Source of the DNA: Bacteroidota bacterium
GTDB taxonomy: Bacteria; Bacteroidota; Bacteroidia; Bacteroidales; VadinHA17
Assembly (NCBI GenBank): GCA_030618105.1
Contig: JAUXED010000003.1
Coordinates: 1-54,445, forward strand
Reading direction: 5' to 3'
Length of the DNA: 54,445 nucleotides
Shown here piece after piece: positions 1 to 54,445 of the stretch; within the stretch, counting starts at the first letter, position 1; each line of letters starts with the position of its first letter. The notes beneath the pieces are model-generated. The model did not search any database and was not told where the DNA came from. It was given only the letters and a program-made list of their open reading frames with translations. The translations under genes were made by a program, and so were the position numbers.

Positions 1-46
1 ACAATAAATATAAATATCAAATTTTTCTTAAAAAAGATTTTTATAA

Positions 47-2539
47 ATGCCAGAAAGAGAAAGAATTGTAAAGATAAATATTGAAGAGGAAATGAAATCG
101 GCATATATCGACTATTCGATGTCGGTTATTGTTTCCAGAGCATTACCGGATGTTCGTGATGGGCTGAAACCTGTACACAGGCGTGTATTGTTCGGTATGT
201 CAGAGATTGGACTTTATTCAAATCGACCTTATAAGAAATCTGCAAGGATAGTGGGGGAGGTTTTGGGTAAATATCATCCACATGGCGACTCGTCTGTTTA
301 TGAAGCAATGGTAAGAATGGCACAACCGTGGTCATTACGTTATCCTCTTGTAAATGGTCAGGGTAACTTCGGCTCTGTTGACGGGGATAGTCCTGCTGCT
401 ATGCGTTATACTGAAGCCCGGCTTCAAAGAATTGCTGAAGAAATCCTGAGGGATCTTGATAAAAACACTGTTGATTTCCAATTGAATTTTGATGACACCC
501 TTGAAGAACCCACAGTACTTCCTACACGCATACCTAACTTATTAATTAATGGTGCATCAGGGATTGCTGTAGGAATGGCGACAAATATACCACCTCACAA
601 TCTTTCAGAAGTGATTGACGCAACAATTGCATATATCGATAATAATGAAATTGAGGTTGATGATTTGATGGAGTATATTAAAGGACCTGATTTTCCTACC
701 GGCGGCATCATCTACGGGGTGCAGGGTATAAAAGAAGCATTTTTAACAGGGAGAGGAAGACTGGTGGTAAGGGCCAGGACTGAAATTGAAACTACTCCTT
801 CAGGAAGAGAACGGATAGTGGTATCAGAGATACCCTATATGGTGAATAAAGCAGATATGATCAAAAAGACGGCTGACCTGATCAATGAAAAGAAAATTGA
901 GGGTATATCTTATATCAACGATGAGTCGGACCGCGAGGGAATGCGGATAGTTATTATCCTTAAAAGAGATGCTACATCAAATGTCGTACTGAATAAATTA
1001 TTCAAATATACCCAGTTACAGAACTCATTTAACGTAAATAACATTGCTCTTGTAAATGGTCGGCCAAGATCATTGACATTAAAGCAGATGATATCTTATT
1101 TTGTTAAACACCGCCACCAGGTTGTTATAAGGCGTATCAAATATGAACTTGAACAGGCAAAGAAAAGGGCTCATATCCTTGAGGGATTGCTGATTGCACT
1201 TGACAATCTTGACGATGTTATCAAACTGATAAGAAAATCGAAAACCCCCGATGAGGCAAAAACAGGTCTTATAAAGAATTTTGAACTGACAGAAATTCAG
1301 GCTAAAGCAATACTGGATATGAGACTACACCGCCTTACCGGTCTCGAAAGAGATAAGATAAGGGAGGAGTATAAAAACCTGATGAATTTGATAGAGCATC
1401 TGAATGACATATTATCAGATGAAAGTCTTCAGATGAAAATTATCAGGGATGAACTTTTTGAGATAAAAGAGAAATTTGGCGATGAACGCAGAACTGAGAT
1501 TGTGCCTAATGTTGAGGAGTTTGATCCTGAAGATTTTTATGCTGATGAAGATATGGTTATTACCATTTCCAGGCTTGGCTATATTAAACGTACGCCACTG
1601 GCTGAGTTCAGACGGCAGGGGAGAGGTGGTATCGGTTCAAAGGGAGGAACAACACGCGATGAGGATTTCCTTGAACATTTATATATTGCCTCTATGCATA
1701 ATACTATGCTGTTTTTTACAAAAAACGGTAAATGCTATTGGCTCAAAGTATACCAGATCCCCGAAGGGTCGAGAATATCTAAAGGCCGGGCAATACAGAA
1801 TATTCTAAATATTGAACCAAATGATTTTGTCAGGGCTTATATTAACGTGCAAAAGCTTGATGACGAAGAATATATCAACAACAATTTTATAATCCTTGGC
1901 ACCAGAAAGGGTGTAATAAAGAAAACAACACTTGAAGCATATTCCCGTCCGCGACAAAACGGTATAAATGCAATTAATATCAGGGAAGGAGATGAGTTAC
2001 TTGAAGCTAAACTTACCAATGGGAATCATGAGATTATGATGGCAGTCAGGTCAGGCAGGGCTATCAGGTTCCATGAAAGCAAGGTCAGGCCTATGGGAAG
2101 AACCGCTTCCGGTGTAAGAGGTATTACGCTTGGCTCCGGTAACGATGAAGTGATTGGAATGGTCGCTGTTGAGGAAGAGAAGGAAGACATACTGGTGGTT
2201 GCTGAAAAAGGTTACGGAAAACGCTCAAAGATAGGCGGTTACAGAATCACTAACCGTGGTGGAAAGGGTGTTAAAACCCTGAATATCACTGAGAAAACAG
2301 GAGCATTAATTGCTATGAAGGGGGTGCTTGATACTGATGACCTGATGATAATAAACCGCTCGGGACTTACAATCAGGGTTGCTGTTTCGGAGTTAAGAGT
2401 TATGGGCCGTACAACCCAGGGTGTCAGGTTAATAAACCTCAAAGAGGATGATTCGATCGCTGCCGTAGCCTATGTTAAGGTCAACGATGAAGATGAGCCG
2501 GAAAATGATTCTGAATCTTCTGAAAAAGAGGAGAAATAG
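47..2539 (+). CDS. gyrA: DNA gyrase subunit A
   Basis: 830-aa ORF. Has the [10 protein letters not shown] and GKYHPHGD motifs, the catalytic-Tyr region [11 protein letters not shown]-terminal beta-pinwheel repeats and an acidic tail. Confidence 0.98.
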
Positions 2540-2613
2540 AAGAAAATATAGTCACATTTATAAAATGGCAAGGTACTTGTTGGAGGTAATTTAGTAAATG
2601 TAGCCATTCGAAA

Positions 2614-3771
2614 ATGAAACAGATTTCACCAATATTACTTGTTTTACTTATATCTCTGGGTGGATGCTCAACAAAACGGTATGTTAGGCAAGTTGAACAT
2701 CTTATTGATGATGGGAAGCTTGAAGATGCCAGGGAACTGATTCATTTGGCAACTGATTCAACTGTCAATAATCAATGGGCAAAAACATACCTGGTTTATG
2801 GTAAACTGGCGCAAACAGCAGCAACATCAAAGAAAAAAAAAGACCGGGATTTGTTTGAAAACCCATTGCAGCTCGCGTATAAAAACTATATAAAAGCACT
2901 GGATCTGGATGAAAAGGGAAAGCTTGATAATTCAGTGAGTCTTTTGTGGCCTAAGTTGTCGAATGACTTTGTTGACAAAGGAGTAAAAGCTTTTAAAGCC
3001 CGGAAATACAGGGAGGCAATGATCAGTTTTGAATATGTGATTAAAATTGCTGAATATGATATTTTTAAAGATTTGGTTGATACAGGCATAATATACAATG
3101 CAGGTCTGGCAGCATATAATGCAGAAATATATGAAAAAGCGGTAAAGCACTTCACTACATGTAAGGAAATGGATTACGGAGGGGTTAACCTGTACCTATT
3201 GTTGAAGAATACTTATGCTTCGATGAATGATTCAGTTAATATATTGCAGATTCTTAAAGAAGCGTTTGAAAAATTTCCTGAAGAGAAAGAAGTACTGGTT
3301 CAACTGGTAAATTACCATATCTCTGCCGGTATGAATAATGAAGCTCTTGATTTTCTGAAGATCGCTAAAGAAAAGGACCCCGATAATGCTACCTATTTCT
3401 TTGCAGAAGGTTTAATTTACGACAGGATAGGAAAGGTTAAAAATGCAAAGAATGCTTATCAGAGATCAATTGATCTTGATCCGGACCTGTTTACTTCTCA
3501 ATATAACCTGGGAGCACTGATTTTTAACCAGGGAGTAATAATGGTTGAAGAAGCCAACAAAATACTTGATAACGAGAAATACACAGCAGCAAGAGAAGCT
3601 GCCGATTTACAGTTTGCAGAGGCTTTACCATATCTCGAAAAGGCACATGAACTAAATAAAGATGACATCGATACAATGGAAACACTAAAATTGATATATT
3701 ACAGGCTAAAAATGATGGATAAATATAGGCGGATAGATATAGAATTACAAAATTTTAAACGAGGAAATTAG
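2614..3771 (+). CDS. TPR-repeat lipoprotein (paralog 1)
   Basis: 385 aa. Signal peptide with lipobox-like LISLGGCS, followed by helical TPR-like repeats. Alignable along its full length with the next ORF (TYLVYGKLAQ/TYFVYGKLAQ, IIYNAGLA, LPYLEKAHELN/LPYIEKAHELN). Confidence 0.75.
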   Translation: MKQISPILLVLLISLGGCSTKRYVRQVEHLIDDGKLEDARELIHLATDSTVNNQWAKTYLVYGKLAQTAATSKKKKDRDLFENPLQLAYKNYIKALDLDEKGKLDNSVSLLWPKLSNDFVDKGVKAFKARKYREAMISFEYVIKIAEYDIFKDLVDTGIIYNAGLAAYNAEIYEKAVKHFTTCKEMDYGGVNLYLLLKNTYASMNDSVNILQILKEAFEKFPEEKEVLVQLVNYHISAGMNNEALDFLKIAKEKDPDNATYFFAEGLIYDRIGKVKNAKNAYQRSIDLDPDLFTSQYNLGALIFNQGVIMVEEANKILDNEKYTAAREAADLQFAEALPYLEKAHELNKDDIDTMETLKLIYYRLKMMDKYRRIDIELQNFKRGN

Positions 3772-3838
3772 TGATTAATAAAAAAAAATAATAAAATTGT
3801 AAAAACTTAATACTTTAGAACTTAAAACCGAAAACAAA

Positions 3839-4993
3839 ATGAAACGAATTATTCTTACTATTTTAATGAGTATAATCCTGGTTCTTGGCGTAACAGCTCA
3901 GAAGAAGTATGTCAAACAGGCTGAAATTCATATCGATAAGGATGAATTGAAAGAAGCTAAGACAAAACTTGATATGGCTCTGCAGGATGAAAAAAGTAAA
4001 GACTGGGGAAATACATATTTTGTATATGGCAAACTGGCCCAGGCAGCAGGGGTTTCAGAAAATGAAGAGTTCAAAAAGTTATTTGATATTCCTTTCAAAA
4101 TAGCTTATGAAAATTATCTGAAAGCCATTGAATTGGATGAGAAAATGAATAATGCCGTTAATATGCAGCTACCGTTATTATCAAATTCTGTTATAAATAA
4201 AGGCATTGAGGGATTCCAAACAAAGGATTATCCTTCAGCATTGGATGCATTTGAATTTGCTCTGAAAGTAGGGGAGAATGATATATTTGGCGGTGCAGCT
4301 GATACAAGCATAATATATAATGCCGGTTTAGCTGGTTATAACGGCGAGATGTACGACAAAGCCATTACGCATTTCAAAACATGCAAGGAATTAGGATATG
4401 GCGGTCCGGATCTCTATCTTCTTCTCAAGAATTGTTATCTGGAAAATGAGGATTCAATAAATGCTGTCGTAATTCTTCAGGAAGCGTTCGAAGCATTTCC
4501 CGGGAATGAAGCTGTTCTGGTTCACCTGGTTAATTATTATCTGACATCAGGCAAAAATGAGCAGGCACTTGAATATCTTACGATTGCCAAGGAGAATGAT
4601 CCTGAAAATGCAACATATTATCATGCAGAAGGTGTTTTATATGATAAAGCAAATGAATCGGAGAAAGCAATGAAAGCATACCTGAAAGCTGCTGAGTTTG
4701 ATCCGGCATATTTTGATACACAATACAATATCGGGGCTCTTTTATTTAATAAAGGTGTTACGATGGTTGAAATAGCCAACGCGATAATGGATAATAAGGA
4801 GTACGAGAAAGCAAAAAAGGCTGCAGAGGAACAGTTTGCAAAAGCTTTACCTTACATAGAGAAAGCGCATGAACTTAATCCGGATGATATAGCAACAATG
4901 GAAACATTAAAAATTCTCTATTATCGTATGCAGATGATGGAAAAACATGAAGCAATAGTAAAGAAGCTTAGTGAAGTAAAAGTTGTAGAATAA
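3839..4993 (+). CDS. TPR-repeat exported protein (paralog 2)
   Basis: 384 aa with an N-terminal signal peptide. Tandem paralog of 2614..3771. Confidence 0.75.
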   Translation: MKRIILTILMSIILVLGVTAQKKYVKQAEIHIDKDELKEAKTKLDMALQDEKSKDWGNTYFVYGKLAQAAGVSENEEFKKLFDIPFKIAYENYLKAIELDEKMNNAVNMQLPLLSNSVINKGIEGFQTKDYPSALDAFEFALKVGENDIFGGAADTSIIYNAGLAGYNGEMYDKAITHFKTCKELGYGGPDLYLLLKNCYLENEDSINAVVILQEAFEAFPGNEAVLVHLVNYYLTSGKNEQALEYLTIAKENDPENATYYHAEGVLYDKANESEKAMKAYLKAAEFDPAYFDTQYNIGALLFNKGVTMVEIANAIMDNKEYEKAKKAAEEQFAKALPYIEKAHELNPDDIATMETLKILYYRMQMMEKHEAIVKKLSEVKVVE

Positions 4994-5010
4994 TTTTGGA
5001 TAAATAGAAA

Positions 5011-5045
5011 AAGGGGAGTATAAAATAATTACTCCCCTTTATTAA
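5011..5045 (+). terminator. Rho-independent terminator after the TPR pair
   Basis: Arms aaggggagta and tactcccctt separated by a 9-nt loop, followed by a T-rich tract. Confidence 0.7.
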
Positions 5046-5087
5046 TATATTTTCTATTTAACATAATATTTATTATGGGGCAAACGC

Positions 5088-5230
5088 AGTAAATTTACGA
5101 TCAGCTCTGCTGATTAACATAACATCAGCTATGTGACTTTAGTTACATAGCGGCACAGATGTTATGTTAAAGTAAATTTGCGATCCATTTAACACCAGTC
5201 CTATATCGGTACAGATTTTATGTTAAAAAG
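5088..5230. repeat. Repeat P: two diverged units of a dispersed repeat, with an internal long hairpin
   Basis: gtaaatttacgatc and gtaaatttgcgatc start two units. cagctctgctgattaacataacatcag (5102-5128) recurs at 8623-8649. ttaacataacatc (5115-5127) pairs with gatgttatgttaa (5158-5170). Confidence 0.6.
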
Positions 5231-5460
5231 ATTCCCGGTTGGATTTATTCAATGCCTTGCCTTGCCAACACACCTACTGATTAAGATAATTTCAGATATA
5301 GCGACTGCACAACAGTCCTATCTCAATGCTTTACGTATTTGTCAGCTATAATTAAGAATTATATTAAATTGATCGCTTAACTCAACGAGACCTGGATATT
5401 TGAAATTAACTTGACCAATGGTTTGAAAATTCGTCTATACGTTAAGTTGTTGATTTGTTT

Positions 5461-5890
5461 TGTTGTTGTTGTTCTGAGAAAGTCAGGCAATTGTCAGACG
5501 ACTGTGAATCTGTCGATTTCAGAACCGAGGACGGTTTTACCGGACGAACTCGCCGAAGACAATATCGATTAACGAATGTTGATTCTTAATTTGACTTCTT
5601 AAATCGTAAATCGTTAATCGATGTTCGATATTAATTATTAGTTTTCTAGATCCTTGTACCTTGAGTCTTGCTTCTTCTCTCCGTACCTCATACCATTTCA
5701 TTAACCGGCATTTATTATTATGTTAAACAGAACTCTTTTAACCCTATATACAACCCTATATATAACCCTGGACATCAACCTATTATTTATCAAACCTATA
5801 ATATACTGATATGCAATTACTTACAAGCATGATTATGAAAAATAACGTTATTAATAACGGCATTAATTACGTTATTAATAACGTAATTAT
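5461..5890. repeat. Patchwork of short tandem oligomer arrays in an ORF-free region
   Basis: (gtt)n at 5461-5475. aatcg-type units at 5601-5630 lie inside the inverted repeat aatatcga/tcgatatt (5562-5569 / 5625-5632). aaccctata units at 5740-5800. ttattaataacg units at 5841-5890. Confidence 0.7.
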
Positions 5891-6313
5891 TTTAAAAGTT
5901 AATTTGGTTGATAAGTCTGACTGGCGGCGGTCAGGGTTTATTAAGCTGAAAGAATGTCAAGATGCTAAACCGGGTACAGGTAACCCGGAAACAGATACCT
6001 CCTACCCTCGTTTGGTCTATAATTCGTCATTATTTTGAATAGCCTCCGAGGGCCTTACTCCCCCGTTTCTTAATTCCCGGATTCGTTTGAGGGTTTTTTT
6101 GTTTCGGATGGATGATCAATTGTTTTTATTACTCATTTTTTTTTGATCTTGGATTAAAAAAGTATTAATTTGGCATTGCAATTATACCATATTATAGAGA
6201 TATATCTCCAAATAGATATAACATATATGCGACACATTTTATTAGCACTTAACTGTTAATAACCTATGAATCTTAATAACTAATCCAGAAAAAGGATAAG
6301 TGGCTGAAATTGT

Positions 6314-6688
6314 ATGAACAAAATTCTAAAAAGAATGATTATGTGCACCTCCCCCTCCCTTAGAATTCTTAAAAAAGTATATAAAAATCGATTTAAAGAA
6401 GGAACGGTATATATTGAAGGGAAAAAATTCGGTTCTATAAAAGAGCTTAAAGATGCAGCTTGGGAGATAGATCAAAATACATCAATTCATTTTATAACAC
6501 ATGTTATTGTTAAGGATGGCAAAAAAAAAGAAATTGGAATTAACGTACAACTCACTAAAATTGGTTTAAATCACATGGATAGATATACTGAAATGAAATC
6601 AAGGCGTGCGCATAATATAATAATAATTGTAATAACTGGATTAATGGCTCTATTGACAGGTGTAAATATTTGGTTGAGTTTTAGATAA
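6314..6688 (+). CDS. Hypothetical protein with C-terminal transmembrane anchor
   Basis: 124-aa ORF with a hydrophobic C-terminus (IIIIVITGLMALLTGVNIWL). First of four same-strand ORFs in the low-GC island. No recognisable motif. Confidence 0.4.
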   Translation: MNKILKRMIMCTSPSLRILKKVYKNRFKEGTVYIEGKKFGSIKELKDAAWEIDQNTSIHFITHVIVKDGKKKEIGINVQLTKIGLNHMDRYTEMKSRRAHNIIIIVITGLMALLTGVNIWLSFR

Positions 6689-6789
6689 AATATTCAACTG
6701 GTAAAGAAAAAAGATGGAAGGGTGAATAATTCGATGGATTAATTACAGAGGATTGAGAAATCGGAACACTAATAAAATTTATTGAATAA

Positions 6790-7002
6790 ATGGATGAAAA
6801 AATAAAATCCAGAATCCACGACATTATGTATGATTATTTTGAAAAAAATGATTTAATTCCAAAAAATCAGATAAAAAAACAGGAATTTAAGAAATTAGAG
6901 GAACATGTAAAATATGTTCTTGAGACTCATGATCAATACAAAGAAGAAATACCAGACCTTAAAATAAAAATCCTTGAAATACTGGCAGAAGAAATTTTTT
7001 AA
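6790..7002 (+). CDS. Hypothetical small helical protein
   Basis: 70-aa Lys/Glu-rich ORF on the same strand as its neighbours. No recognisable motif. Confidence 0.3.
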   Translation: MDEKIKSRIHDIMYDYFEKNDLIPKNQIKKQEFKKLEEHVKYVLETHDQYKEEIPDLKIKILEILAEEIF

Positions 7003-7199
7003 TTATTAATATTGATCACCATCAAAAACAATATTAGTATCCATGGCTGGCAACAATAGAAATAATGTTATGATCAGGATCCTACCGTCAAAAACGCCGG
7101 GCCTGCAGTACGTTAAGTATACCAGTTTGCTCATTTGTGGAATAAAATACTATATGTTAGTGAAAAGGTGTTTTACAATTTATTACATTTATTATTGAT

Positions 7200-7967
7200 A
7201 TGGCTAAAAACTTATGGAATCGCGAACAGTTGATACTTGCAGTCAAGTTGTATTGTGAACTTCCATTCGGGAAAATGCACAGAGGGAATCCAAATATCAT
7301 TTCCATGGCTAAAGTTATTGGCAGGACTCCTTCTGCAGTGGCCAGAAAACTTGTAAACTTTGCGAGTTTTGATCCGAGTTTGCAAGAAAGAGGAATTAAA
7401 GGACTAACTCATGCAAGTAAGCTGGATAAGGAAATATGGGATGAATTCTATAATGATTGGGAAAGTCTGGCTTTTAAAAGTGCAAAACTGTTAGCAAATA
7501 TTGAAAACAAATCTTTAGAGAAAATTTACAATATTCCTGAAGAAGAATTCCCCAAAGATGGAAAGGAAAAGGAGAGACTTGTGAAAACACGAGTAAATCA
7601 ATCTTTTTTCCGAACAAATATTTTAACTTCATATAATTTCACTTGTTGTATTACCGGATTAATGAATACAAAACTATTGATAGCAGGTCATATCATTCCT
7701 TGGTCAGAAGACAAATCCAATCGTTTAAATCCAAGAAATGGTCTATGTTTAAATGCGTTACATGATCGTGCGTTTGAATATGGGCTAATTACAATTACAC
7801 CGGATTATACAATTCATGTTTCTAAATCCTTAAAAGAGAAAGAAGATGAAAGTGTCGAAAAATATTTTTTAAAGTATGATAACAAAGAAATAATATTACC
7901 ATCAAGATTTCTGCCAGATAAAAAATTTTTAATTTATCACAATGAAAAGTTTAAAGACCAATATTAA
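7200..7967 (+). CDS. HNH_2-type (COG3183-like) putative restriction endonuclease
   Basis: 255 aa. The C-terminal module RVNQSFFRTNILTSYNFTCCITG...LLIAGHIIPW...NGLCLNALHDRAFEYGLITI fits the HNH_2 pattern. The N-terminal helical region (RTPSAVARKLVNFASFDP) is typical of this family as I remember it. Confidence 0.75.
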   Translation: MAKNLWNREQLILAVKLYCELPFGKMHRGNPNIISMAKVIGRTPSAVARKLVNFASFDPSLQERGIKGLTHASKLDKEIWDEFYNDWESLAFKSAKLLANIENKSLEKIYNIPEEEFPKDGKEKERLVKTRVNQSFFRTNILTSYNFTCCITGLMNTKLLIAGHIIPWSEDKSNRLNPRNGLCLNALHDRAFEYGLITITPDYTIHVSKSLKEKEDESVEKYFLKYDNKEIILPSRFLPDKKFLIYHNEKFKDQY

Positions 7968-8280
7968 ATTTAACTATGAGTACAGAGATGCTGGAAATTA
8001 TAAGCAATTTGGTTCAATTGTTTTTGCAAATCCAAGTAACATATTAGATTTAGAATCATTAGAAAAAACGATTCGGTACAATTTTTTTGATGCTGAATTT
8101 TTCTACCCATTTAAACTTTCTATTCCTTCACTTCACTTTGACAACTGGAATACTGAATTAGATCATTTTTGGTATCGATTTGAATCTGTAGAACATTCAC
8201 GAGTAACTCCAAACGATCTAAAAAGCAGAACAATTGAACAGTTTATTTCGGAGATATCTGTATTTGCGAAAGAATATTAA
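7942..8280 (+). CDS. Hypothetical protein overlapping the 3' end of the HNH gene
   Basis: 112-aa ORF whose start overlaps the HNH stop by 26 nt, suggesting translational coupling. No recognisable motif (FNYEYRDAGNYK...). Confidence 0.5.
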   Translation: MKSLKTNIKFNYEYRDAGNYKQFGSIVFANPSNILDLESLEKTIRYNFFDAEFFYPFKLSIPSLHFDNWNTELDHFWYRFESVEHSRVTPNDLKSRTIEQFISEISVFAKEY

Positions 8281-8610
8281 GTAACTTGCTTGTACAATTT
8301 GATATCGGAAACACCAAAATCTTTTAATAAACTAAATCGTTACTTGCAATGGTTTTATTCATTGTATATAAGTTGAATTTAATCACTCCGCACACATTTC
8401 GCTCCGTTTCGCTCTTTAAAAAAAGTGCTAGGTTCAGGCAGGTAATCAATGGGGAATAAAACTTTTTCTCCCCCTCTCCTACTATTTTTTTAATATTTCT
8501 ATTCCTGAATAAAAGGAAAGAAAACATTTTTAGCTTCCTAAGCTATATTAATCATGACGAGCTTCGCTGTCAGGATAGGCATAACGCAATACATTATGTG
8601 GCTTTTGTAG

Positions 8611-8685
8611 GGAATTTTCGCCCAGCTCTGCTGGTTAACATAAAATCAGAAGTTGGCTGCGCAGCAAGCCCAATATCGGTGCCGC
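8611..8685. repeat. Repeat Q: single unit homologous to repeat P
   Basis: ggaattttcgcc + cagctctgctggttaacataaaatcag (8623-8649; 25 of 27 positions match 5102-5128, same orientation) + caatatcggt (compare ctatatcggt at 5201-5210). Confidence 0.6.
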
Positions 8686-8743
8686 TAGCGAACAACCTGG
8701 CAAAATTATCCACCGGATGTTTAACTTTAGTAAATGAGTATAA

Positions 8744-9436
8744 TCATCCTTTGTTGATAATCTCCAACAACTTGGATTTTAATAATTTAACTCTTTCTGA
8801 TTGTGTTTCAGGCTCTAAATGACACAATATACCCTCCTCCATTTCCTTATCAAATAGCCTTACGAATTCGTTTATCAGGTATTTCCGAACATCTTTTGGT
8901 GCTTCTGATATATCATTCACAAGATTTACTCGGTTATCAAGTACATAAATGATATCTTCAAAATCATGGCTGGTCCGTGGATCTTTGCCTCTATCATGAT
9001 AGGCTGTAAACTTTGAAGCCAGAAAAAATGCAACTGACAATATTTTTATTGTCAGGGTTTCATTAAGCTTATGCGATTCCAAATGTTTGAATCCAGACTC
9101 AAACCATTCATTCGCCTGGGCCCACCCTACCTCTTTAGTTGCCATAACATCTAACAAAACACCATCGCAATCGAATCTGCACATTATCTTCTCTTCAGTT
9201 GCCGGATAAATTCCCTTTTCTGCCAGTTGTTCCTGAATCCTGGTCAACTCAGCAAATGATGCGATTTCTAAAGTAATATCAACATCTTTTGTTGGCCTGA
9301 CTTCATCAGCAGCAGGATCATCAGCATATATACTAACCACGGCACCTCCAACATATGCAACATTATTGTTAAGATCGCCAAGTGCTTTAGCAACTTTTTT
9401 AACGGCAGCAATGTTTATATCGTCGTTTTTACCCAT
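8744..9436 (-). CDS. Nucleotidyltransferase-fold protein (AbiEii-like, putative toxin)
   Basis: 230 aa. VGGAVVSIY...RPTKDVDITL fits the G[GS]x(n)DxD nucleotidyltransferase pattern. Its start codon overlaps the stop of the upstream wHTH ORF. Confidence 0.6.
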   Translation of the reverse strand: MGKNDDINIAAVKKVAKALGDLNNNVAYVGGAVVSIYADDPAADEVRPTKDVDITLEIASFAELTRIQEQLAEKGIYPATEEKIMCRFDCDGVLLDVMATKEVGWAQANEWFESGFKHLESHKLNETLTIKILSVAFFLASKFTAYHDRGKDPRTSHDFEDIIYVLDNRVNLVNDISEAPKDVRKYLINEFVRLFDKEMEEGILCHLEPETQSERVKLLKSKLLEIINKG

Positions 9437-9948
9437 TAGCCAATTCGTTTTTTTATTTCATTAAAAGCAAGTTTCTTTTCTCTGGATTTACCTACTCTTA
9501 AGGCATCTGTTAAAGCCAATAGTTCATACAGTAGATTGTCTTTTTTTGCAGCTTGTACAACTCCCGGGTGAAGTGGCTCGATGGATTGTCCTCTCGATAT
9601 TCCATGAGCATCAAGCCATACAAAATTTTCACTACTCTGAATCAGATTATTTAAAGGTGAAGCAGAATGTGCTGTTGGCATGCCTCTTACGATCCTCCCG
9701 GGGATTGCCGGAAACACATATTTTAAACCATGTTCAACAAATTCTAAAAATGCCTGACGCATTAGCTTTTTCTTTGAAGAATCAAGCAATTCAGCCATTT
9801 GTGAGCGATTTAGTGATTCACTCACCTCACTGCTACTAATATGAAGATCAGTAGCAATATCTTTACCCAGACAGGGTTCTGTTTTGGCTGAAGCAATTTT
9901 TAGTAAAATAACCACATCTTGTGGACGCATTCCATTGTGTTTTTTCAT
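9436..9948 (-). CDS. wHTH-type putative antitoxin/regulator
   Basis: 170 aa. The N-terminal MRPQDVVILLKIA...GKDIATDLHISSSEVSESLNR looks like a winged helix. Overlaps the downstream nucleotidyltransferase gene by 1 nt. Confidence 0.5.
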   Translation of the reverse strand: MKKHNGMRPQDVVILLKIASAKTEPCLGKDIATDLHISSSEVSESLNRSQMAELLDSSKKKLMRQAFLEFVEHGLKYVFPAIPGRIVRGMPTAHSASPLNNLIQSSENFVWLDAHGISRGQSIEPLHPGVVQAAKKDNLLYELLALTDALRVGKSREKKLAFNEIKKRIG

Positions 9949-9962
9949 ATTTTTCTCTATTA

Positions 9963-9996
9963 ATTCGCGATTCGCGATTCGCGAATTACAAATTTA
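9963..9996 (-). promoter_or_regulatory. Candidate promoter -7 box plus triple TCGCGA operator of the wHTH/NTase operon
   Basis: On the minus strand, TAAATTTG (9996-9989, = TAnnTTTG) is followed by three palindromic TCGCGA hexamers at 7-bp spacing (9964-9983), just upstream of the ATG at 9948. Confidence 0.45.
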
Positions 9997-10083
9997 TAAT
10001 AATTTACAGAAAAACCAAGAGTAAAAGTTTTGTTCCCCGGTAGAAATAATTCATCAGCTTTGCGTCCAGCAGGTCTTCAGGAC

Positions 10084-10221
10084 TTACCGATTATTATTTA
10101 TACCACTCAATAAATATATTTTTTGCCTGATATCTTCAGGAAAATCATTTAGCTCTTCAATAGCTATTACTTCATCAGCCAGTTGTGCAGCAATAATATG
10201 CAGGTACCAGGAACCTGTCAT
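10084..10221 (-). CDS. Possible 45-aa ORF downstream of fic
   Basis: Read by eye as MTGSWYLHIIAAQLADEVIAIEELNDFPEDIRQKIYLLSGINNNR. Below the ORF-track length cutoff and has no motif, so it may be spurious. Confidence 0.2.
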   Translation of the reverse strand: MTGSWYLHIIAAQLADEVIAIEELNDFPEDIRQKIYLLSGINNNR

Positions 10222-10246
10222 TCTGTTATACCGTCTTGCAATATGT

Positions 10247-11359
10247 TTATCGTGGCTGGTGAGCGATTTTCAACACATAACTGGTGCTTCTACCTCCACC
10301 CGGCTCCTTGACCAGTATTTCTTTGTCAATTAAATCCTGAATATCTCTCAAGGCAGTATCCTGTGAGCATTTGGAAATTTTGGCCCATTTTGAGGTAGTA
10401 AGTTTGCCATAAAAATCATCCAACAGTTTATTAATCATCAATTTCTGCCGTTCATTGATAATAGTTGTTGCATGTTTTCCCCAAAATTTTGCTTTAGTCA
10501 ATACCTTTCCCAGAGTTTCATCTGTAGCCTCTAAAGCTCCGGTTAAACATTCAAAAAACCATAAAAGCCAGCTGGTAACATCCATTGATCCACTTTGGGT
10601 TTTTCCCAGAATTTCGTAATAAGCTTTTTTCTGACGTTCTATTTGTGCTGACATACTATAAAATCGCTGGTTCGTTTTATCAGCCCTGGAGAGTTGCATG
10701 TCGGCAATTGCACGGGCAATTCTTCCGTTGCCATCATCGAATGGATGAATTGTTAAAAACCATAAATGTGCGAGACCAGACTTAATTACCGGTTCAATAG
10801 TGGTTTCCCTATTAAACCACTTAATAAAACGATTCATCTCTTTGTCCACTATATCGGCAGAGGGTGCTTGATAATGCACCTTTTCTTTACCCAGAGGACC
10901 TGATACTACCTGCATAGGACCCGTTTCATCTTTTCGCCAATCAGCTATAGTAATTTTATGCATTCCGCTTCTTCCGGTTGGAAACAAAGCAGCATGCCAG
11001 CTACATAATCTTTCCTTTGTTAAGGGTTGCTCGTGTTTTTGAGTTGCATCCAGCATCATTTCAACTACGCCTTCAACATCCCGATCGGATGATACTAAAC
11101 CTGATATATCCATTCCAAGACGCCTGGCTATTGATGATCTGACCTGATCGGAATCCAGGAACTTCCCCTCAATTTCATTAGATTTTACGATGTCAATTGT
11201 TAAAGTTTCCAGCATAGCTTCTTCCCTCAGGGAAAAACCCATTGCCTCCATTTTACCTATTAATTTACCTTGTAAATTTCTTGCCTTACTCAAAGGAATC
11301 AGTAACAATTTATGGTTCCAGATAAAATCCGGCCAGCTTGTGTTTTGATATATATACAT
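10247..11359 (-). CDS. Fic family protein (class II autoinhibited, C-terminal wHTH)
   Basis: 370 aa. Fic motif HPFDDGNGRIARA. N-terminal inhibitory-helix motif SNEIEG (= [ST]xxxE[GN]). C-terminal region KISKCSQDTALRDIQDLIDKEIL is wHTH-like. Confidence 0.9.
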   Translation of the reverse strand: MYIYQNTSWPDFIWNHKLLLIPLSKARNLQGKLIGKMEAMGFSLREEAMLETLTIDIVKSNEIEGKFLDSDQVRSSIARRLGMDISGLVSSDRDVEGVVEMMLDATQKHEQPLTKERLCSWHAALFPTGRSGMHKITIADWRKDETGPMQVVSGPLGKEKVHYQAPSADIVDKEMNRFIKWFNRETTIEPVIKSGLAHLWFLTIHPFDDGNGRIARAIADMQLSRADKTNQRFYSMSAQIERQKKAYYEILGKTQSGSMDVTSWLLWFFECLTGALEATDETLGKVLTKAKFWGKHATTIINERQKLMINKLLDDFYGKLTTSKWAKISKCSQDTALRDIQDLIDKEILVKEPGGGRSTSYVLKIAHQPR

Positions 11360-11365
11360 AATTAT

Positions 11366-11440
11366 TCTCCGTAATATTTGCGGTAAATATACATTTTATT
11401 CTATGCACCTGCAAATTAATCTCCGTATATTTTGCGGAGA
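11366..11440 (-). promoter_or_regulatory. Two copies of an 18-21 bp dyad upstream of fic (candidate operator)
   Basis: tctccgtaatatttgcgg (11366-11383) and tctccgtatattttgcggaga (11420-11440), plus a half-site ttctccgcg at 11453-11461. Each copy is an imperfect palindrome, TCTCCG-N9-CGGAGA. Confidence 0.45.
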
Positions 11441-11464
11441 TAATTAAGGTTATTCTCCGCGTAT

Positions 11465-12142
11465 TCAATATCTCTGGCAAGAACGTTCGCCGAAAAGTTT
11501 TGTCCCGACCCGGACGATATTAGCCCCTTCTTCGATGGCAATTTCATAACTGTTACTCATGCCCATGGAAAGATAGCGCATTTCTACATTGGGTATTCCT
11601 GCTTTGCTTAATCGATCGAATGCAAATTTGGTGGCTTTAAAATATTGCCTTGCATCTTCCGGATTTCCAAAACGAGGTCCCATAGTCATTAATCCTTGAA
11701 CATGCAGGTTCGGTAAGCTACTTATCTGTTTTACTAATTTGTCAACATTATCAGGTAAAACGCCGGTTTTATTCAACTCTTTTCCGCTATTGATTTCAAT
11801 AAGCACCGGCATAATCTTGTTTATTGCAGTACACCGTTTATTTACTTCTTCAGCAAGTTTAACTGAGTCAATTGTTTCAATCATGTCAAACAGATCAACA
11901 GCATTTTTTACTTTATTCCGCTGCAGATGCCCTATCATATGCCATTGCACTTTATTCCCGATAATTTGATGCATCCGTTCAGCTTCCTGCAGGTAATTAT
12001 AACCGAGTATTTTAATACCGGCATCTATAGCAGCCTGAACTTCTTCAGGTAATCTGGTTTTTGCCGCGGCAACCAGTAAAACCCCCGCCGGAAGTGAATT
12101 CCGGATTTCAGATACAGATTCATTAATTGAATTTAATTGCAT
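11465..12142 (-). CDS. yggS: YggS-family pyridoxal-phosphate homeostasis protein
   Basis: 225 aa. VAAAKTR (PLP lysine region), HMIGHLQRNK and LSMGMSNSYEIAIEEGANIVRVG are typical of the YggS/PROSC family. Confidence 0.9.
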   Translation of the reverse strand: MQLNSINESVSEIRNSLPAGVLLVAAAKTRLPEEVQAAIDAGIKILGYNYLQEAERMHQIIGNKVQWHMIGHLQRNKVKNAVDLFDMIETIDSVKLAEEVNKRCTAINKIMPVLIEINSGKELNKTGVLPDNVDKLVKQISSLPNLHVQGLMTMGPRFGNPEDARQYFKATKFAFDRLSKAGIPNVEMRYLSMGMSNSYEIAIEEGANIVRVGTKLFGERSCQRY

Positions 12143-12174
12143 TTTATAATCTTTTTTATTGAAATTTAATTTTA

Positions 12175-12350
12175 CCAGTTGCCAACTTGCTAACTGTTTT
12201 CCATGTTATTCAATTAATATGGGCTAAAGCCCTATTGAGTTGGTTGTATTCATAATCCGTCAGCTAAAGCAGACGGCAATCCAGGTCAGATAAAAAACCG
12301 CTTGCAAATAGCTGACTGATTGCCAACTGCCAATTTGCCAACTGCCAACT
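12175..12350. repeat. GCCAACT-type oligomer arrays flanking two GCTAAAGC-loop hairpins
   Basis: cagttgccaacttgctaactg (12175-12196). gggctaaagccc (12221-12232). ccgtcagctaaagcagacgg (12257-12276). tgccaactgccaatttgccaactgccaact (12321-12350). Confidence 0.7.
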
Positions 12351-12500
12351 ATTATCTAATTATTATTAAGACCTGAAAATTAAGTTTTTTTTAATCAATT
12401 AACGAAGCTATATTCTTAATTTATAGATTCTGAAAAAAATATTTATATTGTAATCATATAAAAATCATCCTTCATTGCATCTAACCTTATTCATAAACTA

Positions 12501-15500
12501 ATGAAAACCAATTTATTCCGTAAGCCAATAACATGGATTGTTATTGTTGCAATTGCTGTAGTCAGTGCAATTTATGCTTTCAATAATTTTGACAAGGCTA
12601 ATCCGATTGTCAGTCTTGATATTAAAATGAACCGTGAAACAGCTCTTGAAAAAGCTGCTTTTCTTGCAGGGGAATCATTACTGGGACCTCTGGAATATAA
12701 AACGGCTGCTGTTTTTAAAAACGATAATTCTTTCCAGAATTTTGTTGAACTGGAAGCCGGAGGTCTCGAAAAATTCACCGAGGTACTTGAAACAGGTTTG
12801 TATAGTTCATATAACTGGAAAGTCAGGCATTTCAAGGAGCATGAACCAAACGAAGTGATTTTTTCTTTTACTCCCGCCGGTGAAATTTATGGTTTTTCGG
12901 AAAAACTGGCTGATTCGGAAGAAGGAGCTGCTCTTGTAGAGGATGAAGCATTGAGAATAGCAACAGATGAATCCCAAAAGCATTGGAATGTAAATTTTGC
13001 CGGTTATGAGCTTGTTGAAAAGTCGAAAGAAGAGGTTGAGAGTGGAAGAATAGACCATACTTTTGTATATGAGCGTCAGGATGAACAAATTGGAGAAGGA
13101 AGGTACAGGCTGCAATTAAAGGTAAGTGGCGATAAACTCACGCGGTTAAGACATTTTGTAAAGATACCTGAAGAGTTTGACCGGCGATATTCAGAAATGC
13201 GTTCCAATAACGATACAGTTGCGCTGTTTGGTACAGTTGGACTTGTGGTAGTTTACGGTCTTGGAGGAGTATTTGTCGGACTGTTTTTCTTGCTTCGCCG
13301 CAGGAGGCTTATCTGGAAACCGGCTGCAAAATGGGGAGTTCTTATCGCGTTAGGTTCGGTTTTTCTTGTCACTATTAACGAGATTCCACTATCATGGTTT
13401 AGCTATGATACATCTACCTCTGCCGGTAACTTCTTATCAAGTTCTATAATAAATGGATTCCTACTGGCATTAGGTATGGGAGCAATTTTCGCCCTCACAT
13501 TTATGGTAGCCGAAGGTCTGGGACGCTCTGCTTTCCCCAGCCATGTGCAGCTTTGGAAAGCATGGGGAAGTAAAACAGGAGGTTCCTTATCTCTCCTTGG
13601 GCAGACAATGGCAGGTTATCTGTTTATGGTGATAATGATAGGTGTTGATGTGTTGTTCTATGTTGTAACCAAAAAATTTGGCTGGTGGAGCCCGGCAGGT
13701 AACCTGTCTGATCCGAATATCCTGGCAAGTTATATGCCCTGGTTTAATTCTATCGGGATCTCTCTTCAGGCAGGATTTTGGGAAGAGTCACTTTGCCGTG
13801 CAATTCCGCTGGCAGGAATAGTTTTGCTTACCCGCAAATCCAGGTTCAAGAATTACTGGATCGTCCTGGTACTTGTAGCCCAGACATTAATTTTCGGGGC
13901 TGCTCATGCCAACTATCCGCAGCAGCCTTCTTATGCCCGTATCATTGAAATGATCATTCCGTTTGTTATTATTGGTTTGATATATTTTGGATATGGATTA
14001 ATACCTGTAATTATTGCTCATTTTGCAGTTGATGTTTTCTGGTTTTCACTACCTCTGTGGGTAGCAGAATCACCAGGTATTTGGACAGATCGGATATTGG
14101 TACTATTTTTCTTATTCGTGCCCTTGTGGATTATACTCTATTTCAGAATAAGAAATAAGAAATGGACAGAAGTTCCTGATGAACTCAGGAATAGAGGATG
14201 GGAACAACCCGGTGAACCTGAAGAGAAGATTCAGAAAGAAATAGAAGTACAACCTGAACGAAAATCATATACCCGATTATTGATCCCTGCAGGAATTGCA
14301 GGTCTGGCTCTGTGGCTCCTCTTCACCCCTTTTACACAGGATGCACCAAAACTTGATATATCAAAAGAGCAAGCCGGTGAAATAGCTATTAAAACATTAA
14401 AGGAAAGATTTAATGTTGATCCTGAAGAATGGACGGTTTTAACAGGTATAACCGATAATGCCGGCTTGCAACATAAATTTATCTGGCAGGAAGCAGGGAA
14501 AGAAAATTATGAGAAATATCTTGGAGGTTTTCTTTCTCCGCCGAGATGGTCGGTAAGACTGGTGAAAAGGGAAGGAAAAGTTGAAGACCGGGCTGAAGAA
14601 TACCTTGCGAATGTTGATGTAGAAGGGAATATGCTTGGTTTCAGTCATGTAATTCCAGAAAAGCGGGAAGGTGCTTTCCTGGAACAAACAGATGCTCAGG
14701 CTTTGGCAGACTCTGTATTAATTGAAGTACTTGGTATAGAAAGAGAAAACCTGAAAGAGATATCTGTTACACCAAAGATGCTGGAGAATCGCAGGGATTG
14801 GACCTTTGTGTATGCTGACACATTAAGCTATACATTGGATAAAGGTCAGGGAAGATACCGCATATCAATTGCCGGTAATAAGCTTATTTCAATATCTTCC
14901 TATGTTCATGTACCGGAAGAATGGGAAAGAGCGTATGAAGACAGGCAAAGCAAACGGAGTATTATTAAAACAATCGGGAGTGTTTTTTCAATTATCTTGC
15001 TTATTGCAGGTATGATTTGGGGTATTGTAAGGTGGACCAGGAAAAAATTCTCTGTAAAATTATTCCTGTACTTCGTAATTGGACTGCTTGGCTTGTTTAT
15101 TCTTGACAGCTTTCTTACATGGGATTCTGTAATGTTCGGTTATCAAACCAGTTTACCATGGTCGAATTTTGTTACAATGTTTATTGTTTTATTAGGGATA
15201 GCCGGCTTATTCTCTTCAGCAGGTCTTGGTATTATCGGGGGTATGTCAGTTAATCTGGTTCCCGCGAAAATTTCAGATAAGTATAACTGGCTTAAAGCAA
15301 TCGGGCTTGCTTTGGGACTGTTAGGACTAAATGCCCTGTTGTTAAAATTTGAAATAAAAACCTCTCCTTTCTGGGCTGATTTTGAAGCTTCAAATTCAAG
15401 GTTACCTATTGTTAGTACAGGCATTGGTGATATTCAAAACTTTATAGGCATTACCGGTATTCTATTAATACTTTATTTTGGACTTAATACTTTTACAAAA

Positions 15501-15824
15501 AAATGGTCTGAATCGAAATGGTTGTTTGGCGGACTAACCGTTCTTGCAGGTATATTGATCCAGGCTGCTTCGCTTGACAATTATATCTTCTGGATTGTAT
15601 CAGGATTACTCACGGGTTTGATATTGCTGGGGTTATACATTTTGTTTATACGCTATCATTTTGAATGGATACCTGTAATTGCCGCAGTATCTGTTATTCT
15701 CGGAATTGTAAAAAATATTTTAATAGGTCCAATTCCCTCAGCATTGAGCGGAGGAATACTGGGAGTTTTTATTATTGGTCTTTTTGCATGGTGGTGGTAT
15801 ACTGAATTTGCAAAGGTTGAGTAA
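12501..15824 (+). CDS. Very large CPBP-family intramembrane protease with duplicated extracytoplasmic domains
   Basis: 1107 aa. CPBP motifs EESLCRAIP (EExxxR), FGAAHANY (FxxxH) and IAHFAVD. Many hydrophobic segments. Two homologous soluble modules end in GRYRLQLKVSGDKLTRLRHFVKIPEEFDRRY and GRYRISIAGNKLISISSYVHVPEEWERAY. Confidence 0.8.
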   Translation: MKTNLFRKPITWIVIVAIAVVSAIYAFNNFDKANPIVSLDIKMNRETALEKAAFLAGESLLGPLEYKTAAVFKNDNSFQNFVELEAGGLEKFTEVLETGLYSSYNWKVRHFKEHEPNEVIFSFTPAGEIYGFSEKLADSEEGAALVEDEALRIATDESQKHWNVNFAGYELVEKSKEEVESGRIDHTFVYERQDEQIGEGRYRLQLKVSGDKLTRLRHFVKIPEEFDRRYSEMRSNNDTVALFGTVGLVVVYGLGGVFVGLFFLLRRRRLIWKPAAKWGVLIALGSVFLVTINEIPLSWFSYDTSTSAGNFLSSSIINGFLLALGMGAIFALTFMVAEGLGRSAFPSHVQLWKAWGSKTGGSLSLLGQTMAGYLFMVIMIGVDVLFYVVTKKFGWWSPAGNLSDPNILASYMPWFNSIGISLQAGFWEESLCRAIPLAGIVLLTRKSRFKNYWIVLVLVAQTLIFGAAHANYPQQPSYARIIEMIIPFVIIGLIYFGYGLIPVIIAHFAVDVFWFSLPLWVAESPGIWTDRILVLFFLFVPLWIILYFRIRNKKWTEVPDELRNRGWEQPGEPEEKIQKEIEVQPERKSYTRLLIPAGIAGLALWLLFTPFTQDAPKLDISKEQAGEIAIKTLKERFNVDPEEWTVLTGITDNAGLQHKFIWQEAGKENYEKYLGGFLSPPRWSVRLVKREGKVEDRAEEYLANVDVEGNMLGFSHVIPEKREGAFLEQTDAQALADSVLIEVLGIERENLKEISVTPKMLENRRDWTFVYADTLSYTLDKGQGRYRISIAGNKLISISSYVHVPEEWERAYEDRQSKRSIIKTIGSVFSIILLIAGMIWGIVRWTRKKFSVKLFLYFVIGLLGLFILDSFLTWDSVMFGYQTSLPWSNFVTMFIVLLGIAGLFSSAGLGIIGGMSVNLVPAKISDKYNWLKAIGLALGLLGLNALLLKFEIKTSPFWADFEASNSRLPIVSTGIGDIQNFIGITGILLILYFGLNTFTKKWSESKWLFGGLTVLAGILIQAASLDNYIFWIVSGLLTGLILLGLYILFIRYHFEWIPVIAAVSVILGIVKNILIGPIPSALSGGILGVFIIGLFAWWWYTEFAKVE

Positions 15825-15923
15825 GTTGATCAAACTTTCAATTGATCAATATTTTTATTATTTTAGTAACTTGGTTCGTTCAAAAACTTAAAAGGACATT
15901 TCCGAAATATTTTCACTTTAGTC

Positions 15924-17450
15924 ATGAGAGAAAAATACAGAATCCTGTTTGAATCTTCAAGAGATGCAATAATGTTGCTTGCCCCGCCTGACTGGTTATT
16001 TACCGCAGGAAACAAAGCTACACTCGAAATGTTCGGGGCAAAGAATGAAAAAGAGTTTTCTTCTAAAACCCCTGGTGATCTATCTCCGGAATACCAACCT
16101 GACGGACTGCTTTCTTCTGAAAAAGCCCGAAAAGTGATAGGAAAGGCGATGCGAAACGGTTCGCATTTCTTCGAATGGACACATAAAAAAATTAATGGTG
16201 ATGAGTTTCCTGCAAATGTTTTGTTGACCAGGGTTGAATTGGAGGGCAAAAAAATATTAACAGCAACAGTAAGAGATATAACCGAAACCAAAAAGACAGA
16301 AAAAGAGCTGCATAAGTATCGCGATCATCTTGAAAAAATAGTAGAAGAAAGAACAACCAAACTGCAGGAGAGTGAAGAAAAATACCACAATTTCTTTAAA
16401 ACTTCAAAAGACTGTATCTTCATCACTTCGAAAGAAGGAGAATGGCTTGATATGAGTGACAGTGCTCCGGAATTCTTTGGTTATGAAAATAAGGAAGAGT
16501 TAAAAAAGGTAAAAATTCCCGATTTATATGAAAATCCGGTTGACAGAAAAAAACATGCCCGGCAAATAGATAATCAGGGATTTACAAAAGATTTTGCTGT
16601 AAATCTGCGAAAAAAAGATGGTACTGTTATCAATTCACTTATTACATCGGTACCAATAAAAGACGATAAAGGTGAAGTGATTGCTTTCCAGGGAGCAATA
16701 CGGGATATTACCGCACAAAAAGAAGCGGAAAACGCACTGAAGGAAAGCGAAAAAAACTTAAAAGAACTGAATGCTTCAAAAGATAAGTTTTTCTCGATTA
16801 TCAGTCATGACCTCCGTAGTCCTTTCAATTCAATCATTGGCTTCTCTGAAATGTTATATTATGAGCCTAACGCTTTTAGCAAAGCGGAAATCAAAGAAAT
16901 GGTTGAAAGTATCTATAAAACCAGCCAGGAGACTTATGATCTTTTAAATAACCTGCTTGAATGGTCAGGAACACAAACGAACAGGATTAAATTCAAACCT
17001 GCCAAAACAGTGATTTATGATATTGTAATTAGCACAATTGATCTGTTAAATAATAATGCGAAGAAAAAGAATATTTCCATTTCAGTCGATATCCCTGAAC
17101 AGATACAGGTTTTTGCCGATAGAAATATAATAACTACCGTGATAAGAAACTTGCTTTCAAATGCAATTAAATTCACTCCTGAAAGGGGAAGTGTTAAAAT
17201 TAGTGCACAGGATACCGGTAAATTTGTTGAGGTCACTGTAGCTGATACAGGCGTAGGGATTACACCGAAAGATATCAAAAAACTTTTCCGTATCGATGCA
17301 GATTTTTCCACCCCGGGTACTGCCCATGAAAAAGGTACCGGACTGGGATTAATAATATGTAAGGAATTTATTGCAATGAATAACGGAGATATCCGTGTTG
17401 AAAGCGAACTTGGTAAGGGCAGCAGGTTTATTGTCCGTCTGCCGAACTAA
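15924..17450 (+). CDS. Cytoplasmic PAS-PAS sensor histidine kinase
   Basis: 508 aa. H-box FFSIISHDLRSP, N-box LLSNAIKFTP, G1 DTGVGI, G2 GTGLGL. Two PAS-like modules; no TM segment or receiver domain. Confidence 0.9.
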   Translation: MREKYRILFESSRDAIMLLAPPDWLFTAGNKATLEMFGAKNEKEFSSKTPGDLSPEYQPDGLLSSEKARKVIGKAMRNGSHFFEWTHKKINGDEFPANVLLTRVELEGKKILTATVRDITETKKTEKELHKYRDHLEKIVEERTTKLQESEEKYHNFFKTSKDCIFITSKEGEWLDMSDSAPEFFGYENKEELKKVKIPDLYENPVDRKKHARQIDNQGFTKDFAVNLRKKDGTVINSLITSVPIKDDKGEVIAFQGAIRDITAQKEAENALKESEKNLKELNASKDKFFSIISHDLRSPFNSIIGFSEMLYYEPNAFSKAEIKEMVESIYKTSQETYDLLNNLLEWSGTQTNRIKFKPAKTVIYDIVISTIDLLNNNAKKKNISISVDIPEQIQVFADRNIITTVIRNLLSNAIKFTPERGSVKISAQDTGKFVEVTVADTGVGITPKDIKKLFRIDADFSTPGTAHEKGTGLGLIICKEFIAMNNGDIRVESELGKGSRFIVRLPN

Positions 17451-18739
17451 AACTTAACAAATTCAACTCTTCTGTTATTTGCTTTACCTTCGGGTGTGGA
17501 ATTTTCATCAACAGGGTTACTTTCTCCAAAACCTTTAGTCTTTAATCTGTTATCAGAAATACCCAACCTGACAAATTCTACTTTTATTGCCTCTGCCCTT
17601 TTTTCTGAGAGTGTCTGGTTAAATGTTTCATCACCATCACTGTCAGTATGACCTTCTATACTGAAATTAACCTCCGGATGTTGATTCATCAATTGTACAA
17701 TCTTATTGATCACACCCATTGATTCAGGCTTGACATCAGATTTTCCCGAAGCAAATTTAATACCGGTAGTTACAATCTTTCCATCGGTCATAAACCGCTC
17801 ATAATATTTTTTACCACCTTCGGCTATACGGATGTTTTTGATTAGAACATCAGGGGCACCAGGTATCCAGTCCATGTCATCAGACTCATTACCAATGAAA
17901 AAGGCTGATGGATTGCATTTGATATTTGGGATGTTTAATAATCTGTGCTGGTCTAAATATACCTTTAATGATCTTATATTAAATTCAATTGCAACATGAC
18001 GCCATTTCGATAACAGCTTTTCTTCTGATGGATCCACGGGTATTTGACCTTTATATTTATCAAACATATAGACTTTATTATATTCCAAAGTAATTCTTTG
18101 TAAATCTTTATCGACTCTATCGGCTGCAGGCCACACGGCGAAATAATCTCCATCTACATTTTTAATATTCCAGAGCCATATATAATATTTCGTTTCCCAA
18201 TCTTCTGTTGGATCTCCATCCTCATCTGTTTCGCGATTAAAATAAGCATCGAATTCTATTGTGAATTTTTCAGGAAGATAATCCTCATCTGTTTTCATTA
18301 AAGGGAAAACTATATCTTCATCAATAGAAAATTTTATCACCTTTTCATTTCCAATCATTGCATTTTCAGCAATTCCTCGCATTAAATCCCATTTTGACGG
18401 GAATTCGCCGTTTTCCTCCCATAAAAGGTCATCCTCAAAAATAACCTTATCGCCCGGGACAAAATTATAATTCGACCAGGCTTTTAGTTGTTCTTCAGGT
18501 GTTTGTGGCTGTTCAGCAGTACCGGATATTTCTTTATCAGAAGCTTCTTCATAATAAACATCCTCCTTTACTTCTTTGGTTTCCTGTTCTTTCTGTTCTT
18601 CCTCTTCTTTCTGCTTTTTTTTACTCAGTTTCTCTTCTAATTTCTTTTTAGCTTTGGCTTTAATATCAAATTGAGCATTTGTGTTAAAAGAGAAAGAGAG
18701 GAAAAACACCAGGGTAAATAAATAAATTAAAGTTTTCAT
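17447..18739 (-). CDS. OmpA-family protein with Lys/Glu-rich N-terminal region
   Basis: 430 aa with a signal peptide. C-terminal OmpA-like domain (IEGHTDSDGDETFNQTLSEKRAEAI...NRRVEF). Its stop overlaps the convergent kinase stop by 4 nt. Confidence 0.8.
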   Translation of the reverse strand: MKTLIYLFTLVFFLSFSFNTNAQFDIKAKAKKKLEEKLSKKKQKEEEEQKEQETKEVKEDVYYEEASDKEISGTAEQPQTPEEQLKAWSNYNFVPGDKVIFEDDLLWEENGEFPSKWDLMRGIAENAMIGNEKVIKFSIDEDIVFPLMKTDEDYLPEKFTIEFDAYFNRETDEDGDPTEDWETKYYIWLWNIKNVDGDYFAVWPAADRVDKDLQRITLEYNKVYMFDKYKGQIPVDPSEEKLLSKWRHVAIEFNIRSLKVYLDQHRLLNIPNIKCNPSAFFIGNESDDMDWIPGAPDVLIKNIRIAEGGKKYYERFMTDGKIVTTGIKFASGKSDVKPESMGVINKIVQLMNQHPEVNFSIEGHTDSDGDETFNQTLSEKRAEAIKVEFVRLGISDNRLKTKGFGESNPVDENSTPEGKANNRRVEFVKF

Positions 18740-18888
18740 GACTACCTGTTTTAGTTTATCAACTAATAAAATTAATGAATTATATTAAAAACATCAAATT
18801 AGCCTTAATAATTTGGTGGGAAAAGAATAAAATGGAGGAATAACCGTGTTACCTGGAGATGGAGAAGAAGAATTGTGACAAAATATGC

Positions 18889-18919
18889 AAAAAAAAAGCC
18901 CGGCAATAATTAGCCGGGC
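18889..18919 (-). terminator. Rho-independent terminator of the cold-shock gene
   Basis: gcccggc/gccgggc stem (18898-18904 / 18913-18919), followed on the minus strand by a run of nine T. Confidence 0.8.
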
Positions 18920-18947
18920 TTTGATGCAAAATAGTTTAATTAAATAT

Positions 18948-19154
18948 TTATGCTAACTTAACGTTAACTGCATTTAATCCTTTTTTACCTTCAGTCAGTT
19001 CAAAAGTTACTTTATCATCTTCAGTGATCTTGTCAATTAAGCCGGAAACATGTACAAAATAGTCAGTACCTGTTTCTTCATCAATAATAAATCCAAAACC
19101 TTTGGTTTCATCAAAAAATTTTACTTTACCTGTTTTCATTTTGTTGTTATTCAA
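18948..19154 (-). CDS. Cold-shock protein (CspA family)
   Basis: 68 aa. GKVKFFDETKGFGFI (RNP1-like) and DYFVHVSGL (RNP2-like). Long AT-rich 5' leader. The true start may be the internal MKTGKV. Confidence 0.95.
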   Translation of the reverse strand: MNNNKMKTGKVKFFDETKGFGFIIDEETGTDYFVHVSGLIDKITEDDKVTFELTEGKKGLNAVNVKLA

Positions 19155-19482
19155 TAAATTTAAAAATATGGAAATTAATTTACTAATAGAAATTAGCTTT
19201 GTTTTACTTTTTGTTCAGATTTAGTTTTCTAAGTTGTAAATATATAAGGTATATTTGATACAGAGAATATATTATTTCTTTTTTTTGCAAAGATAGCTAT
19301 ATTAATCATAATAAATCATTTTTTTTAGAAATTAGAAGAAAATACTATTTCATACTTGCTTCTAATTGGTGTTTGTCCATAAAGTCAAGTATTTTCGTAA
19401 ATAAACAGTATAGGGATGCTTGCTGTTTGTGAGTTTTAATTTGGAATTTTAAGTATTAAACATTAATTTACGTAAAAAAAAG

Positions 19483-19935
19483 ATGGGTTGGGAAATTGAA
19501 AGAAAATTCCTTATCGGACGATTACCCGGCGATATTACAAGGACAAAACCTGTAAATATCAGCCAGGGATACCTGATCCTGTGTGAGAATGGCCCGGAAC
19601 TTAGAATCAGGTCAATGGGAAAACGGTACTATCTGACTATCAAAGGGGAAGGATCATTAAAGCGAAAAGAGATTGAGACAGAAATTACAAAAGCACCTTT
19701 TAATAGTTTATGGCTGCATACAGAGGGCAAGCGCATTGAAAAACGACGATATTCAATTAATTATGGATCACGAAAGATATTTATTGATGAATTCGCCGGT
19801 AAACATGCCGGACTGATGATGGCAGAGATTGAATTTCCAAATGAAAAGCAAGCCCTTGAGTTTGAACCTCCGCCCTGGTTTGGAAAAGAGATTACACATA
19901 ATTCGAAGTACAAGAACAGGAATTTGGCATGTTAA
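19483..19935 (+). CDS. CYTH-domain protein (triphosphate tunnel metalloenzyme family)
   Basis: 150 aa. N-terminal EIERKFLI (ExExK signature) and beta-strand-rich charged repeats. Confidence 0.8.
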   Translation: MGWEIERKFLIGRLPGDITRTKPVNISQGYLILCENGPELRIRSMGKRYYLTIKGEGSLKRKEIETEITKAPFNSLWLHTEGKRIEKRRYSINYGSRKIFIDEFAGKHAGLMMAEIEFPNEKQALEFEPPPWFGKEITHNSKYKNRNLAC

Positions 19936-20004
19936 TAAGAAGGCTAAGGCTAAGGAAGGCAGAGTGTTTATGGACAAACTCTAATTAGTTACAAAGTATA
20001 ATCT

Positions 20005-21126
20005 ATGGCTAAATACATTGGTGTTCTTACTTCCGGCGGTGATTCACCTGGCTTAAATGCTGCTATCCGCGGTATAGGAAAAGCTGCACTGGGCGATTAC
20101 GATATGCAGATAATCGGATTTCATGATGGTTTCAGAGGACTTATGGAAAACAGGGCGATAGTACTTGATAGCAGTAAATTATCAGGGATCATTACCCTGG
20201 GTGGCACTTTACTGGGAACAAGCCGTGATAAACCTCATAAGATGAATATTGGAGGGAAACTGATGGATATGACAGATGTTATTGTTGAAAATTTCCACTA
20301 TCATCATCTCGATGCTCTTGTTTGTCTGGGTGGAGGAGGTACGCAGAAGAATGCCTTTAAACTGGTAGAAAAAGGTCTTAATATTATTACATTACCAAAA
20401 ACAATTGATAATGATATTGCCTGTACTGATACTACTATAGGATTTGATACAGCTCTTGGAATTGCTGTTAATGCAATTGACCGGTTGCACAGTACGGCTC
20501 ATAGTCATCACAGAATTATTGTAGTTGAAATAATGGGTCACCGGACCGGTTGGCTGGCTCTTGGTGCAGGGGTGTCAGGTGGCGCTGATGTAATCCTTAT
20601 TCCCGAGATACCTTACAATATTGATAATGTAGCTGAATCAATACTTGAAAGAAGTCGTGGAGGTAAAAATTTCAGTATTGTAGCTGTGGCTGAAGGTGCT
20701 ATTTCACAAAAGGGAATAAAAAAAATAGAGGAAACAAAAAATAAACTTAATGACACAGAAGATAAGAAAGAAATATTGAAACTAAAGGCAAAATTGAAAG
20801 AACTTGATAAGAAATATACCGGAAAAACTACTGACATTGCACGTACCCTTGAAAAAATTACAGGTCTTGAGTCACGACTCACAATCCTTGGACATCTTCA
20901 AAGGGGTGGTACTCCCTCGCCTGCCGACCGGCTTCTTGCCACCAGGCTTGGAACTGCATGTGTTGAATATATTCAGAATGAACAGTTCGGTATAATGGTA
21001 GCGGCTAAAGTAGATGGCGCAGAGGCTGTACCACTTGAGAAAGTAATTGGAATAAGAAAAACTGTTCCTGCTGATCATCCATGGGTAAGAAGTGCCAGGT
21101 GTGTCGGAACATGCCTGGGGGAGTAA
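20005..21126 (+). CDS. pfkA: 6-phosphofructokinase
   Basis: 373 aa. [47 protein letters not shown]. Carries an extra Lys/Glu-rich insertion before LGHLQRGG. Confidence 0.9.
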
Positions 21127-21245
21127 AAGAAGTAAGTAGTATGTAGAATGTAGTATGTAGTAAGAAGAAAGAGGTGAGTTCGGAAGGATGAAGTAAGAAG
21201 TAGCCGGAAGAACCAGTAACCAGTAACCAGTAACCAGTTGAAATG
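21127..21245. repeat. Tandem oligomer arrays downstream of pfkA
   Basis: gtagtatgtagaatgtagtatgtagtaagaag, then ccagtaaccagtaaccagtaaccag. The arrays give rise to several spurious minus-strand ORFs. Confidence 0.75.
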
Positions 21246-21312
21246 AATAGAAATAGCAGACAAAGCTTTGGTGAAACAACACAAATTTCCGTTTTATAAA
21301 AATACATCACAA

Positions 21313-22860
21313 ATGAAAATTATTAATTCAATACTTCTAATTGTTATGTTTTCAATTTTTTCCCAATCATCATGCAATTCGCAAGAAAAAAACAGCGAAG
21401 ATCAATCAGGTCAGAAATTAATTAACCGGAGGCCGGTAGTTGCAGGTCAGTTTTATCCTGGTAACAAGAAAGATCTGGAGAAAATGCTGGAAGAATTTTT
21501 CAGCAAAGCAACTCCCGGAGTGAGTAAAGAGCAGGTTGCTGCAATCCTCTCCCCTCACGCCGGTTACGTGTTTTCCGGTGAAGTGGCAGCAAACTCATTT
21601 AAGCAACTTGATCGGGATAAAAAGTATAAAAATATATTTATTATCGGTTCAAGCCACAGAACCATGTTTAGTGGTGCATCAATTTATAATATTGGTAATT
21701 ACATTACCCCTTTAGGTGAAGTAAAGGTTGATATACCATTAGCAACCAAATTAATAAATGGCTACGATGTTTTCTCTTTTAATGGGAATGCCCACCTGGG
21801 TGAACATAGTCTGGAGGTACAGCTACCATTTCTGCAGTATTGGCTGAACAACAAATTTTCCATAGTTCCTATCGTGCTGGGGACTCAAGCTCCCAAAACG
21901 GTAGAAAAAATTGCTAGTGCTCTAAAGCCTTACTTTACAAACGAAAACCTATTTGTTATCAGTACTGACTTTTCACATTATCCCTCACAGAAAAACGCTG
22001 TAAAAATTGATAATAGAACTGCTGATGCTGTAGTATCCAACTCACCACGGGAACTTCTCAAAACAATTGGTAAACTTGAAGCAGAAGGTATAGAAAACCT
22101 TGCTACCTGTATGTGTGGTTGGACATCTGTACTAACATTAATGTATATGACTGAAGAAGATAAAAATATAACATACCATAAGGTTAAATACATGAATTCC
22201 GGGGATACTCCTTATGGCGATTCCTTGCGTGTGGTAGGATATTGGTCAATTAGTGTTACAAACAGCGAAACAAAAAAGGGGAAAATAGGTTTTTCTCTTG
22301 ATAAAAAAGACAAAGTTGAACTGTTAAAAATTGCCCGTAATACAATTGAAACTTTTATCAAAGAAGGAAAAATCATAAATATCGATGATAAAGGATTTTC
22401 CAATATGCTTCATACCCCTACCGGAGCATTTGTTACCCTTCACTCAAGCGATGGTAAGCTAAGAGGATGTATAGGACAGTTTGATGCTAAAATACCCTTG
22501 TATAAAGTGATTTCTGAAATGGCAATTACCGCTTCATCCAGGGATCACAGGTTTAAACCGGTTACACCTGATGAACTGGCAGGTATTGAACTGGAGATAT
22601 CTGTTCTTACTCCAATGAAAAAGATTCAATCAATTGATGAAATAACTCTTGGAAAACATGGTATCTATATTGTAAAAAATGACAAATCAGGCACTTTCCT
22701 TCCACAGGTTGCTAGTGAATTTGGTTGGACAAAAGAGGAATTCGTCGGTCGCTGTTCCAGGGATAAAGCACGGATTGGCTGGGATGGCTGGAAAGATGCT
22801 GATGTTTATATCTATGAAGCTATTGTATTCTCAGAAAATGAAGAAGTAGGAAGTAAGTAG
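21313..22860 (+). CDS. Fused Memo-family / AMMECR1-domain protein with lipoprotein-type signal (AmmeMemoRadiSam proteins B+A)
   Basis: Memo half: AGQFYPG, ILSPHAGYVFSG, ISTDFSHYP, MCGW. AMMECR1 half: GAFVTLH...LRGCIGQF. I place the start at MKIINSILLIVMFSIFSQSSC (21313) rather than at the ORF-track start 21268. Confidence 0.88.
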   Translation: MKIINSILLIVMFSIFSQSSCNSQEKNSEDQSGQKLINRRPVVAGQFYPGNKKDLEKMLEEFFSKATPGVSKEQVAAILSPHAGYVFSGEVAANSFKQLDRDKKYKNIFIIGSSHRTMFSGASIYNIGNYITPLGEVKVDIPLATKLINGYDVFSFNGNAHLGEHSLEVQLPFLQYWLNNKFSIVPIVLGTQAPKTVEKIASALKPYFTNENLFVISTDFSHYPSQKNAVKIDNRTADAVVSNSPRELLKTIGKLEAEGIENLATCMCGWTSVLTLMYMTEEDKNITYHKVKYMNSGDTPYGDSLRVVGYWSISVTNSETKKGKIGFSLDKKDKVELLKIARNTIETFIKEGKIINIDDKGFSNMLHTPTGAFVTLHSSDGKLRGCIGQFDAKIPLYKVISEMAITASSRDHRFKPVTPDELAGIELEISVLTPMKKIQSIDEITLGKHGIYIVKNDKSGTFLPQVASEFGWTKEEFVGRCSRDKARIGWDGWKDADVYIYEAIVFSENEEVGSK

Positions 22861-23009
22861 TAAGAAGTAAGTAGAAGCGAGCGGTAAGTGATTTTAATTA
22901 TTTATTGAATATCGAACACCCCCGCCCGGATGAACATTCGTTCGGACAGGGATTAACGATTTTTGATTTAAGAATTACTTCTAAATTCATTGTTCTTTGT
23001 TCGATATTC
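22861..23009. repeat. gtaagta-type array plus an inverted-repeat-bounded element with a GC-rich core
   Basis: taagaagtaagtagaagcgagcggtaagtg. The inverted repeat gaatatcgaaca (22907-22918) / tgttcgatattc (22998-23009) encloses cccccgcccggatgaacattcgttcggacaggg. The element is related to 5527-5632. Confidence 0.6.
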
Positions 23010-23038
23010 GTTATTCAAATAAATCTTTTTTGTTAAAA

Positions 23039-25549
23039 ATGGCCACCCCCTACCCTCTTATACCAATTGGAATTATCGCCTTGATATTGTATCTGTTAAG
23101 TTTTATTATATCAAGAATAGGTTTAATCAGAACTGTTACTCACAGGAAGATATGGAATGTTCTGCTGGGTTTGTCGTTTTTTGGTACTGCTTTCCTTGGT
23201 ATTATCATGGCTGTCCGGATCAATTACAAACTGGATATTCCATGGGTTGATCAAATATCCATACTCCATGTTGATTTTGGAATAAGCATGGTGATGATAG
23301 CAATATTTCACTTCACGTGGCATATTAAATACTATATGGATATTTTCAAGAGAAAAATAAATAAGGCAGAAAAACAGGATGACCTGAAATACAGCAATAA
23401 CTTATGGATTACCGCGACAGGAACTAAAGGTTTTTCTATATCATTAATAGTGTTAGGGATTACCTCGCTGGTAACCCAGGTAATTATCCTCCGGGAGTTT
23501 TTATCTGTTTTTATGGGTAATGAACTGGTAATTGGTATTATCCTTGCAAACTGGATGCTGATTACGGGATTTGGATCATATTTGGGAAGGTTTATGAATC
23601 GAATCAAAGATCCTGTTCGTATATCATTCATTACACAGATCGGTATGGGGATACTCCCATTCCTTACAGTCTTTCTGCTTAATTATTTGAGAAACTCTGT
23701 TTTCTTGCCCGGTAGTCTTGTTGGGGTTTTTGAAATATTTGCCGCATCATTAATCTTGCTACTTCCTTTTTGCTTGCTATCAGGGTTTCTATTTACTTTT
23801 CTTACTTCCGGACTTTCATCTGTTCACAAAAGTAAACGCATTGATATTGCTTATGCACTGGAGTCTTCAGGAAGTCTTATTGGTGGAATATTGTTCAGCT
23901 TTATTCTTGTATTCCTGATAACACCCTTCCAGATACTAACCATTTTGCTTGTTTTGAATCTTTTTATTGCTTTCTGGGTCAATTTACATTACAGGAAAAC
24001 TATTTTAATAATACTATCCCTTATCATAATAATGCTGGTTTCCGGATTTACCTTTCTTACCCCTTTCGACCGGTTTGTTAAAGGTTTTCTCTATCCAAAC
24101 CAGGAGATTATATTCCTGAAAGAAACACCTTATGGAAATCTGGCAGTTACAAAAACCGGTGAACAGCATAATTTCTATGAAAACCAGGTATTATTGTTTA
24201 ATACCTTGAATTTTATTGCCAATGAAGAAGCTGTTCATTATGCAATGGTGCAGCATGAGAACCCGGAAAATATACTTGTGATATCAGGAGGAGTATCAGG
24301 AATAATGCAGGAGATTATGAAATACCCTGCTGTAAAAAAGGTTGATTATGTTGAGATTAATCCCTGGCTGGTAAAGACAGGTGAGAAATATTATGACAAA
24401 CTAAAAGACAATAGAATACATGTCCATAACAAAGATGTCAGGTTGTTTCTTAAAAGTTATCGGGGTCCATATGACATTATTCTGGCAAACCTGCCTCCAC
24501 CATCAACTGCCCATTTGAACAGATATTATTCAATAGAATTTTTTCGCCAGCTTGAATCCTGTTTGTCAAATACAGGTGTCATATCAATTGATCTTCCTTC
24601 CACAGGTAATTATGCAGGTGATGAAGCAAATATTGTAAATTCGTTGATATTCAATACTCTAAAACAAGTTTTTAGAAATGTAATATTGATCCCTGGTGAA
24701 AAAAACTTTTACGTGGCATCAAATAATGTTGTTGGTTTTGATATTACCGGTAAAATTGAAGAAAAGGGTATTGAAAACCGGTACGTTAACCGGTATTATC
24801 TTGACGACAACCTACTTAAAGACCGGAGTAATTTTTTTATGAATCAATTAGATAAAGATGCCGGTATTAACAGGGACTTTGAACCTTCTGCCTATTTTCA
24901 CCAGATATCTTCCTGGCTTAGCTACTATCAGCTTAATATGTGGGTATTTGGCGGAATTGTATTGATAGTGATGCTATTAATAATGAGTCGTTTAAATATT
25001 ATACAGGCAGGCATGTTTACCGGAGGTTTTGCTGCTTCATCATCGGAAGTGATCCTGCTTATTGCTTTTCAGATAATTTATGGGTATGTATACCTTATGT
25101 CCGGTGTTATTATCGCCGTTTTTATGGGTGGTCTTACCCTTGGGGCATTAACCGGTCGCAGAATAATTAAAGCTCCCGGACCGGTAAGTTACAGTTATAA
25201 TCAATTAGCAATCGGGTTATTTGCACTATTATTACCCTTGGTCATTAATGTTGCAAAACCCATTACCGGTCACCCGTTTATTGTTCATTTAATCTTTTTT
25301 ATTCTGATGATTGTCATCTCCTTCCTGGTCGGGACTTTGTTTTCTATGGGCAGCCGTATACAGAAAGGGAATGTTCCTGCTGTTACTTCCGGTATCTATA
25401 GTGCTGATCTGGCAGGTTCAGCATTCGGAGCCCTGATAGTGTCTGCTTTTCTTATACCCCTTATCGGACTGGTTAAAGTTTCAATTATAGTAGGACTGTT
25501 AAATATTTTATTCGCCGGTATAACATGGGTGAACAGGAAGAAGTTGTGA
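23039..25549 (+). CDS. Polytopic membrane protein fused to a spermidine-synthase-like (class I SAM-fold) domain
   Basis: About 836 aa from the ATG at 23039; the ORF track starts at a TTG at 22997. Many TM segments lie on both sides of a soluble domain with NILVISGGVSGIMQE (GxGxG-like) and IILANLPPPSTAHLNRYYSIEFF. Confidence 0.7.
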   Translation: MATPYPLIPIGIIALILYLLSFIISRIGLIRTVTHRKIWNVLLGLSFFGTAFLGIIMAVRINYKLDIPWVDQISILHVDFGISMVMIAIFHFTWHIKYYMDIFKRKINKAEKQDDLKYSNNLWITATGTKGFSISLIVLGITSLVTQVIILREFLSVFMGNELVIGIILANWMLITGFGSYLGRFMNRIKDPVRISFITQIGMGILPFLTVFLLNYLRNSVFLPGSLVGVFEIFAASLILLLPFCLLSGFLFTFLTSGLSSVHKSKRIDIAYALESSGSLIGGILFSFILVFLITPFQILTILLVLNLFIAFWVNLHYRKTILIILSLIIIMLVSGFTFLTPFDRFVKGFLYPNQEIIFLKETPYGNLAVTKTGEQHNFYENQVLLFNTLNFIANEEAVHYAMVQHENPENILVISGGVSGIMQEIMKYPAVKKVDYVEINPWLVKTGEKYYDKLKDNRIHVHNKDVRLFLKSYRGPYDIILANLPPPSTAHLNRYYSIEFFRQLESCLSNTGVISIDLPSTGNYAGDEANIVNSLIFNTLKQVFRNVILIPGEKNFYVASNNVVGFDITGKIEEKGIENRYVNRYYLDDNLLKDRSNFFMNQLDKDAGINRDFEPSAYFHQISSWLSYYQLNMWVFGGIVLIVMLLIMSRLNIIQAGMFTGGFAASSSEVILLIAFQIIYGYVYLMSGVIIAVFMGGLTLGALTGRRIIKAPGPVSYSYNQLAIGLFALLLPLVINVAKPITGHPFIVHLIFFILMIVISFLVGTLFSMGSRIQKGNVPAVTSGIYSADLAGSAFGALIVSAFLIPLIGLVKVSIIVGLLNILFAGITWVNRKKL

Positions 25550-25615
25550 GTAAAGAGCAAAGGGCAAAGAGCAAAGAACTTTTACGCGTATAATTTTTAA
25601 CGTTTAACGTATAGC
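25550..25615. repeat. Tandem oligomer arrays
   Basis: gtaaagagcaaagggcaaagagcaaagaac, then acgcgtataatttttaacgtttaacgtatagc. Confidence 0.7.
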
Positions 25616-25678
25616 TTTTTTTTGTAATTTCATAGATTAATGTGTATTGGATATTTTGAAAAATACGGGAGATAAAGA

Positions 25679-26836
25679 ATGAAAAAACCAGAAAAGAAGA
25701 TCAGTAAAAGACAATTTGTTAAATATACGCTGGCAGGTATAGGTGGCATTGCCTGTGCTCCAATAACCGGTTTGTTTGGGAAAAATCCGGTTTCATTAAT
25801 AGCTAATCCTCCTGAAAAACTGTGGAAATGGAGTCGTGAGGCAATGTATTACACTACCACTCCACGGGGATTAAAATGTTTACGATGCCCTAATGAATGC
25901 ACAATAAAAGAGGGTGAGCTGGGCGATTGTCGCAATCATCTAAACTATAATGGCAAATTATACACTATTGCATATGGAAATCCATGTGCGGTGCATATCG
26001 ACCCGATAGAGAAAAAACCACTAATGCATTTTTTACCAGAGAGCAGTGCTTTCTCAATTGCAACTGCCGGCTGTAATCTTGCATGCCTTAACTGCCAGAA
26101 CTGGTCTATTTCACAGAAAAGTCCGCGTGAAACCCGGAATTTTGACCTGATGCCGGATAAAGTTATTGAAGCGGCTATTGAAAGTAATTGTGAATCAATA
26201 GCATATACTTATTCTGAACCCATTACATTTTATGAATACGCTTACGATACTGCAATATTGGCACGTAATGCCGGAATTAAAAATGTAATGGTTTCAGCAG
26301 GGTATATCAATGAAGAGCCTCTGAGGAAACTTGCTCGTGTAATTGATGCTGCCAATATTGATCTTAAGTCGTTTAAAGACAGTATATATCTGAAGTTAAA
26401 TGCAGGAAAACTTGAAACTATACTCTGTACTCTTAAGATTTTGAATGAGGAGGGTGTATGGTTGGAAATTACAAATCTTATTGTCCCTGGTTGGACCGAT
26501 GATTTTGATATGATAAGGGAAATGTGCGACTGGCTTTATAAAAATGGATTTGCTGATAATCCATTGCATTTCAGCCGTTTTTATCCGTCATATAAACTAA
26601 CACAACTACCTCCTACTCCGCTGTCAACTCTGACTAAGGCAAGGAAAATTGCACTGGATGCAGGAATTAAATATGTTTATATTGGCAATGTTCCGGGAAC
26701 AGAAGCCGAGAATACTTTCTGCTCAAAATGTCATAAAATTCTTATTAAACGGCGTGGTTATATGGTTTTGTCGAATCATATTAAAAACGGAAAGTGCGAG
26801 TATTGCAGTGAACCTGTTGCAGGAGTTTGGGAATAA
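25679..26836 (+). CDS. AmmeMemoRadiSam-system radical SAM enzyme with Tat-like N-terminal signal
   Basis: 385 aa. Radical SAM CxxxCxxC = CNLACLNC. Upstream Cys cluster CLRCPNEC...C. C-terminal CSKCH...CEYC. The N-terminus SKRQFVKYTLAGIGGIACAP resembles a twin-arginine signal (KR variant). Confidence 0.85.
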   Translation: MKKPEKKISKRQFVKYTLAGIGGIACAPITGLFGKNPVSLIANPPEKLWKWSREAMYYTTTPRGLKCLRCPNECTIKEGELGDCRNHLNYNGKLYTIAYGNPCAVHIDPIEKKPLMHFLPESSAFSIATAGCNLACLNCQNWSISQKSPRETRNFDLMPDKVIEAAIESNCESIAYTYSEPITFYEYAYDTAILARNAGIKNVMVSAGYINEEPLRKLARVIDAANIDLKSFKDSIYLKLNAGKLETILCTLKILNEEGVWLEITNLIVPGWTDDFDMIREMCDWLYKNGFADNPLHFSRFYPSYKLTQLPPTPLSTLTKARKIALDAGIKYVYIGNVPGTEAENTFCSKCHKILIKRRGYMVLSNHIKNGKCEYCSEPVAGVWE

Positions 26837-26863
26837 AACATAATTGCTACTTTTGACTTCCTT

Positions 26864-27442
26864 ATGCTGAAGATAAACGATAAATGGACCTTCTTAATAA
26901 ATAACCTGCTTAAAGGGATTTTCTGGCTTGCCTTTATCCTGGTAGTTTTTATTCTGATCAAGAATGAGGTTGATATGAAATCTTCTTCTGTAATAGATTC
27001 AATTCAGGATAAACCAATATTAGTTCTTCTTGTCTATATTTTTTCAGAAGTTGCTTTCGGGATCATCCCTCCGGAGTTTTTCATGATCTGGTCTCTTCAA
27101 TACACTGATCCTTTACAATATGGTTTTATTGTATTATTACTTGCTGTTATCTCCTATATGGCAGGTGTATTAGGTTACTGGATCGGAGTATTCTTTAACA
27201 AGACAAAGTGGTATAAATATCTTCACGAAAAGTTTTTATATAAATACCAGGGAGCAGTAAACCGGTTTGGTATTTATTTAATTGCTGTTGCCAGCATGAC
27301 ACCAATACCTTTCTCCGCTATTTGTATGATAGTTGGGAGTGCCAGGTTTCCATTCCGGAAACTTTTATTATATGGCTGCATAAGATTCCTGAGGTTTGGA
27401 ATATATTCATTTCTTATTTGGCAGGCGAATATGATTGGGTAA
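26864..27442 (+). CDS. Small polytopic membrane protein (YqaA/DedA-VTT-like)
   Basis: 192 aa with 4-5 hydrophobic segments, immediately downstream of the radical SAM gene. The family assignment is tentative. Confidence 0.45.
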   Translation: MLKINDKWTFLINNLLKGIFWLAFILVVFILIKNEVDMKSSSVIDSIQDKPILVLLVYIFSEVAFGIIPPEFFMIWSLQYTDPLQYGFIVLLLAVISYMAGVLGYWIGVFFNKTKWYKYLHEKFLYKYQGAVNRFGIYLIAVASMTPIPFSAICMIVGSARFPFRKLLLYGCIRFLRFGIYSFLIWQANMIG

Positions 27443-27483
27443 TGCAATCTGTTGAGTAGTTGAGTGGTTATAGTCTACCAGCC

Positions 27484-28344
27484 TTATTCTTCATAAAAAA
27501 ACCTGGAAACAAGGGAAACAGGTATCTCTTCAAAATAGCGGTTTGAGGGATGAATATTTTCAGGAGCGTTTGACAGGATTTCGTCAGGTGGTTTTTCCTT
27601 TTCGTTTCTTAACCTGTCAAAAAAAGTTCCGGAAGTTATATCCCGGTCTGTTTTTTTTCTTGAATCAGCAAAAACATAAAGATCTTTTTTAAAGTGTTTG
27701 CATGCAAGTGCAATGAGCATACTGCCTGTTTTATTTACAAAACTATTTTCAAAAATGGCATCTGCTCCCAGTATAGCACAATCAATTGCCGGTATATGTA
27801 AACTAACTGATGAATCGGTTATCAATGTAATATTCAGTTTTTTCCTGGCAAGGAACTTTGCCTGAAGTATACCTTCTTTTACGGGATATGATACAGTTTG
27901 GATAATGTCAGGACAAATATCCTGTTTACATAAAATGCCGAAAACAGATCTGATAGTAAAACTATTACTATGCAAAAGAACTTTTTTATTTTTCAAATCA
28001 AGATTACCAATAACAGACGCTGCTATTCTGTCATTAACATCTTTCCATTTACTTTTGTATGATAACAGGAACTGCGACATTTCTTTCATTATATCATTAG
28101 TCGGGAATCGGTATCCTTCAAGTACTTTCAGCCTGTTATTGAATGCCCTGTAAAAATGAAAATATATTAAAAAACCCGAGAAACCGTCAATTAGCCGGTT
28201 CAGAATATTCTTCAGATCCTGTATAGAATAATTGCCAGCATCATTATGATACTCCTCCAGCAGATCAAGTAGTTTAGCAAGAAGTGCTGATGAGCCTGAA
28301 CGGTTGTCACTCAACAATTTATCTATTTCTTTGTAAAGATTCAT
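27484..28344 (-). CDS. eIF-2B alpha/beta/delta-family (sugar-phosphate isomerase-like) protein
   Basis: 286 aa. The C-terminal ILGADAIFENSFVNKTGSMLIALACKHFKKDLYVFADSRK matches the IF-2B family core pattern. Confidence 0.6.
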   Translation of the reverse strand: MNLYKEIDKLLSDNRSGSSALLAKLLDLLEEYHNDAGNYSIQDLKNILNRLIDGFSGFLIYFHFYRAFNNRLKVLEGYRFPTNDIMKEMSQFLLSYKSKWKDVNDRIAASVIGNLDLKNKKVLLHSNSFTIRSVFGILCKQDICPDIIQTVSYPVKEGILQAKFLARKKLNITLITDSSVSLHIPAIDCAILGADAIFENSFVNKTGSMLIALACKHFKKDLYVFADSRKKTDRDITSGTFFDRLRNEKEKPPDEILSNAPENIHPSNRYFEEIPVSLVSRFFYEE

Positions 28345-28486
28345 ATAATATTTTTCGACATAAATGTATGAATTTAGATTATATCTTTGTATATTCCTGA
28401 AAATATATAATTGTCAGAATTTGTATCAAAATACAATAATAAATAATAATGTTTTTTCAATTCATTAACAATAAAAAACTGCGTAT

Positions 28487-29533
28487 ATGGTTGGAATTAT
28501 CGGATATGGTACACAAATTCCTCGTTATCGCATTAAGGTTGAGGAGATTGCAAAGGTTTGGGGGGCAGATGCAGAAGCTTTAACACAGGGATTGAACCTT
28601 TATGAAAAATCGGTACCTGCACCTGATGAGGATTGTACTACACTTTCAGTTGGTGCTGCAAAAAATGCTCTTGCCAGAGCAGGAATTGATCCGGCATTGA
28701 TCGGTGCGGTATATGTAGGCAGCGAATCTCATCCTTATGCTGTCAAGCCTACAGGGACAATTGTTTCTGAAGCATTGGGTATTTGTCCTTATGTTCACAC
28801 GGCAGATCTTGAATTTTCCTGTAAAGCAGGTACTGAAGGCATGTTCATTGCCTTGCATCTGGTTAAAACCGGTGTAATGAAATGTGCACTGGCAATAGGT
28901 GCTGATACCTCTAAGGGAACTCCCGGAGATGCACTTGAATATTCAGCAAGCGCAGGAGCCGCAGCATTTATTATGGGTACAGAAAATATTGTTGCCGAAT
29001 TATTGGATACTCACTGTTATATGACGGATACTCCTGATTTTTGGAGGCGGGAAAATGCCCGCTATCCTGAACATGGCGGCAGATTTGCCGGTAAACCGGC
29101 ATATCAGAAACATGTTTTTGGTGCTGTAGAGGCAATACTTGAAAAAACAGGAATGAAGCCGAAGGATTTTGACTATCTTATTTTTCATCAGCCAAATGGT
29201 AAATTTCCCGTTCAGACTGCCAAACAGCTTGGCTTCACAGAAGCTCAGTATCGTTATGGTTTGTTAACTCCCACATTAGGGAATACTTATTCGGGCTCCT
29301 CTCCTATGGGGTTGGCTGCTACTTTGGATGAAGCTGGTCCTGATCAGCTTATACTGCTTGTATCATACGGATCAGGTGCCGGAAGTGATGCCTTTGTATT
29401 TCGTACAACAAAACATTTGTTAAAAAACCGGGATATGGCTCCCAGGGTCAGGAAACAATTAAATGAGCATTTAAAATATCTTGAGTATGGTGAGTATGCA
29501 AAATTCAGGGGTAAAATCCTTAAACCGGAATAA
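28487..29533 (+). CDS. Archaeal-type hydroxymethylglutaryl-CoA synthase
   Basis: 348 aa. Short HMGCS form with GSESHPY, catalytic-Cys region LEFSCKAGTEG, HQPNGKF and GNTYSGSSP. Confidence 0.85.
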   Translation: MVGIIGYGTQIPRYRIKVEEIAKVWGADAEALTQGLNLYEKSVPAPDEDCTTLSVGAAKNALARAGIDPALIGAVYVGSESHPYAVKPTGTIVSEALGICPYVHTADLEFSCKAGTEGMFIALHLVKTGVMKCALAIGADTSKGTPGDALEYSASAGAAAFIMGTENIVAELLDTHCYMTDTPDFWRRENARYPEHGGRFAGKPAYQKHVFGAVEAILEKTGMKPKDFDYLIFHQPNGKFPVQTAKQLGFTEAQYRYGLLTPTLGNTYSGSSPMGLAATLDEAGPDQLILLVSYGSGAGSDAFVFRTTKHLLKNRDMAPRVRKQLNEHLKYLEYGEYAKFRGKILKPE

Positions 29534-29545
29534 TAGTAGGTAAAT

Positions 29546-30703
29546 ATGAAAGAAATAGCTGTTATAGGAATTGGAATAACAAAATTTGGTGAACTATGGG
29601 AAAAATCTCTTAGAGATATTGCCGTAGAAAGTGCAATAAATTGTCTTGAAGATGCAGGAACCGACCGGATTGATTCAATCAACATTGGCTGTATGTCGAG
29701 TGGTTTATTTATTGGTCAGGAACATCTGGCGAGTCTGATTGCCGACTATTTAGGAAGATTGGATATTCCGTCATCACGTGTTGAGTCTGCTTGTGCTTCC
29801 GGAGGTCTTGCTGTTCGTAACGCCTGCATGGAAATTGCTACGGGAGTTTCTGATTATGCATTAGCTATTGGAGTGGAAAAAATGACTGATGTGAGTATAG
29901 GAAAAGCAACTTATGCATTAGCAACTGTAGCCGATCAGGATTATGAAGCATTTCATGGAATTACATTTCCCGGATTATATGCAATGCTTGCAAGAGCCCA
30001 CATGGAACGTTATGGAACCACAAGAGAACAACTTGCGCAGGTTTCTGTAAAAAACCATTATAATGGTTCAATGAATCCAAATGCTCAGTTTCCTTTCAAA
30101 ATTACACGGGATACGGTTCTGAATTCAACCATGATCGCTGATCCTTTACGTTTATTGGATTGCTCACCGGTTACTGATGGTGCTGCCGCAGTTTTACTAA
30201 CAACAGTTGAAGAAGCAAAAAAGCTGAAAAAGCATCCACTGGTCGTAATAAGTGGTTTTGGCAGTGCTGCTGATGCAATTGCTCTTTGCCATCGTAAGGA
30301 ACTAACCGAATTAATGGCTGTTAAGAAATCTGTTGCCAAAGCATTGAAAATGGCAGGAAAAACAATTGATGATATTGATTTTGCCGAGGTGCACGATTGT
30401 TTTACAATTGCTGAAATCCTGGTATTGGAATCAATGGGTGTAATTGGTCCGGGGAAAGGTGGACCTGCAACAGTTGATGGTTATACTGCACTGGATGGAA
30501 AATTCCCTGTTAATCCATCAGGCGGATTAAAGTCGAAAGGACATCCTGTTGGAGCTACAGGGGTTGCCCAGATTTTTGAATTAGTAAATCAATTAAGAGG
30601 CAATAGCGGAAAACGTCAGATTCCAGGAGTAAAAACCGGTCTTGCCCAAAATATGGGAGGATCAGGTGGAAGCAGTGTATGTCATATATTAGAAGCAAAA
30701 TAA
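29546..30703 (+). CDS. Archaeal-type acetyl-CoA acetyltransferase (thiolase)
   Basis: 385 aa. VESACASGG (nucleophilic Cys), [21 protein letters not shown]. Confidence 0.85.
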
Positions 30704-30739
30704 GTAATAAAAGCGTTATTAATTGAAAACTAACATATT

Positions 30740-31138
30740 ATGAATGTTCCAAGACACTGGAGAGAAACGCCTGAACGTTACAGGATGGAAGCTGCAAAAT
30801 GCAGGAAATGTGGAAAAATTTCATTTCCTGCCAGACTGATCTGCCCTGCATGTAGTAACAAGGTGTTTGATAAAACTAACCTCTCGGGTAAAGGTAAACT
30901 CTTAACCTATACAATTATTCGAACTGCTCCTGAAGGATTTGAAGATATTGTCCCATATGCTGTTGGTATTGTTGAAATGGAAGAGGGAGTCAGGGTTATG
31001 GGGCAGATAACCGATTGTGATCTGGCGAATTTGAAAACCGGAGATAAGCTGATTTCCAAGTTCAGAAGAATGAACGAGGAAGGAAAAACAGGACTTATAA
31101 TGTATTCATACAAGTTCGTTCCAGATGTTGGTATCTAA
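30740..31138 (+). CDS. DUF35 OB-fold/zinc-ribbon protein (scaffold of the thiolase/HMGCS complex)
   Basis: 132 aa. Zinc ribbon CRKCGK...CPACS followed by an OB-fold-like region. Third gene of the trio. Confidence 0.85.
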   Translation: MNVPRHWRETPERYRMEAAKCRKCGKISFPARLICPACSNKVFDKTNLSGKGKLLTYTIIRTAPEGFEDIVPYAVGIVEMEEGVRVMGQITDCDLANLKTGDKLISKFRRMNEEGKTGLIMYSYKFVPDVGI

Positions 31139-31169
31139 AAAAATGTTTTAATGAATAACACAATAATAA

Positions 31170-31883
31170 TCAGGTTCTTGTTAAGGAATAACCTGCTAAT
31201 TGAATAGATTTGACTGCCAGGATTTTCAGAGGATTAATCAGGGGAACTTCAACATGAGATTGTTTCACTACAAGGGCAATTTCTGAACATCCGCATATAA
31301 TTGCCCGGGCTCCTTTTTCTACAAGGTTTTCAACTGTTTGCAACAGGATTTTCAGGGGTTCGGTTTTAAAACCTGCTTTTATTCCTTGTTTACCATAAAT
31401 TGCGGTCATATTCTGCCGTTGATAATCGATATCCGGATCAATGATCCCGAGATCAATATCGTCAAATACATTTTTATAGATGCCTGTTTCATAAGTTCCC
31501 GAGGTGGAAAGCAGTCCATACCTTTTTATTTCAGGATATTTGTGCAAAACATACAGGGCGGTCTCTTTTATCATGTCAATAATCGGCACATGTATCTTTT
31601 CTTCAATCTGCTTAATAAAAAAATGGGCTGTATTGCATGGTATAAGTATAATGTCAGCCCCCATTTGTTCCAGCTTCAAAGTTCCTTCGACCAGCATATT
31701 AATTGGCGAAGGACCTTTACCCAGAATATGCAAAGAGCGGTCAGGAATTTTTGGATTATTAACAATTATCACAGGGATATGATCCTGGTCATTATCTGCT
31801 TTCGTATTTTTTATGATCAAACTGAATAATTCAGATGTCGCCTCAGGTCCCATTCCTCCAAGAATACCGATTTGTTTTTTCAT
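31170..31883 (-). CDS. Aspartate/glutamate racemase-family protein
   Basis: 237 aa. ILGGMGPEAT, IPCNTAH and ICGCSEI, the two catalytic Cys regions. Confidence 0.8.
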   Translation of the reverse strand: MKKQIGILGGMGPEATSELFSLIIKNTKADNDQDHIPVIIVNNPKIPDRSLHILGKGPSPINMLVEGTLKLEQMGADIILIPCNTAHFFIKQIEEKIHVPIIDMIKETALYVLHKYPEIKRYGLLSTSGTYETGIYKNVFDDIDLGIIDPDIDYQRQNMTAIYGKQGIKAGFKTEPLKILLQTVENLVEKGARAIICGCSEIALVVKQSHVEVPLINPLKILAVKSIQLAGYSLTRT

Positions 31884-31889
31884 TAGTGG

Positions 31890-33014
31890 TTATTTTGAAG
31901 GTGCCCGGTTATATTTCTTCATTATCTTCATGACTTTTACAACCGGTAACGCTTCTATTTTGCGGTCTTTAAAGCCGGTTGTTGTTTTAGCAGTGAACAG
32001 GGAATTAAGTATTGCTTCTTCAGTTGCTTCAATAACTGCCAGGAACAGCGATGACATCTGGTCGTTTCTGAGAGTTTTTATTGAATGCACCATCGAATCT
32101 GATCTGTGAGGAATTATATTTACGGTGGAGAATGCGATAACATAGTCACCACTTCCATTGGAGGATATTCCTCCTGTATGTGCCAGTCCGAGCATTGATC
32201 TTTTTGCCAGTCGTAAAAGGTTCCTTGAGTCAAGCGGAGCATCTGTTGCAACGATGATCATACATGAGCCATCCGCCTGTTTCAGGTTATCAGCAAGGTA
32301 ATACTGATTAAGCTCCTCTCCTACTGGTACTCCATCGATTTGCAGTATTCCCCCAAAATTAGTCTGAACAAGAACCCCAACCGTGTAACTATTCATATTT
32401 GCAGGCAGTTTTCTTGAAGAGGTACCAATTCCACCCTTATATCCAAAACAAACAGTTCCCGTTCCGGCACCAATTGATCCCTGCAAAACTTTATTTGAAG
32501 ACGCATTTTCAATTGCTGCAATGACATGTCTCTTTTTTATATGTAATCCCCTGATATCATTTAGATAACCATCGTTAGTCTCTCCCACTACAGGATTTAC
32601 AGATCTGATATTTTCGTTCTTTTTCAGACTGTATTCTATCAATGCTTCCGCTGCCACAGGTACACTTAATGTATTGGTTAAGATAATCGGTGTTTCAATA
32701 TTACCAAGTTCCTGAATCTGAGTGCTACCTGTTAGTTTTCCAAAACCATTTGCAACATAAACAGCAGCAGGAACTTTCTCCATAAAAATATTACCTGGGT
32801 GTGGAATAATTGCTGTCACACCTGTCCTGATATTTTTGTCTTTGTTTAGTGTAAAATGCCCAATCAAAACGCCCGAAACATCGGTAATTGAATTATCCTG
32901 ACCCGGAGGAAGGACGCCAATGGAAAATCCATAATCTCTGAAAGTCATACATTGAGGAGTTACATTATTAACGGAACATGTCAGGAGCAGAAGAAGTGAA
33001 ATAATACTTTTCAT
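31890..33014 (-). CDS. DmpA/S58-family (P1) aminopeptidase, exported
   Basis: 374 aa with a signal peptide. ITDVSGVLIGH, GETNDGYLND, GAGTGTVCFGYKGGIGTSS. Confidence 0.85.
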   Translation of the reverse strand: MKSIISLLLLLTCSVNNVTPQCMTFRDYGFSIGVLPPGQDNSITDVSGVLIGHFTLNKDKNIRTGVTAIIPHPGNIFMEKVPAAVYVANGFGKLTGSTQIQELGNIETPIILTNTLSVPVAAEALIEYSLKKNENIRSVNPVVGETNDGYLNDIRGLHIKKRHVIAAIENASSNKVLQGSIGAGTGTVCFGYKGGIGTSSRKLPANMNSYTVGVLVQTNFGGILQIDGVPVGEELNQYYLADNLKQADGSCMIIVATDAPLDSRNLLRLAKRSMLGLAHTGGISSNGSGDYVIAFSTVNIIPHRSDSMVHSIKTLRNDQMSSLFLAVIEATEEAILNSLFTAKTTTGFKDRKIEALPVVKVMKIMKKYNRAPSK

Positions 33015-33071
33015 CTGTTTAAGATAAATAATTAATCAGTTAAAGAAAAATTCAATTCCTGGGAATCTGCA

Positions 33072-33431
33072 CTAATAGAGGTGTTCATCCCTCATAATCA
33101 GAGCATAATAATCATCATCCAGAATTTTATATCCTTGCTCATAGCAGAAATAACACACCTCTCCGTTTTTTATAGTATAGGTATTTGTATGAAATTGAAA
33201 ATTGTACCCCAGAACTATCAGTTGATCTTTATGAACTTTTGTATTACCGTCAGGATTCAGATCAGCAAGTATTCTTCTGTTTTTACGAAGGATATTATGA
33301 ACATTACGAATAAAATTAATATCATCCCTGTTCATCTCATTATGGTAACTGTTCCGGCACTGATCTGAACAGAATTTCTTATCCGATCGACCTCTCAGGG
33401 GTTCATTACATTCAAGACATCTCCGTTCCAT
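33072..33431 (-). CDS. Zinc-ribbon hypothetical protein
   Basis: About 119 aa from MERRCLECNEPL...FCSDQCRN (Cys4). The ORF-track N-terminal extension to 33482 looks spurious. Confidence 0.5.
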   Translation of the reverse strand: MERRCLECNEPLRGRSDKKFCSDQCRNSYHNEMNRDDINFIRNVHNILRKNRRILADLNPDGNTKVHKDQLIVLGYNFQFHTNTYTIKNGEVCYFCYEQGYKILDDDYYALIMRDEHLY

Positions 33432-33595
33432 AACAATTAAAGTTTTCTTAAAAATACAAAATAAACCTGTTATATACGACATTAAACGTTTACAAACGAC
33501 TATAAACGTTTAATAACCGAATACGGTCGTGTTGATGTTGTTAATTTGATCATGATAAAAACAATTTATTTATTAACATCAAAATTTTTAAAATC

Positions 33596-33940
33596 ATGCA
33601 AAACTTAAAAAACAAAGTTAATCTTATCGGAAACCTGGGAATGGATCCTGAAGTTAAGAAATTGGAAAACGGCAGTTCCCTTGCCAAATTTTCACTTGCC
33701 ACATCAGACAGTTATAAAAACAAAGATGGCGAAAAAGTTAAAGAAACCCAATGGCATAATCTTGTTGCGTGGGGACCTAAAGCAGAATTTGTAGAAAAGT
33801 ACCTTAAGAAAGGTCAGGAAATAGCTGTTGAAGGAAAATTGACACACAGGTCATATGAAAACAAGGAAGGGAAAAAGCAGTATATCACTGAAGTTGTTGT
33901 AAATGAGGTGCAAATGCTGCGTTCACCGAACAATGCATAG
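33596..33940 (+). CDS. ssb: Single-stranded DNA-binding protein, short form without acidic tail
   Basis: 114-aa OB fold (NKVNLIGNLGMDPEV...TQWHNLVAWG...VEGKLTHRSYE). Ends in RSPNNA with no acidic C-terminal tip. Confidence 0.85.
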   Translation: MQNLKNKVNLIGNLGMDPEVKKLENGSSLAKFSLATSDSYKNKDGEKVKETQWHNLVAWGPKAEFVEKYLKKGQEIAVEGKLTHRSYENKEGKKQYITEVVVNEVQMLRSPNNA

Positions 33941-33963
33941 CAACATTGTAATTATTATCAAAT

Positions 33964-33993
33964 GTCGGAACCTGACAGGTTCCGGCATTTTTT
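33964..33993 (+). terminator. Rho-independent terminator of ssb
   Basis: cggaacc/ggttccg stem with loop tgaca, followed by gcatttttt. Confidence 0.8.
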
Positions 33994-34094
33994 ATTAGGC
34001 GGGCAGTTCAAAGCAGCCCCCTATAATTAAAAAATTAGCTTAATCTTTAGCTTTGTCTTCAAATTGCCAATTGCTAATTACAAACTGCCAACTT

Positions 34095-36425
34095 TTATTC
34101 AAGTCGCTTGTTAAGTTCGTTGAACAGATGGGAAAAATTATCCCTGGTTTCTTCATCCAGGTCACCCCATTTCAATTTTGAATCCTTAACCTCGCGCATA
34201 AAATTTGATGCAAGAATTGAGCGTGACAAATTATTAGAACTAATATACTCTGAATTTGATTCGGGAATCCCTATTCGTTTATGAAGAATATATTTCTTAA
34301 AGTCGATAGTAGAAAACATATCTTCAATACTTTTGAAATGGTCGAGTTGGATAAGCTTTTTATTTGCCTGGTCTTCATTATTGGCAAAAAGATGTTTAGT
34401 AAGATCATGCTTCAAATCATCACCTTCTTTATTTGCTCCTGTAAGTACCAGGAAATCAATTCCCCAACCAAGTAACATATTAACAAGGCTACTGATATTT
34501 GATACTCCTGTAGCAGGCAGGTAAAAAACCTGTTTTTCAAAACTTTTCATGTCGGTAAGAGCTTTCATATAATAGAAAGTAGTAATATCTTCAAGAATAA
34601 TATTGTTTTTTTTCTGGATAAACTTTTGTTCAGACAGTCTTATTCCCATTAATGAATAAATAGGCGACAATGTATCTGTTGAAGCTGTAGTAAGTGATTT
34701 TGCATCAAATATTTTAGTTTCGCTTAACTCATCCTCTTCAACAGCTCGCTGAACGGCAAGCAGCCTGTACAATTTATTTAAATCGATAAGATGAGGGGAA
34801 TGGGTTGTATAAATAATCTGGACTTTTTCTTTAATATTATCGAATACTTTCAATACATCTTCCTGAGCCCTGGCATGGAGACTTACTCCGGGTTCATCAA
34901 TCAGGATTACAATATCGTTTCCATTTTTGGCTAAAGCTGCTGCCTGTAATTCAAGGTAAAATGATAGAAACCAACGTACACCCCTGCTTCTTTGTTTTGG
35001 ATAAAGACGTTCTTCCCTGTCTTTTATCCAGAATTCAATATATGGCAGTCCGCTTTTATCCGGGTTGGTATTATCATAATGTTCAAGCTCAAAATTGATT
35101 TTTATTTTATTATGCTTACCAATACTTTGACGCCAGTAATCCTGGAAATTTATTGTTATCTCTTTATTTAACTTTTCAATTTTTTGTTTCAGGATACGGT
35201 TGTTGGTTTGTTGAAAGAAGTCTTCATCAAGACCAGATACCAGGAGAAAGCTTCTGGCTGCTTTATAGCCTTCAATATTGGTGTTTTCTGTATGAATATC
35301 ATGCAGATCGATACGATCAGGAAGAAGACTTAAGAAATCTTCGAAAAATATGAATTCGGGAACATAGTTAAAAAGTTTTCTTCCTGCTTCTTCCAGAGAA
35401 TAGTATTTATCGATATGAGGTTTCTCTTTCTTGACTTCATTCAAAACCTCATCAATACTATTCCCGGACAGAACTTTGAAAGCAACCATTTTCTTACGGA
35501 TTGCATCTTCTTTACTCCGTTCATACTCACGTAGTATTCTAACATAAGTTTCGTTACTTGAATCAAGCTGAGTTCGTGAAGCCCTGCGCTCCTTTTCATT
35601 ATATGATATATCAAAAATACGCTGGCATTTTTGAAGTTCTTTATACGAATTCTCAAGTTCTTTTTTGTTTATCAGGAATTTCTTTTTTGCCTGGATACTC
35701 TTACGGGCTAAATCTGCATTTTCTGAAAGTTTGCGAGCTTCAGAAACTTTTATTTCAGCATCTTTTCCTGCTGCCACATGATTATTCCTGCATTCTTCCA
35801 GATATTTTTTTGCACCGGTTAAATTATCTTTTATTACTTCCTTACTTTTATCATCTTTTATTGATTTGATTTTTTTCTGCATCTGGGTTATCTTTTCCCT
35901 GGCAGCTTCAAGTTCCTGGTGTTTTTCTTCTTTTTCAAAAAAAGCTTTTTCTGCTGTTCTGACAGCATTATCATGTTCATTAATAGCTTCTTCTATTCTT
36001 TCTCTGATATTTATTTCTTCTTTCTCTCTTTTATCATAAAACCTTTTATATATCTTCAGAATTTCATCTTCAGCCAGCTCAATATGACTTGTTATATCTT
36101 CCGCCCATGATCTCTTGAGAAAAATGATTTCTTTTTTCTTAATTTCATCAATCACTCCACCCGGTAGTATTTTCTCATTCAATTCTTTTTCAACATCAAC
36201 CTTTACAATCTCGAAAATGCAATGCACACAAGGCAAGCTAAGATCACTACGCAAAATATCTTCAGATATAGTACCGGTATAAAAGCTGTTAAGGGCTTCC
36301 AGTATTGAAGTTTTGCCTGATTCATTCTGGCCAATTAATCCGGTAATATTATCCGGTGACAGATAAGTCCAGCCTGTATCAATAATTGACCGGAAGTTTT
36401 GTATTCTAAACCCAGTTAATTTCAT
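34095..36425 (-). CDS. SMC-like ABC ATPase with long coiled-coil insert and TOPRIM/DUF4435-like C-terminal region
   Basis: 776 aa. N-terminus MKLTGFRIQNFRSI. Walker A GQNESGKTS. About 200 aa of Lys/Glu-rich heptad-like insert. Signature-like RSRGVRWFLSF. Walker B VILIDEPGVSLH. H-loop TTHSP. C-terminal NIILEDITTFYY ... IDFLVLTGANKEGDD. Confidence 0.8.
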   Translation of the reverse strand: MKLTGFRIQNFRSIIDTGWTYLSPDNITGLIGQNESGKTSILEALNSFYTGTISEDILRSDLSLPCVHCIFEIVKVDVEKELNEKILPGGVIDEIKKKEIIFLKRSWAEDITSHIELAEDEILKIYKRFYDKREKEEINIRERIEEAINEHDNAVRTAEKAFFEKEEKHQELEAAREKITQMQKKIKSIKDDKSKEVIKDNLTGAKKYLEECRNNHVAAGKDAEIKVSEARKLSENADLARKSIQAKKKFLINKKELENSYKELQKCQRIFDISYNEKERRASRTQLDSSNETYVRILREYERSKEDAIRKKMVAFKVLSGNSIDEVLNEVKKEKPHIDKYYSLEEAGRKLFNYVPEFIFFEDFLSLLPDRIDLHDIHTENTNIEGYKAARSFLLVSGLDEDFFQQTNNRILKQKIEKLNKEITINFQDYWRQSIGKHNKIKINFELEHYDNTNPDKSGLPYIEFWIKDREERLYPKQRSRGVRWFLSFYLELQAAALAKNGNDIVILIDEPGVSLHARAQEDVLKVFDNIKEKVQIIYTTHSPHLIDLNKLYRLLAVQRAVEEDELSETKIFDAKSLTTASTDTLSPIYSLMGIRLSEQKFIQKKNNIILEDITTFYYMKALTDMKSFEKQVFYLPATGVSNISSLVNMLLGWGIDFLVLTGANKEGDDLKHDLTKHLFANNEDQANKKLIQLDHFKSIEDMFSTIDFKKYILHKRIGIPESNSEYISSNNLSRSILASNFMREVKDSKLKWGDLDEETRDNFSHLFNELNKRLE

Positions 36426-36462
36426 ATGTTTATAATTTATTTTTTAATGGTCATATAACCTG

Positions 36463-36674
36463 TCCCGACATTGTCGGGATAGCTCACATGACAAAATTTA
36501 ATCATCCCACTGTGTGCCAAAATAGTCGGCAATCTTCAGTCGGCAGTCAGCAATCTGAAGACCACGGTATATACTTTTCAGTCCCGATTTATCAGGAATA
36601 TGATTAAGTATGTGTTTTATTTGTTTGATTATTATTTGCTTTTTTGCCGACTGTGGACTGTGGACTGCCGACTG
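36463..36674. repeat. Hairpin plus inverted GTCGGCA-type oligomer arrays
   Basis: tcccgacattgtcggga (36463-36479). agtcggcaatcttcagtcggcagtcagc (36524-36551) faces gccgactgtggactgtggactgccgactg (36646-36674) in inverted orientation. Confidence 0.7.
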
Positions 36675-36685
36675 ATTAGTTACAA

Positions 36686-37510
36686 TTAATCTATTCTAAC
36701 GCCTATAACAAGAACATCATCTACCTGCTCAAAATCCATTTTCCAGTCACTAAAAGATGATTCAAGTATTCCTTTCTGTTCCTTCATGTTTTTTTTATGG
36801 ATTTCAAGCAATAGATTCTTAAATGGTTTGTATTTGAATTTTTTTTCCTTCGGGCCTCCGAACTGATCGGGAAAACCATCGGTGAAGATGTATAAGACAT
36901 CTCCTTTTTTCATTTTTACAACGTTATTTTTGAATGACTTCTCCTCGATACCACTTACCCCGATAGGCATTTTGTCCGGTTTTATTTCATATAAAATATT
37001 CTGGCGGATATAATATAGCGGGTTATTTGCACCGGAGTATTGTAACTCTTTTGTTTTTCTGTTATAGATGCAGAAAGCAATATCCATTCCATCTTTCGAT
37101 TCACCTCCCCGACCTGTTTGATGCAATGATTTCATGATCTTTTCCCTCAATTGATTAAGTATTCTGTTTGCTTTATGATTATCTGCTTCACTTACAATTT
37201 CATTAAGTGAAGTAATACCTAAAATACTCATCAATGCACCAGGTACACCGTGCCCGGTGCAATCAACTGCTGCAAACAAAATATTTTCTTCCTGTTCGGA
37301 AATCCAGTAAAAATCACCACTAATTATATCTTTTGGAAGATAAAGAATAAAGTTATTGTGTAAAGATTTGCGGATTGATGATAGTTGAGGTAATAAAGCA
37401 GTCTGAATAAGACGGGCATATTCAAGACTTTCAATTATTTCTTTTTTTTGTCTTGAAATTTCATCCTTTTGCTTCAGCAACTTCTGATATAACTTATTGT
37501 CCTGTGACAT
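36686..37510 (-). CDS. PP2C/SpoIIE-family serine phosphatase
   Basis: SGDFYW, AVDCTGHGVPGALMS, FTDGFPDQFGG. I place the start at MSQDNK (37510); the ORF-track start is 37591. Confidence 0.85.
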   Translation of the reverse strand: MSQDNKLYQKLLKQKDEISRQKKEIIESLEYARLIQTALLPQLSSIRKSLHNNFILYLPKDIISGDFYWISEQEENILFAAVDCTGHGVPGALMSILGITSLNEIVSEADNHKANRILNQLREKIMKSLHQTGRGGESKDGMDIAFCIYNRKTKELQYSGANNPLYYIRQNILYEIKPDKMPIGVSGIEEKSFKNNVVKMKKGDVLYIFTDGFPDQFGGPKEKKFKYKPFKNLLLEIHKKNMKEQKGILESSFSDWKMDFEQVDDVLVIGVRID

Positions 37511-37667
37511 GAAAATGGTGGATTTCTTGAATTTTGACAGGTCACAATATACAAAAAAATGAATTAAAATGAGACTAGCGAAAGACTTCAATTAATAGAA
37601 AAATTATCTATTATTATAATTATCTCATGGCTCATAATTATAGTTCAGGATAATGTGTAGTTATTTT

Positions 37668-37777
37668 GGAACATTGGAATATTGGAATATTGGAATGTTG
37701 GCATAATATAACATAAGTTTAAACCCTCAATTTTTTCTTCTTCCCATCATTCCACTATTCCATATTTCCATCATTCC
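37668..37777. repeat. Inverted GGAATAT-type heptamer arrays
   Basis: ggaacattggaatattggaatattggaatgttgg (37668-37701) faces cccatcattccactattccatatttccatcattcc (37743-37777). Together they can form a long imperfect hairpin. Confidence 0.7.
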
Positions 37778-37845
37778 TTGATTATATTAGTAAAGCGCCC
37801 TATGGGTTCAATTCAAAGCCACCTTCTTAGAGGGGGGATATTTAC

Positions 37846-38811
37846 TTAATTAATAACCGTTGGATTCACAACAAATTCAGGAGTTTTGCCTTCAAAGAAA
37901 TCTACAATATTTTGCGATGCTGCAATACCAATGTTAATTCTTGTTTCCGTTGTGCCGGTACCAATATGGGGGACTAAAACAACATTATCCATTTGAAGTA
38001 GCTCCTGGCTGATTTCGGGTTCATTTTCAAAAACATCCAATCCTGCTCCACCAAGTTTCCCTGTTTCCAAAGCTTTTACCATGGCGTTTTCATCAATAAC
38101 CGGGCCTCGTGCAGTATTAATTAAAAATGCACCATTTTTCATCTGGTTGAATTCGGTCTCTCCGATAAGGTGCTTGGTTTCCGGAGTTAACGGAGTATGA
38201 ACAGAAATTACATCAGAAATTTCAAGGAGTTCAGCAAGAGAGATCCGGGTGGCTTCCAACTCTTTCTCTACAGAAGCATCCAATTTATTGCGGTTATGAT
38301 AACATATTTGCATACCAAATGCTAATGCTCTTCCGGCCACCGACCTGCCAATTTTACCCATACCAATAATGCCAAGCATTTTCCCGGAAAGGGTGTTCCC
38401 CAGATTCTTCATGATACCCCATTCAAGAGGAGGCTGTATGCGCAATTTTCGATCATTTTCAGATATTCTGCGCATAACAGAAAGCATCAAACCAAGAGTC
38501 AGTTCAGCTGTGGGTTCAGTCACAGCATCAGGCGTATTTGTAACTAAAATTCCCATTTCAACGGCAAGGGGTAAATTTATATTATCAACCCCGGCACCAT
38601 AATTTGAGATTATTTTCAGGTTTTTTCCACTTTTTATGACTGAATCGGGGAAAGGCTTTCCAAAAACAGTTATTACAGCATCAAATTCATGAATTATTTG
38701 TAGCATATCTTTCTCTGTCAGAATTTCCTTCTCAGGGTAAAATACATCATACTTTTCAAATAGAATTTGTAAACCTTCTTTTGGCAGTTGATATGTGATC
38801 AGGACTTTCAT
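37846..38811 (-). CDS. D-isomer-specific 2-hydroxyacid dehydrogenase (glycerate/glyoxylate reductase-like)
   Basis: 321 aa. NAD-binding site GIIGMGKIGRSVA. Catalytic region NTARG...LDVFENEP...PHIG. Confidence 0.9.
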   Translation of the reverse strand: MKVLITYQLPKEGLQILFEKYDVFYPEKEILTEKDMLQIIHEFDAVITVFGKPFPDSVIKSGKNLKIISNYGAGVDNINLPLAVEMGILVTNTPDAVTEPTAELTLGLMLSVMRRISENDRKLRIQPPLEWGIMKNLGNTLSGKMLGIIGMGKIGRSVAGRALAFGMQICYHNRNKLDASVEKELEATRISLAELLEISDVISVHTPLTPETKHLIGETEFNQMKNGAFLINTARGPVIDENAMVKALETGKLGGAGLDVFENEPEISQELLQMDNVVLVPHIGTGTTETRINIGIAASQNIVDFFEGKTPEFVVNPTVIN

Positions 38812-38812
38812 T

Positions 38813-40252
38813 TTAATTACTCAAAGTTTTTTTTGCCCATTTAGCAGTATATTCAGTAATCATCTGAAGTGCCTTTTTCTTGTCAATTTCCCAGGTTTTT
38901 AAAACCTCTTTTTCAAAACCATCCTGATTTTTAAACAGATAATTTTCAATTGCATCAATCTCTGTTTTCTTTGTTTCAAAGAATTTTCCATAGTCACCGG
39001 TATTGACCTCAGATTCCTGGTAGTAATGCCAGTAGGCAAGTTCCGGTACAGGTGTATGAATATCGGGTGGGGGATTAAAATGTTCGATAATGGCCTGATC
39101 ATATGTATTTCGTCCAAAACCATCAGGAACTTTTGTAATTCCTGAATACCATGGTATAAAAGATTGAATACATGGTCTTCTTGGGGCAATCCATAATACA
39201 GCACCAATTTCAACAGGCATTTCACTCCGAAGCTGGGCAACAAAACCATACTGGTTTGTATTGGAACAGATACTTCTGATGTTACTCATATGTGGGTTCC
39301 GGTTATCAATGTTAAGGATTGTTCCTTCATAGTGATCACGTAATATTTTCATAAAGTCCCAAACCCCAATTTTTTTCTCAGGTTCAAATGAAAACGGGAA
39401 ATTATCTTCTACATCGTAATCAACTTCAGATAACATATTTATTCCTCTCCACATTCTGTAAATATTTGTTTTTGATTTTAGCGACCCGGAACTGGAATAC
39501 GCTTCACGGAAGTTAAAAGGTCCATTATCCGGATCATACCATTCCCTTTCAATCGCGTATTTAACAATATCTGCTGATCCAAGAAAATTCATGGTATCAG
39601 CAAGATCAATTTCCCCGATAGTATAGTAATTTGGGATAACGGCAATATGGTTATCAGGAATTCTTTGGGCTATCCAATGCTTGCCATTAACCACTGACAG
39701 CATCCATGCTTCATTGGGGCCGGCAATACAATATGTGCGTCCGGATGAAGTATAACCATAATTAGAAACAAGTTCTCCTCCAATTTTAACTGCTTCTCTT
39801 GCTGTTTTTGATCTTTCAGTCATTATTCTTCTAAGAGAATAACCAATACCTCCATCAGTGAATACTCCTTTGTTTTCGCGGGATGAACAAGCATCTGAAG
39901 CGATACAAACACCGTACTGATTAAGATACGAATCTGAAAAGTTCATCCCTGGTATTTCCAGCCACAGGTAACTATTGGTTTTCTCGGGTTGTAAGGAAAC
40001 ACCTCCATTTTTTAAATTTATCACCTCATTTGGTGAATGTATAAGTGATGGTACTTTATACCAGTTAACAACCTGTTTGCCGCCATCATCTTCATCATGT
40101 GCGAACATAACAGATCCATCAATGGTAGCTTCTCTTCCGGCCAATATTGAAAAACAATCAAATCCCTCATTGACTTTTTTAGTTGAACATCCTGAATTGA
40201 TCAATAAAAAGGCAAATATCAGAACCAGGTAACTAATAAGATTTCTTTTCAT
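38813..40252 (-). CDS. C69-family dipeptidase, lipoprotein
   Basis: 479 aa. Signal peptide with LINSGCS. Nucleophile region CFSILAGREATIDGSVMFAHDED. Confidence 0.85.
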   Translation of the reverse strand: MKRNLISYLVLIFAFLLINSGCSTKKVNEGFDCFSILAGREATIDGSVMFAHDEDDGGKQVVNWYKVPSLIHSPNEVINLKNGGVSLQPEKTNSYLWLEIPGMNFSDSYLNQYGVCIASDACSSRENKGVFTDGGIGYSLRRIMTERSKTAREAVKIGGELVSNYGYTSSGRTYCIAGPNEAWMLSVVNGKHWIAQRIPDNHIAVIPNYYTIGEIDLADTMNFLGSADIVKYAIEREWYDPDNGPFNFREAYSSSGSLKSKTNIYRMWRGINMLSEVDYDVEDNFPFSFEPEKKIGVWDFMKILRDHYEGTILNIDNRNPHMSNIRSICSNTNQYGFVAQLRSEMPVEIGAVLWIAPRRPCIQSFIPWYSGITKVPDGFGRNTYDQAIIEHFNPPPDIHTPVPELAYWHYYQESEVNTGDYGKFFETKKTEIDAIENYLFKNQDGFEKEVLKTWEIDKKKALQMITEYTAKWAKKTLSN

Positions 40253-40571
40253 ACGTTTAAATCATTTATGTTAGTGATAAGGTTACTTATATTTTCTACC
40301 TTTTTACAAGTTCTGTGGTATTTGTTACTCGCTCCCACAAATACCCATGGCGCAAACCCGCTCGTGAACTTCCATGTGAAAAAATCCGGATACTGCTGCA
40401 CAACCGTTAATTAATCATTTTTATTTGTGCATTAATAATACATGGAAGTTTCATTTTTACATTGTTTATCACGATCGCTAAAGTAGGAAGAAAAATAGTA
40501 ATTTAAATATATGGCAAAATTTGGAATATTTCTGATAACTCCGGAAAAATATTTATAATTTCGCATCCGGC

Positions 40572-41321
40572 ATGAATAATTTCCTTAATAGACATATTTA
40601 CGGAATTTTAGGAACAATAATAGTTCATCTTGTTATTGGTATCATATTTATGATAATAAAATTGTCAGTATCATACAGGGATACAGGAAAATATGTATGG
40701 ATTGAATTCGAGTCGCCGCGTGAGGAAAAAGTATTACAGATACAGGAACAAAAAGAAGAAGTGCAGGGCTATGATGAAGAGGAATACTGGACAACAATAG
40801 CAGCAAATTTGTCAAATGAGCCGGAAGAAGAATTTGATATTGAAAAATATATGGATAAGATAAAGGAGGAATTGATTGAAAGTGGAGATATTACGAAAGA
40901 AGACAATTATATTGATGACAGGAAACAGGTTGAAAAAGCACTCCAGGCGGGGATTACAAGTTTTATTGAAGATAAAAGAACTGAAGAAATAAAGAATGAA
41001 GTTGAAAAAACCTCTGCAGAAATTGCCGCCCAATACCGTGGTCCAACACGGATATATTACGAACTGGCAGGGCGGGTGCACAAAAATCTTCCCCTTCCAA
41101 TATATCTGTGCGAAGGTGCCGGAAAAGTTGTAGTGGATATTGAAGTTGACAGGAAAGGTTCAGTTGTGACTTCAGCTATTAATGAAAGCGAAACTGCTAT
41201 AGTTAATGAATGTTTGTACCAGGCAGCAAAAAAGGCTGCTTCACTTTCTGTTTTTAACACTGACTATTTAGCACCGAACAGGCAATCCGGAAAAATCACT
41301 TACCATTTTGCAGCACAATAG
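40572..41321 (+). CDS. TonB-C-terminal-like membrane-anchored protein
   Basis: 249 aa. N-terminal TM segment, acidic linker, and a C-terminal domain with GKVVVDIEVDRKGSV that resembles the TonB_C fold. Confidence 0.5.
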   Translation: MNNFLNRHIYGILGTIIVHLVIGIIFMIIKLSVSYRDTGKYVWIEFESPREEKVLQIQEQKEEVQGYDEEEYWTTIAANLSNEPEEEFDIEKYMDKIKEELIESGDITKEDNYIDDRKQVEKALQAGITSFIEDKRTEEIKNEVEKTSAEIAAQYRGPTRIYYELAGRVHKNLPLPIYLCEGAGKVVVDIEVDRKGSVVTSAINESETAIVNECLYQAAKKAASLSVFNTDYLAPNRQSGKITYHFAAQ

Positions 41322-41562
41322 GGATTAGTGGAGCAAAGAGCGGAGTGCAGCAAATACAGGTTCCCCTTTAAGATAAATATAGTAAGGGATACTCTTATTA
41401 TTTCTTTTACAATATTTACATTGATGGTAAAGCACATAATAATTGGAAATATTGATTCATCTGAACTCTGCGACGGGTAGTAAAAAAGCTAAAAAAAAAT
41501 CATCTTCGGACTACGGATTAATTCGATACCTCTTTTATTCAGGGGAAAAAAATAAAATACAC

Positions 41563-41699
41563 CTAGTGTCATGTCAAACTTGTTTTGACGGTTGAAGAAT
41601 AGTTGGCAAAAGGCAAATGGCAGTTGGCAATGATGTTAGCAGTGGAGTATTATTTGCCAACTAAACATTTACGACATATTAAGATTGACATAACACTAG
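41563..41699. repeat. Inverted-repeat-bounded element with GGCAA arrays (MITE-like or long hairpin)
   Basis: ctagtgtcatgtcaa (41563-41577) matches the reverse complement of ttgacataacactag (41685-41699) at 14 of 15 positions. The interior contains gttggcaaaaggcaaatggcagttggcaat. Lies between convergent genes. Confidence 0.6.
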
Positions 41700-41711
41700 T
41701 TGGCACTTATG

Positions 41712-42488
41712 TCAGTCAGCCCAGAATTTATCTTTCAAAGAATTGGCAACAGGCTTAAGATAAGAAGGTATAACACTATACAACTTATTGAAATCAGGCA
41801 AAACATCTTTATTGGTAGAAAGATCTGTAACGTCTTCAGGTGGAGGAGGAATATGACACTGACCAATAAACGGTAATAATGCCCAGGGATCTGTATTTTC
41901 CTTAAATTGTGAAACTAATTCAAGGGCTATTATATTATAAATGACAGGATTCCTATAATCTTTAGAACTACGAATTTTTCGAACTTCTTCTTTGATCCAG
42001 GCATTTGAGACCTGATTTTGAACCAGATCAACTTTTTCAACAATTTCTCTTAATTTATCATTTTTAAGATTACCGAAATGTTTATAATATCCTTCATACT
42101 TTTTATCCGGAGCATTGAATTCCCATTGCTCACCAAGCAGATCAAGAAAATAGAAAGAGGTGGTATGGCATATTATTTCTGATAACCAGCTTATGGCTCT
42201 TGGGTCACAGTATATATGACAAAGTTCATGCGCAAACTGATAAGTTGCTTTTCCAAAAGTATCAAACTCAGTTTGCAAACCAATTTTGTATTTATCTGTT
42301 TCAAGAGGTATATAAAGTCTGTGATCATAATACATGTCATGTACCAGATAAATAGGTTTATACCCAAGTGGTGGCCCCGTTGGTATTAACCTTTCAAATT
42401 CACTGGCAATTTGATCAATAGCCAGTGCAATGGTCTTATTATATTCATTATTGTCCCAAAGATTGTAATGTATTTCCCAGTTCATATT
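41712..42488 (-). CDS. Hypothetical HExxH-motif protein (putative metallopeptidase-like)
   Basis: About 258 aa from MNWEIHYNLW. Contains QFAHELCHIY (HExxH). The ORF-track extension to 42638 runs through a terminator hairpin and is rejected. Confidence 0.6.
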   Translation of the reverse strand, partial: NMNWEIHYNLWDNNEYNKTIALAIDQIASEFERLIPTGPPLGYKPIYLVHDMYYDHRLYIPLETDKYKIGLQTEFDTFGKATYQFAHELCHIYCDPRAISWLSEIICHTTSFYFLDLLGEQWEFNAPDKKYEGYYKHFGNLKNDKLREIVEKVDLVQNQVSNAWIKEEVRKIRSSKDYRNPVIYNIIALELVSQFKENTDPWALLPFIGQCHIPPPPEDVTDLSTNKDVLPDFNKLYSVIPSYLKPVANSLKDKFWAD

Positions 42489-42590
42489 GTTATTTTTATA
42501 ATTAAATATACAAATAATATACGAAAACACAAAGTTTATGATGAATCTTTTGAGGTAATTTAATTTGGACAGGAAATATATGATGTTATT

Positions 42591-42633
42591 AAAAACACAA
42601 ATGGGAACATCTTCGTTTGAAGAATGTTCCCAT
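42591..42633 (-). terminator. Intrinsic terminator of the ncRNA candidate
   Basis: atgggaacat/atgttcccat 10-bp stem, extended by cttc/gaag after a 1-nt bulge, with a 4-nt loop. Followed on the minus strand by ttgtgttttt. Confidence 0.7.
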
Positions 42634-43090
42634 TTCACTTTTTGATTCCCGTAGGTTTCGCAAGTGCCAAGCTACGGTTATTATGGTTTTTGTCTGTCCA
42701 ACTTGCTCCTTTCAGTTCAAGTCTTTTTTACATCTGAACCGGTCATTGGTCCCCTCCGAAGAGTTTCGCATCCACCAGTTCTGGCTTTTTAAAGGTCCCT
42801 TTAAAACCTGGTTCTTTCGAACCCGACTCTGAAGAGTTTAACCTGTACCTGATCGCCTCCTAAGAGTTGATCTTTCCAGGTCCACCTTTTTAGGTCACTT
42901 TCGGGAGAGCTTCACAAACCGTTTTCCAGATCAAGTATTTTGCGGTTTTACCCGTTTCGTACTCTTGCTTTCTTCAAGCTGATCCGGTTGGCCTGGTTAC
43001 CTTTCCCTGAGTGGGCTCTGCTACCGATTAGCCTAAGCTTCTCTTTCACAGATCCAAACCTTTCAAGCCTACCTTTTATCTCTAACTTGG
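42591..43090 (-). ncRNA. Candidate ~500-nt structured non-coding RNA (family unknown)
   Basis: ORF-free, and by eye more G+C-rich than its flanks. Bounded by a Bacteroidota-type promoter and an intrinsic terminator. Many local helices with GNRA/UUCG-type loops (see findings). No RNase P, tmRNA or SRP signature recognised. Confidence 0.55.
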
Positions 43091-43095
43091 TAGAT

Positions 43096-43126
43096 CAAAT
43101 ATAGAAATTTGCATCTTTCCTTCCAA
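43096..43126 (-). promoter_or_regulatory. Bacteroidota-type promoter (-33 TTG / -7 TAnnTTTG)
   Basis: On the minus strand: TTG (43126-43124), a 20-nt spacer, then TATATTTG (43103-43096). Confidence 0.55.
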
Positions 43127-43346
43127 TTCTTTTATTGAAATACAATAAACAAAGAATTAACAACAGTTGTTAACAATTGTTAATAACACATTTTACTTAT
43201 TTTATGCAGTTGTGTTTGCATCTTAAAAGTTGTATAATGAGATAAATATAGAGTATTTAAGGACTGGTGACATAAGATAATCTCATCAAAATATTTGCGA
43301 ATAATAAATTTTAATATATATCTTTACCCGCTTAAAAAAAAAATCA

Positions 43347-44861
<1,515 letters not shown>

Positions 44862-44898
44862 CTACACTTTTAAATACACAATAATTTAAAGGAACTCT

Positions 44899-45402
44899 AT
44901 GGAAATTATTGTAAACAAGAAGAATAAAGAAGTTAAGATACTTGAACGACAAGCAAATAATTTGTTAGTGATTGTTGATAATAAAAAGTATCATGTTGAT
45001 GTTAAAAAGATAGATAAGGATACTTATTCTTTATTATACAAAGGAAAATCGTACGATCTGAAGGTTGTATCTGAATATGATAAGAGAAAGTATTCTGTTA
45101 AACATCAGTTCAACCATTACGAGGTTGAAATTATGGATTCTGTAGCCCGTTACAGAAAAAACAGAGGGAATAATGATATTGAAGAAGATCAAAGTTCTAT
45201 CTCCTCTCCTATGCCGGGCAAAGTTGTGAAAATTCCTATTGAGGTTGGTGATAACGTCGAGTCAGGGCAAACGCTCATAATAATCTCGGCAATGAAAATG
45301 GAAAGTGAATATAAGGCAAAGAAAAACGGAAAAGTAAAAGAAATACTTACAACAGAAGGCGCTATAATTGAAGGTAACCAGTCTTTAATCCTTCTTGAAT
45401 AA
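44899..45402 (+). CDS. Biotin carboxyl carrier (biotinyl-domain) protein
   Basis: 167 aa. C-terminal biotinyl domain with SPMPGKV and the AMKME biotinylation motif. Confidence 0.85.
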   Translation: MEIIVNKKNKEVKILERQANNLLVIVDNKKYHVDVKKIDKDTYSLLYKGKSYDLKVVSEYDKRKYSVKHQFNHYEVEIMDSVARYRKNRGNNDIEEDQSSISSPMPGKVVKIPIEVGDNVESGQTLIIISAMKMESEYKAKKNGKVKEILTTEGAIIEGNQSLILLE

Positions 45403-45521
45403 CCTGTTGTCCTGATTTGATAAAATTTTCTTTATTTTTTGTTTCTTTATTTGCCGGGCAATTGCCCTTATAGAATTTTTAATTTTATTCTTTAACATAT
45501 ATACAGTAAAATTTTCCCACT

Positions 45522-47057
45522 ATGTCAACACACGAGGAGAAATATAAGGAATTTGAAAAAAGAAAAAATGCTGCGGAACTGGGAGGAGGCATTGAAAGAA
45601 TTGAAAAGCAACATAAAATTGGAAAGAAAACTGCAAGAGAAAGAATCGATATTTTGCTCGATCCGGGCACTTTCACCGAAACAGACCGGATGGTAATACA
45701 TCGTACCAGAGATTTCGATATGGATAAAAAAAAGATTCCTGGTGATGGTATAGTAACAGGGTATGGAAAAATTGATGGCAGGTTGGTTTATGTTTTTGCC
45801 CAGGATTTTACTGTATTTGGAGGAACTCTTTCAAGGACAAATGCTGATAAAGTTGTGAAACTTATGGATCTTGCCTTAAAAATGGGAGCTCCGGTGATAG
45901 GTCTTAATGATTCAGGTGGTGCCAGAATTCAGGAAGGTGTTCAGAGTTTAGGAGGATATGCTGATATTTTCTATCGTAATGTGATCAGTTCAGGTGTTAT
46001 ACCACAGATATCTGCTATAATGGGGCCATGTGCCGGTGGGGCTGTCTACTCTCCTGCCCTTACAGATTTCATATTTATGGTTAGAAAAACAAGTTACATG
46101 TTCGTTACCGGACCTGATGTTATAAAAACTGTTACTCATGAGGAGGTTACAAAGAATGAACTGGGTGGAGCAATGACTCATAATTCAAAAAGCGGAGTTG
46201 CACATTTTATTGCTGATGATGATGAACAGGTTCTGATGATGATAAGAGAATTGATTGGATTTATACCGTCAAATAATATGGAGGATCCGCCAGAAAAGAA
46301 ATGTACTGACGATATTAAACGGGAAGATGAATTTCTTCAAAAACTTGTCCCTGTAGATCCTAATAAACCTTATGATATGAAAGAGCTTATCACTACAATT
46401 GCAGATGATAAGGATTTTTTAGAAGTCATGCCTCTTTATGCACAAAATATTATTACGGGGTTCGTCAGGCTTAATGGTAAGCCGGTAGGAATAGTTGCTA
46501 ATCAACCATCTGTACAGGCAGGTGTACTGGATATTAACGCCTCAACAAAAGGAGCACGCTTTGTAAGATTTTGTGATGCATTCAATATCCCTCTGGTAAC
46601 TTTTGAGGATGTTCCTGGTTTCCTGCCCGGGACAACACAAGAATTTGGAGGGATTATTCGCAATGGGGCAAAGTTGATATATGCTTTTTCAGAGGCAACT
46701 GTACCTAAGGTTACATTAATTACAAGAAAAGCATATGGAGGTGCGTATTGTGTAATGTCAAGCAAACACCTTGGAGCAGATGTAAACTATGCTTATCCAA
46801 TGGCAGAAATTGCTGTAATGGGTCCTGATGGAGCTGTAAATGTTTTATTTCGTAATAAATTGGATGCCGAAAAATCTGATCTTGTAGATGAATACAAGGC
46901 AAACTTTGCTAATCCATATAAAGCAGCTGAACTTGGATATCTGGATGAAATTATATACCCGAAACAAACCAGATTTAAGCTAATTCAGGCTCTCGAAATG
47001 GCTGCAAATAAAGTAAAATCAAATCCTCCGAAAAAACATGGTAATATCCCCCTGTAA
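45522..47057 (+). CDS. Acyl-CoA carboxylase carboxyltransferase (PccB/methylmalonyl-CoA carboxyltransferase-like)
   Basis: 511 aa. Typical carboxyl_trans family blocks ([46 protein letters not shown]). Confidence 0.9.
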
Positions 47058-47441
47058 TCAGCGCTACCGTGTTAACTAAACTTTTCTTATCCAGTACTGG
47101 AAATATCATCCAAAAATATCAACTACTTCCATAATAGCAGAAAACAATGATTAATAACTGGAAAAATAATGGATGGATTTTGCCGGTTTTAAAAAGAAAA
47201 AATGAGGTTCACAATCCTGGAAACTAAGCACCCTTATTTTGATGCAATGAAAGTGAATTAAATGAAGATAATAAACCAACAACTAAACCTAAAATTAAGA
47301 GAAGAGTAACGGATTAGAACCTCATTTTCATTTTCAAAGATAATAAAATATTTTTCTATAAAAAAAATCTTTTAGGTTTTTTTTTTAAAATAATGACAAA
47401 TTCTTTTTTCCTTTATTTTTTTTATTGAAGAAATAAAATAT

Positions 47442-48869
47442 ATGGTTGGTTATTTATTTCGAAGATTTTTTTTCCTTCTGGTAATCGTTATAACATATAC
47501 ACCTGTTATTGCTCAGGTTCAGGACAGCATAATAAGTTCACGGAAGGATATGAATGTTGACGAGTTAAATAAAAAACTTCTGGATGCTGCTTACGTGGGA
47601 AATGATGCTAGTGTATTAAAATTTTTGGAAGCAGGAGCTGATCCGAATACTTCAATGTGGAATGGAATTACCCCACTTATGTTTGCTGCTGATAATGGAT
47701 TCCTGAAAACAGCTAAAATCCTTGTTTTGAATGGAGCTGATGTAAATAAAAAGCCCGAAAACCAGGTTTCAGCTTTGGTTAATGCTGCTTTTAATAATAA
47801 CATGGACATTGCAGAATTATTAATAAGACATGAAGCAGATATTAATGATACGGATAGTTATGGAATCTCTTCTTTGATATATGCAGCTGCTTATAATTAT
47901 TACGTCTTATGCGATATGCTATTGTATTATGAAATAAATATCGAAATACAGGATAAAGATGGAACAAATGCTGTAATGGCAGCTACTGTTGTTGGTAATT
48001 ATGATATAGTAAAACTACTCCTTGATAACGGGGCTCAGGTAAACAATACTGATCATGAGGGGTACACAGCACTGATGATGGCAGCTCAGAATGGTGATAC
48101 CAGCATGATTAATCTTTTTCTCAATCACCATGCTGAACCGGATCACGTAAATAAATATGGATTATCTGCTTTACATGTTGCTATAAAAAACGGACATCTG
48201 GAGGCAGTCAGGATATTGGTGAACTATGGTGCAGAGATTTTACTACATGATAACACAAGATATACACCATATGTACTTGCTAAAAAATCCGGTAACAGGG
48301 AAATGAAAAAATATTTATCATCCCTGAAAGTTAAGAAAACATTCAAGCCAACCATCGACAGGTTATTTCTATCTCCCTGTTTTAAACTAAATACCGGTGA
48401 TTTGTTTTTTGGAAGTGAGATAGGTATTATTGATGAAAATCTGGAAATCGGTTTACAATTTGGCTATTTTTCCCGCACTTTTCCAAAACGAATTCTTATT
48501 AAATCAGACGAAAACATTTCTTTTCAGTATTGGGAGAACAGGACAAACCTTGAATTTGGAATTAATAAATATCTGCATCTTTCAAATCTTGCTTCAGGAG
48601 CATCTGTTGATGTTTATGCATTTAGCAAATTTGTTTATTCATTTGGCGGAAAATATCCGGGATCAGATCAAAAGGCAAAGTCTGTTACAAAAGTTGTTCC
48701 CGGTTTTGGAATTTGCTGGGGTCAGAAGTTATTTAAATTTAATTTGGGTTATGAATATTTTAATACTGGTATTGAACCAGCAAAGAAGCATTGGATAAAC
48801 CTTGGGGTTTCTGTGAACTTATATTTACATAAAAAAGAACTTCGGGATAAAGTAATTGAATGGTATTGA
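47442..48869 (+). CDS. Exported ankyrin-repeat protein with C-terminal beta-rich (barrel-like) domain
   Basis: 475 aa with a signal peptide. At least six ANK repeats (G.TPLMFAA..G....A..L...GADVN pattern). The last ~170 aa show alternating hydrophobic beta-strand patterns and end in an aromatic residue. Confidence 0.8.
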   Translation: MVGYLFRRFFFLLVIVITYTPVIAQVQDSIISSRKDMNVDELNKKLLDAAYVGNDASVLKFLEAGADPNTSMWNGITPLMFAADNGFLKTAKILVLNGADVNKKPENQVSALVNAAFNNNMDIAELLIRHEADINDTDSYGISSLIYAAAYNYYVLCDMLLYYEINIEIQDKDGTNAVMAATVVGNYDIVKLLLDNGAQVNNTDHEGYTALMMAAQNGDTSMINLFLNHHAEPDHVNKYGLSALHVAIKNGHLEAVRILVNYGAEILLHDNTRYTPYVLAKKSGNREMKKYLSSLKVKKTFKPTIDRLFLSPCFKLNTGDLFFGSEIGIIDENLEIGLQFGYFSRTFPKRILIKSDENISFQYWENRTNLEFGINKYLHLSNLASGASVDVYAFSKFVYSFGGKYPGSDQKAKSVTKVVPGFGICWGQKLFKFNLGYEYFNTGIEPAKKHWINLGVSVNLYLHKKELRDKVIEWY

Positions 48870-48880
48870 TCAATAAAAAA

Positions 48881-49003
48881 GTTGGCAGTTGGCAATTAGC
48901 AGTTGGCAGTCGGCAAAGAACAATCAACAGTCGGCCCGCCCGTACCGAACGCCCGCCTGACCGGACGGGCAGGGTACGTTTGGGCGGGCAGTCGGCAGTC
49001 GAC
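48881..49003. repeat. GGCAGT arrays flanking a very GC-rich nested hairpin
   Basis: gttggcagttggcaattagcagttggcagtcggc. Then gcccgcccgtaccgaacgcccgcctgaccggacgggcagggtacgtttgggcgggc (48934-48989). Then cagtcggcagtcgac. Confidence 0.7.
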
Positions 49004-49031
49004 AAAACTGAATATTTACAATAAACTGAGT

Positions 49032-49472
49032 ATGAAAAAGAAAATAGTAATGTTATTTTTGGTTTTATTTCCGGTAATGGCAAGTCTTATACTTTCTTGT
49101 GATGAAAAGTTTAACTTTCTTGAAGTAAATTGTTCTGATTGCTATCGTATTAAGCCTGATAGTGGTGAACTAATAATTCAATTAACTATAAATGATGAAA
49201 ACCCTGAGGTTCCAATAGCAATTTACAGGGACAGAATAGAAGCCGGCCGGATAAGAATAAGAGATACTGTTTCTGAGAAAACAGTTTATATAGAAGTTCC
49301 ATTGAATCATTATTATTCTGTTAAAGCTGAATATAAGGTTGGTAATGATTCGGTTTTTGCTGTTGATGGTGATAGAATTAAAACTCATCGTGTTACTGAC
49401 CAGTGCGATACTATTTGCTGGATTATCAAAGGTGGCAGATATGACCTGAGGATAAAAGACAACGTGCCTTAG
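49032..49472 (+). CDS. Small lipoprotein, hypothetical
   Basis: About 146 aa from MKKKIVMLFLVLFPVMASLILSC. The ORF-track TTG start at 48903 lies inside the repeat and is rejected. Confidence 0.55.
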   Translation: MKKKIVMLFLVLFPVMASLILSCDEKFNFLEVNCSDCYRIKPDSGELIIQLTINDENPEVPIAIYRDRIEAGRIRIRDTVSEKTVYIEVPLNHYYSVKAEYKVGNDSVFAVDGDRIKTHRVTDQCDTICWIIKGGRYDLRIKDNVP

Positions 49473-49482
49473 TAGTTCAAGA

Positions 49483-49549
49483 AGTTTAAAGTGACTAAAG
49501 TTTAAAGTGACTAAAGTTGAGAAGAAGTTATAACTTTAGTCACTTTTTT
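49483..49549. terminator. Bidirectional terminator hairpin within tandem 16-mers (left copy of an inverted repeat pair)
   Basis: tttaaagtgactaaag occurs twice (49485-49516). A 13-14 bp stem aagtgactaaagtt/aactttagtcactt spans 49505-49545, followed by a T run. Lies between convergent genes. Confidence 0.7.
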
Positions 49550-49585
49550 AATTAGATTAAGGAATTCGCCTTACGATGTGTTAAT

Positions 49586-51061
49586 TTAATATAGTGGTCC
49601 AAGGATTCGGGCAAGTGATGCAGAAACTTTTTGCTTTAAGGGTCGCTTTTTCCATTCCCCGGGGATTATCAAATGGCTGTTTTCAAGATCTCTGCGAAAA
49701 TCATTCTCCAGGCTTATTGTATGTATTTCATTGTATATTAAGGCATTAACTTCAAAGTTGAGGTCAAAACTTCGATAATCAACATTCGCGGATCCAATCG
49801 AAGAGAAAACCCCGTCAACCATAATTATTTTGGTGTGATTAAACCCTTTCTCATAAAGGTAAACCCGGATTCCTGCATCAAGCATTTCCCCTATGTATGA
49901 AATTGAGTTCCAGTAAGCAATTGTTGAATCGGAACGTGCAGGTAAAATAATTCTAACATCAACACCACTCAGGGAAGCTGTTTTAAGAGCAGTGAGAATA
50001 CTTGGATTAGGGGAAAAATATGGTGTAGAAATAAAAATATTCTCTTTGGCTGTACTGATAGCTGCAAAATAGGCCTGCATTATACTTGACCAATCAGAGT
50101 CAGGACCACTTGAGGTGATCTGTATCAGACATTCCTCATTAACCTTGTGATTTGGAAAATATCTGAGTTGATGACCAATAATTATCCTCGAAATAAAATA
50201 CCAGTCAACAAGAAAGATCATCTGAAGTGAATGTACGCTTTCCCCTTCCAGTCTTAAATGAGAATCGCGCCAGAAACCCACTTTAGGATCTCCGTGAATA
50301 TACTTGTCTGCAATATTAAATCCACCGACAAAACCTATTTTTCCATCCACAACAATGATTTTGCGATGATTTCTGAAATTTGCCTTGCTGGTAAGGTAAG
50401 GAAATCTTACCGGCATAAAGGCATAAGTTTTAATGCCTTCTTTTTTAAGTTCCTTTAGATACATTTTACTTATTTTCCAACTTCCAACATCATCATAAAT
50501 AATACGTATCTTCACTCCTTCTCTGGCTTTCTTAACAAGAACATCCTTGATCCTGTTCCCAATATTATCAGATTCCCATCGATAAAATTCCATATGAATA
50601 TGGTCTTTAGCTATATTGAGAGCATTGATAATAGAATCAAATGTTTCTTCTCCATTAATAAGAATATTTACTTTATTATATTGAGTAAGGAGTGCTTTGC
50701 TGTTATTTAATAACAACGTCATAATATTCCTTTTTTCATTGATCTTTTTGTTTTTCAGGAACTTTTGATGAGGCAATTCATTTACCTGATCCCTGCTTAA
50801 ACTGCTTATCCTTTCCAGGTCTACCAACTCTTTCCGGGAAAAGATTTTTACTTTTCTGTAATTTTGTCCAAAAATAAGATATCCGATAATTCCAATCACC
50901 GGAATAAGAATAATGAATAAACCCCAGGAAATGGTTTTTACAGGATCACGGTTCTCAAGGATAACCATAAAGACAGTAAACAAGATAGACCCACCGTAAA
51001 GGATAGTGATTACCAGAGCAACATTACTCAACAGGACATCCCAATGAATAGCAGTGATCAT
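49586..51061 (-). CDS. cls: Cardiolipin synthase
   Basis: 491 aa. Two N-terminal TM segments. Two PLD HKD motifs (HRKIIVVDG and HTKIIMVDG). Confidence 0.9.
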   Translation of the reverse strand: MITAIHWDVLLSNVALVITILYGGSILFTVFMVILENRDPVKTISWGLFIILIPVIGIIGYLIFGQNYRKVKIFSRKELVDLERISSLSRDQVNELPHQKFLKNKKINEKRNIMTLLLNNSKALLTQYNKVNILINGEETFDSIINALNIAKDHIHMEFYRWESDNIGNRIKDVLVKKAREGVKIRIIYDDVGSWKISKMYLKELKKEGIKTYAFMPVRFPYLTSKANFRNHRKIIVVDGKIGFVGGFNIADKYIHGDPKVGFWRDSHLRLEGESVHSLQMIFLVDWYFISRIIIGHQLRYFPNHKVNEECLIQITSSGPDSDWSSIMQAYFAAISTAKENIFISTPYFSPNPSILTALKTASLSGVDVRIILPARSDSTIAYWNSISYIGEMLDAGIRVYLYEKGFNHTKIIMVDGVFSSIGSANVDYRSFDLNFEVNALIYNEIHTISLENDFRRDLENSHLIIPGEWKKRPLKQKVSASLARILGPLY

Positions 51062-51258
51062 CTTTTTTTGAATTAATAGAATACTAAAGTTAGAAAAAAC
51101 CCGGATAGCTTCCTATTTTTTTTTACGATCACACTATTGATTATTACCAGCAATAACCAAAGGGCGACTAAAACTCAATTAATGATTCTGTTATAAGCAT
51201 TAATAGCATAAAAAAAGGGACAAACGTCCCTATTTCATAAATCATTATTTTCAAAAAT

Positions 51259-51891
51259 TTAGAAAAATATGCCCAGACTGAAAATGAATTGCGGGTTCCT
51301 TGAATCAAACTCAAAATCCTCTCCACCAATATTTACACCATCCCCTAGTTTACTGAGGTTGCCTTCGTACCGTACATCAAGCGAAATGGTATTTAAAATA
51401 TCAAGGCCTACACCTGCCTGGTATCCAAAAGATGCTCCCTTTAGTTTTTCTTCATAACCTGCTGTTTCAATAAGATCAGCCTTACTGTCGATTATTATGC
51501 TGGCAACAGGACCGGCATTTATACGTGCCGGACCAAATTTAAAGCCTGCCAGAACAGGTATATCCAGTTTCTTGAATTCCATTTTCTTAATACTAATATC
51601 CTGCGTTATCAAGTCCGTAACTTCCACTTCACCACCGGTAGATGAAAAGTATAGTTCAGGCTGTATAAAAACTCCAAAAAAAGTAACTCGTGTCATAAGA
51701 CCTGCATGGAATCCAACACTGGCAGTCTTTAGTCCTTCCAGAGAATATTCTTCAATCCCCTGTGTCACAGTAATAATATTATCCATTTTTATGGTTGACG
51801 AATTGACACCGCCCTTTACGCCGAATTTAATCTGAGCATTTGCAGCAACAAAAAGGGATATTCCAATTAGTATTAAAAATACTTTTTTCAT
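51259..51891 (-). CDS. Small outer-membrane beta-barrel protein
   Basis: 210 aa with a signal peptide. Alternating beta-strand pattern ending in aromatic FF, consistent with the porin/OMP_b-brl type. Confidence 0.6.
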   Translation of the reverse strand: MKKVFLILIGISLFVAANAQIKFGVKGGVNSSTIKMDNIITVTQGIEEYSLEGLKTASVGFHAGLMTRVTFFGVFIQPELYFSSTGGEVEVTDLITQDISIKKMEFKKLDIPVLAGFKFGPARINAGPVASIIIDSKADLIETAGYEEKLKGASFGYQAGVGLDILNTISLDVRYEGNLSKLGDGVNIGGEDFEFDSRNPQFIFSLGIFF

Positions 51892-51923
51892 ATCTGTTTT
51901 GTTTATTTATTTGTAACTATTCA

Positions 51924-52022
51924 GTGCCTAAATGAAGAAGTGCCTAAAGTGTCTAAAGTGCCTAAAATGCCTAAAGTTATAACTTTTTTTCTCCTCAACT
52001 TTAGTTCACTTTAAACTTCTTC
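51924..52022. repeat. gtgcctaaa-type tandem units plus the right (inverted) copy of the 49.5-kb repeat
   Basis: gtgcctaaa variants occur five times (51924-51975). ctaaagttataac...tcaactttagttcactttaaacttcttc (51971-52022) aligns with the reverse complement of 49483-49539. Confidence 0.65.
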
Positions 52023-52069
52023 TATAACGATAATCATGGTTGTTTATTTTAAAGAAACATTATTAATAT

Positions 52070-53413
52070 GTGAGCAAAAACTATAATATTTGTAACTTCA
52101 CATTAGTAATAACAATAATCTTGAATATGTTATTAATACTACTAATATTACTAATTACAGACCTGTTTTTTTATAAAGGGATAAGGCATTTATCAGATCA
52201 CAGGTTAACGGTAAAACAGAAAAAGATTTTAACCTTGTTATTCTGGGCTCATAGTATTGGTTTTATGGCTGGTACTTTATTAGTATCTAAATGGATGCAT
52301 AATGATTATGATCCGGCAGTACAACGAAGGATTTTTTGTTTTGTTGGTATACTCCTTGCATTTTATGTACCTAAATTTCTTTTTATTCCATTTAATTTTT
52401 CTGAAGACATCATTCGCTTTAGTTCTATGTTGATTATCCGGATTGTTGGAAAAAGAAAAACTGAAAAAGTGAATAATAATCCGAAAATTACACGAATAAC
52501 ATTTCTTACAAAAGCAGGATTAATTCTTGCAGCAATTCCATTCGTATCCTTAATTTATGGAATGACTTCAGTAAAATTCAATTTCCGGATAAAAAAGATC
52601 AATCTGAAATTTAAAAATTTCCCTGAAGAGTTCTCCGGTCTCAGTATTGTGCATATATCCGATTTACACATAGGAAGTTTATACGGACATCATGAAAAGA
52701 TTGCCGAAGCTGTAAAAATGATAAATTCCCTCTCTGCTGATATTATTTGCTTTACAGGAGATATTGTTAATGATTTTGCTGGTGAAATGAATGGTTGGTT
52801 TGAGATACTTGGTAAAATGGAAGCCCGGATAGGCAAGTATTCTATTTTAGGTAATCATGACTATGGTGATTATCATTATTGGAGTTCTGATGATGAGAAA
52901 AAGAAAAACCTGGAAATGATAAAACAGGCTCATCACCGGTTGGGTTTCAAATTATTATTAAACAAATCAATTACCATAACAAGGCAGAATAATTCAATAG
53001 CAATTATTGGTGTAGAGAATTGGGGCAAACCTCCATTTGCCCAGTATGGTGATCTTAATGCTGCATGCAAAGGTTTGGAAAAAACCCCATTTAAGATACT
53101 GCTTTCTCACGATCCAAGTCATTGGGATGCTGAGGTGCTCAATAAGAAAGACATCCCTCTAACTCTTTCAGGGCATACACACGGAATGCAATTTGGAGTA
53201 AAGATTGGAAAAATAAAATGGAGCCCTGTCCAGCTAAAATATCCCAGATGGATAGGTCTTTATACTGAAGGAGAGCAATTGCTTTATGTAAATCCGGGAT
53301 TAGGATATATTGGATATCCGGGAAGGGTTGGAATATATCCTGAAATTACCTTTCTTGAACTTAATAGAAAGGCTGCTCCAATAGTGAAACAGCCTCTATC
53401 CAAATCAGTATAA
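52070..53413 (+). CDS. Membrane-anchored metallophosphoesterase
   Basis: 447 aa. N-terminal TM segments. VHISDLHIG, FTGDIVND, GNHDYG, LSHDP, SGHTHGMQ. The start is uncertain: GTG at 52070 or ATG at 52127. Confidence 0.88.
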   Translation: MSKNYNICNFTLVITIILNMLLILLILLITDLFFYKGIRHLSDHRLTVKQKKILTLLFWAHSIGFMAGTLLVSKWMHNDYDPAVQRRIFCFVGILLAFYVPKFLFIPFNFSEDIIRFSSMLIIRIVGKRKTEKVNNNPKITRITFLTKAGLILAAIPFVSLIYGMTSVKFNFRIKKINLKFKNFPEEFSGLSIVHISDLHIGSLYGHHEKIAEAVKMINSLSADIICFTGDIVNDFAGEMNGWFEILGKMEARIGKYSILGNHDYGDYHYWSSDDEKKKNLEMIKQAHHRLGFKLLLNKSITITRQNNSIAIIGVENWGKPPFAQYGDLNAACKGLEKTPFKILLSHDPSHWDAEVLNKKDIPLTLSGHTHGMQFGVKIGKIKWSPVQLKYPRWIGLYTEGEQLLYVNPGLGYIGYPGRVGIYPEITFLELNRKAAPIVKQPLSKSV

Positions 53414-53427
53414 GTTACCGAAACAAA

Positions 53428-54445
53428 TTACATATTCTTAATAATTTCACTTCCAAATTTAGAACACTTAAGTTTTGTAGCACCTTCCATCAGTCTTTCA
53501 AGATCGTAAGTCACTCTTTTGCTGACAATTGATTTCTCCAAACCCTTAATTATCAGGTCGGCAACTTCATTCCATCCCATATACTGAAACATTAGCACAC
53601 CTGAAACTATCACTGAACCAGGGTTAACCTTATCCAGTCCGGTATATTTTGGAGCTGTACCATGTGTTGCTTCAAAAATTGCATGACCTGTTTGATAATT
53701 AATATTAGCACCGGGGGCAATACCTATTCCACCTACACTTGCAGCAAGAGCATCTGATATATAATCACCATTCAGGTTCAAAGTAGCAATTACCGAATAT
53801 TCAGCAGGTCTGGTAAGTATTTGTTGTAAAAATGCATCAGCGATAGAATCCTTGATCAGCACTTTTCCTTCATCGTTAGCTTTCGATTGTGCGAAGTTTG
53901 CAGCATCAACACCATCTTTTTCCTTAATCCTGTCATATTCCTGCCATGTAAAAACCTGATCGGAAAATTCACGTTCGGCAAGATCATAACCCCATTGTTT
54001 GAATTGTCCCTCAGTATACTTCATAATATTTCCTTTATGAACAAAAGTAACTGATGGTAGTTTATGATCAATGGTATACTTGATAGCAGCCCGAACAAGA
54101 CGTTCTGTTCCTTCACGAGAAACCGGCTTGATACCAATTGATGAAGTTTCCGGGAAACGAATTTTTGTAACCCCTAACTCAGATTGCATAAAATCAATAA
54201 TCTTTTTTGCTTCAGGAGTACCTGTCATCCACTCAATCCCCGCATATATGTCTTCAGAGTTTTCCCTGAATATAACCATGTTTGTCAGCTCAGGCCTTTT
54301 AACCGGAGAGGAAATTCCTTTGAAATATCTAACAGGGCGTAAACAAACATAAAGATCCAACTTCTGCCTTAAAGCTACATTTAATGACCGGATCCCTCCT
54401 CCTACCGGTGTAGTAAGCGGACCCTTAATTGCAATAAGATGTTCC
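53428..54445 (-). CDS. icd: NADP-dependent isocitrate dehydrogenase (5' end outside the window)
   Basis: The frame stays open to the window edge (…[36 protein letters not shown]…). NLNGDYISD and HGTAPKY motifs. Confidence 0.95.

What the first reader, a model, noticed from the sequence alone, without database searches (positions are those of the whole stretch)
34095..36425. Stand-alone SMC-like ABC ATPase fused to a degenerate TOPRIM/DUF4435-like tail (OLD-like or fused-PARIS-like defence candidate)
The 776-aa protein has a complete ABC ATPase set: Walker A GQNESGKTS, signature-like RSRGVRWFLSF, Walker B ILIDEPGVSLH and TTHSP. A ~200-aa Lys/Glu-rich coiled-coil insert splits this set. The ~200-aa C-terminal region begins NIILEDITTFYY and contains IDFLVLTGANKEGDD. 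That layout resembles the TOPRIM/DUF4435 nucleases fused or paired with such ATPases in the OLD, Gabija GajA and PARIS AriA-AriB families. However, the canonical DxD appears to be replaced (TGAN). The gene looks lower in GC than its neighbours, is monocistronic, and is bracketed by repeat arrays (34055-34094 and 36463-36674). It lies between a tail-less ssb and a PP2C gene.
Basis: partly seen in the sequence, partly recalled or inferred. Interest (0 to 1): 0.62.

Follow-up and report, generated by a model that had tools for sequence, protein, structure and literature searches.

The report
Phosphatase-partnered OLD-type ATPase, nuclease site eroded
This gene encodes a relative of the OLD anti-phage ATPase-nucleases that has gained a long coiled coil, lost two key metal-binding residues of its nuclease site, and is always paired with a small protein-phosphatase gene and inherited like ordinary chromosomal equipment, so it looks like a defence-type machine re-used as a switch for a phosphatase, not a mobile defence gene.

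Summary
Its tail is a true OLD-type Toprim. About 600-aa relatives align over residues ~340-776; 29 of 76 hit Pfam OLD-like_TOPRIM, and their profile matches Thermus class 1 OLD (6p74) at 7.8e-23. The tail is still under purifying selection (dN/dS 0.07-0.21).

The gene is not stand-alone: a sensor-less SiaA-type PP2C gene lies immediately upstream on the same strand in 22 of 22 assessable genomes. The flanking repeat arrays are a genome-wide habit. The GC content is ordinary.

The pair occurs in 7 of 7 genomes of the genus and 15 of 18 other genera of the family, always single-copy, among metabolic genes. The short relatives have no PP2C partner and sit in defence islands. No PARIS (DUF4435) signal was found.

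Best reading (about 0.5): an OLD-type ATPase re-used as the regulatory partner of a phosphatase that feeds the genome's SiaB/SiaC switches. I found no published description of this pairing. An active, PP2C-linked defence system is not excluded.

The parts
34095..36425 (-). Gene for the 776-aa OLD-like ABC ATPase with coiled-coil insert and Toprim-type tail (P0001); stop codon at 34095-34097
36069..36425 (-). ATPase head, N-terminal half (residues 1-119), including Walker A GQNESGKTS (36306-36332)
   Evidence: dN/dS 0.15-0.27
35421..36068 (-). Coiled-coil insert (residues 120-335; helices 120-188, 192-273, 277-319). It is absent from the ~600-aa short-form relatives.
   Evidence: dN/dS 0.18-0.78
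34701..35420 (-). Conserved middle region plus C-terminal half of the ATPase head (residues 336-575). It holds the signature RSRGVRWFLSF (34959-34991), Walker B (34893-34910), the H-loop TTHSP, and a highly conserved but poorly modelled segment at residues 420-480.
   Evidence: dN/dS 0.06-0.16
34098..34700 (-). OLD-type Toprim-like tail plus C-terminal helices (residues 576-776). It keeps E612 (34590-34592), S699-I-E701 and R735.
   Evidence: dN/dS 0.07-0.21
34431..34439 (-). Codons 663-665 (G-A-N), at the position of the family's D-x-D metal-A ligands (Ts OLD D431/D433)
36426..36685 (-). 260-bp spacer between the PP2C and ATPase genes, unusually long for this module. It contains short tandem oligomer arrays (36645-36674) and a CCCGACAnTGTCGGG hairpin (about 36463-36485). 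There is no exact Bacteroidota TAnnTTTG box.
   Evidence: orthologous gaps are 6-83 bp or a 4-nt overlap
36686..37510 (-). Partner gene: a sensor-less SiaA-type PP2C/SpoIIE phosphatase of 274 aa, counted from ATG 37510. The ORF is open back to TTG 37591, but orthologs start at the ATG.

Best explanation
SHOWN
- The gene is a derived member of the OLD family of ABC-ATPase + Toprim proteins.
- Its nearest relatives are ~600-aa single-gene proteins that resemble class 1 OLD and lie in defence islands.
- One branch acquired a ~200-aa coiled-coil insert and a fixed upstream partner, a sensor-less SiaA-type PP2C phosphatase.
- That branch became a single-copy, largely vertically inherited chromosomal pair in some families of environmental Bacteroidales.
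- In this branch the metal-A ligands of the Toprim site (the DxD) have been lost many times independently. The window's lineage has G663 and N665.
- The ATPase motifs, the rest of the tail and the phosphatase all stay under strong purifying selection.

INFERRED
- The ATPase/Toprim-like protein no longer acts mainly as a two-metal nuclease. It acts as the ATP-driven sensing or regulatory subunit of the phosphatase, standing in for the N-terminal sensor domain that the genome's other SiaA-type PP2Cs carry.
- On binding its cue (probably a nucleic-acid or nucleotide state, given its ancestry) it switches the PP2C on or off.
- The PP2C then dephosphorylates a SiaC-type phosphoprotein of the SiaB/SiaC partner switches encoded elsewhere in the genome.
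For: OLD ancestry
- Pfam AAA_15 and the PADLOC Old model extending to residue 662.
- Foldseek on the full model: GajA 8u7i at 6e-10 and Ts OLD 6p74 at 6.8e-9.
- Foldseek on the tail-only model: best hit is 6p74, prob 0.96, TMq 0.43.
- 29 of 76 short relatives hit OLD-like_TOPRIM, best 1.5e-6.
- The short-form profile matches 6p74 at 7.8e-23, with the family Glu on Ts E377 and the DxD on Ts D431/D433.

Fixed PP2C partner
- Present in 22 of 22 assessable genomes, plus three metagenome contigs.
- The two genes overlap by 4 nt in G008.

State of the two proteins
- The PP2C keeps all its metal motifs.
- The PP2C is a SiaA catalytic domain only: 6k4e at 8.3e-51, and NCBIfam SiaA model positions 395-658 of 658.
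- Among 137 long forms, 50 lost both Asp of the DxD and 22 lost one. None of 25 short forms lost the first Asp. There are at least 11-15 state changes on the tree.
- dN/dS of the tail is 0.07-0.21 within the DxD-less genus.

Inheritance
- 7 of 7 genomes in the genus, 15 of 18 other genera in the family, and 28 of 401 genomes across the order, clustered by family and always single-copy.
- Shared synteny with another genus.
- Short forms lack the PP2C and sit beside restriction-modification, GmrSD, Vsr and MutH genes.

Substrate candidates
- The genome has 4 SiaC proteins and a SiaB-family kinase next to one SiaC.
- All 24 module-bearing genomes have SiaC. All 9 SiaC-less genomes lack the module. 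Fisher p = 7e-5, not corrected for phylogeny.

Precedent
- Cran1 is a non-defence, vertically inherited OLD (PMC12796447).
Against: - No physical or functional link between the two proteins was tested. Adjacency shows only that they work together, not which one regulates the other.
- Loss of metal A need not kill the enzyme. The Ts OLD triple metal-A mutant (E377A/D431A/D433A) is 12-15-fold weaker but still nicks (PMC7049728). The window's protein keeps E612, S699-x-E701 and R735.
- About half of the long forms sampled keep a complete site and the same PP2C partner, so the ancestral paired module may well be an active nuclease system.
- The SiaC co-occurrence is confounded by phylogeny, and SiaC genes are never adjacent to the module.
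- The tail-only structural match is weak (E 0.044).
Confidence: 0.5

Rival explanations
1. An active, undescribed two-gene anti-phage (abortive-infection type) system: a PP2C-linked class of OLD. The ATPase senses infection. The Toprim-like tail still cuts DNA or RNA using its remaining metal-B site, or the PP2C is the toxic or regulatory effector. The pair simply happens to be stably inherited in these lineages.
For: - All the closest characterised relatives are defence proteins.
- Short-form relatives lie in defence islands.
- Many long forms keep the full E/DxD/E/(K,R) set.
- Ts OLD metal-A mutants still nick.
- The tail is under purifying selection.
- At order level the distribution is patchy between families, 28 of 401 genomes.
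Against: - Single copy and near-universal within the genus and family.
- Neighbours are metabolic genes, and synteny is shared between genera.
- No full-length copy on phages or plasmids.
- Repeated loss of catalytic Asp residues with no loss of the gene.
- The PP2C matches no PADLOC model.
- The composition is native.
Confidence: 0.25
2. A housekeeping DNA-transaction or chromosome-maintenance factor, Rad50/SMC-like or Cran1-like. Its activity is tuned by the adjacent PP2C through dephosphorylation of the ATPase itself.
For: - The head-plus-coiled-coil architecture resembles Rad50/SMC heads.
- Inheritance is vertical and core-like.
- Cran1 shows that an OLD-family protein can be an essential cell-cycle factor with a conserved operon partner.
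- SSB and a zinc-ribbon gene lie nearby in two genera.
Against: - Absent from most families of the order and from 3 of 18 other genera of its own family, so it is not essential.
- No hinge or zinc hook at the coiled-coil apex.
- Cran1 keeps nickase activity, whereas here the metal-A site erodes.
- The SSB adjacency is not conserved in other genera.
Confidence: 0.15
3. A fused PARIS (AriA-AriB) or Gabija-type system, as the first reader suggested as an alternative.
For: PADLOC AriA models hit the ATPase part at 5.7e-25. That model is the generic AAA_15 profile. GajA chains are the top Foldseek hits.
Against: - The tail has no DUF4435 or AriB hit, even at E<=10.
- The relatives' tails hit OLD-like_TOPRIM.
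- No GajB/UvrD-type helicase lies next to the gene in any locus.
- AriA chains score far below OLD and GajA.
Confidence: 0.03
4. A decaying remnant: a former defence gene on its way to becoming a pseudogene.
For: Loss of the DxD. The window's copy is separated from the PP2C by an expanded spacer.
Against: - The 776-aa frame is intact in the genus orthologs held at full length (G001, G005, G006); only the G003 copy carries two in-frame stops.
- dN/dS is 0.11-0.30 overall and 0.07-0.21 in the tail.
- All ATPase motifs are invariant.
Confidence: 0.02

Closest known systems
Class 1 OLD nucleases (Thermus scotoductus OLD, PDB 6p74; phage P2 Old)
   Same: - N-terminal ABC ATPase with a helical insert, followed by a C-terminal Toprim.
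- The best sequence-profile and fold matches.
- The family Glu and DxD align with Ts E377 and D431/D433.
- An R or K at the basic catalytic position is compatible.
   Different: - The insert is expanded into a ~200-aa coiled coil.
- There is a fixed PP2C operon partner, whereas class 1 genes stand alone in variable neighbourhoods.
- The DxD is lost in the window's lineage.
- There are extra C-terminal helices.
- The gene is chromosomal, single-copy and largely vertically inherited.
~600-aa short-form relatives of the same family (e.g. P0143, P0165, P0225)
   Same: - 35-45% identical over residues ~340-776.
- They share the unusual conserved middle region and the tail.
- They have the same Walker, signature and H-loop motifs.
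   Different: - No long coiled coil and no PP2C partner.
- They keep E, DxD, E and K; the first Asp and the Lys are invariant.
- They sit in defence islands.
Cran1 / 'class 5' OLD of Sulfolobales (PMC12796447)
   Same: An OLD-family ATPase that is vertically inherited, has a conserved operon partner and appears not to be a defence gene.
   Different: - It is archaeal.
- Its partner is a membrane protein, not a phosphatase.
- Cran1 is essential and retains potent nickase activity.
- No sequence with this family's GQNESGK Walker A is in the held part of that paper's dataset.
SiaA of the Pseudomonas aeruginosa SiaABCD network (PDB 6k4e)
   Same: The partner's PP2C domain matches 6k4e at 8.3e-51 and the NCBIfam SiaA model at 178 bits. 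SiaB-family kinase and SiaC genes exist in the genome.
   Different: - It has only the catalytic domain (model positions 395-658 of 658) and no sensor part.
- It is not adjacent to siaB, siaC or siaD.
- It is adjacent to an OLD-like ATPase instead.
Gabija GajA and PARIS AriA/AriB
   Same: An ABC ATPase of the same broad clade, combined with a Toprim nuclease.
   Different: - No GajB helicase partner.
- The tail is not DUF4435.

Membership tests
OLD family (ABC ATPase + Toprim) | N-terminal ABC-type ATPase with Walker A, signature, Walker B and H-loop | tested here: met
   AAA_15 at 4.5e-25. The motifs are invariant in 31 homologs. Foldseek matches OLD and GajA.
OLD family (ABC ATPase + Toprim) | C-terminal Toprim-fold domain homologous to the OLD Toprim | tested here: met
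   - The query's tail alone gives no Pfam hit.
- 29 of 76 homologous short forms hit PF20469.
- Their profile aligns through the Toprim of 6p74 at 7.8e-23.
- The tail model's best PDB hit is 6p74, prob 0.96, TMq 0.43, E 0.044.
OLD family (ABC ATPase + Toprim) | Metal-A ligands: the Toprim Glu plus the DxD (Ts E377, D431, D433) | tested here: not met
   E612 is present, but the DxD is G663-A-N665.
OLD family (ABC ATPase + Toprim) | Metal-B ligands (Ts D381, S478, E480) and the basic residue (R/K487) | tested here: inconclusive
   S699-I-E701 and R735 are conserved and plausible equivalents. The +4 acidic position is T616, with D613 beside it. The register in this region was not fixed by superposition: HMMER's alignment ends at Ts 475.
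Class 1 OLD | Stand-alone gene in variable neighbourhoods | tested here: not met
   A PP2C gene lies upstream in 22 of 22 assessable genomes.
Class 2 OLD / Gabija (class 4) | Adjacent UvrD/PcrA/Rep-like helicase (GajB in Gabija) | tested here: not met
   No helicase flanks the gene in the window or in 10 related loci.
Class 3 OLD (retron-associated) | Adjacent reverse transcriptase and ncRNA | tested here: not met
   No RT gene is among the neighbours. No ncRNA search was run.
PARIS (AriA + AriB, or fused AriAB) | DUF4435-type Toprim effector | tested here: not met
   The tail gives no Pfam or PADLOC hit at E<=10. Among the 25 most widely matched Pfam families of the 76 short relatives, the only Toprim family is PF20469; DUF4435 is not among them.
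SMC/Rad50 | Long antiparallel coiled coil ending in a hinge or CxxC zinc hook | tested here: not met
   The arms are only ~70-80 residues, and the apex at 186-195 (KKIKSIKDDK) has no Cys.
SiaA (partner gene) | PP2C catalytic domain of SiaA type with intact metal motifs | tested here: met
   6k4e at 8.3e-51. NF038263 at 178 bits. The motifs are invariant.
SiaA (partner gene) | Full-length architecture with an N-terminal sensor region, and a siaABCD operon | tested here: not met
   Only model positions 395-658 of 658 are matched, and the score is below the 700-bit cut-off. The siaB/siaC pair lies on another contig.
Anti-phage defence system (generic) | Protects against phage; patchy, mobile or island-associated distribution | not testable with these tools
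   Protection cannot be tested here. The distribution argues against a typical mobile system.

The most novel reading that the evidence does not exclude
An OLD-type immune ATPase/Toprim has been exapted as a detachable, ATP-driven nucleic-acid (or nucleotide-state) sensor for a SiaA-type PP2C phosphatase. In these Bacteroidales, DNA damage or invading DNA would then be read out not by cutting but by dephosphorylating SiaC-type switch proteins, and so by reprogramming cell physiology. This would be a PP2C-coupled class of OLD-family systems in which the nuclease site is becoming dispensable.
Probability: 0.3. Interest if true: 0.8.

Novelty: new variant of a known kind. Interest (0 to 1): 0.55.

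Why it matters
OLD-family ATPase-nucleases are known almost only as anti-phage weapons. The single published exception I found, archaeal Cran1, showed that they can be taken over for cell biology.

This is a bacterial branch in which the same scaffold is locked to a protein phosphatase, is inherited like a core gene, and is repeatedly shedding its catalytic aspartates while staying under selection. If the ATPase controls the phosphatase, it would be a clear case of an immune sensor rewired into phospho-signalling. It would also give a new kind of input to SiaB/SiaC-type partner switches.

The natural series of DxD-intact and DxD-less orthologs makes this directly testable.

Tried and rejected
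- **Tail alone against Pfam and PADLOC at E<=10:** nothing.
- **Tail profile against PDB sequences:** only a spurious hit, Telomerase-associated protein 82 at 4e-4 with no shared motifs. I disregarded it.
- **Tail-only Foldseek:** no hit below 1e-3. The top hit, 6p74, serves only as supporting evidence.
- **First synteny script:** failed because I looked for one file per locus (L007.fa). Several loci are stored together in one file, as later showed.
- **Pfam scan of A2:** I repeated it on A4.
- ** dN/dS values are invalid:** the wrong strand was read. One search replaces them.
- **The look-up of sequencing runs was closed:** co-transcription across the 260-bp spacer could not be tested.
- **Promoter and terminator scan:** not above the shuffled expectation. 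There is no exact TAnnTTTG box in the spacer.
- **Placing the family in the U1-U11 clades of PMC12796447:** no sequence with the family's Walker A is in the held supplement text, which may be truncated.
- **Readings rejected:** fused PARIS, Gabija, class 2 or class 3 OLD, pseudogene, and a mobile island bounded by repeats.
Full report
**Observation.** The ORF at 34095..36425 on the minus strand is real and encodes 776 aa. Pfam AAA_15 covers residues 1-547 (4.5e-25). Generic Old, AriA, GajA and PtuA models of PADLOC hit the ATPase part, and the Old model reaches residue 662. An AlphaFold2 model built on 31 homologs is confident (mean pLDDT 82.5). It shows an ABC head split by three long helices (120-188, 192-273, 277-319), followed by a beta-alpha-beta-alpha-beta-alpha unit from residue 608 and C-terminal helices.

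**What the tail is.** On its own the tail hits nothing in Pfam or PADLOC, even at E<=10. The family settles the question.
- More than 1,700 homologs exist. The closest ~120 are 772-784 aa and 47-93% identical over their full length.
- Their consensus in the tail is KKNNxILED...GWGLDFIVxLDDDxEG...SIEDLFSTIDFKK.
- An exhaustive search found about 500 relatives below 1e-30. Most are ~570-650 aa proteins that align with residues ~340-776 and lack the long coiled coil.
- These short forms carry textbook OLD motifs, NVILEE/VEGI and DDDxxGR.
- 29 of 76 short forms hit Pfam OLD-like_TOPRIM, best 1.5e-6.
- Their profile matches the Thermus scotoductus class 1 OLD (6p74) at 7.8e-23. The alignment runs through the Toprim and puts the family Glu on Ts E377 and the DxD on Ts D431/D433.
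- Foldseek on the full model ranks GajA (8u7i, 6e-10) and 6p74 (6.8e-9) first.
- A separate tail-only model (pLDDT 85.4) again has 6p74 as its best hit, but weakly (prob 0.96, TMq 0.43, E 0.044).

I conclude that the tail is an OLD-type Toprim, not a DUF4435/AriB domain.

**What has been lost, and what has not.** In Ts OLD the active site is defined as follows (PMC7049728):
- metal A is bound by E377, D431 and D433;
- metal B is bound by D381, S478 and E480;
- an Arg or Lys (R487) completes the site.

The window's protein keeps E612, S699-I-E701 and R735, but has G663 and N665 in place of the DxD. The first Asp is at least 90% conserved across 104 diverse relatives and invariant in the short forms.

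Of the 137 long forms I hold, 65 keep both Asp residues, 22 have lost one and 50 have lost both. None of 25 short forms has lost the first Asp. On a FastTree phylogeny built without those columns, the long forms make a well-supported clade (100). DxD status changes at least 11-15 times within it. This is a quick tree with long-branch warnings, so the count is approximate.

The site is therefore eroding repeatedly in this clade. It would still be an over-statement to call the protein nuclease-dead. The Ts OLD triple metal-A mutant is 12-15-fold weaker but still nicks, and only combined A+B mutants are inactive.

The DxD-less tail is not decaying. Within the genus, where every member lacks the DxD, dN/dS of the tail is 0.07-0.21. 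That is as low as the ATPase head and lower than the coiled coil (one search read the wrong strand and is void).

**The gene is not stand-alone.**
- In the window a SpoIIE/PP2C gene (36686-37510) lies upstream on the same strand.
- In relatives the same pairing recurs with gaps of 17 bp (G005), 62 bp (G023), a 4-nt ATGA overlap (G008) and adjacency in another family (G031).
- It also recurs with gaps of 83, 28 and 6 bp in three metagenome contigs whose ATPases keep an intact DxD.
- Comparing the coordinates from two whole-genome searches, a stand-alone 270-300-aa SpoIIE ORF is immediately upstream in 22 of 22 genomes where this can be judged. Two more are cut by contig ends.
- The short forms have no such partner. 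They lie next to Eco57I/XhoI restriction-modification genes, or next to GmrSD, HNH, Vsr, Dcm and MutH genes.
- The PP2C keeps all its metal-binding motifs.
- The PP2C is a SiaA-type catalytic domain without any sensor part: PDB 6k4e at 8.3e-51, and NCBIfam SiaA model positions 395-658 of 658.
- It matches no PADLOC model.

**Inheritance.**
- The ATPase is present once in all 7 genomes of the genus (78-96% identity), in 15 of 18 other genera of the family (41-60%), and in 2 of 16 other families sampled.
- Across 401 genomes of the order it is present in 28, always single-copy. These cluster in about a dozen families with several positive members each.
- Flanking genes are metabolic. One other genus shares wider synteny with the window: 2-hydroxyacid dehydrogenase, the pair, Asp/Glu racemase, a zinc-ribbon gene and SSB.
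- There is no full-length copy in 50,697 phage or 72,556 plasmid records. Only partial matches at 23-32% identity, covering the region shared with the short forms, appear there.
- GC (0.342 against 0.362) and GC3 are ordinary.
- The flanking 'repeat arrays' belong to a genome-wide habit of short tandem oligomers in intergenic spacers.
- Only the 260-bp spacer between the two genes is unusual for the module. It holds such arrays and a hairpin but no exact Bacteroidota -7 box.

**Mechanism.** Two things are shown: a fixed PP2C + OLD-like ATPase pair, and an eroding metal-A site in a tail that remains under selection. The rest is inferred.
- These genomes hold 5-68 SpoIIE domains, mostly at the C-termini of 600-1500-aa proteins. 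The partner is the sensor-less one.
- The window's genome has four SiaC-family proteins (109-151 bits; none in 14 control genomes). One of them is preceded by a SiaB-family kinase (159 bits against a cut-off of 85) with no phosphatase beside it.
- All 24 module-bearing genomes have SiaC, and all 9 SiaC-less genomes lack the module. Fisher p = 7e-5. This is not corrected for phylogeny and is no more than consistent with the model.

I therefore favour, at about 0.5, a model in which the ATPase/Toprim-like protein serves as the sensing or regulatory subunit of the PP2C, and the PP2C acts on SiaC-type switch proteins.

The main rival (0.25) is an active PP2C-linked OLD defence system. About half of the long forms keep a complete site, and metal-A loss need not abolish nicking. 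A Cran1-like DNA-maintenance role (0.15) is also open. Cran1 is a published precedent for a vertically inherited, non-defence OLD with a conserved operon partner (PMC12796447).

**Novelty.**
- Full-text searches found no paper that links SpoIIE or PP2C with OLD/Toprim ABC-ATPase systems.
- The one preprint that mentions both terms lists PP2C only as a label in unrelated candidate systems.
- The pair meets none of the definitions of OLD classes 1-4, nor that of Cran1's class 5.
- Earlier notes of this scan describe the same module in at least a dozen other genomes, with the same reading. They are unchecked AI notes. I re-derived each claim I use here.

Noticed in passing
window 34962-35165 (residues ~420-488 of the ATPase): The stretch NFQDYWRQ...NFELEHYD...PYIEFWIKD...PKQRSRG is among the most conserved parts of the protein, with many invariant residues shared with the short forms. 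AlphaFold2 models it with pLDDT of only 49-61 and almost no secondary structure. It may be a ligand-binding or partner-binding element that folds only in a complex.
   Followed up: no
G000 contigs C102, C177, C179, C133 (L025-L028) and 10 SpoIIE loci: This 2.4-Mb genome carries 4 SiaC-family genes, at least one SiaB-family kinase and 10 SiaA-type PP2C domains. Relatives have up to 21 SiaC and 68 SpoIIE copies. None of 14 well-known control genomes has SiaC. This is a strongly expanded SiaB/SiaC-type partner-switch network in environmental Bacteroidales.
   Followed up: partly
window, about 50 sites, e.g. 5841-5889, 12320-12350, 21131-21238, 37666-37705, 48880-48915: Short tandem arrays of 6-16-nt units, with a different unit at each site, occupy many intergenic spacers. 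The two that flank the ATPase gene belong to this genome-wide pattern.
   Followed up: partly
window 33960-33990 (+): A strong 14-bp-stem hairpin followed by a T-run lies directly after ssb. It is a convincing intrinsic terminator between the convergent ssb and ATPase genes.
   Followed up: no
window 37511-37591 (-): The PP2C ORF is open 27 codons upstream to a TTG, but orthologs begin at the ATG at 37510 (MSQDNKLYQ...). The longer start is probably not used.
   Followed up: partly
window 33072-33940 and L019 9158-10216: A Cys4 zinc-ribbon gene (weak DUF2116/zf-FCS) and a short SSB lie within 2 kb of the PP2C-ATPase pair in two different genera of the family, but not in others. This may be plain inherited synteny or a loose functional link to DNA transactions.
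   Followed up: partly
L021 5001-11435; L023 525-7246: Short-form relatives of the ATPase sit in clear defence islands (Eco57I-like and XhoI-like restriction-modification genes; GmrSD, HNH, Vsr, Dcm, MutH). Together with the invariant E/D/E/K set of the short forms, this makes them good candidates for an uncharacterised single-gene OLD-type defence clade.
   Followed up: partly

Follow-up and report, generated by a model that had tools for sequence, protein, structure and literature searches.

Bacteria have few RNAs of more than 350 nt whose folds are complex and conserved. Those that came to light earlier proved to be ribozymes, scaffolds of ribonucleoproteins, guide RNAs and, most recently, RNA-only cages. 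OLE is a Firmicutes RNA that is linked to oap genes, what defines HEARO is an IscB (HNH/RuvC) open reading frame (ORF) next to it, together with mobility, and the raiA motif RNA, which is ~200 nt long, belongs to the Firmicutes and Actinobacteria. The raiA RNA is found in over 2700 species (PMC12968392). For ROOL and GOLLD, association with phages or tRNAs is frequent, and both assemble into homo-oligomeric cages (bioRxiv 10.1101/2024.12.08.627333).

The locus described here lies in a gap of ~860 bp between accC and the gene of a 257-aa HExxH protein, for which the ORF listing of the window (the whole 54,445-nucleotide stretch of DNA that was analysed) contains short ORFs only. A first-pass annotation of the letters alone had proposed that the minus strand of this gap specifies a self-contained, structured transcript of ~500 nt that falls outside the known classes, and covariation, a promoter, a terminator and a null result with Rfam all support that proposal. 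Our principal reading, to which we attach a probability of roughly 0.7 on the strength of comparative sequence analysis, is that the locus encodes a highly structured non-coding RNA that stands alone and belongs to an undescribed family. It has what marks independent small and non-coding RNAs generally: a promoter and a terminator of its own, no ORF, and a conserved structure.

The RNA body (42591-43095, minus strand; ~500 nt) is delimited by the nhmmer profile match (43094-42592, E 1e-122; the only copy that the window has), by the z-score of its fold and by its G+C content. Transcription probably starts at about 43091-43095, and RNA position p, as used below, is window coordinate 43096-p. 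The -7 promoter element TATATTTG (43103-43096, minus strand) matches the Bacteroidetes consensus TAnnTTTG, and a 20-nt spacer separates it from the TTG at -33 (43126-43124), which reads TTTGG in most homologues and is part of a conserved AAAA..TTTGG block ~20 nt 5' of the -7 box. In all 23 listed loci, and also in L083, L084, L088, L090 and L092, TAnnTTTG is equally far from the conserved 5' end. At the other end, an intrinsic terminator (42591-42635, minus strand) consists of a 16-bp bulged hairpin at 42599-42635 (RNA 461-497; -20.9 kcal/mol) and the U-tract UUUGUGUUUUU at 42591-42598. A simple terminator scan of the window missed the hairpin, whose bulged U is the probable reason. A hairpin with a U-tract closes every homologue that has an intact 3' end; 7 of the 12 terminator pairs (helix 15) are altered on both sides, and UGUUUU is invariant in 25/25. 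The coordinates given in the first-pass annotation for the promoter, for the hairpin (as 42601-42633, followed by UUUGUGUUUUU), for the helices that it listed and for three AACUCUU..GAG modules were all found to be correct, and its impression that the interior is richer in G+C than the flanks was borne out (43.5-45% within the RNA vs 25-33%). The minus strand is purine-rich across the RNA, and its minimum free energy (MFE) of -159.9 kcal/mol (z = -5.66) is equalled by none of 100 dinucleotide shuffles. The strand can be assigned as the minus strand of the window because of invariant G-U and U-G pairs in helix P7, the promoter and the terminator.

How does this RNA compare with its described relatives in size and style? 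Like the raiA motif RNA, it stands alone between a promoter and a terminator, has a multi-helix fold and keeps to a habitual neighbourhood, and it would not be a leader; in contrast to raiA, it is 2-2.5 times larger, is confined to a narrow group of Bacteroidales, and has no sequence or model similarity to it. With OLE, ROOL and GOLLD it shares a length of more than 350 nt, GNRA-capped helices, long-range pairings and a variable periphery around a conserved core, but none of the three gives a covariance-model match. ROOL and GOLLD differ further in their phage and tRNA associations, whereas the RNA here lies on the chromosome, occurs once per locus and did not turn up in the scans of viral contigs. 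The likeness to type A RNase P RNA (paired ends, conserved junction strands near the closure, expendable peripheral helices) is architectural only; the order and number of helices differ. HEARO and the IscB omega RNAs are comparable in size range and ornateness, but the present RNA has no IscB ORF, no sign of mobility and no model match. The comparison with GOLLD, ROOL and HEARO that the first-pass annotation drew holds for size and ornateness and goes no further.

The search for homologues took the downstream 257-aa protein as its starting point; 43 relatives were aligned and 58 genome loci were retrieved. By nhmmer, the RNA lies directly upstream of the gene in only 9 genome loci, in which the gene shares 48% identity or more with that of the window and adjoins accC. 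L061 and L064/L065, in which the gene is 44-46% identical, were added by further look-ups. A context-blind scan, in which metagenome contigs were searched for a degenerate 22-nt motif taken from the 5' junction of the RNA, yielded 17 loci: 10 with the full RNA, all 10 of them beside accC, and 7 chance matches, which is about the number expected from the information content of the motif. Further loci were reached by way of accC relatives and their contigs; L083 is the complete 2.9-Mb genome CP070687.1, assembled from a metagenome (MAG). The full set comprises 25 distinct homologues, 329-539 nt long, from MAGs and metagenomes, which are 48-58% identical between clades and have only a handful of deep lineages behind them. 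All come from one part of the uncultured Bacteroidales (accC 63-95% identical), and in L086 and L091, where accC is equally similar, the RNA is absent within 4 and 10 kb, respectively. There is one copy of the RNA per locus; the rearranged cases L088 and L090 were found through accC, and other copies may exist in those genomes. BLASTN against phage and plasmid collections gave no match, and viral contigs, scanned twice by motif, likewise had none.

One neighbour alone is constant, the accC-accB-carboxyltransferase operon, which in the window is divergent from the RNA (43347-47057, plus strand: accC 43347-44861, biotin carrier 44899-45402, carboxyltransferase 45522-47057). Every copy found is within 2 kb of that operon, in one of three arrangements: the RNA diverges from accC, converges with the operon from beyond its last gene, or lies one gene further off. 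L092 has window-like synteny (accC 66% identical). In the rearranged L090, the RNA lies just past the carboxyltransferase gene and is convergent with the operon; in L088, also rearranged, a 329-nt version follows the operon and a beta-lactamase-family gene. The gene on the other side in the window, which encodes the 257-aa HExxH protein (41712-42485, minus strand), is context and lies outside the RNA. Its product has no match in Pfam, NCBIfam, PADLOC or PDB sequences, and Foldseek finds a weak M1-peptidase-like resemblance only. This gene is not a fixed companion: seven loci have the RNA without it (L076 and L079, both among the ten true hits of the motif scan, and L083, L084, L088, L090 and L092), and ~45 HExxH-gene homologues lie 220 bp from asnS, where there is no room for the RNA and no match to it.

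These arrangements bear on the proposal that the RNA instead regulates the same-strand gene downstream in cis, as its leader (a giant riboswitch or attenuator), with the binding of a ligand or protein deciding between termination and read-through into the HExxH or beta-lactamase-family gene. In most loci the RNA is indeed immediately upstream of an ORF in the same orientation, which begins 105-275 nt past the terminator (105 nt before the ATG in the window), and reading the 105-nt spacer by eye revealed no exact TAnnTTTG. The leader reading fails because the downstream gene varies or is absent. It encodes the HExxH protein in some loci, a beta-lactamase-family protein in others (in L083 and L084/85, a beta-lactamase-family gene and SRAP come after the RNA), and something else in still others; in L079 and L090, a convergent gene follows the terminator and there is no same-strand downstream gene. 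The HExxH-family genes beside asnS, for their part, do without any such leader. Inspection also revealed no antiterminator, that is, no upstream segment that could pair with the 5' half of the terminator, and helix P12 abuts the terminator without overlapping it. To our knowledge, a length of ~390-540 nt far exceeds that of any known aptamer. A leader function is accordingly unlikely, but some regulation by read-through could still occur, since a same-strand gene does follow at short distance in most loci.

A second alternative derives the RNA from a housekeeping or mobile RNA already known, from which it would have diverged too far for covariance models to recognise: RNase P RNA, tmRNA, the remnant of a group I or II intron, or an IscB/TnpB guide. 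A helix that closes the 5' and 3' ends, a segment AUAAUAACCGUAGCUUGG that somewhat resembles ACAGAACCCGGCUUA, and the presence of GAAAGUCC in some clades speak for it; GAAAGUCC is, however, missing from the clade of the window. Comparison of the whole window with 4227 Rfam families by cmscan gave no match at the gathering threshold, and relaxing the filters, with E up to 10, brought up only overlapping matches of 10-22 bits, to be compared with gathering thresholds of 40-186. The same search on 9-10 homologous loci covering all clades found nothing consistent, so that there is no confident or even marginal match in the window or in these loci. (A 22-bit match to c-di-GMP-I-UAU in one locus did not recur elsewhere and was discarded.) ARAGORN finds no tRNA or tmRNA gene in the window, and searching the literature by full text turned up no earlier account of the RNA. 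The CR-I (GGAAAGUCCGG) and CR-V (ACAGAANCCGGCUUA) motifs of the RNase P P4 pseudoknot are absent from the window RNA, and the RNaseP models match neither the window nor the homologous loci. No IscB, TnpB, nuclease, transposase, reverse transcriptase or intron ORF is a neighbour among the loci examined, and the RNA is not inserted in a gene; a mobile origin is also at odds with the one copy per locus and with the empty searches of viral, phage and plasmid collections. Descent from one of these known RNAs is thus very improbable. One of the chance matches of the motif scan, L081, is a true RNase P RNA and displays the real motifs; kinship with RNase P, which this locus and the occurrence of GAAAGUCC had brought to mind, was dropped, the motifs not being family-wide and no model matching.

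The case for a conserved fold rests on covariation. RNAalifold, applied to ten sequences, predicted 93 pairs, of which 34 show compensatory changes. An 83-pair model was then scored on a structure-blind MAFFT alignment (A3) of 20 distinct sequences, against column shuffles and against slid controls. Kinship alone can lift unstructured sequences above column shuffles; in the slid controls each 3' partner is moved by 1-3 columns, so that the kinship of the sequences is retained. Standard pairs are formed in 93.4% of cells, as against 84.6±0.4% in the shuffles (reached in 0/500) and 32-54% in the slid controls. Pairs altered on both sides number 35 (shuffles 22.5±2.5, again reached in 0/500; slid controls 9-17), and cells altered on both sides number 130 (41 and 19-38, respectively).

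Coding potential points the same way. There is no conserved ORF among 21 sequences, the longest ORFs varying in strand, frame and length. The only ORF of any size noted earlier, of 71 aa on the plus strand of the window, breaks or shifts frame in the homologues: it is 39 aa long in L004 and absent elsewhere. The judgement of the first-pass annotation that the gap holds no credible ORF therefore stands, and the homologous loci carry no intact ORF of which this one could be the decayed form. That the locus is a decayed protein gene or a neutral spacer, whose apparent structure stems from composition and kinship, has a negligible probability: the complementary strand does fold well (z = -4.67) and kinship can by itself outdo column shuffles, but the controls that keep kinship fall far short of the 35 compensatory pairs, compensatory events occurred independently in several lineages, clades differ in length by numbers of nucleotides that three does not divide, the longest ORFs vary in strand and frame, and the promoter and terminator are kept down to 48% overall identity.

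The fold that emerges (all features on the minus strand) begins with P1, the 5' strand of which, CCAAG (43086-43090), pairs with 42667-42671 (RNA 6-10 with 425-429). It is paired in 21-25 of 25 sequences, depending on position, and has independent compensatory events in L064 (CCGAG/CUCGG), L088 (UCAAG/CUUGA) and L092 (GCAGU/ACUGC). The single strand J1/2 that follows, UUAGAGAUAAAA (43074-43085), has the family consensus UGAGNGAUAAAR, in which AG, GA and AAA are invariant in 25/25. P2 is short, its 5' strand GGU (43071-43073) pairing with 42685-42687 (RNA 23-25 with 409-411), but all three of its positions are paired in 25/25; one pair is U-A in 12 sequences vs C-G in 13, and the middle pair is G-C, G-U or A-U. 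On the 3' side, between P2 and P1, lies the junction hexamer AAUAAC (42677-42682), likewise invariant in 25/25. Outside the terminator region, the only invariants in 25/25 are AG.GA.AAA and AAUAAC, the two strands of the P1/P2 junction. A K-turn in this junction, considered by eye, was dropped, since the non-bulged strand is without the required GA.

P3, with the 5' strand GGCUUGAAAGGU (43058-43069), pairs with 42783-42796 (RNA 27-38 with 300-313) and encloses P4-P8; its two parts (helices 3 and 4) are 100% and 90% paired, and L084 adds A-U and C-G replacements. Within it, the P4 hairpin domain (43013-43057; RNA 41-82; helix 5, with both of its pairs altered on both sides) has an apical loop that is UUAG, GCAA or UUCG, according to clade. 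P5 is the hairpin ACCU-AAAA-AGGU (42884-42895; RNA 201-212; helix 6), and P6 the hairpin GAUC..CUC-UUAG-GAG..GAUC (42851-42872; RNA 224-245; helix 7), in which 5 of 7 pairs are altered on both sides. P7/P8 (42797-42836; RNA 260-299; helix 8) has the form CUCUU..GUC-[GGUUC-GAAA-GAACC]-GGU..AAGGG and incorporates the GGUUC-GAAA-GAACC hairpin noticed earlier at 42810-42823; 6 of its 15 pairs are altered on both sides, it is 95% paired, and it contains invariant G-U and U-G pairs.

It is here that the comparative fold departs from what can be drawn for a single sequence. The helix UUUUAAAGG/CCUUUAAAA, proposed in the first-pass annotation, is possible in one sequence, but covariation pairs its strands with CUCUU (in P7) and AAAGGU (in P3) instead. 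All three copies of the recurring AACUCUU..GAG module are present, as already stated, but the middle one, CUCUUCAGAG, is not a hairpin because its strands pair in P7 and P3.

Between P4 and P5 lies a variable peripheral domain (42896-43012; RNA 84-200), closed by CACU/AGUG, which is absent in the clade with the 387-nt RNA and is replaced in other clades by hairpins of ~50 nt. In the window it holds the 8-bp helix CCGGAUCA/UGAUCUGG (42980-42987 with 42926-42933) and nested hairpins, much as first described. This domain barely varies among the five copies of the window clade, too little for covariation to bear on its helices, and its sole both-sides change comes from the poorly aligned row of L092; these helices are thus candidates that derive mainly from the energy model.

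Downstream of P3, the P9 domain (42736-42781; RNA 315-360) is built of GAACUGGU/ACCGGUUC around CUC-UUCG-GAG, with 9 of 11 pairs (helices 9-11) altered on both sides. The P10 domain (42695-42732; RNA 364-401), UGU/ACA around CUUG..CU-GAAA-GG..CAAG, is taken from the MFE fold; its loop is GAAA or UUCG and its stem sequence is clade-specific, and MAFFT misaligned it, so that only 2 of its pairs were counted in the covariation test. P12 joins CACUU (42662-42666) to AAGUG (42636-42640; RNA 430-434 with 456-460; helix 14) and is 99% paired, with C-G vs A-U and U-A vs C-G exchanges. Across the wider set of 25 sequences, P1, P2 and P12 all hold. Less secure is P11 (42649-42677), the pairing of CCGUAG (42672-42677) with CUACGG (42649-42654) that had been noted previously as a hairpin-like element. 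The complementarity is there, but one strand each of P1 (3') and P12 (5') would lie in the loop, which would make P11 a pseudoknot. It is 95% paired in A3 (helix 13), with 1 pair altered on both sides; in the wider set, mismatches (A·G and A·C) occur at two positions, and a local hairpin takes its place in L088. We retain it as an unproven candidate.

Most stems are capped by GNRA or UNCG tetraloops, and peripheral domains are swapped, enlarged or deleted between clades. The unconstrained MFE fold of the window RNA has the same energy as the fold constrained by the comparative helices (both -159.9 kcal/mol). Taken as a whole, the fold is a closed one: P1 and P2 clamp the 5' end of the RNA to its 3' region, P3 encloses the hairpin domain P4-P8, P9 and P10 come next, and P12 stacks beside the terminator.

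For a stand-alone RNA of this kind, function is more plausibly sought in the folded core than in linear complementarity to a target, because the junction is invariant and the peripheral domains come and go. The RNA would then act in trans through its folded shape, and neither by antisense pairing nor as an mRNA leader, with the conserved P1/P2 junction binding a protein or a small ligand, or possibly serving catalysis. A further and weakest step would connect the partner or role of the RNA to the acc operon, because proximity to within 2 kb has been kept through three rearrangements. We regard a functional link between the RNA and this operon as possible but doubtful. The linkage may instead represent gene order inherited within a limited clade.

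The most far-reaching version of our reading, in which the RNA, with a structural complexity on a par with that of ribozymes, would define a new large-RNA class functionally coupled to the acc operon, or else a ribonucleoprotein or RNA-only assembly new to the Bacteroidota, is correspondingly tentative. Under the former, for example, the P1/P2 junction might sense or modulate the status of the carboxylase, of biotin or of acyl-CoA. The persistent association with the acc operon does at least provide a concrete hypothesis that can be tested. The family comes from the Bacteroidota, a phylum with few such large RNAs, and suggests that uncultured sediment lineages still conceal large RNA classes that are invisible to Rfam-based annotation. 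For structural and biochemical work, nature has already supplied a minimal core, in the 329-nt and 387-nt versions of the RNA.

The 257-aa protein encoded next downstream of the RNA (window 41712-42485, minus strand) gave no match in searches of Pfam, NCBIfam and PADLOC. Its structure is confidently predicted by AlphaFold (pLDDT 92.6), and the model bears a weak likeness to the catalytic domains of M1/gluzincin peptidases (Foldseek E at least 0.1; TMq 0.43-0.49). Among its relatives, only the subfamily that adjoins accC and the RNA retains the HExxH motif. In the subfamily linked to asnS, QExxR stands at the equivalent site; judged by this substitution, that subfamily is probably not a metallopeptidase.

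Convergent with the 257-aa gene in the window lies the gene of a 249-aa protein (40572-41321, plus strand) with a weak TonB C-terminal-like match. In L079, a locus with an RNA homologue, a convergent ORF of equal length (249 aa; 1676-2425), compared with the window protein by length, directly abuts the RNA terminator, which suggests that the 257-aa gene has been cleanly lost from, or is absent in, that locus. In the metagenome contig L078, an unrelated G+C-rich stretch (approximately 1070-1160, plus strand) stands in place of the RNA's terminator hairpin and precedes the 257-aa gene; either a chimeric assembly or a genuine insertion could account for this replacement.

One of the chance matches of the 22-nt search motif, which derives from the RNA's 5' junction, corresponds to the 5' end of a canonical RNase P RNA (L081 12669-13270, plus strand; GGAAAGTCCGGGCTC ... 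ACAGAACCCGGCTTA), whose P1 strand, GGCAGGCTTGAG, is coincidentally identical to the new RNA's P2/P3 strand. A weak match of the c-di-GMP-I-UAU riboswitch model within the L071 homologue of the RNA (51-165, minus strand) scores 22 bits (E 0.66), where the model's gathering threshold is 65.9; confined to one clade and without recurrence in the others, it was treated as noise.

On the other side of the RNA, an AT-rich spacer of 220 nt (43127-43346; 25-28% G+C) separates its promoter from the accC start. The accC promoter must also lie within this spacer, so that the two units are transcribed divergently out of a common region. Beyond the acc operon, the window encodes a 475-aa ankyrin-repeat protein (47442-48869, plus strand). 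The same position is also occupied by an ankyrin-repeat protein in L001 and L092, the latter a distant locus syntenic with the window; this is unusual for bacteria.
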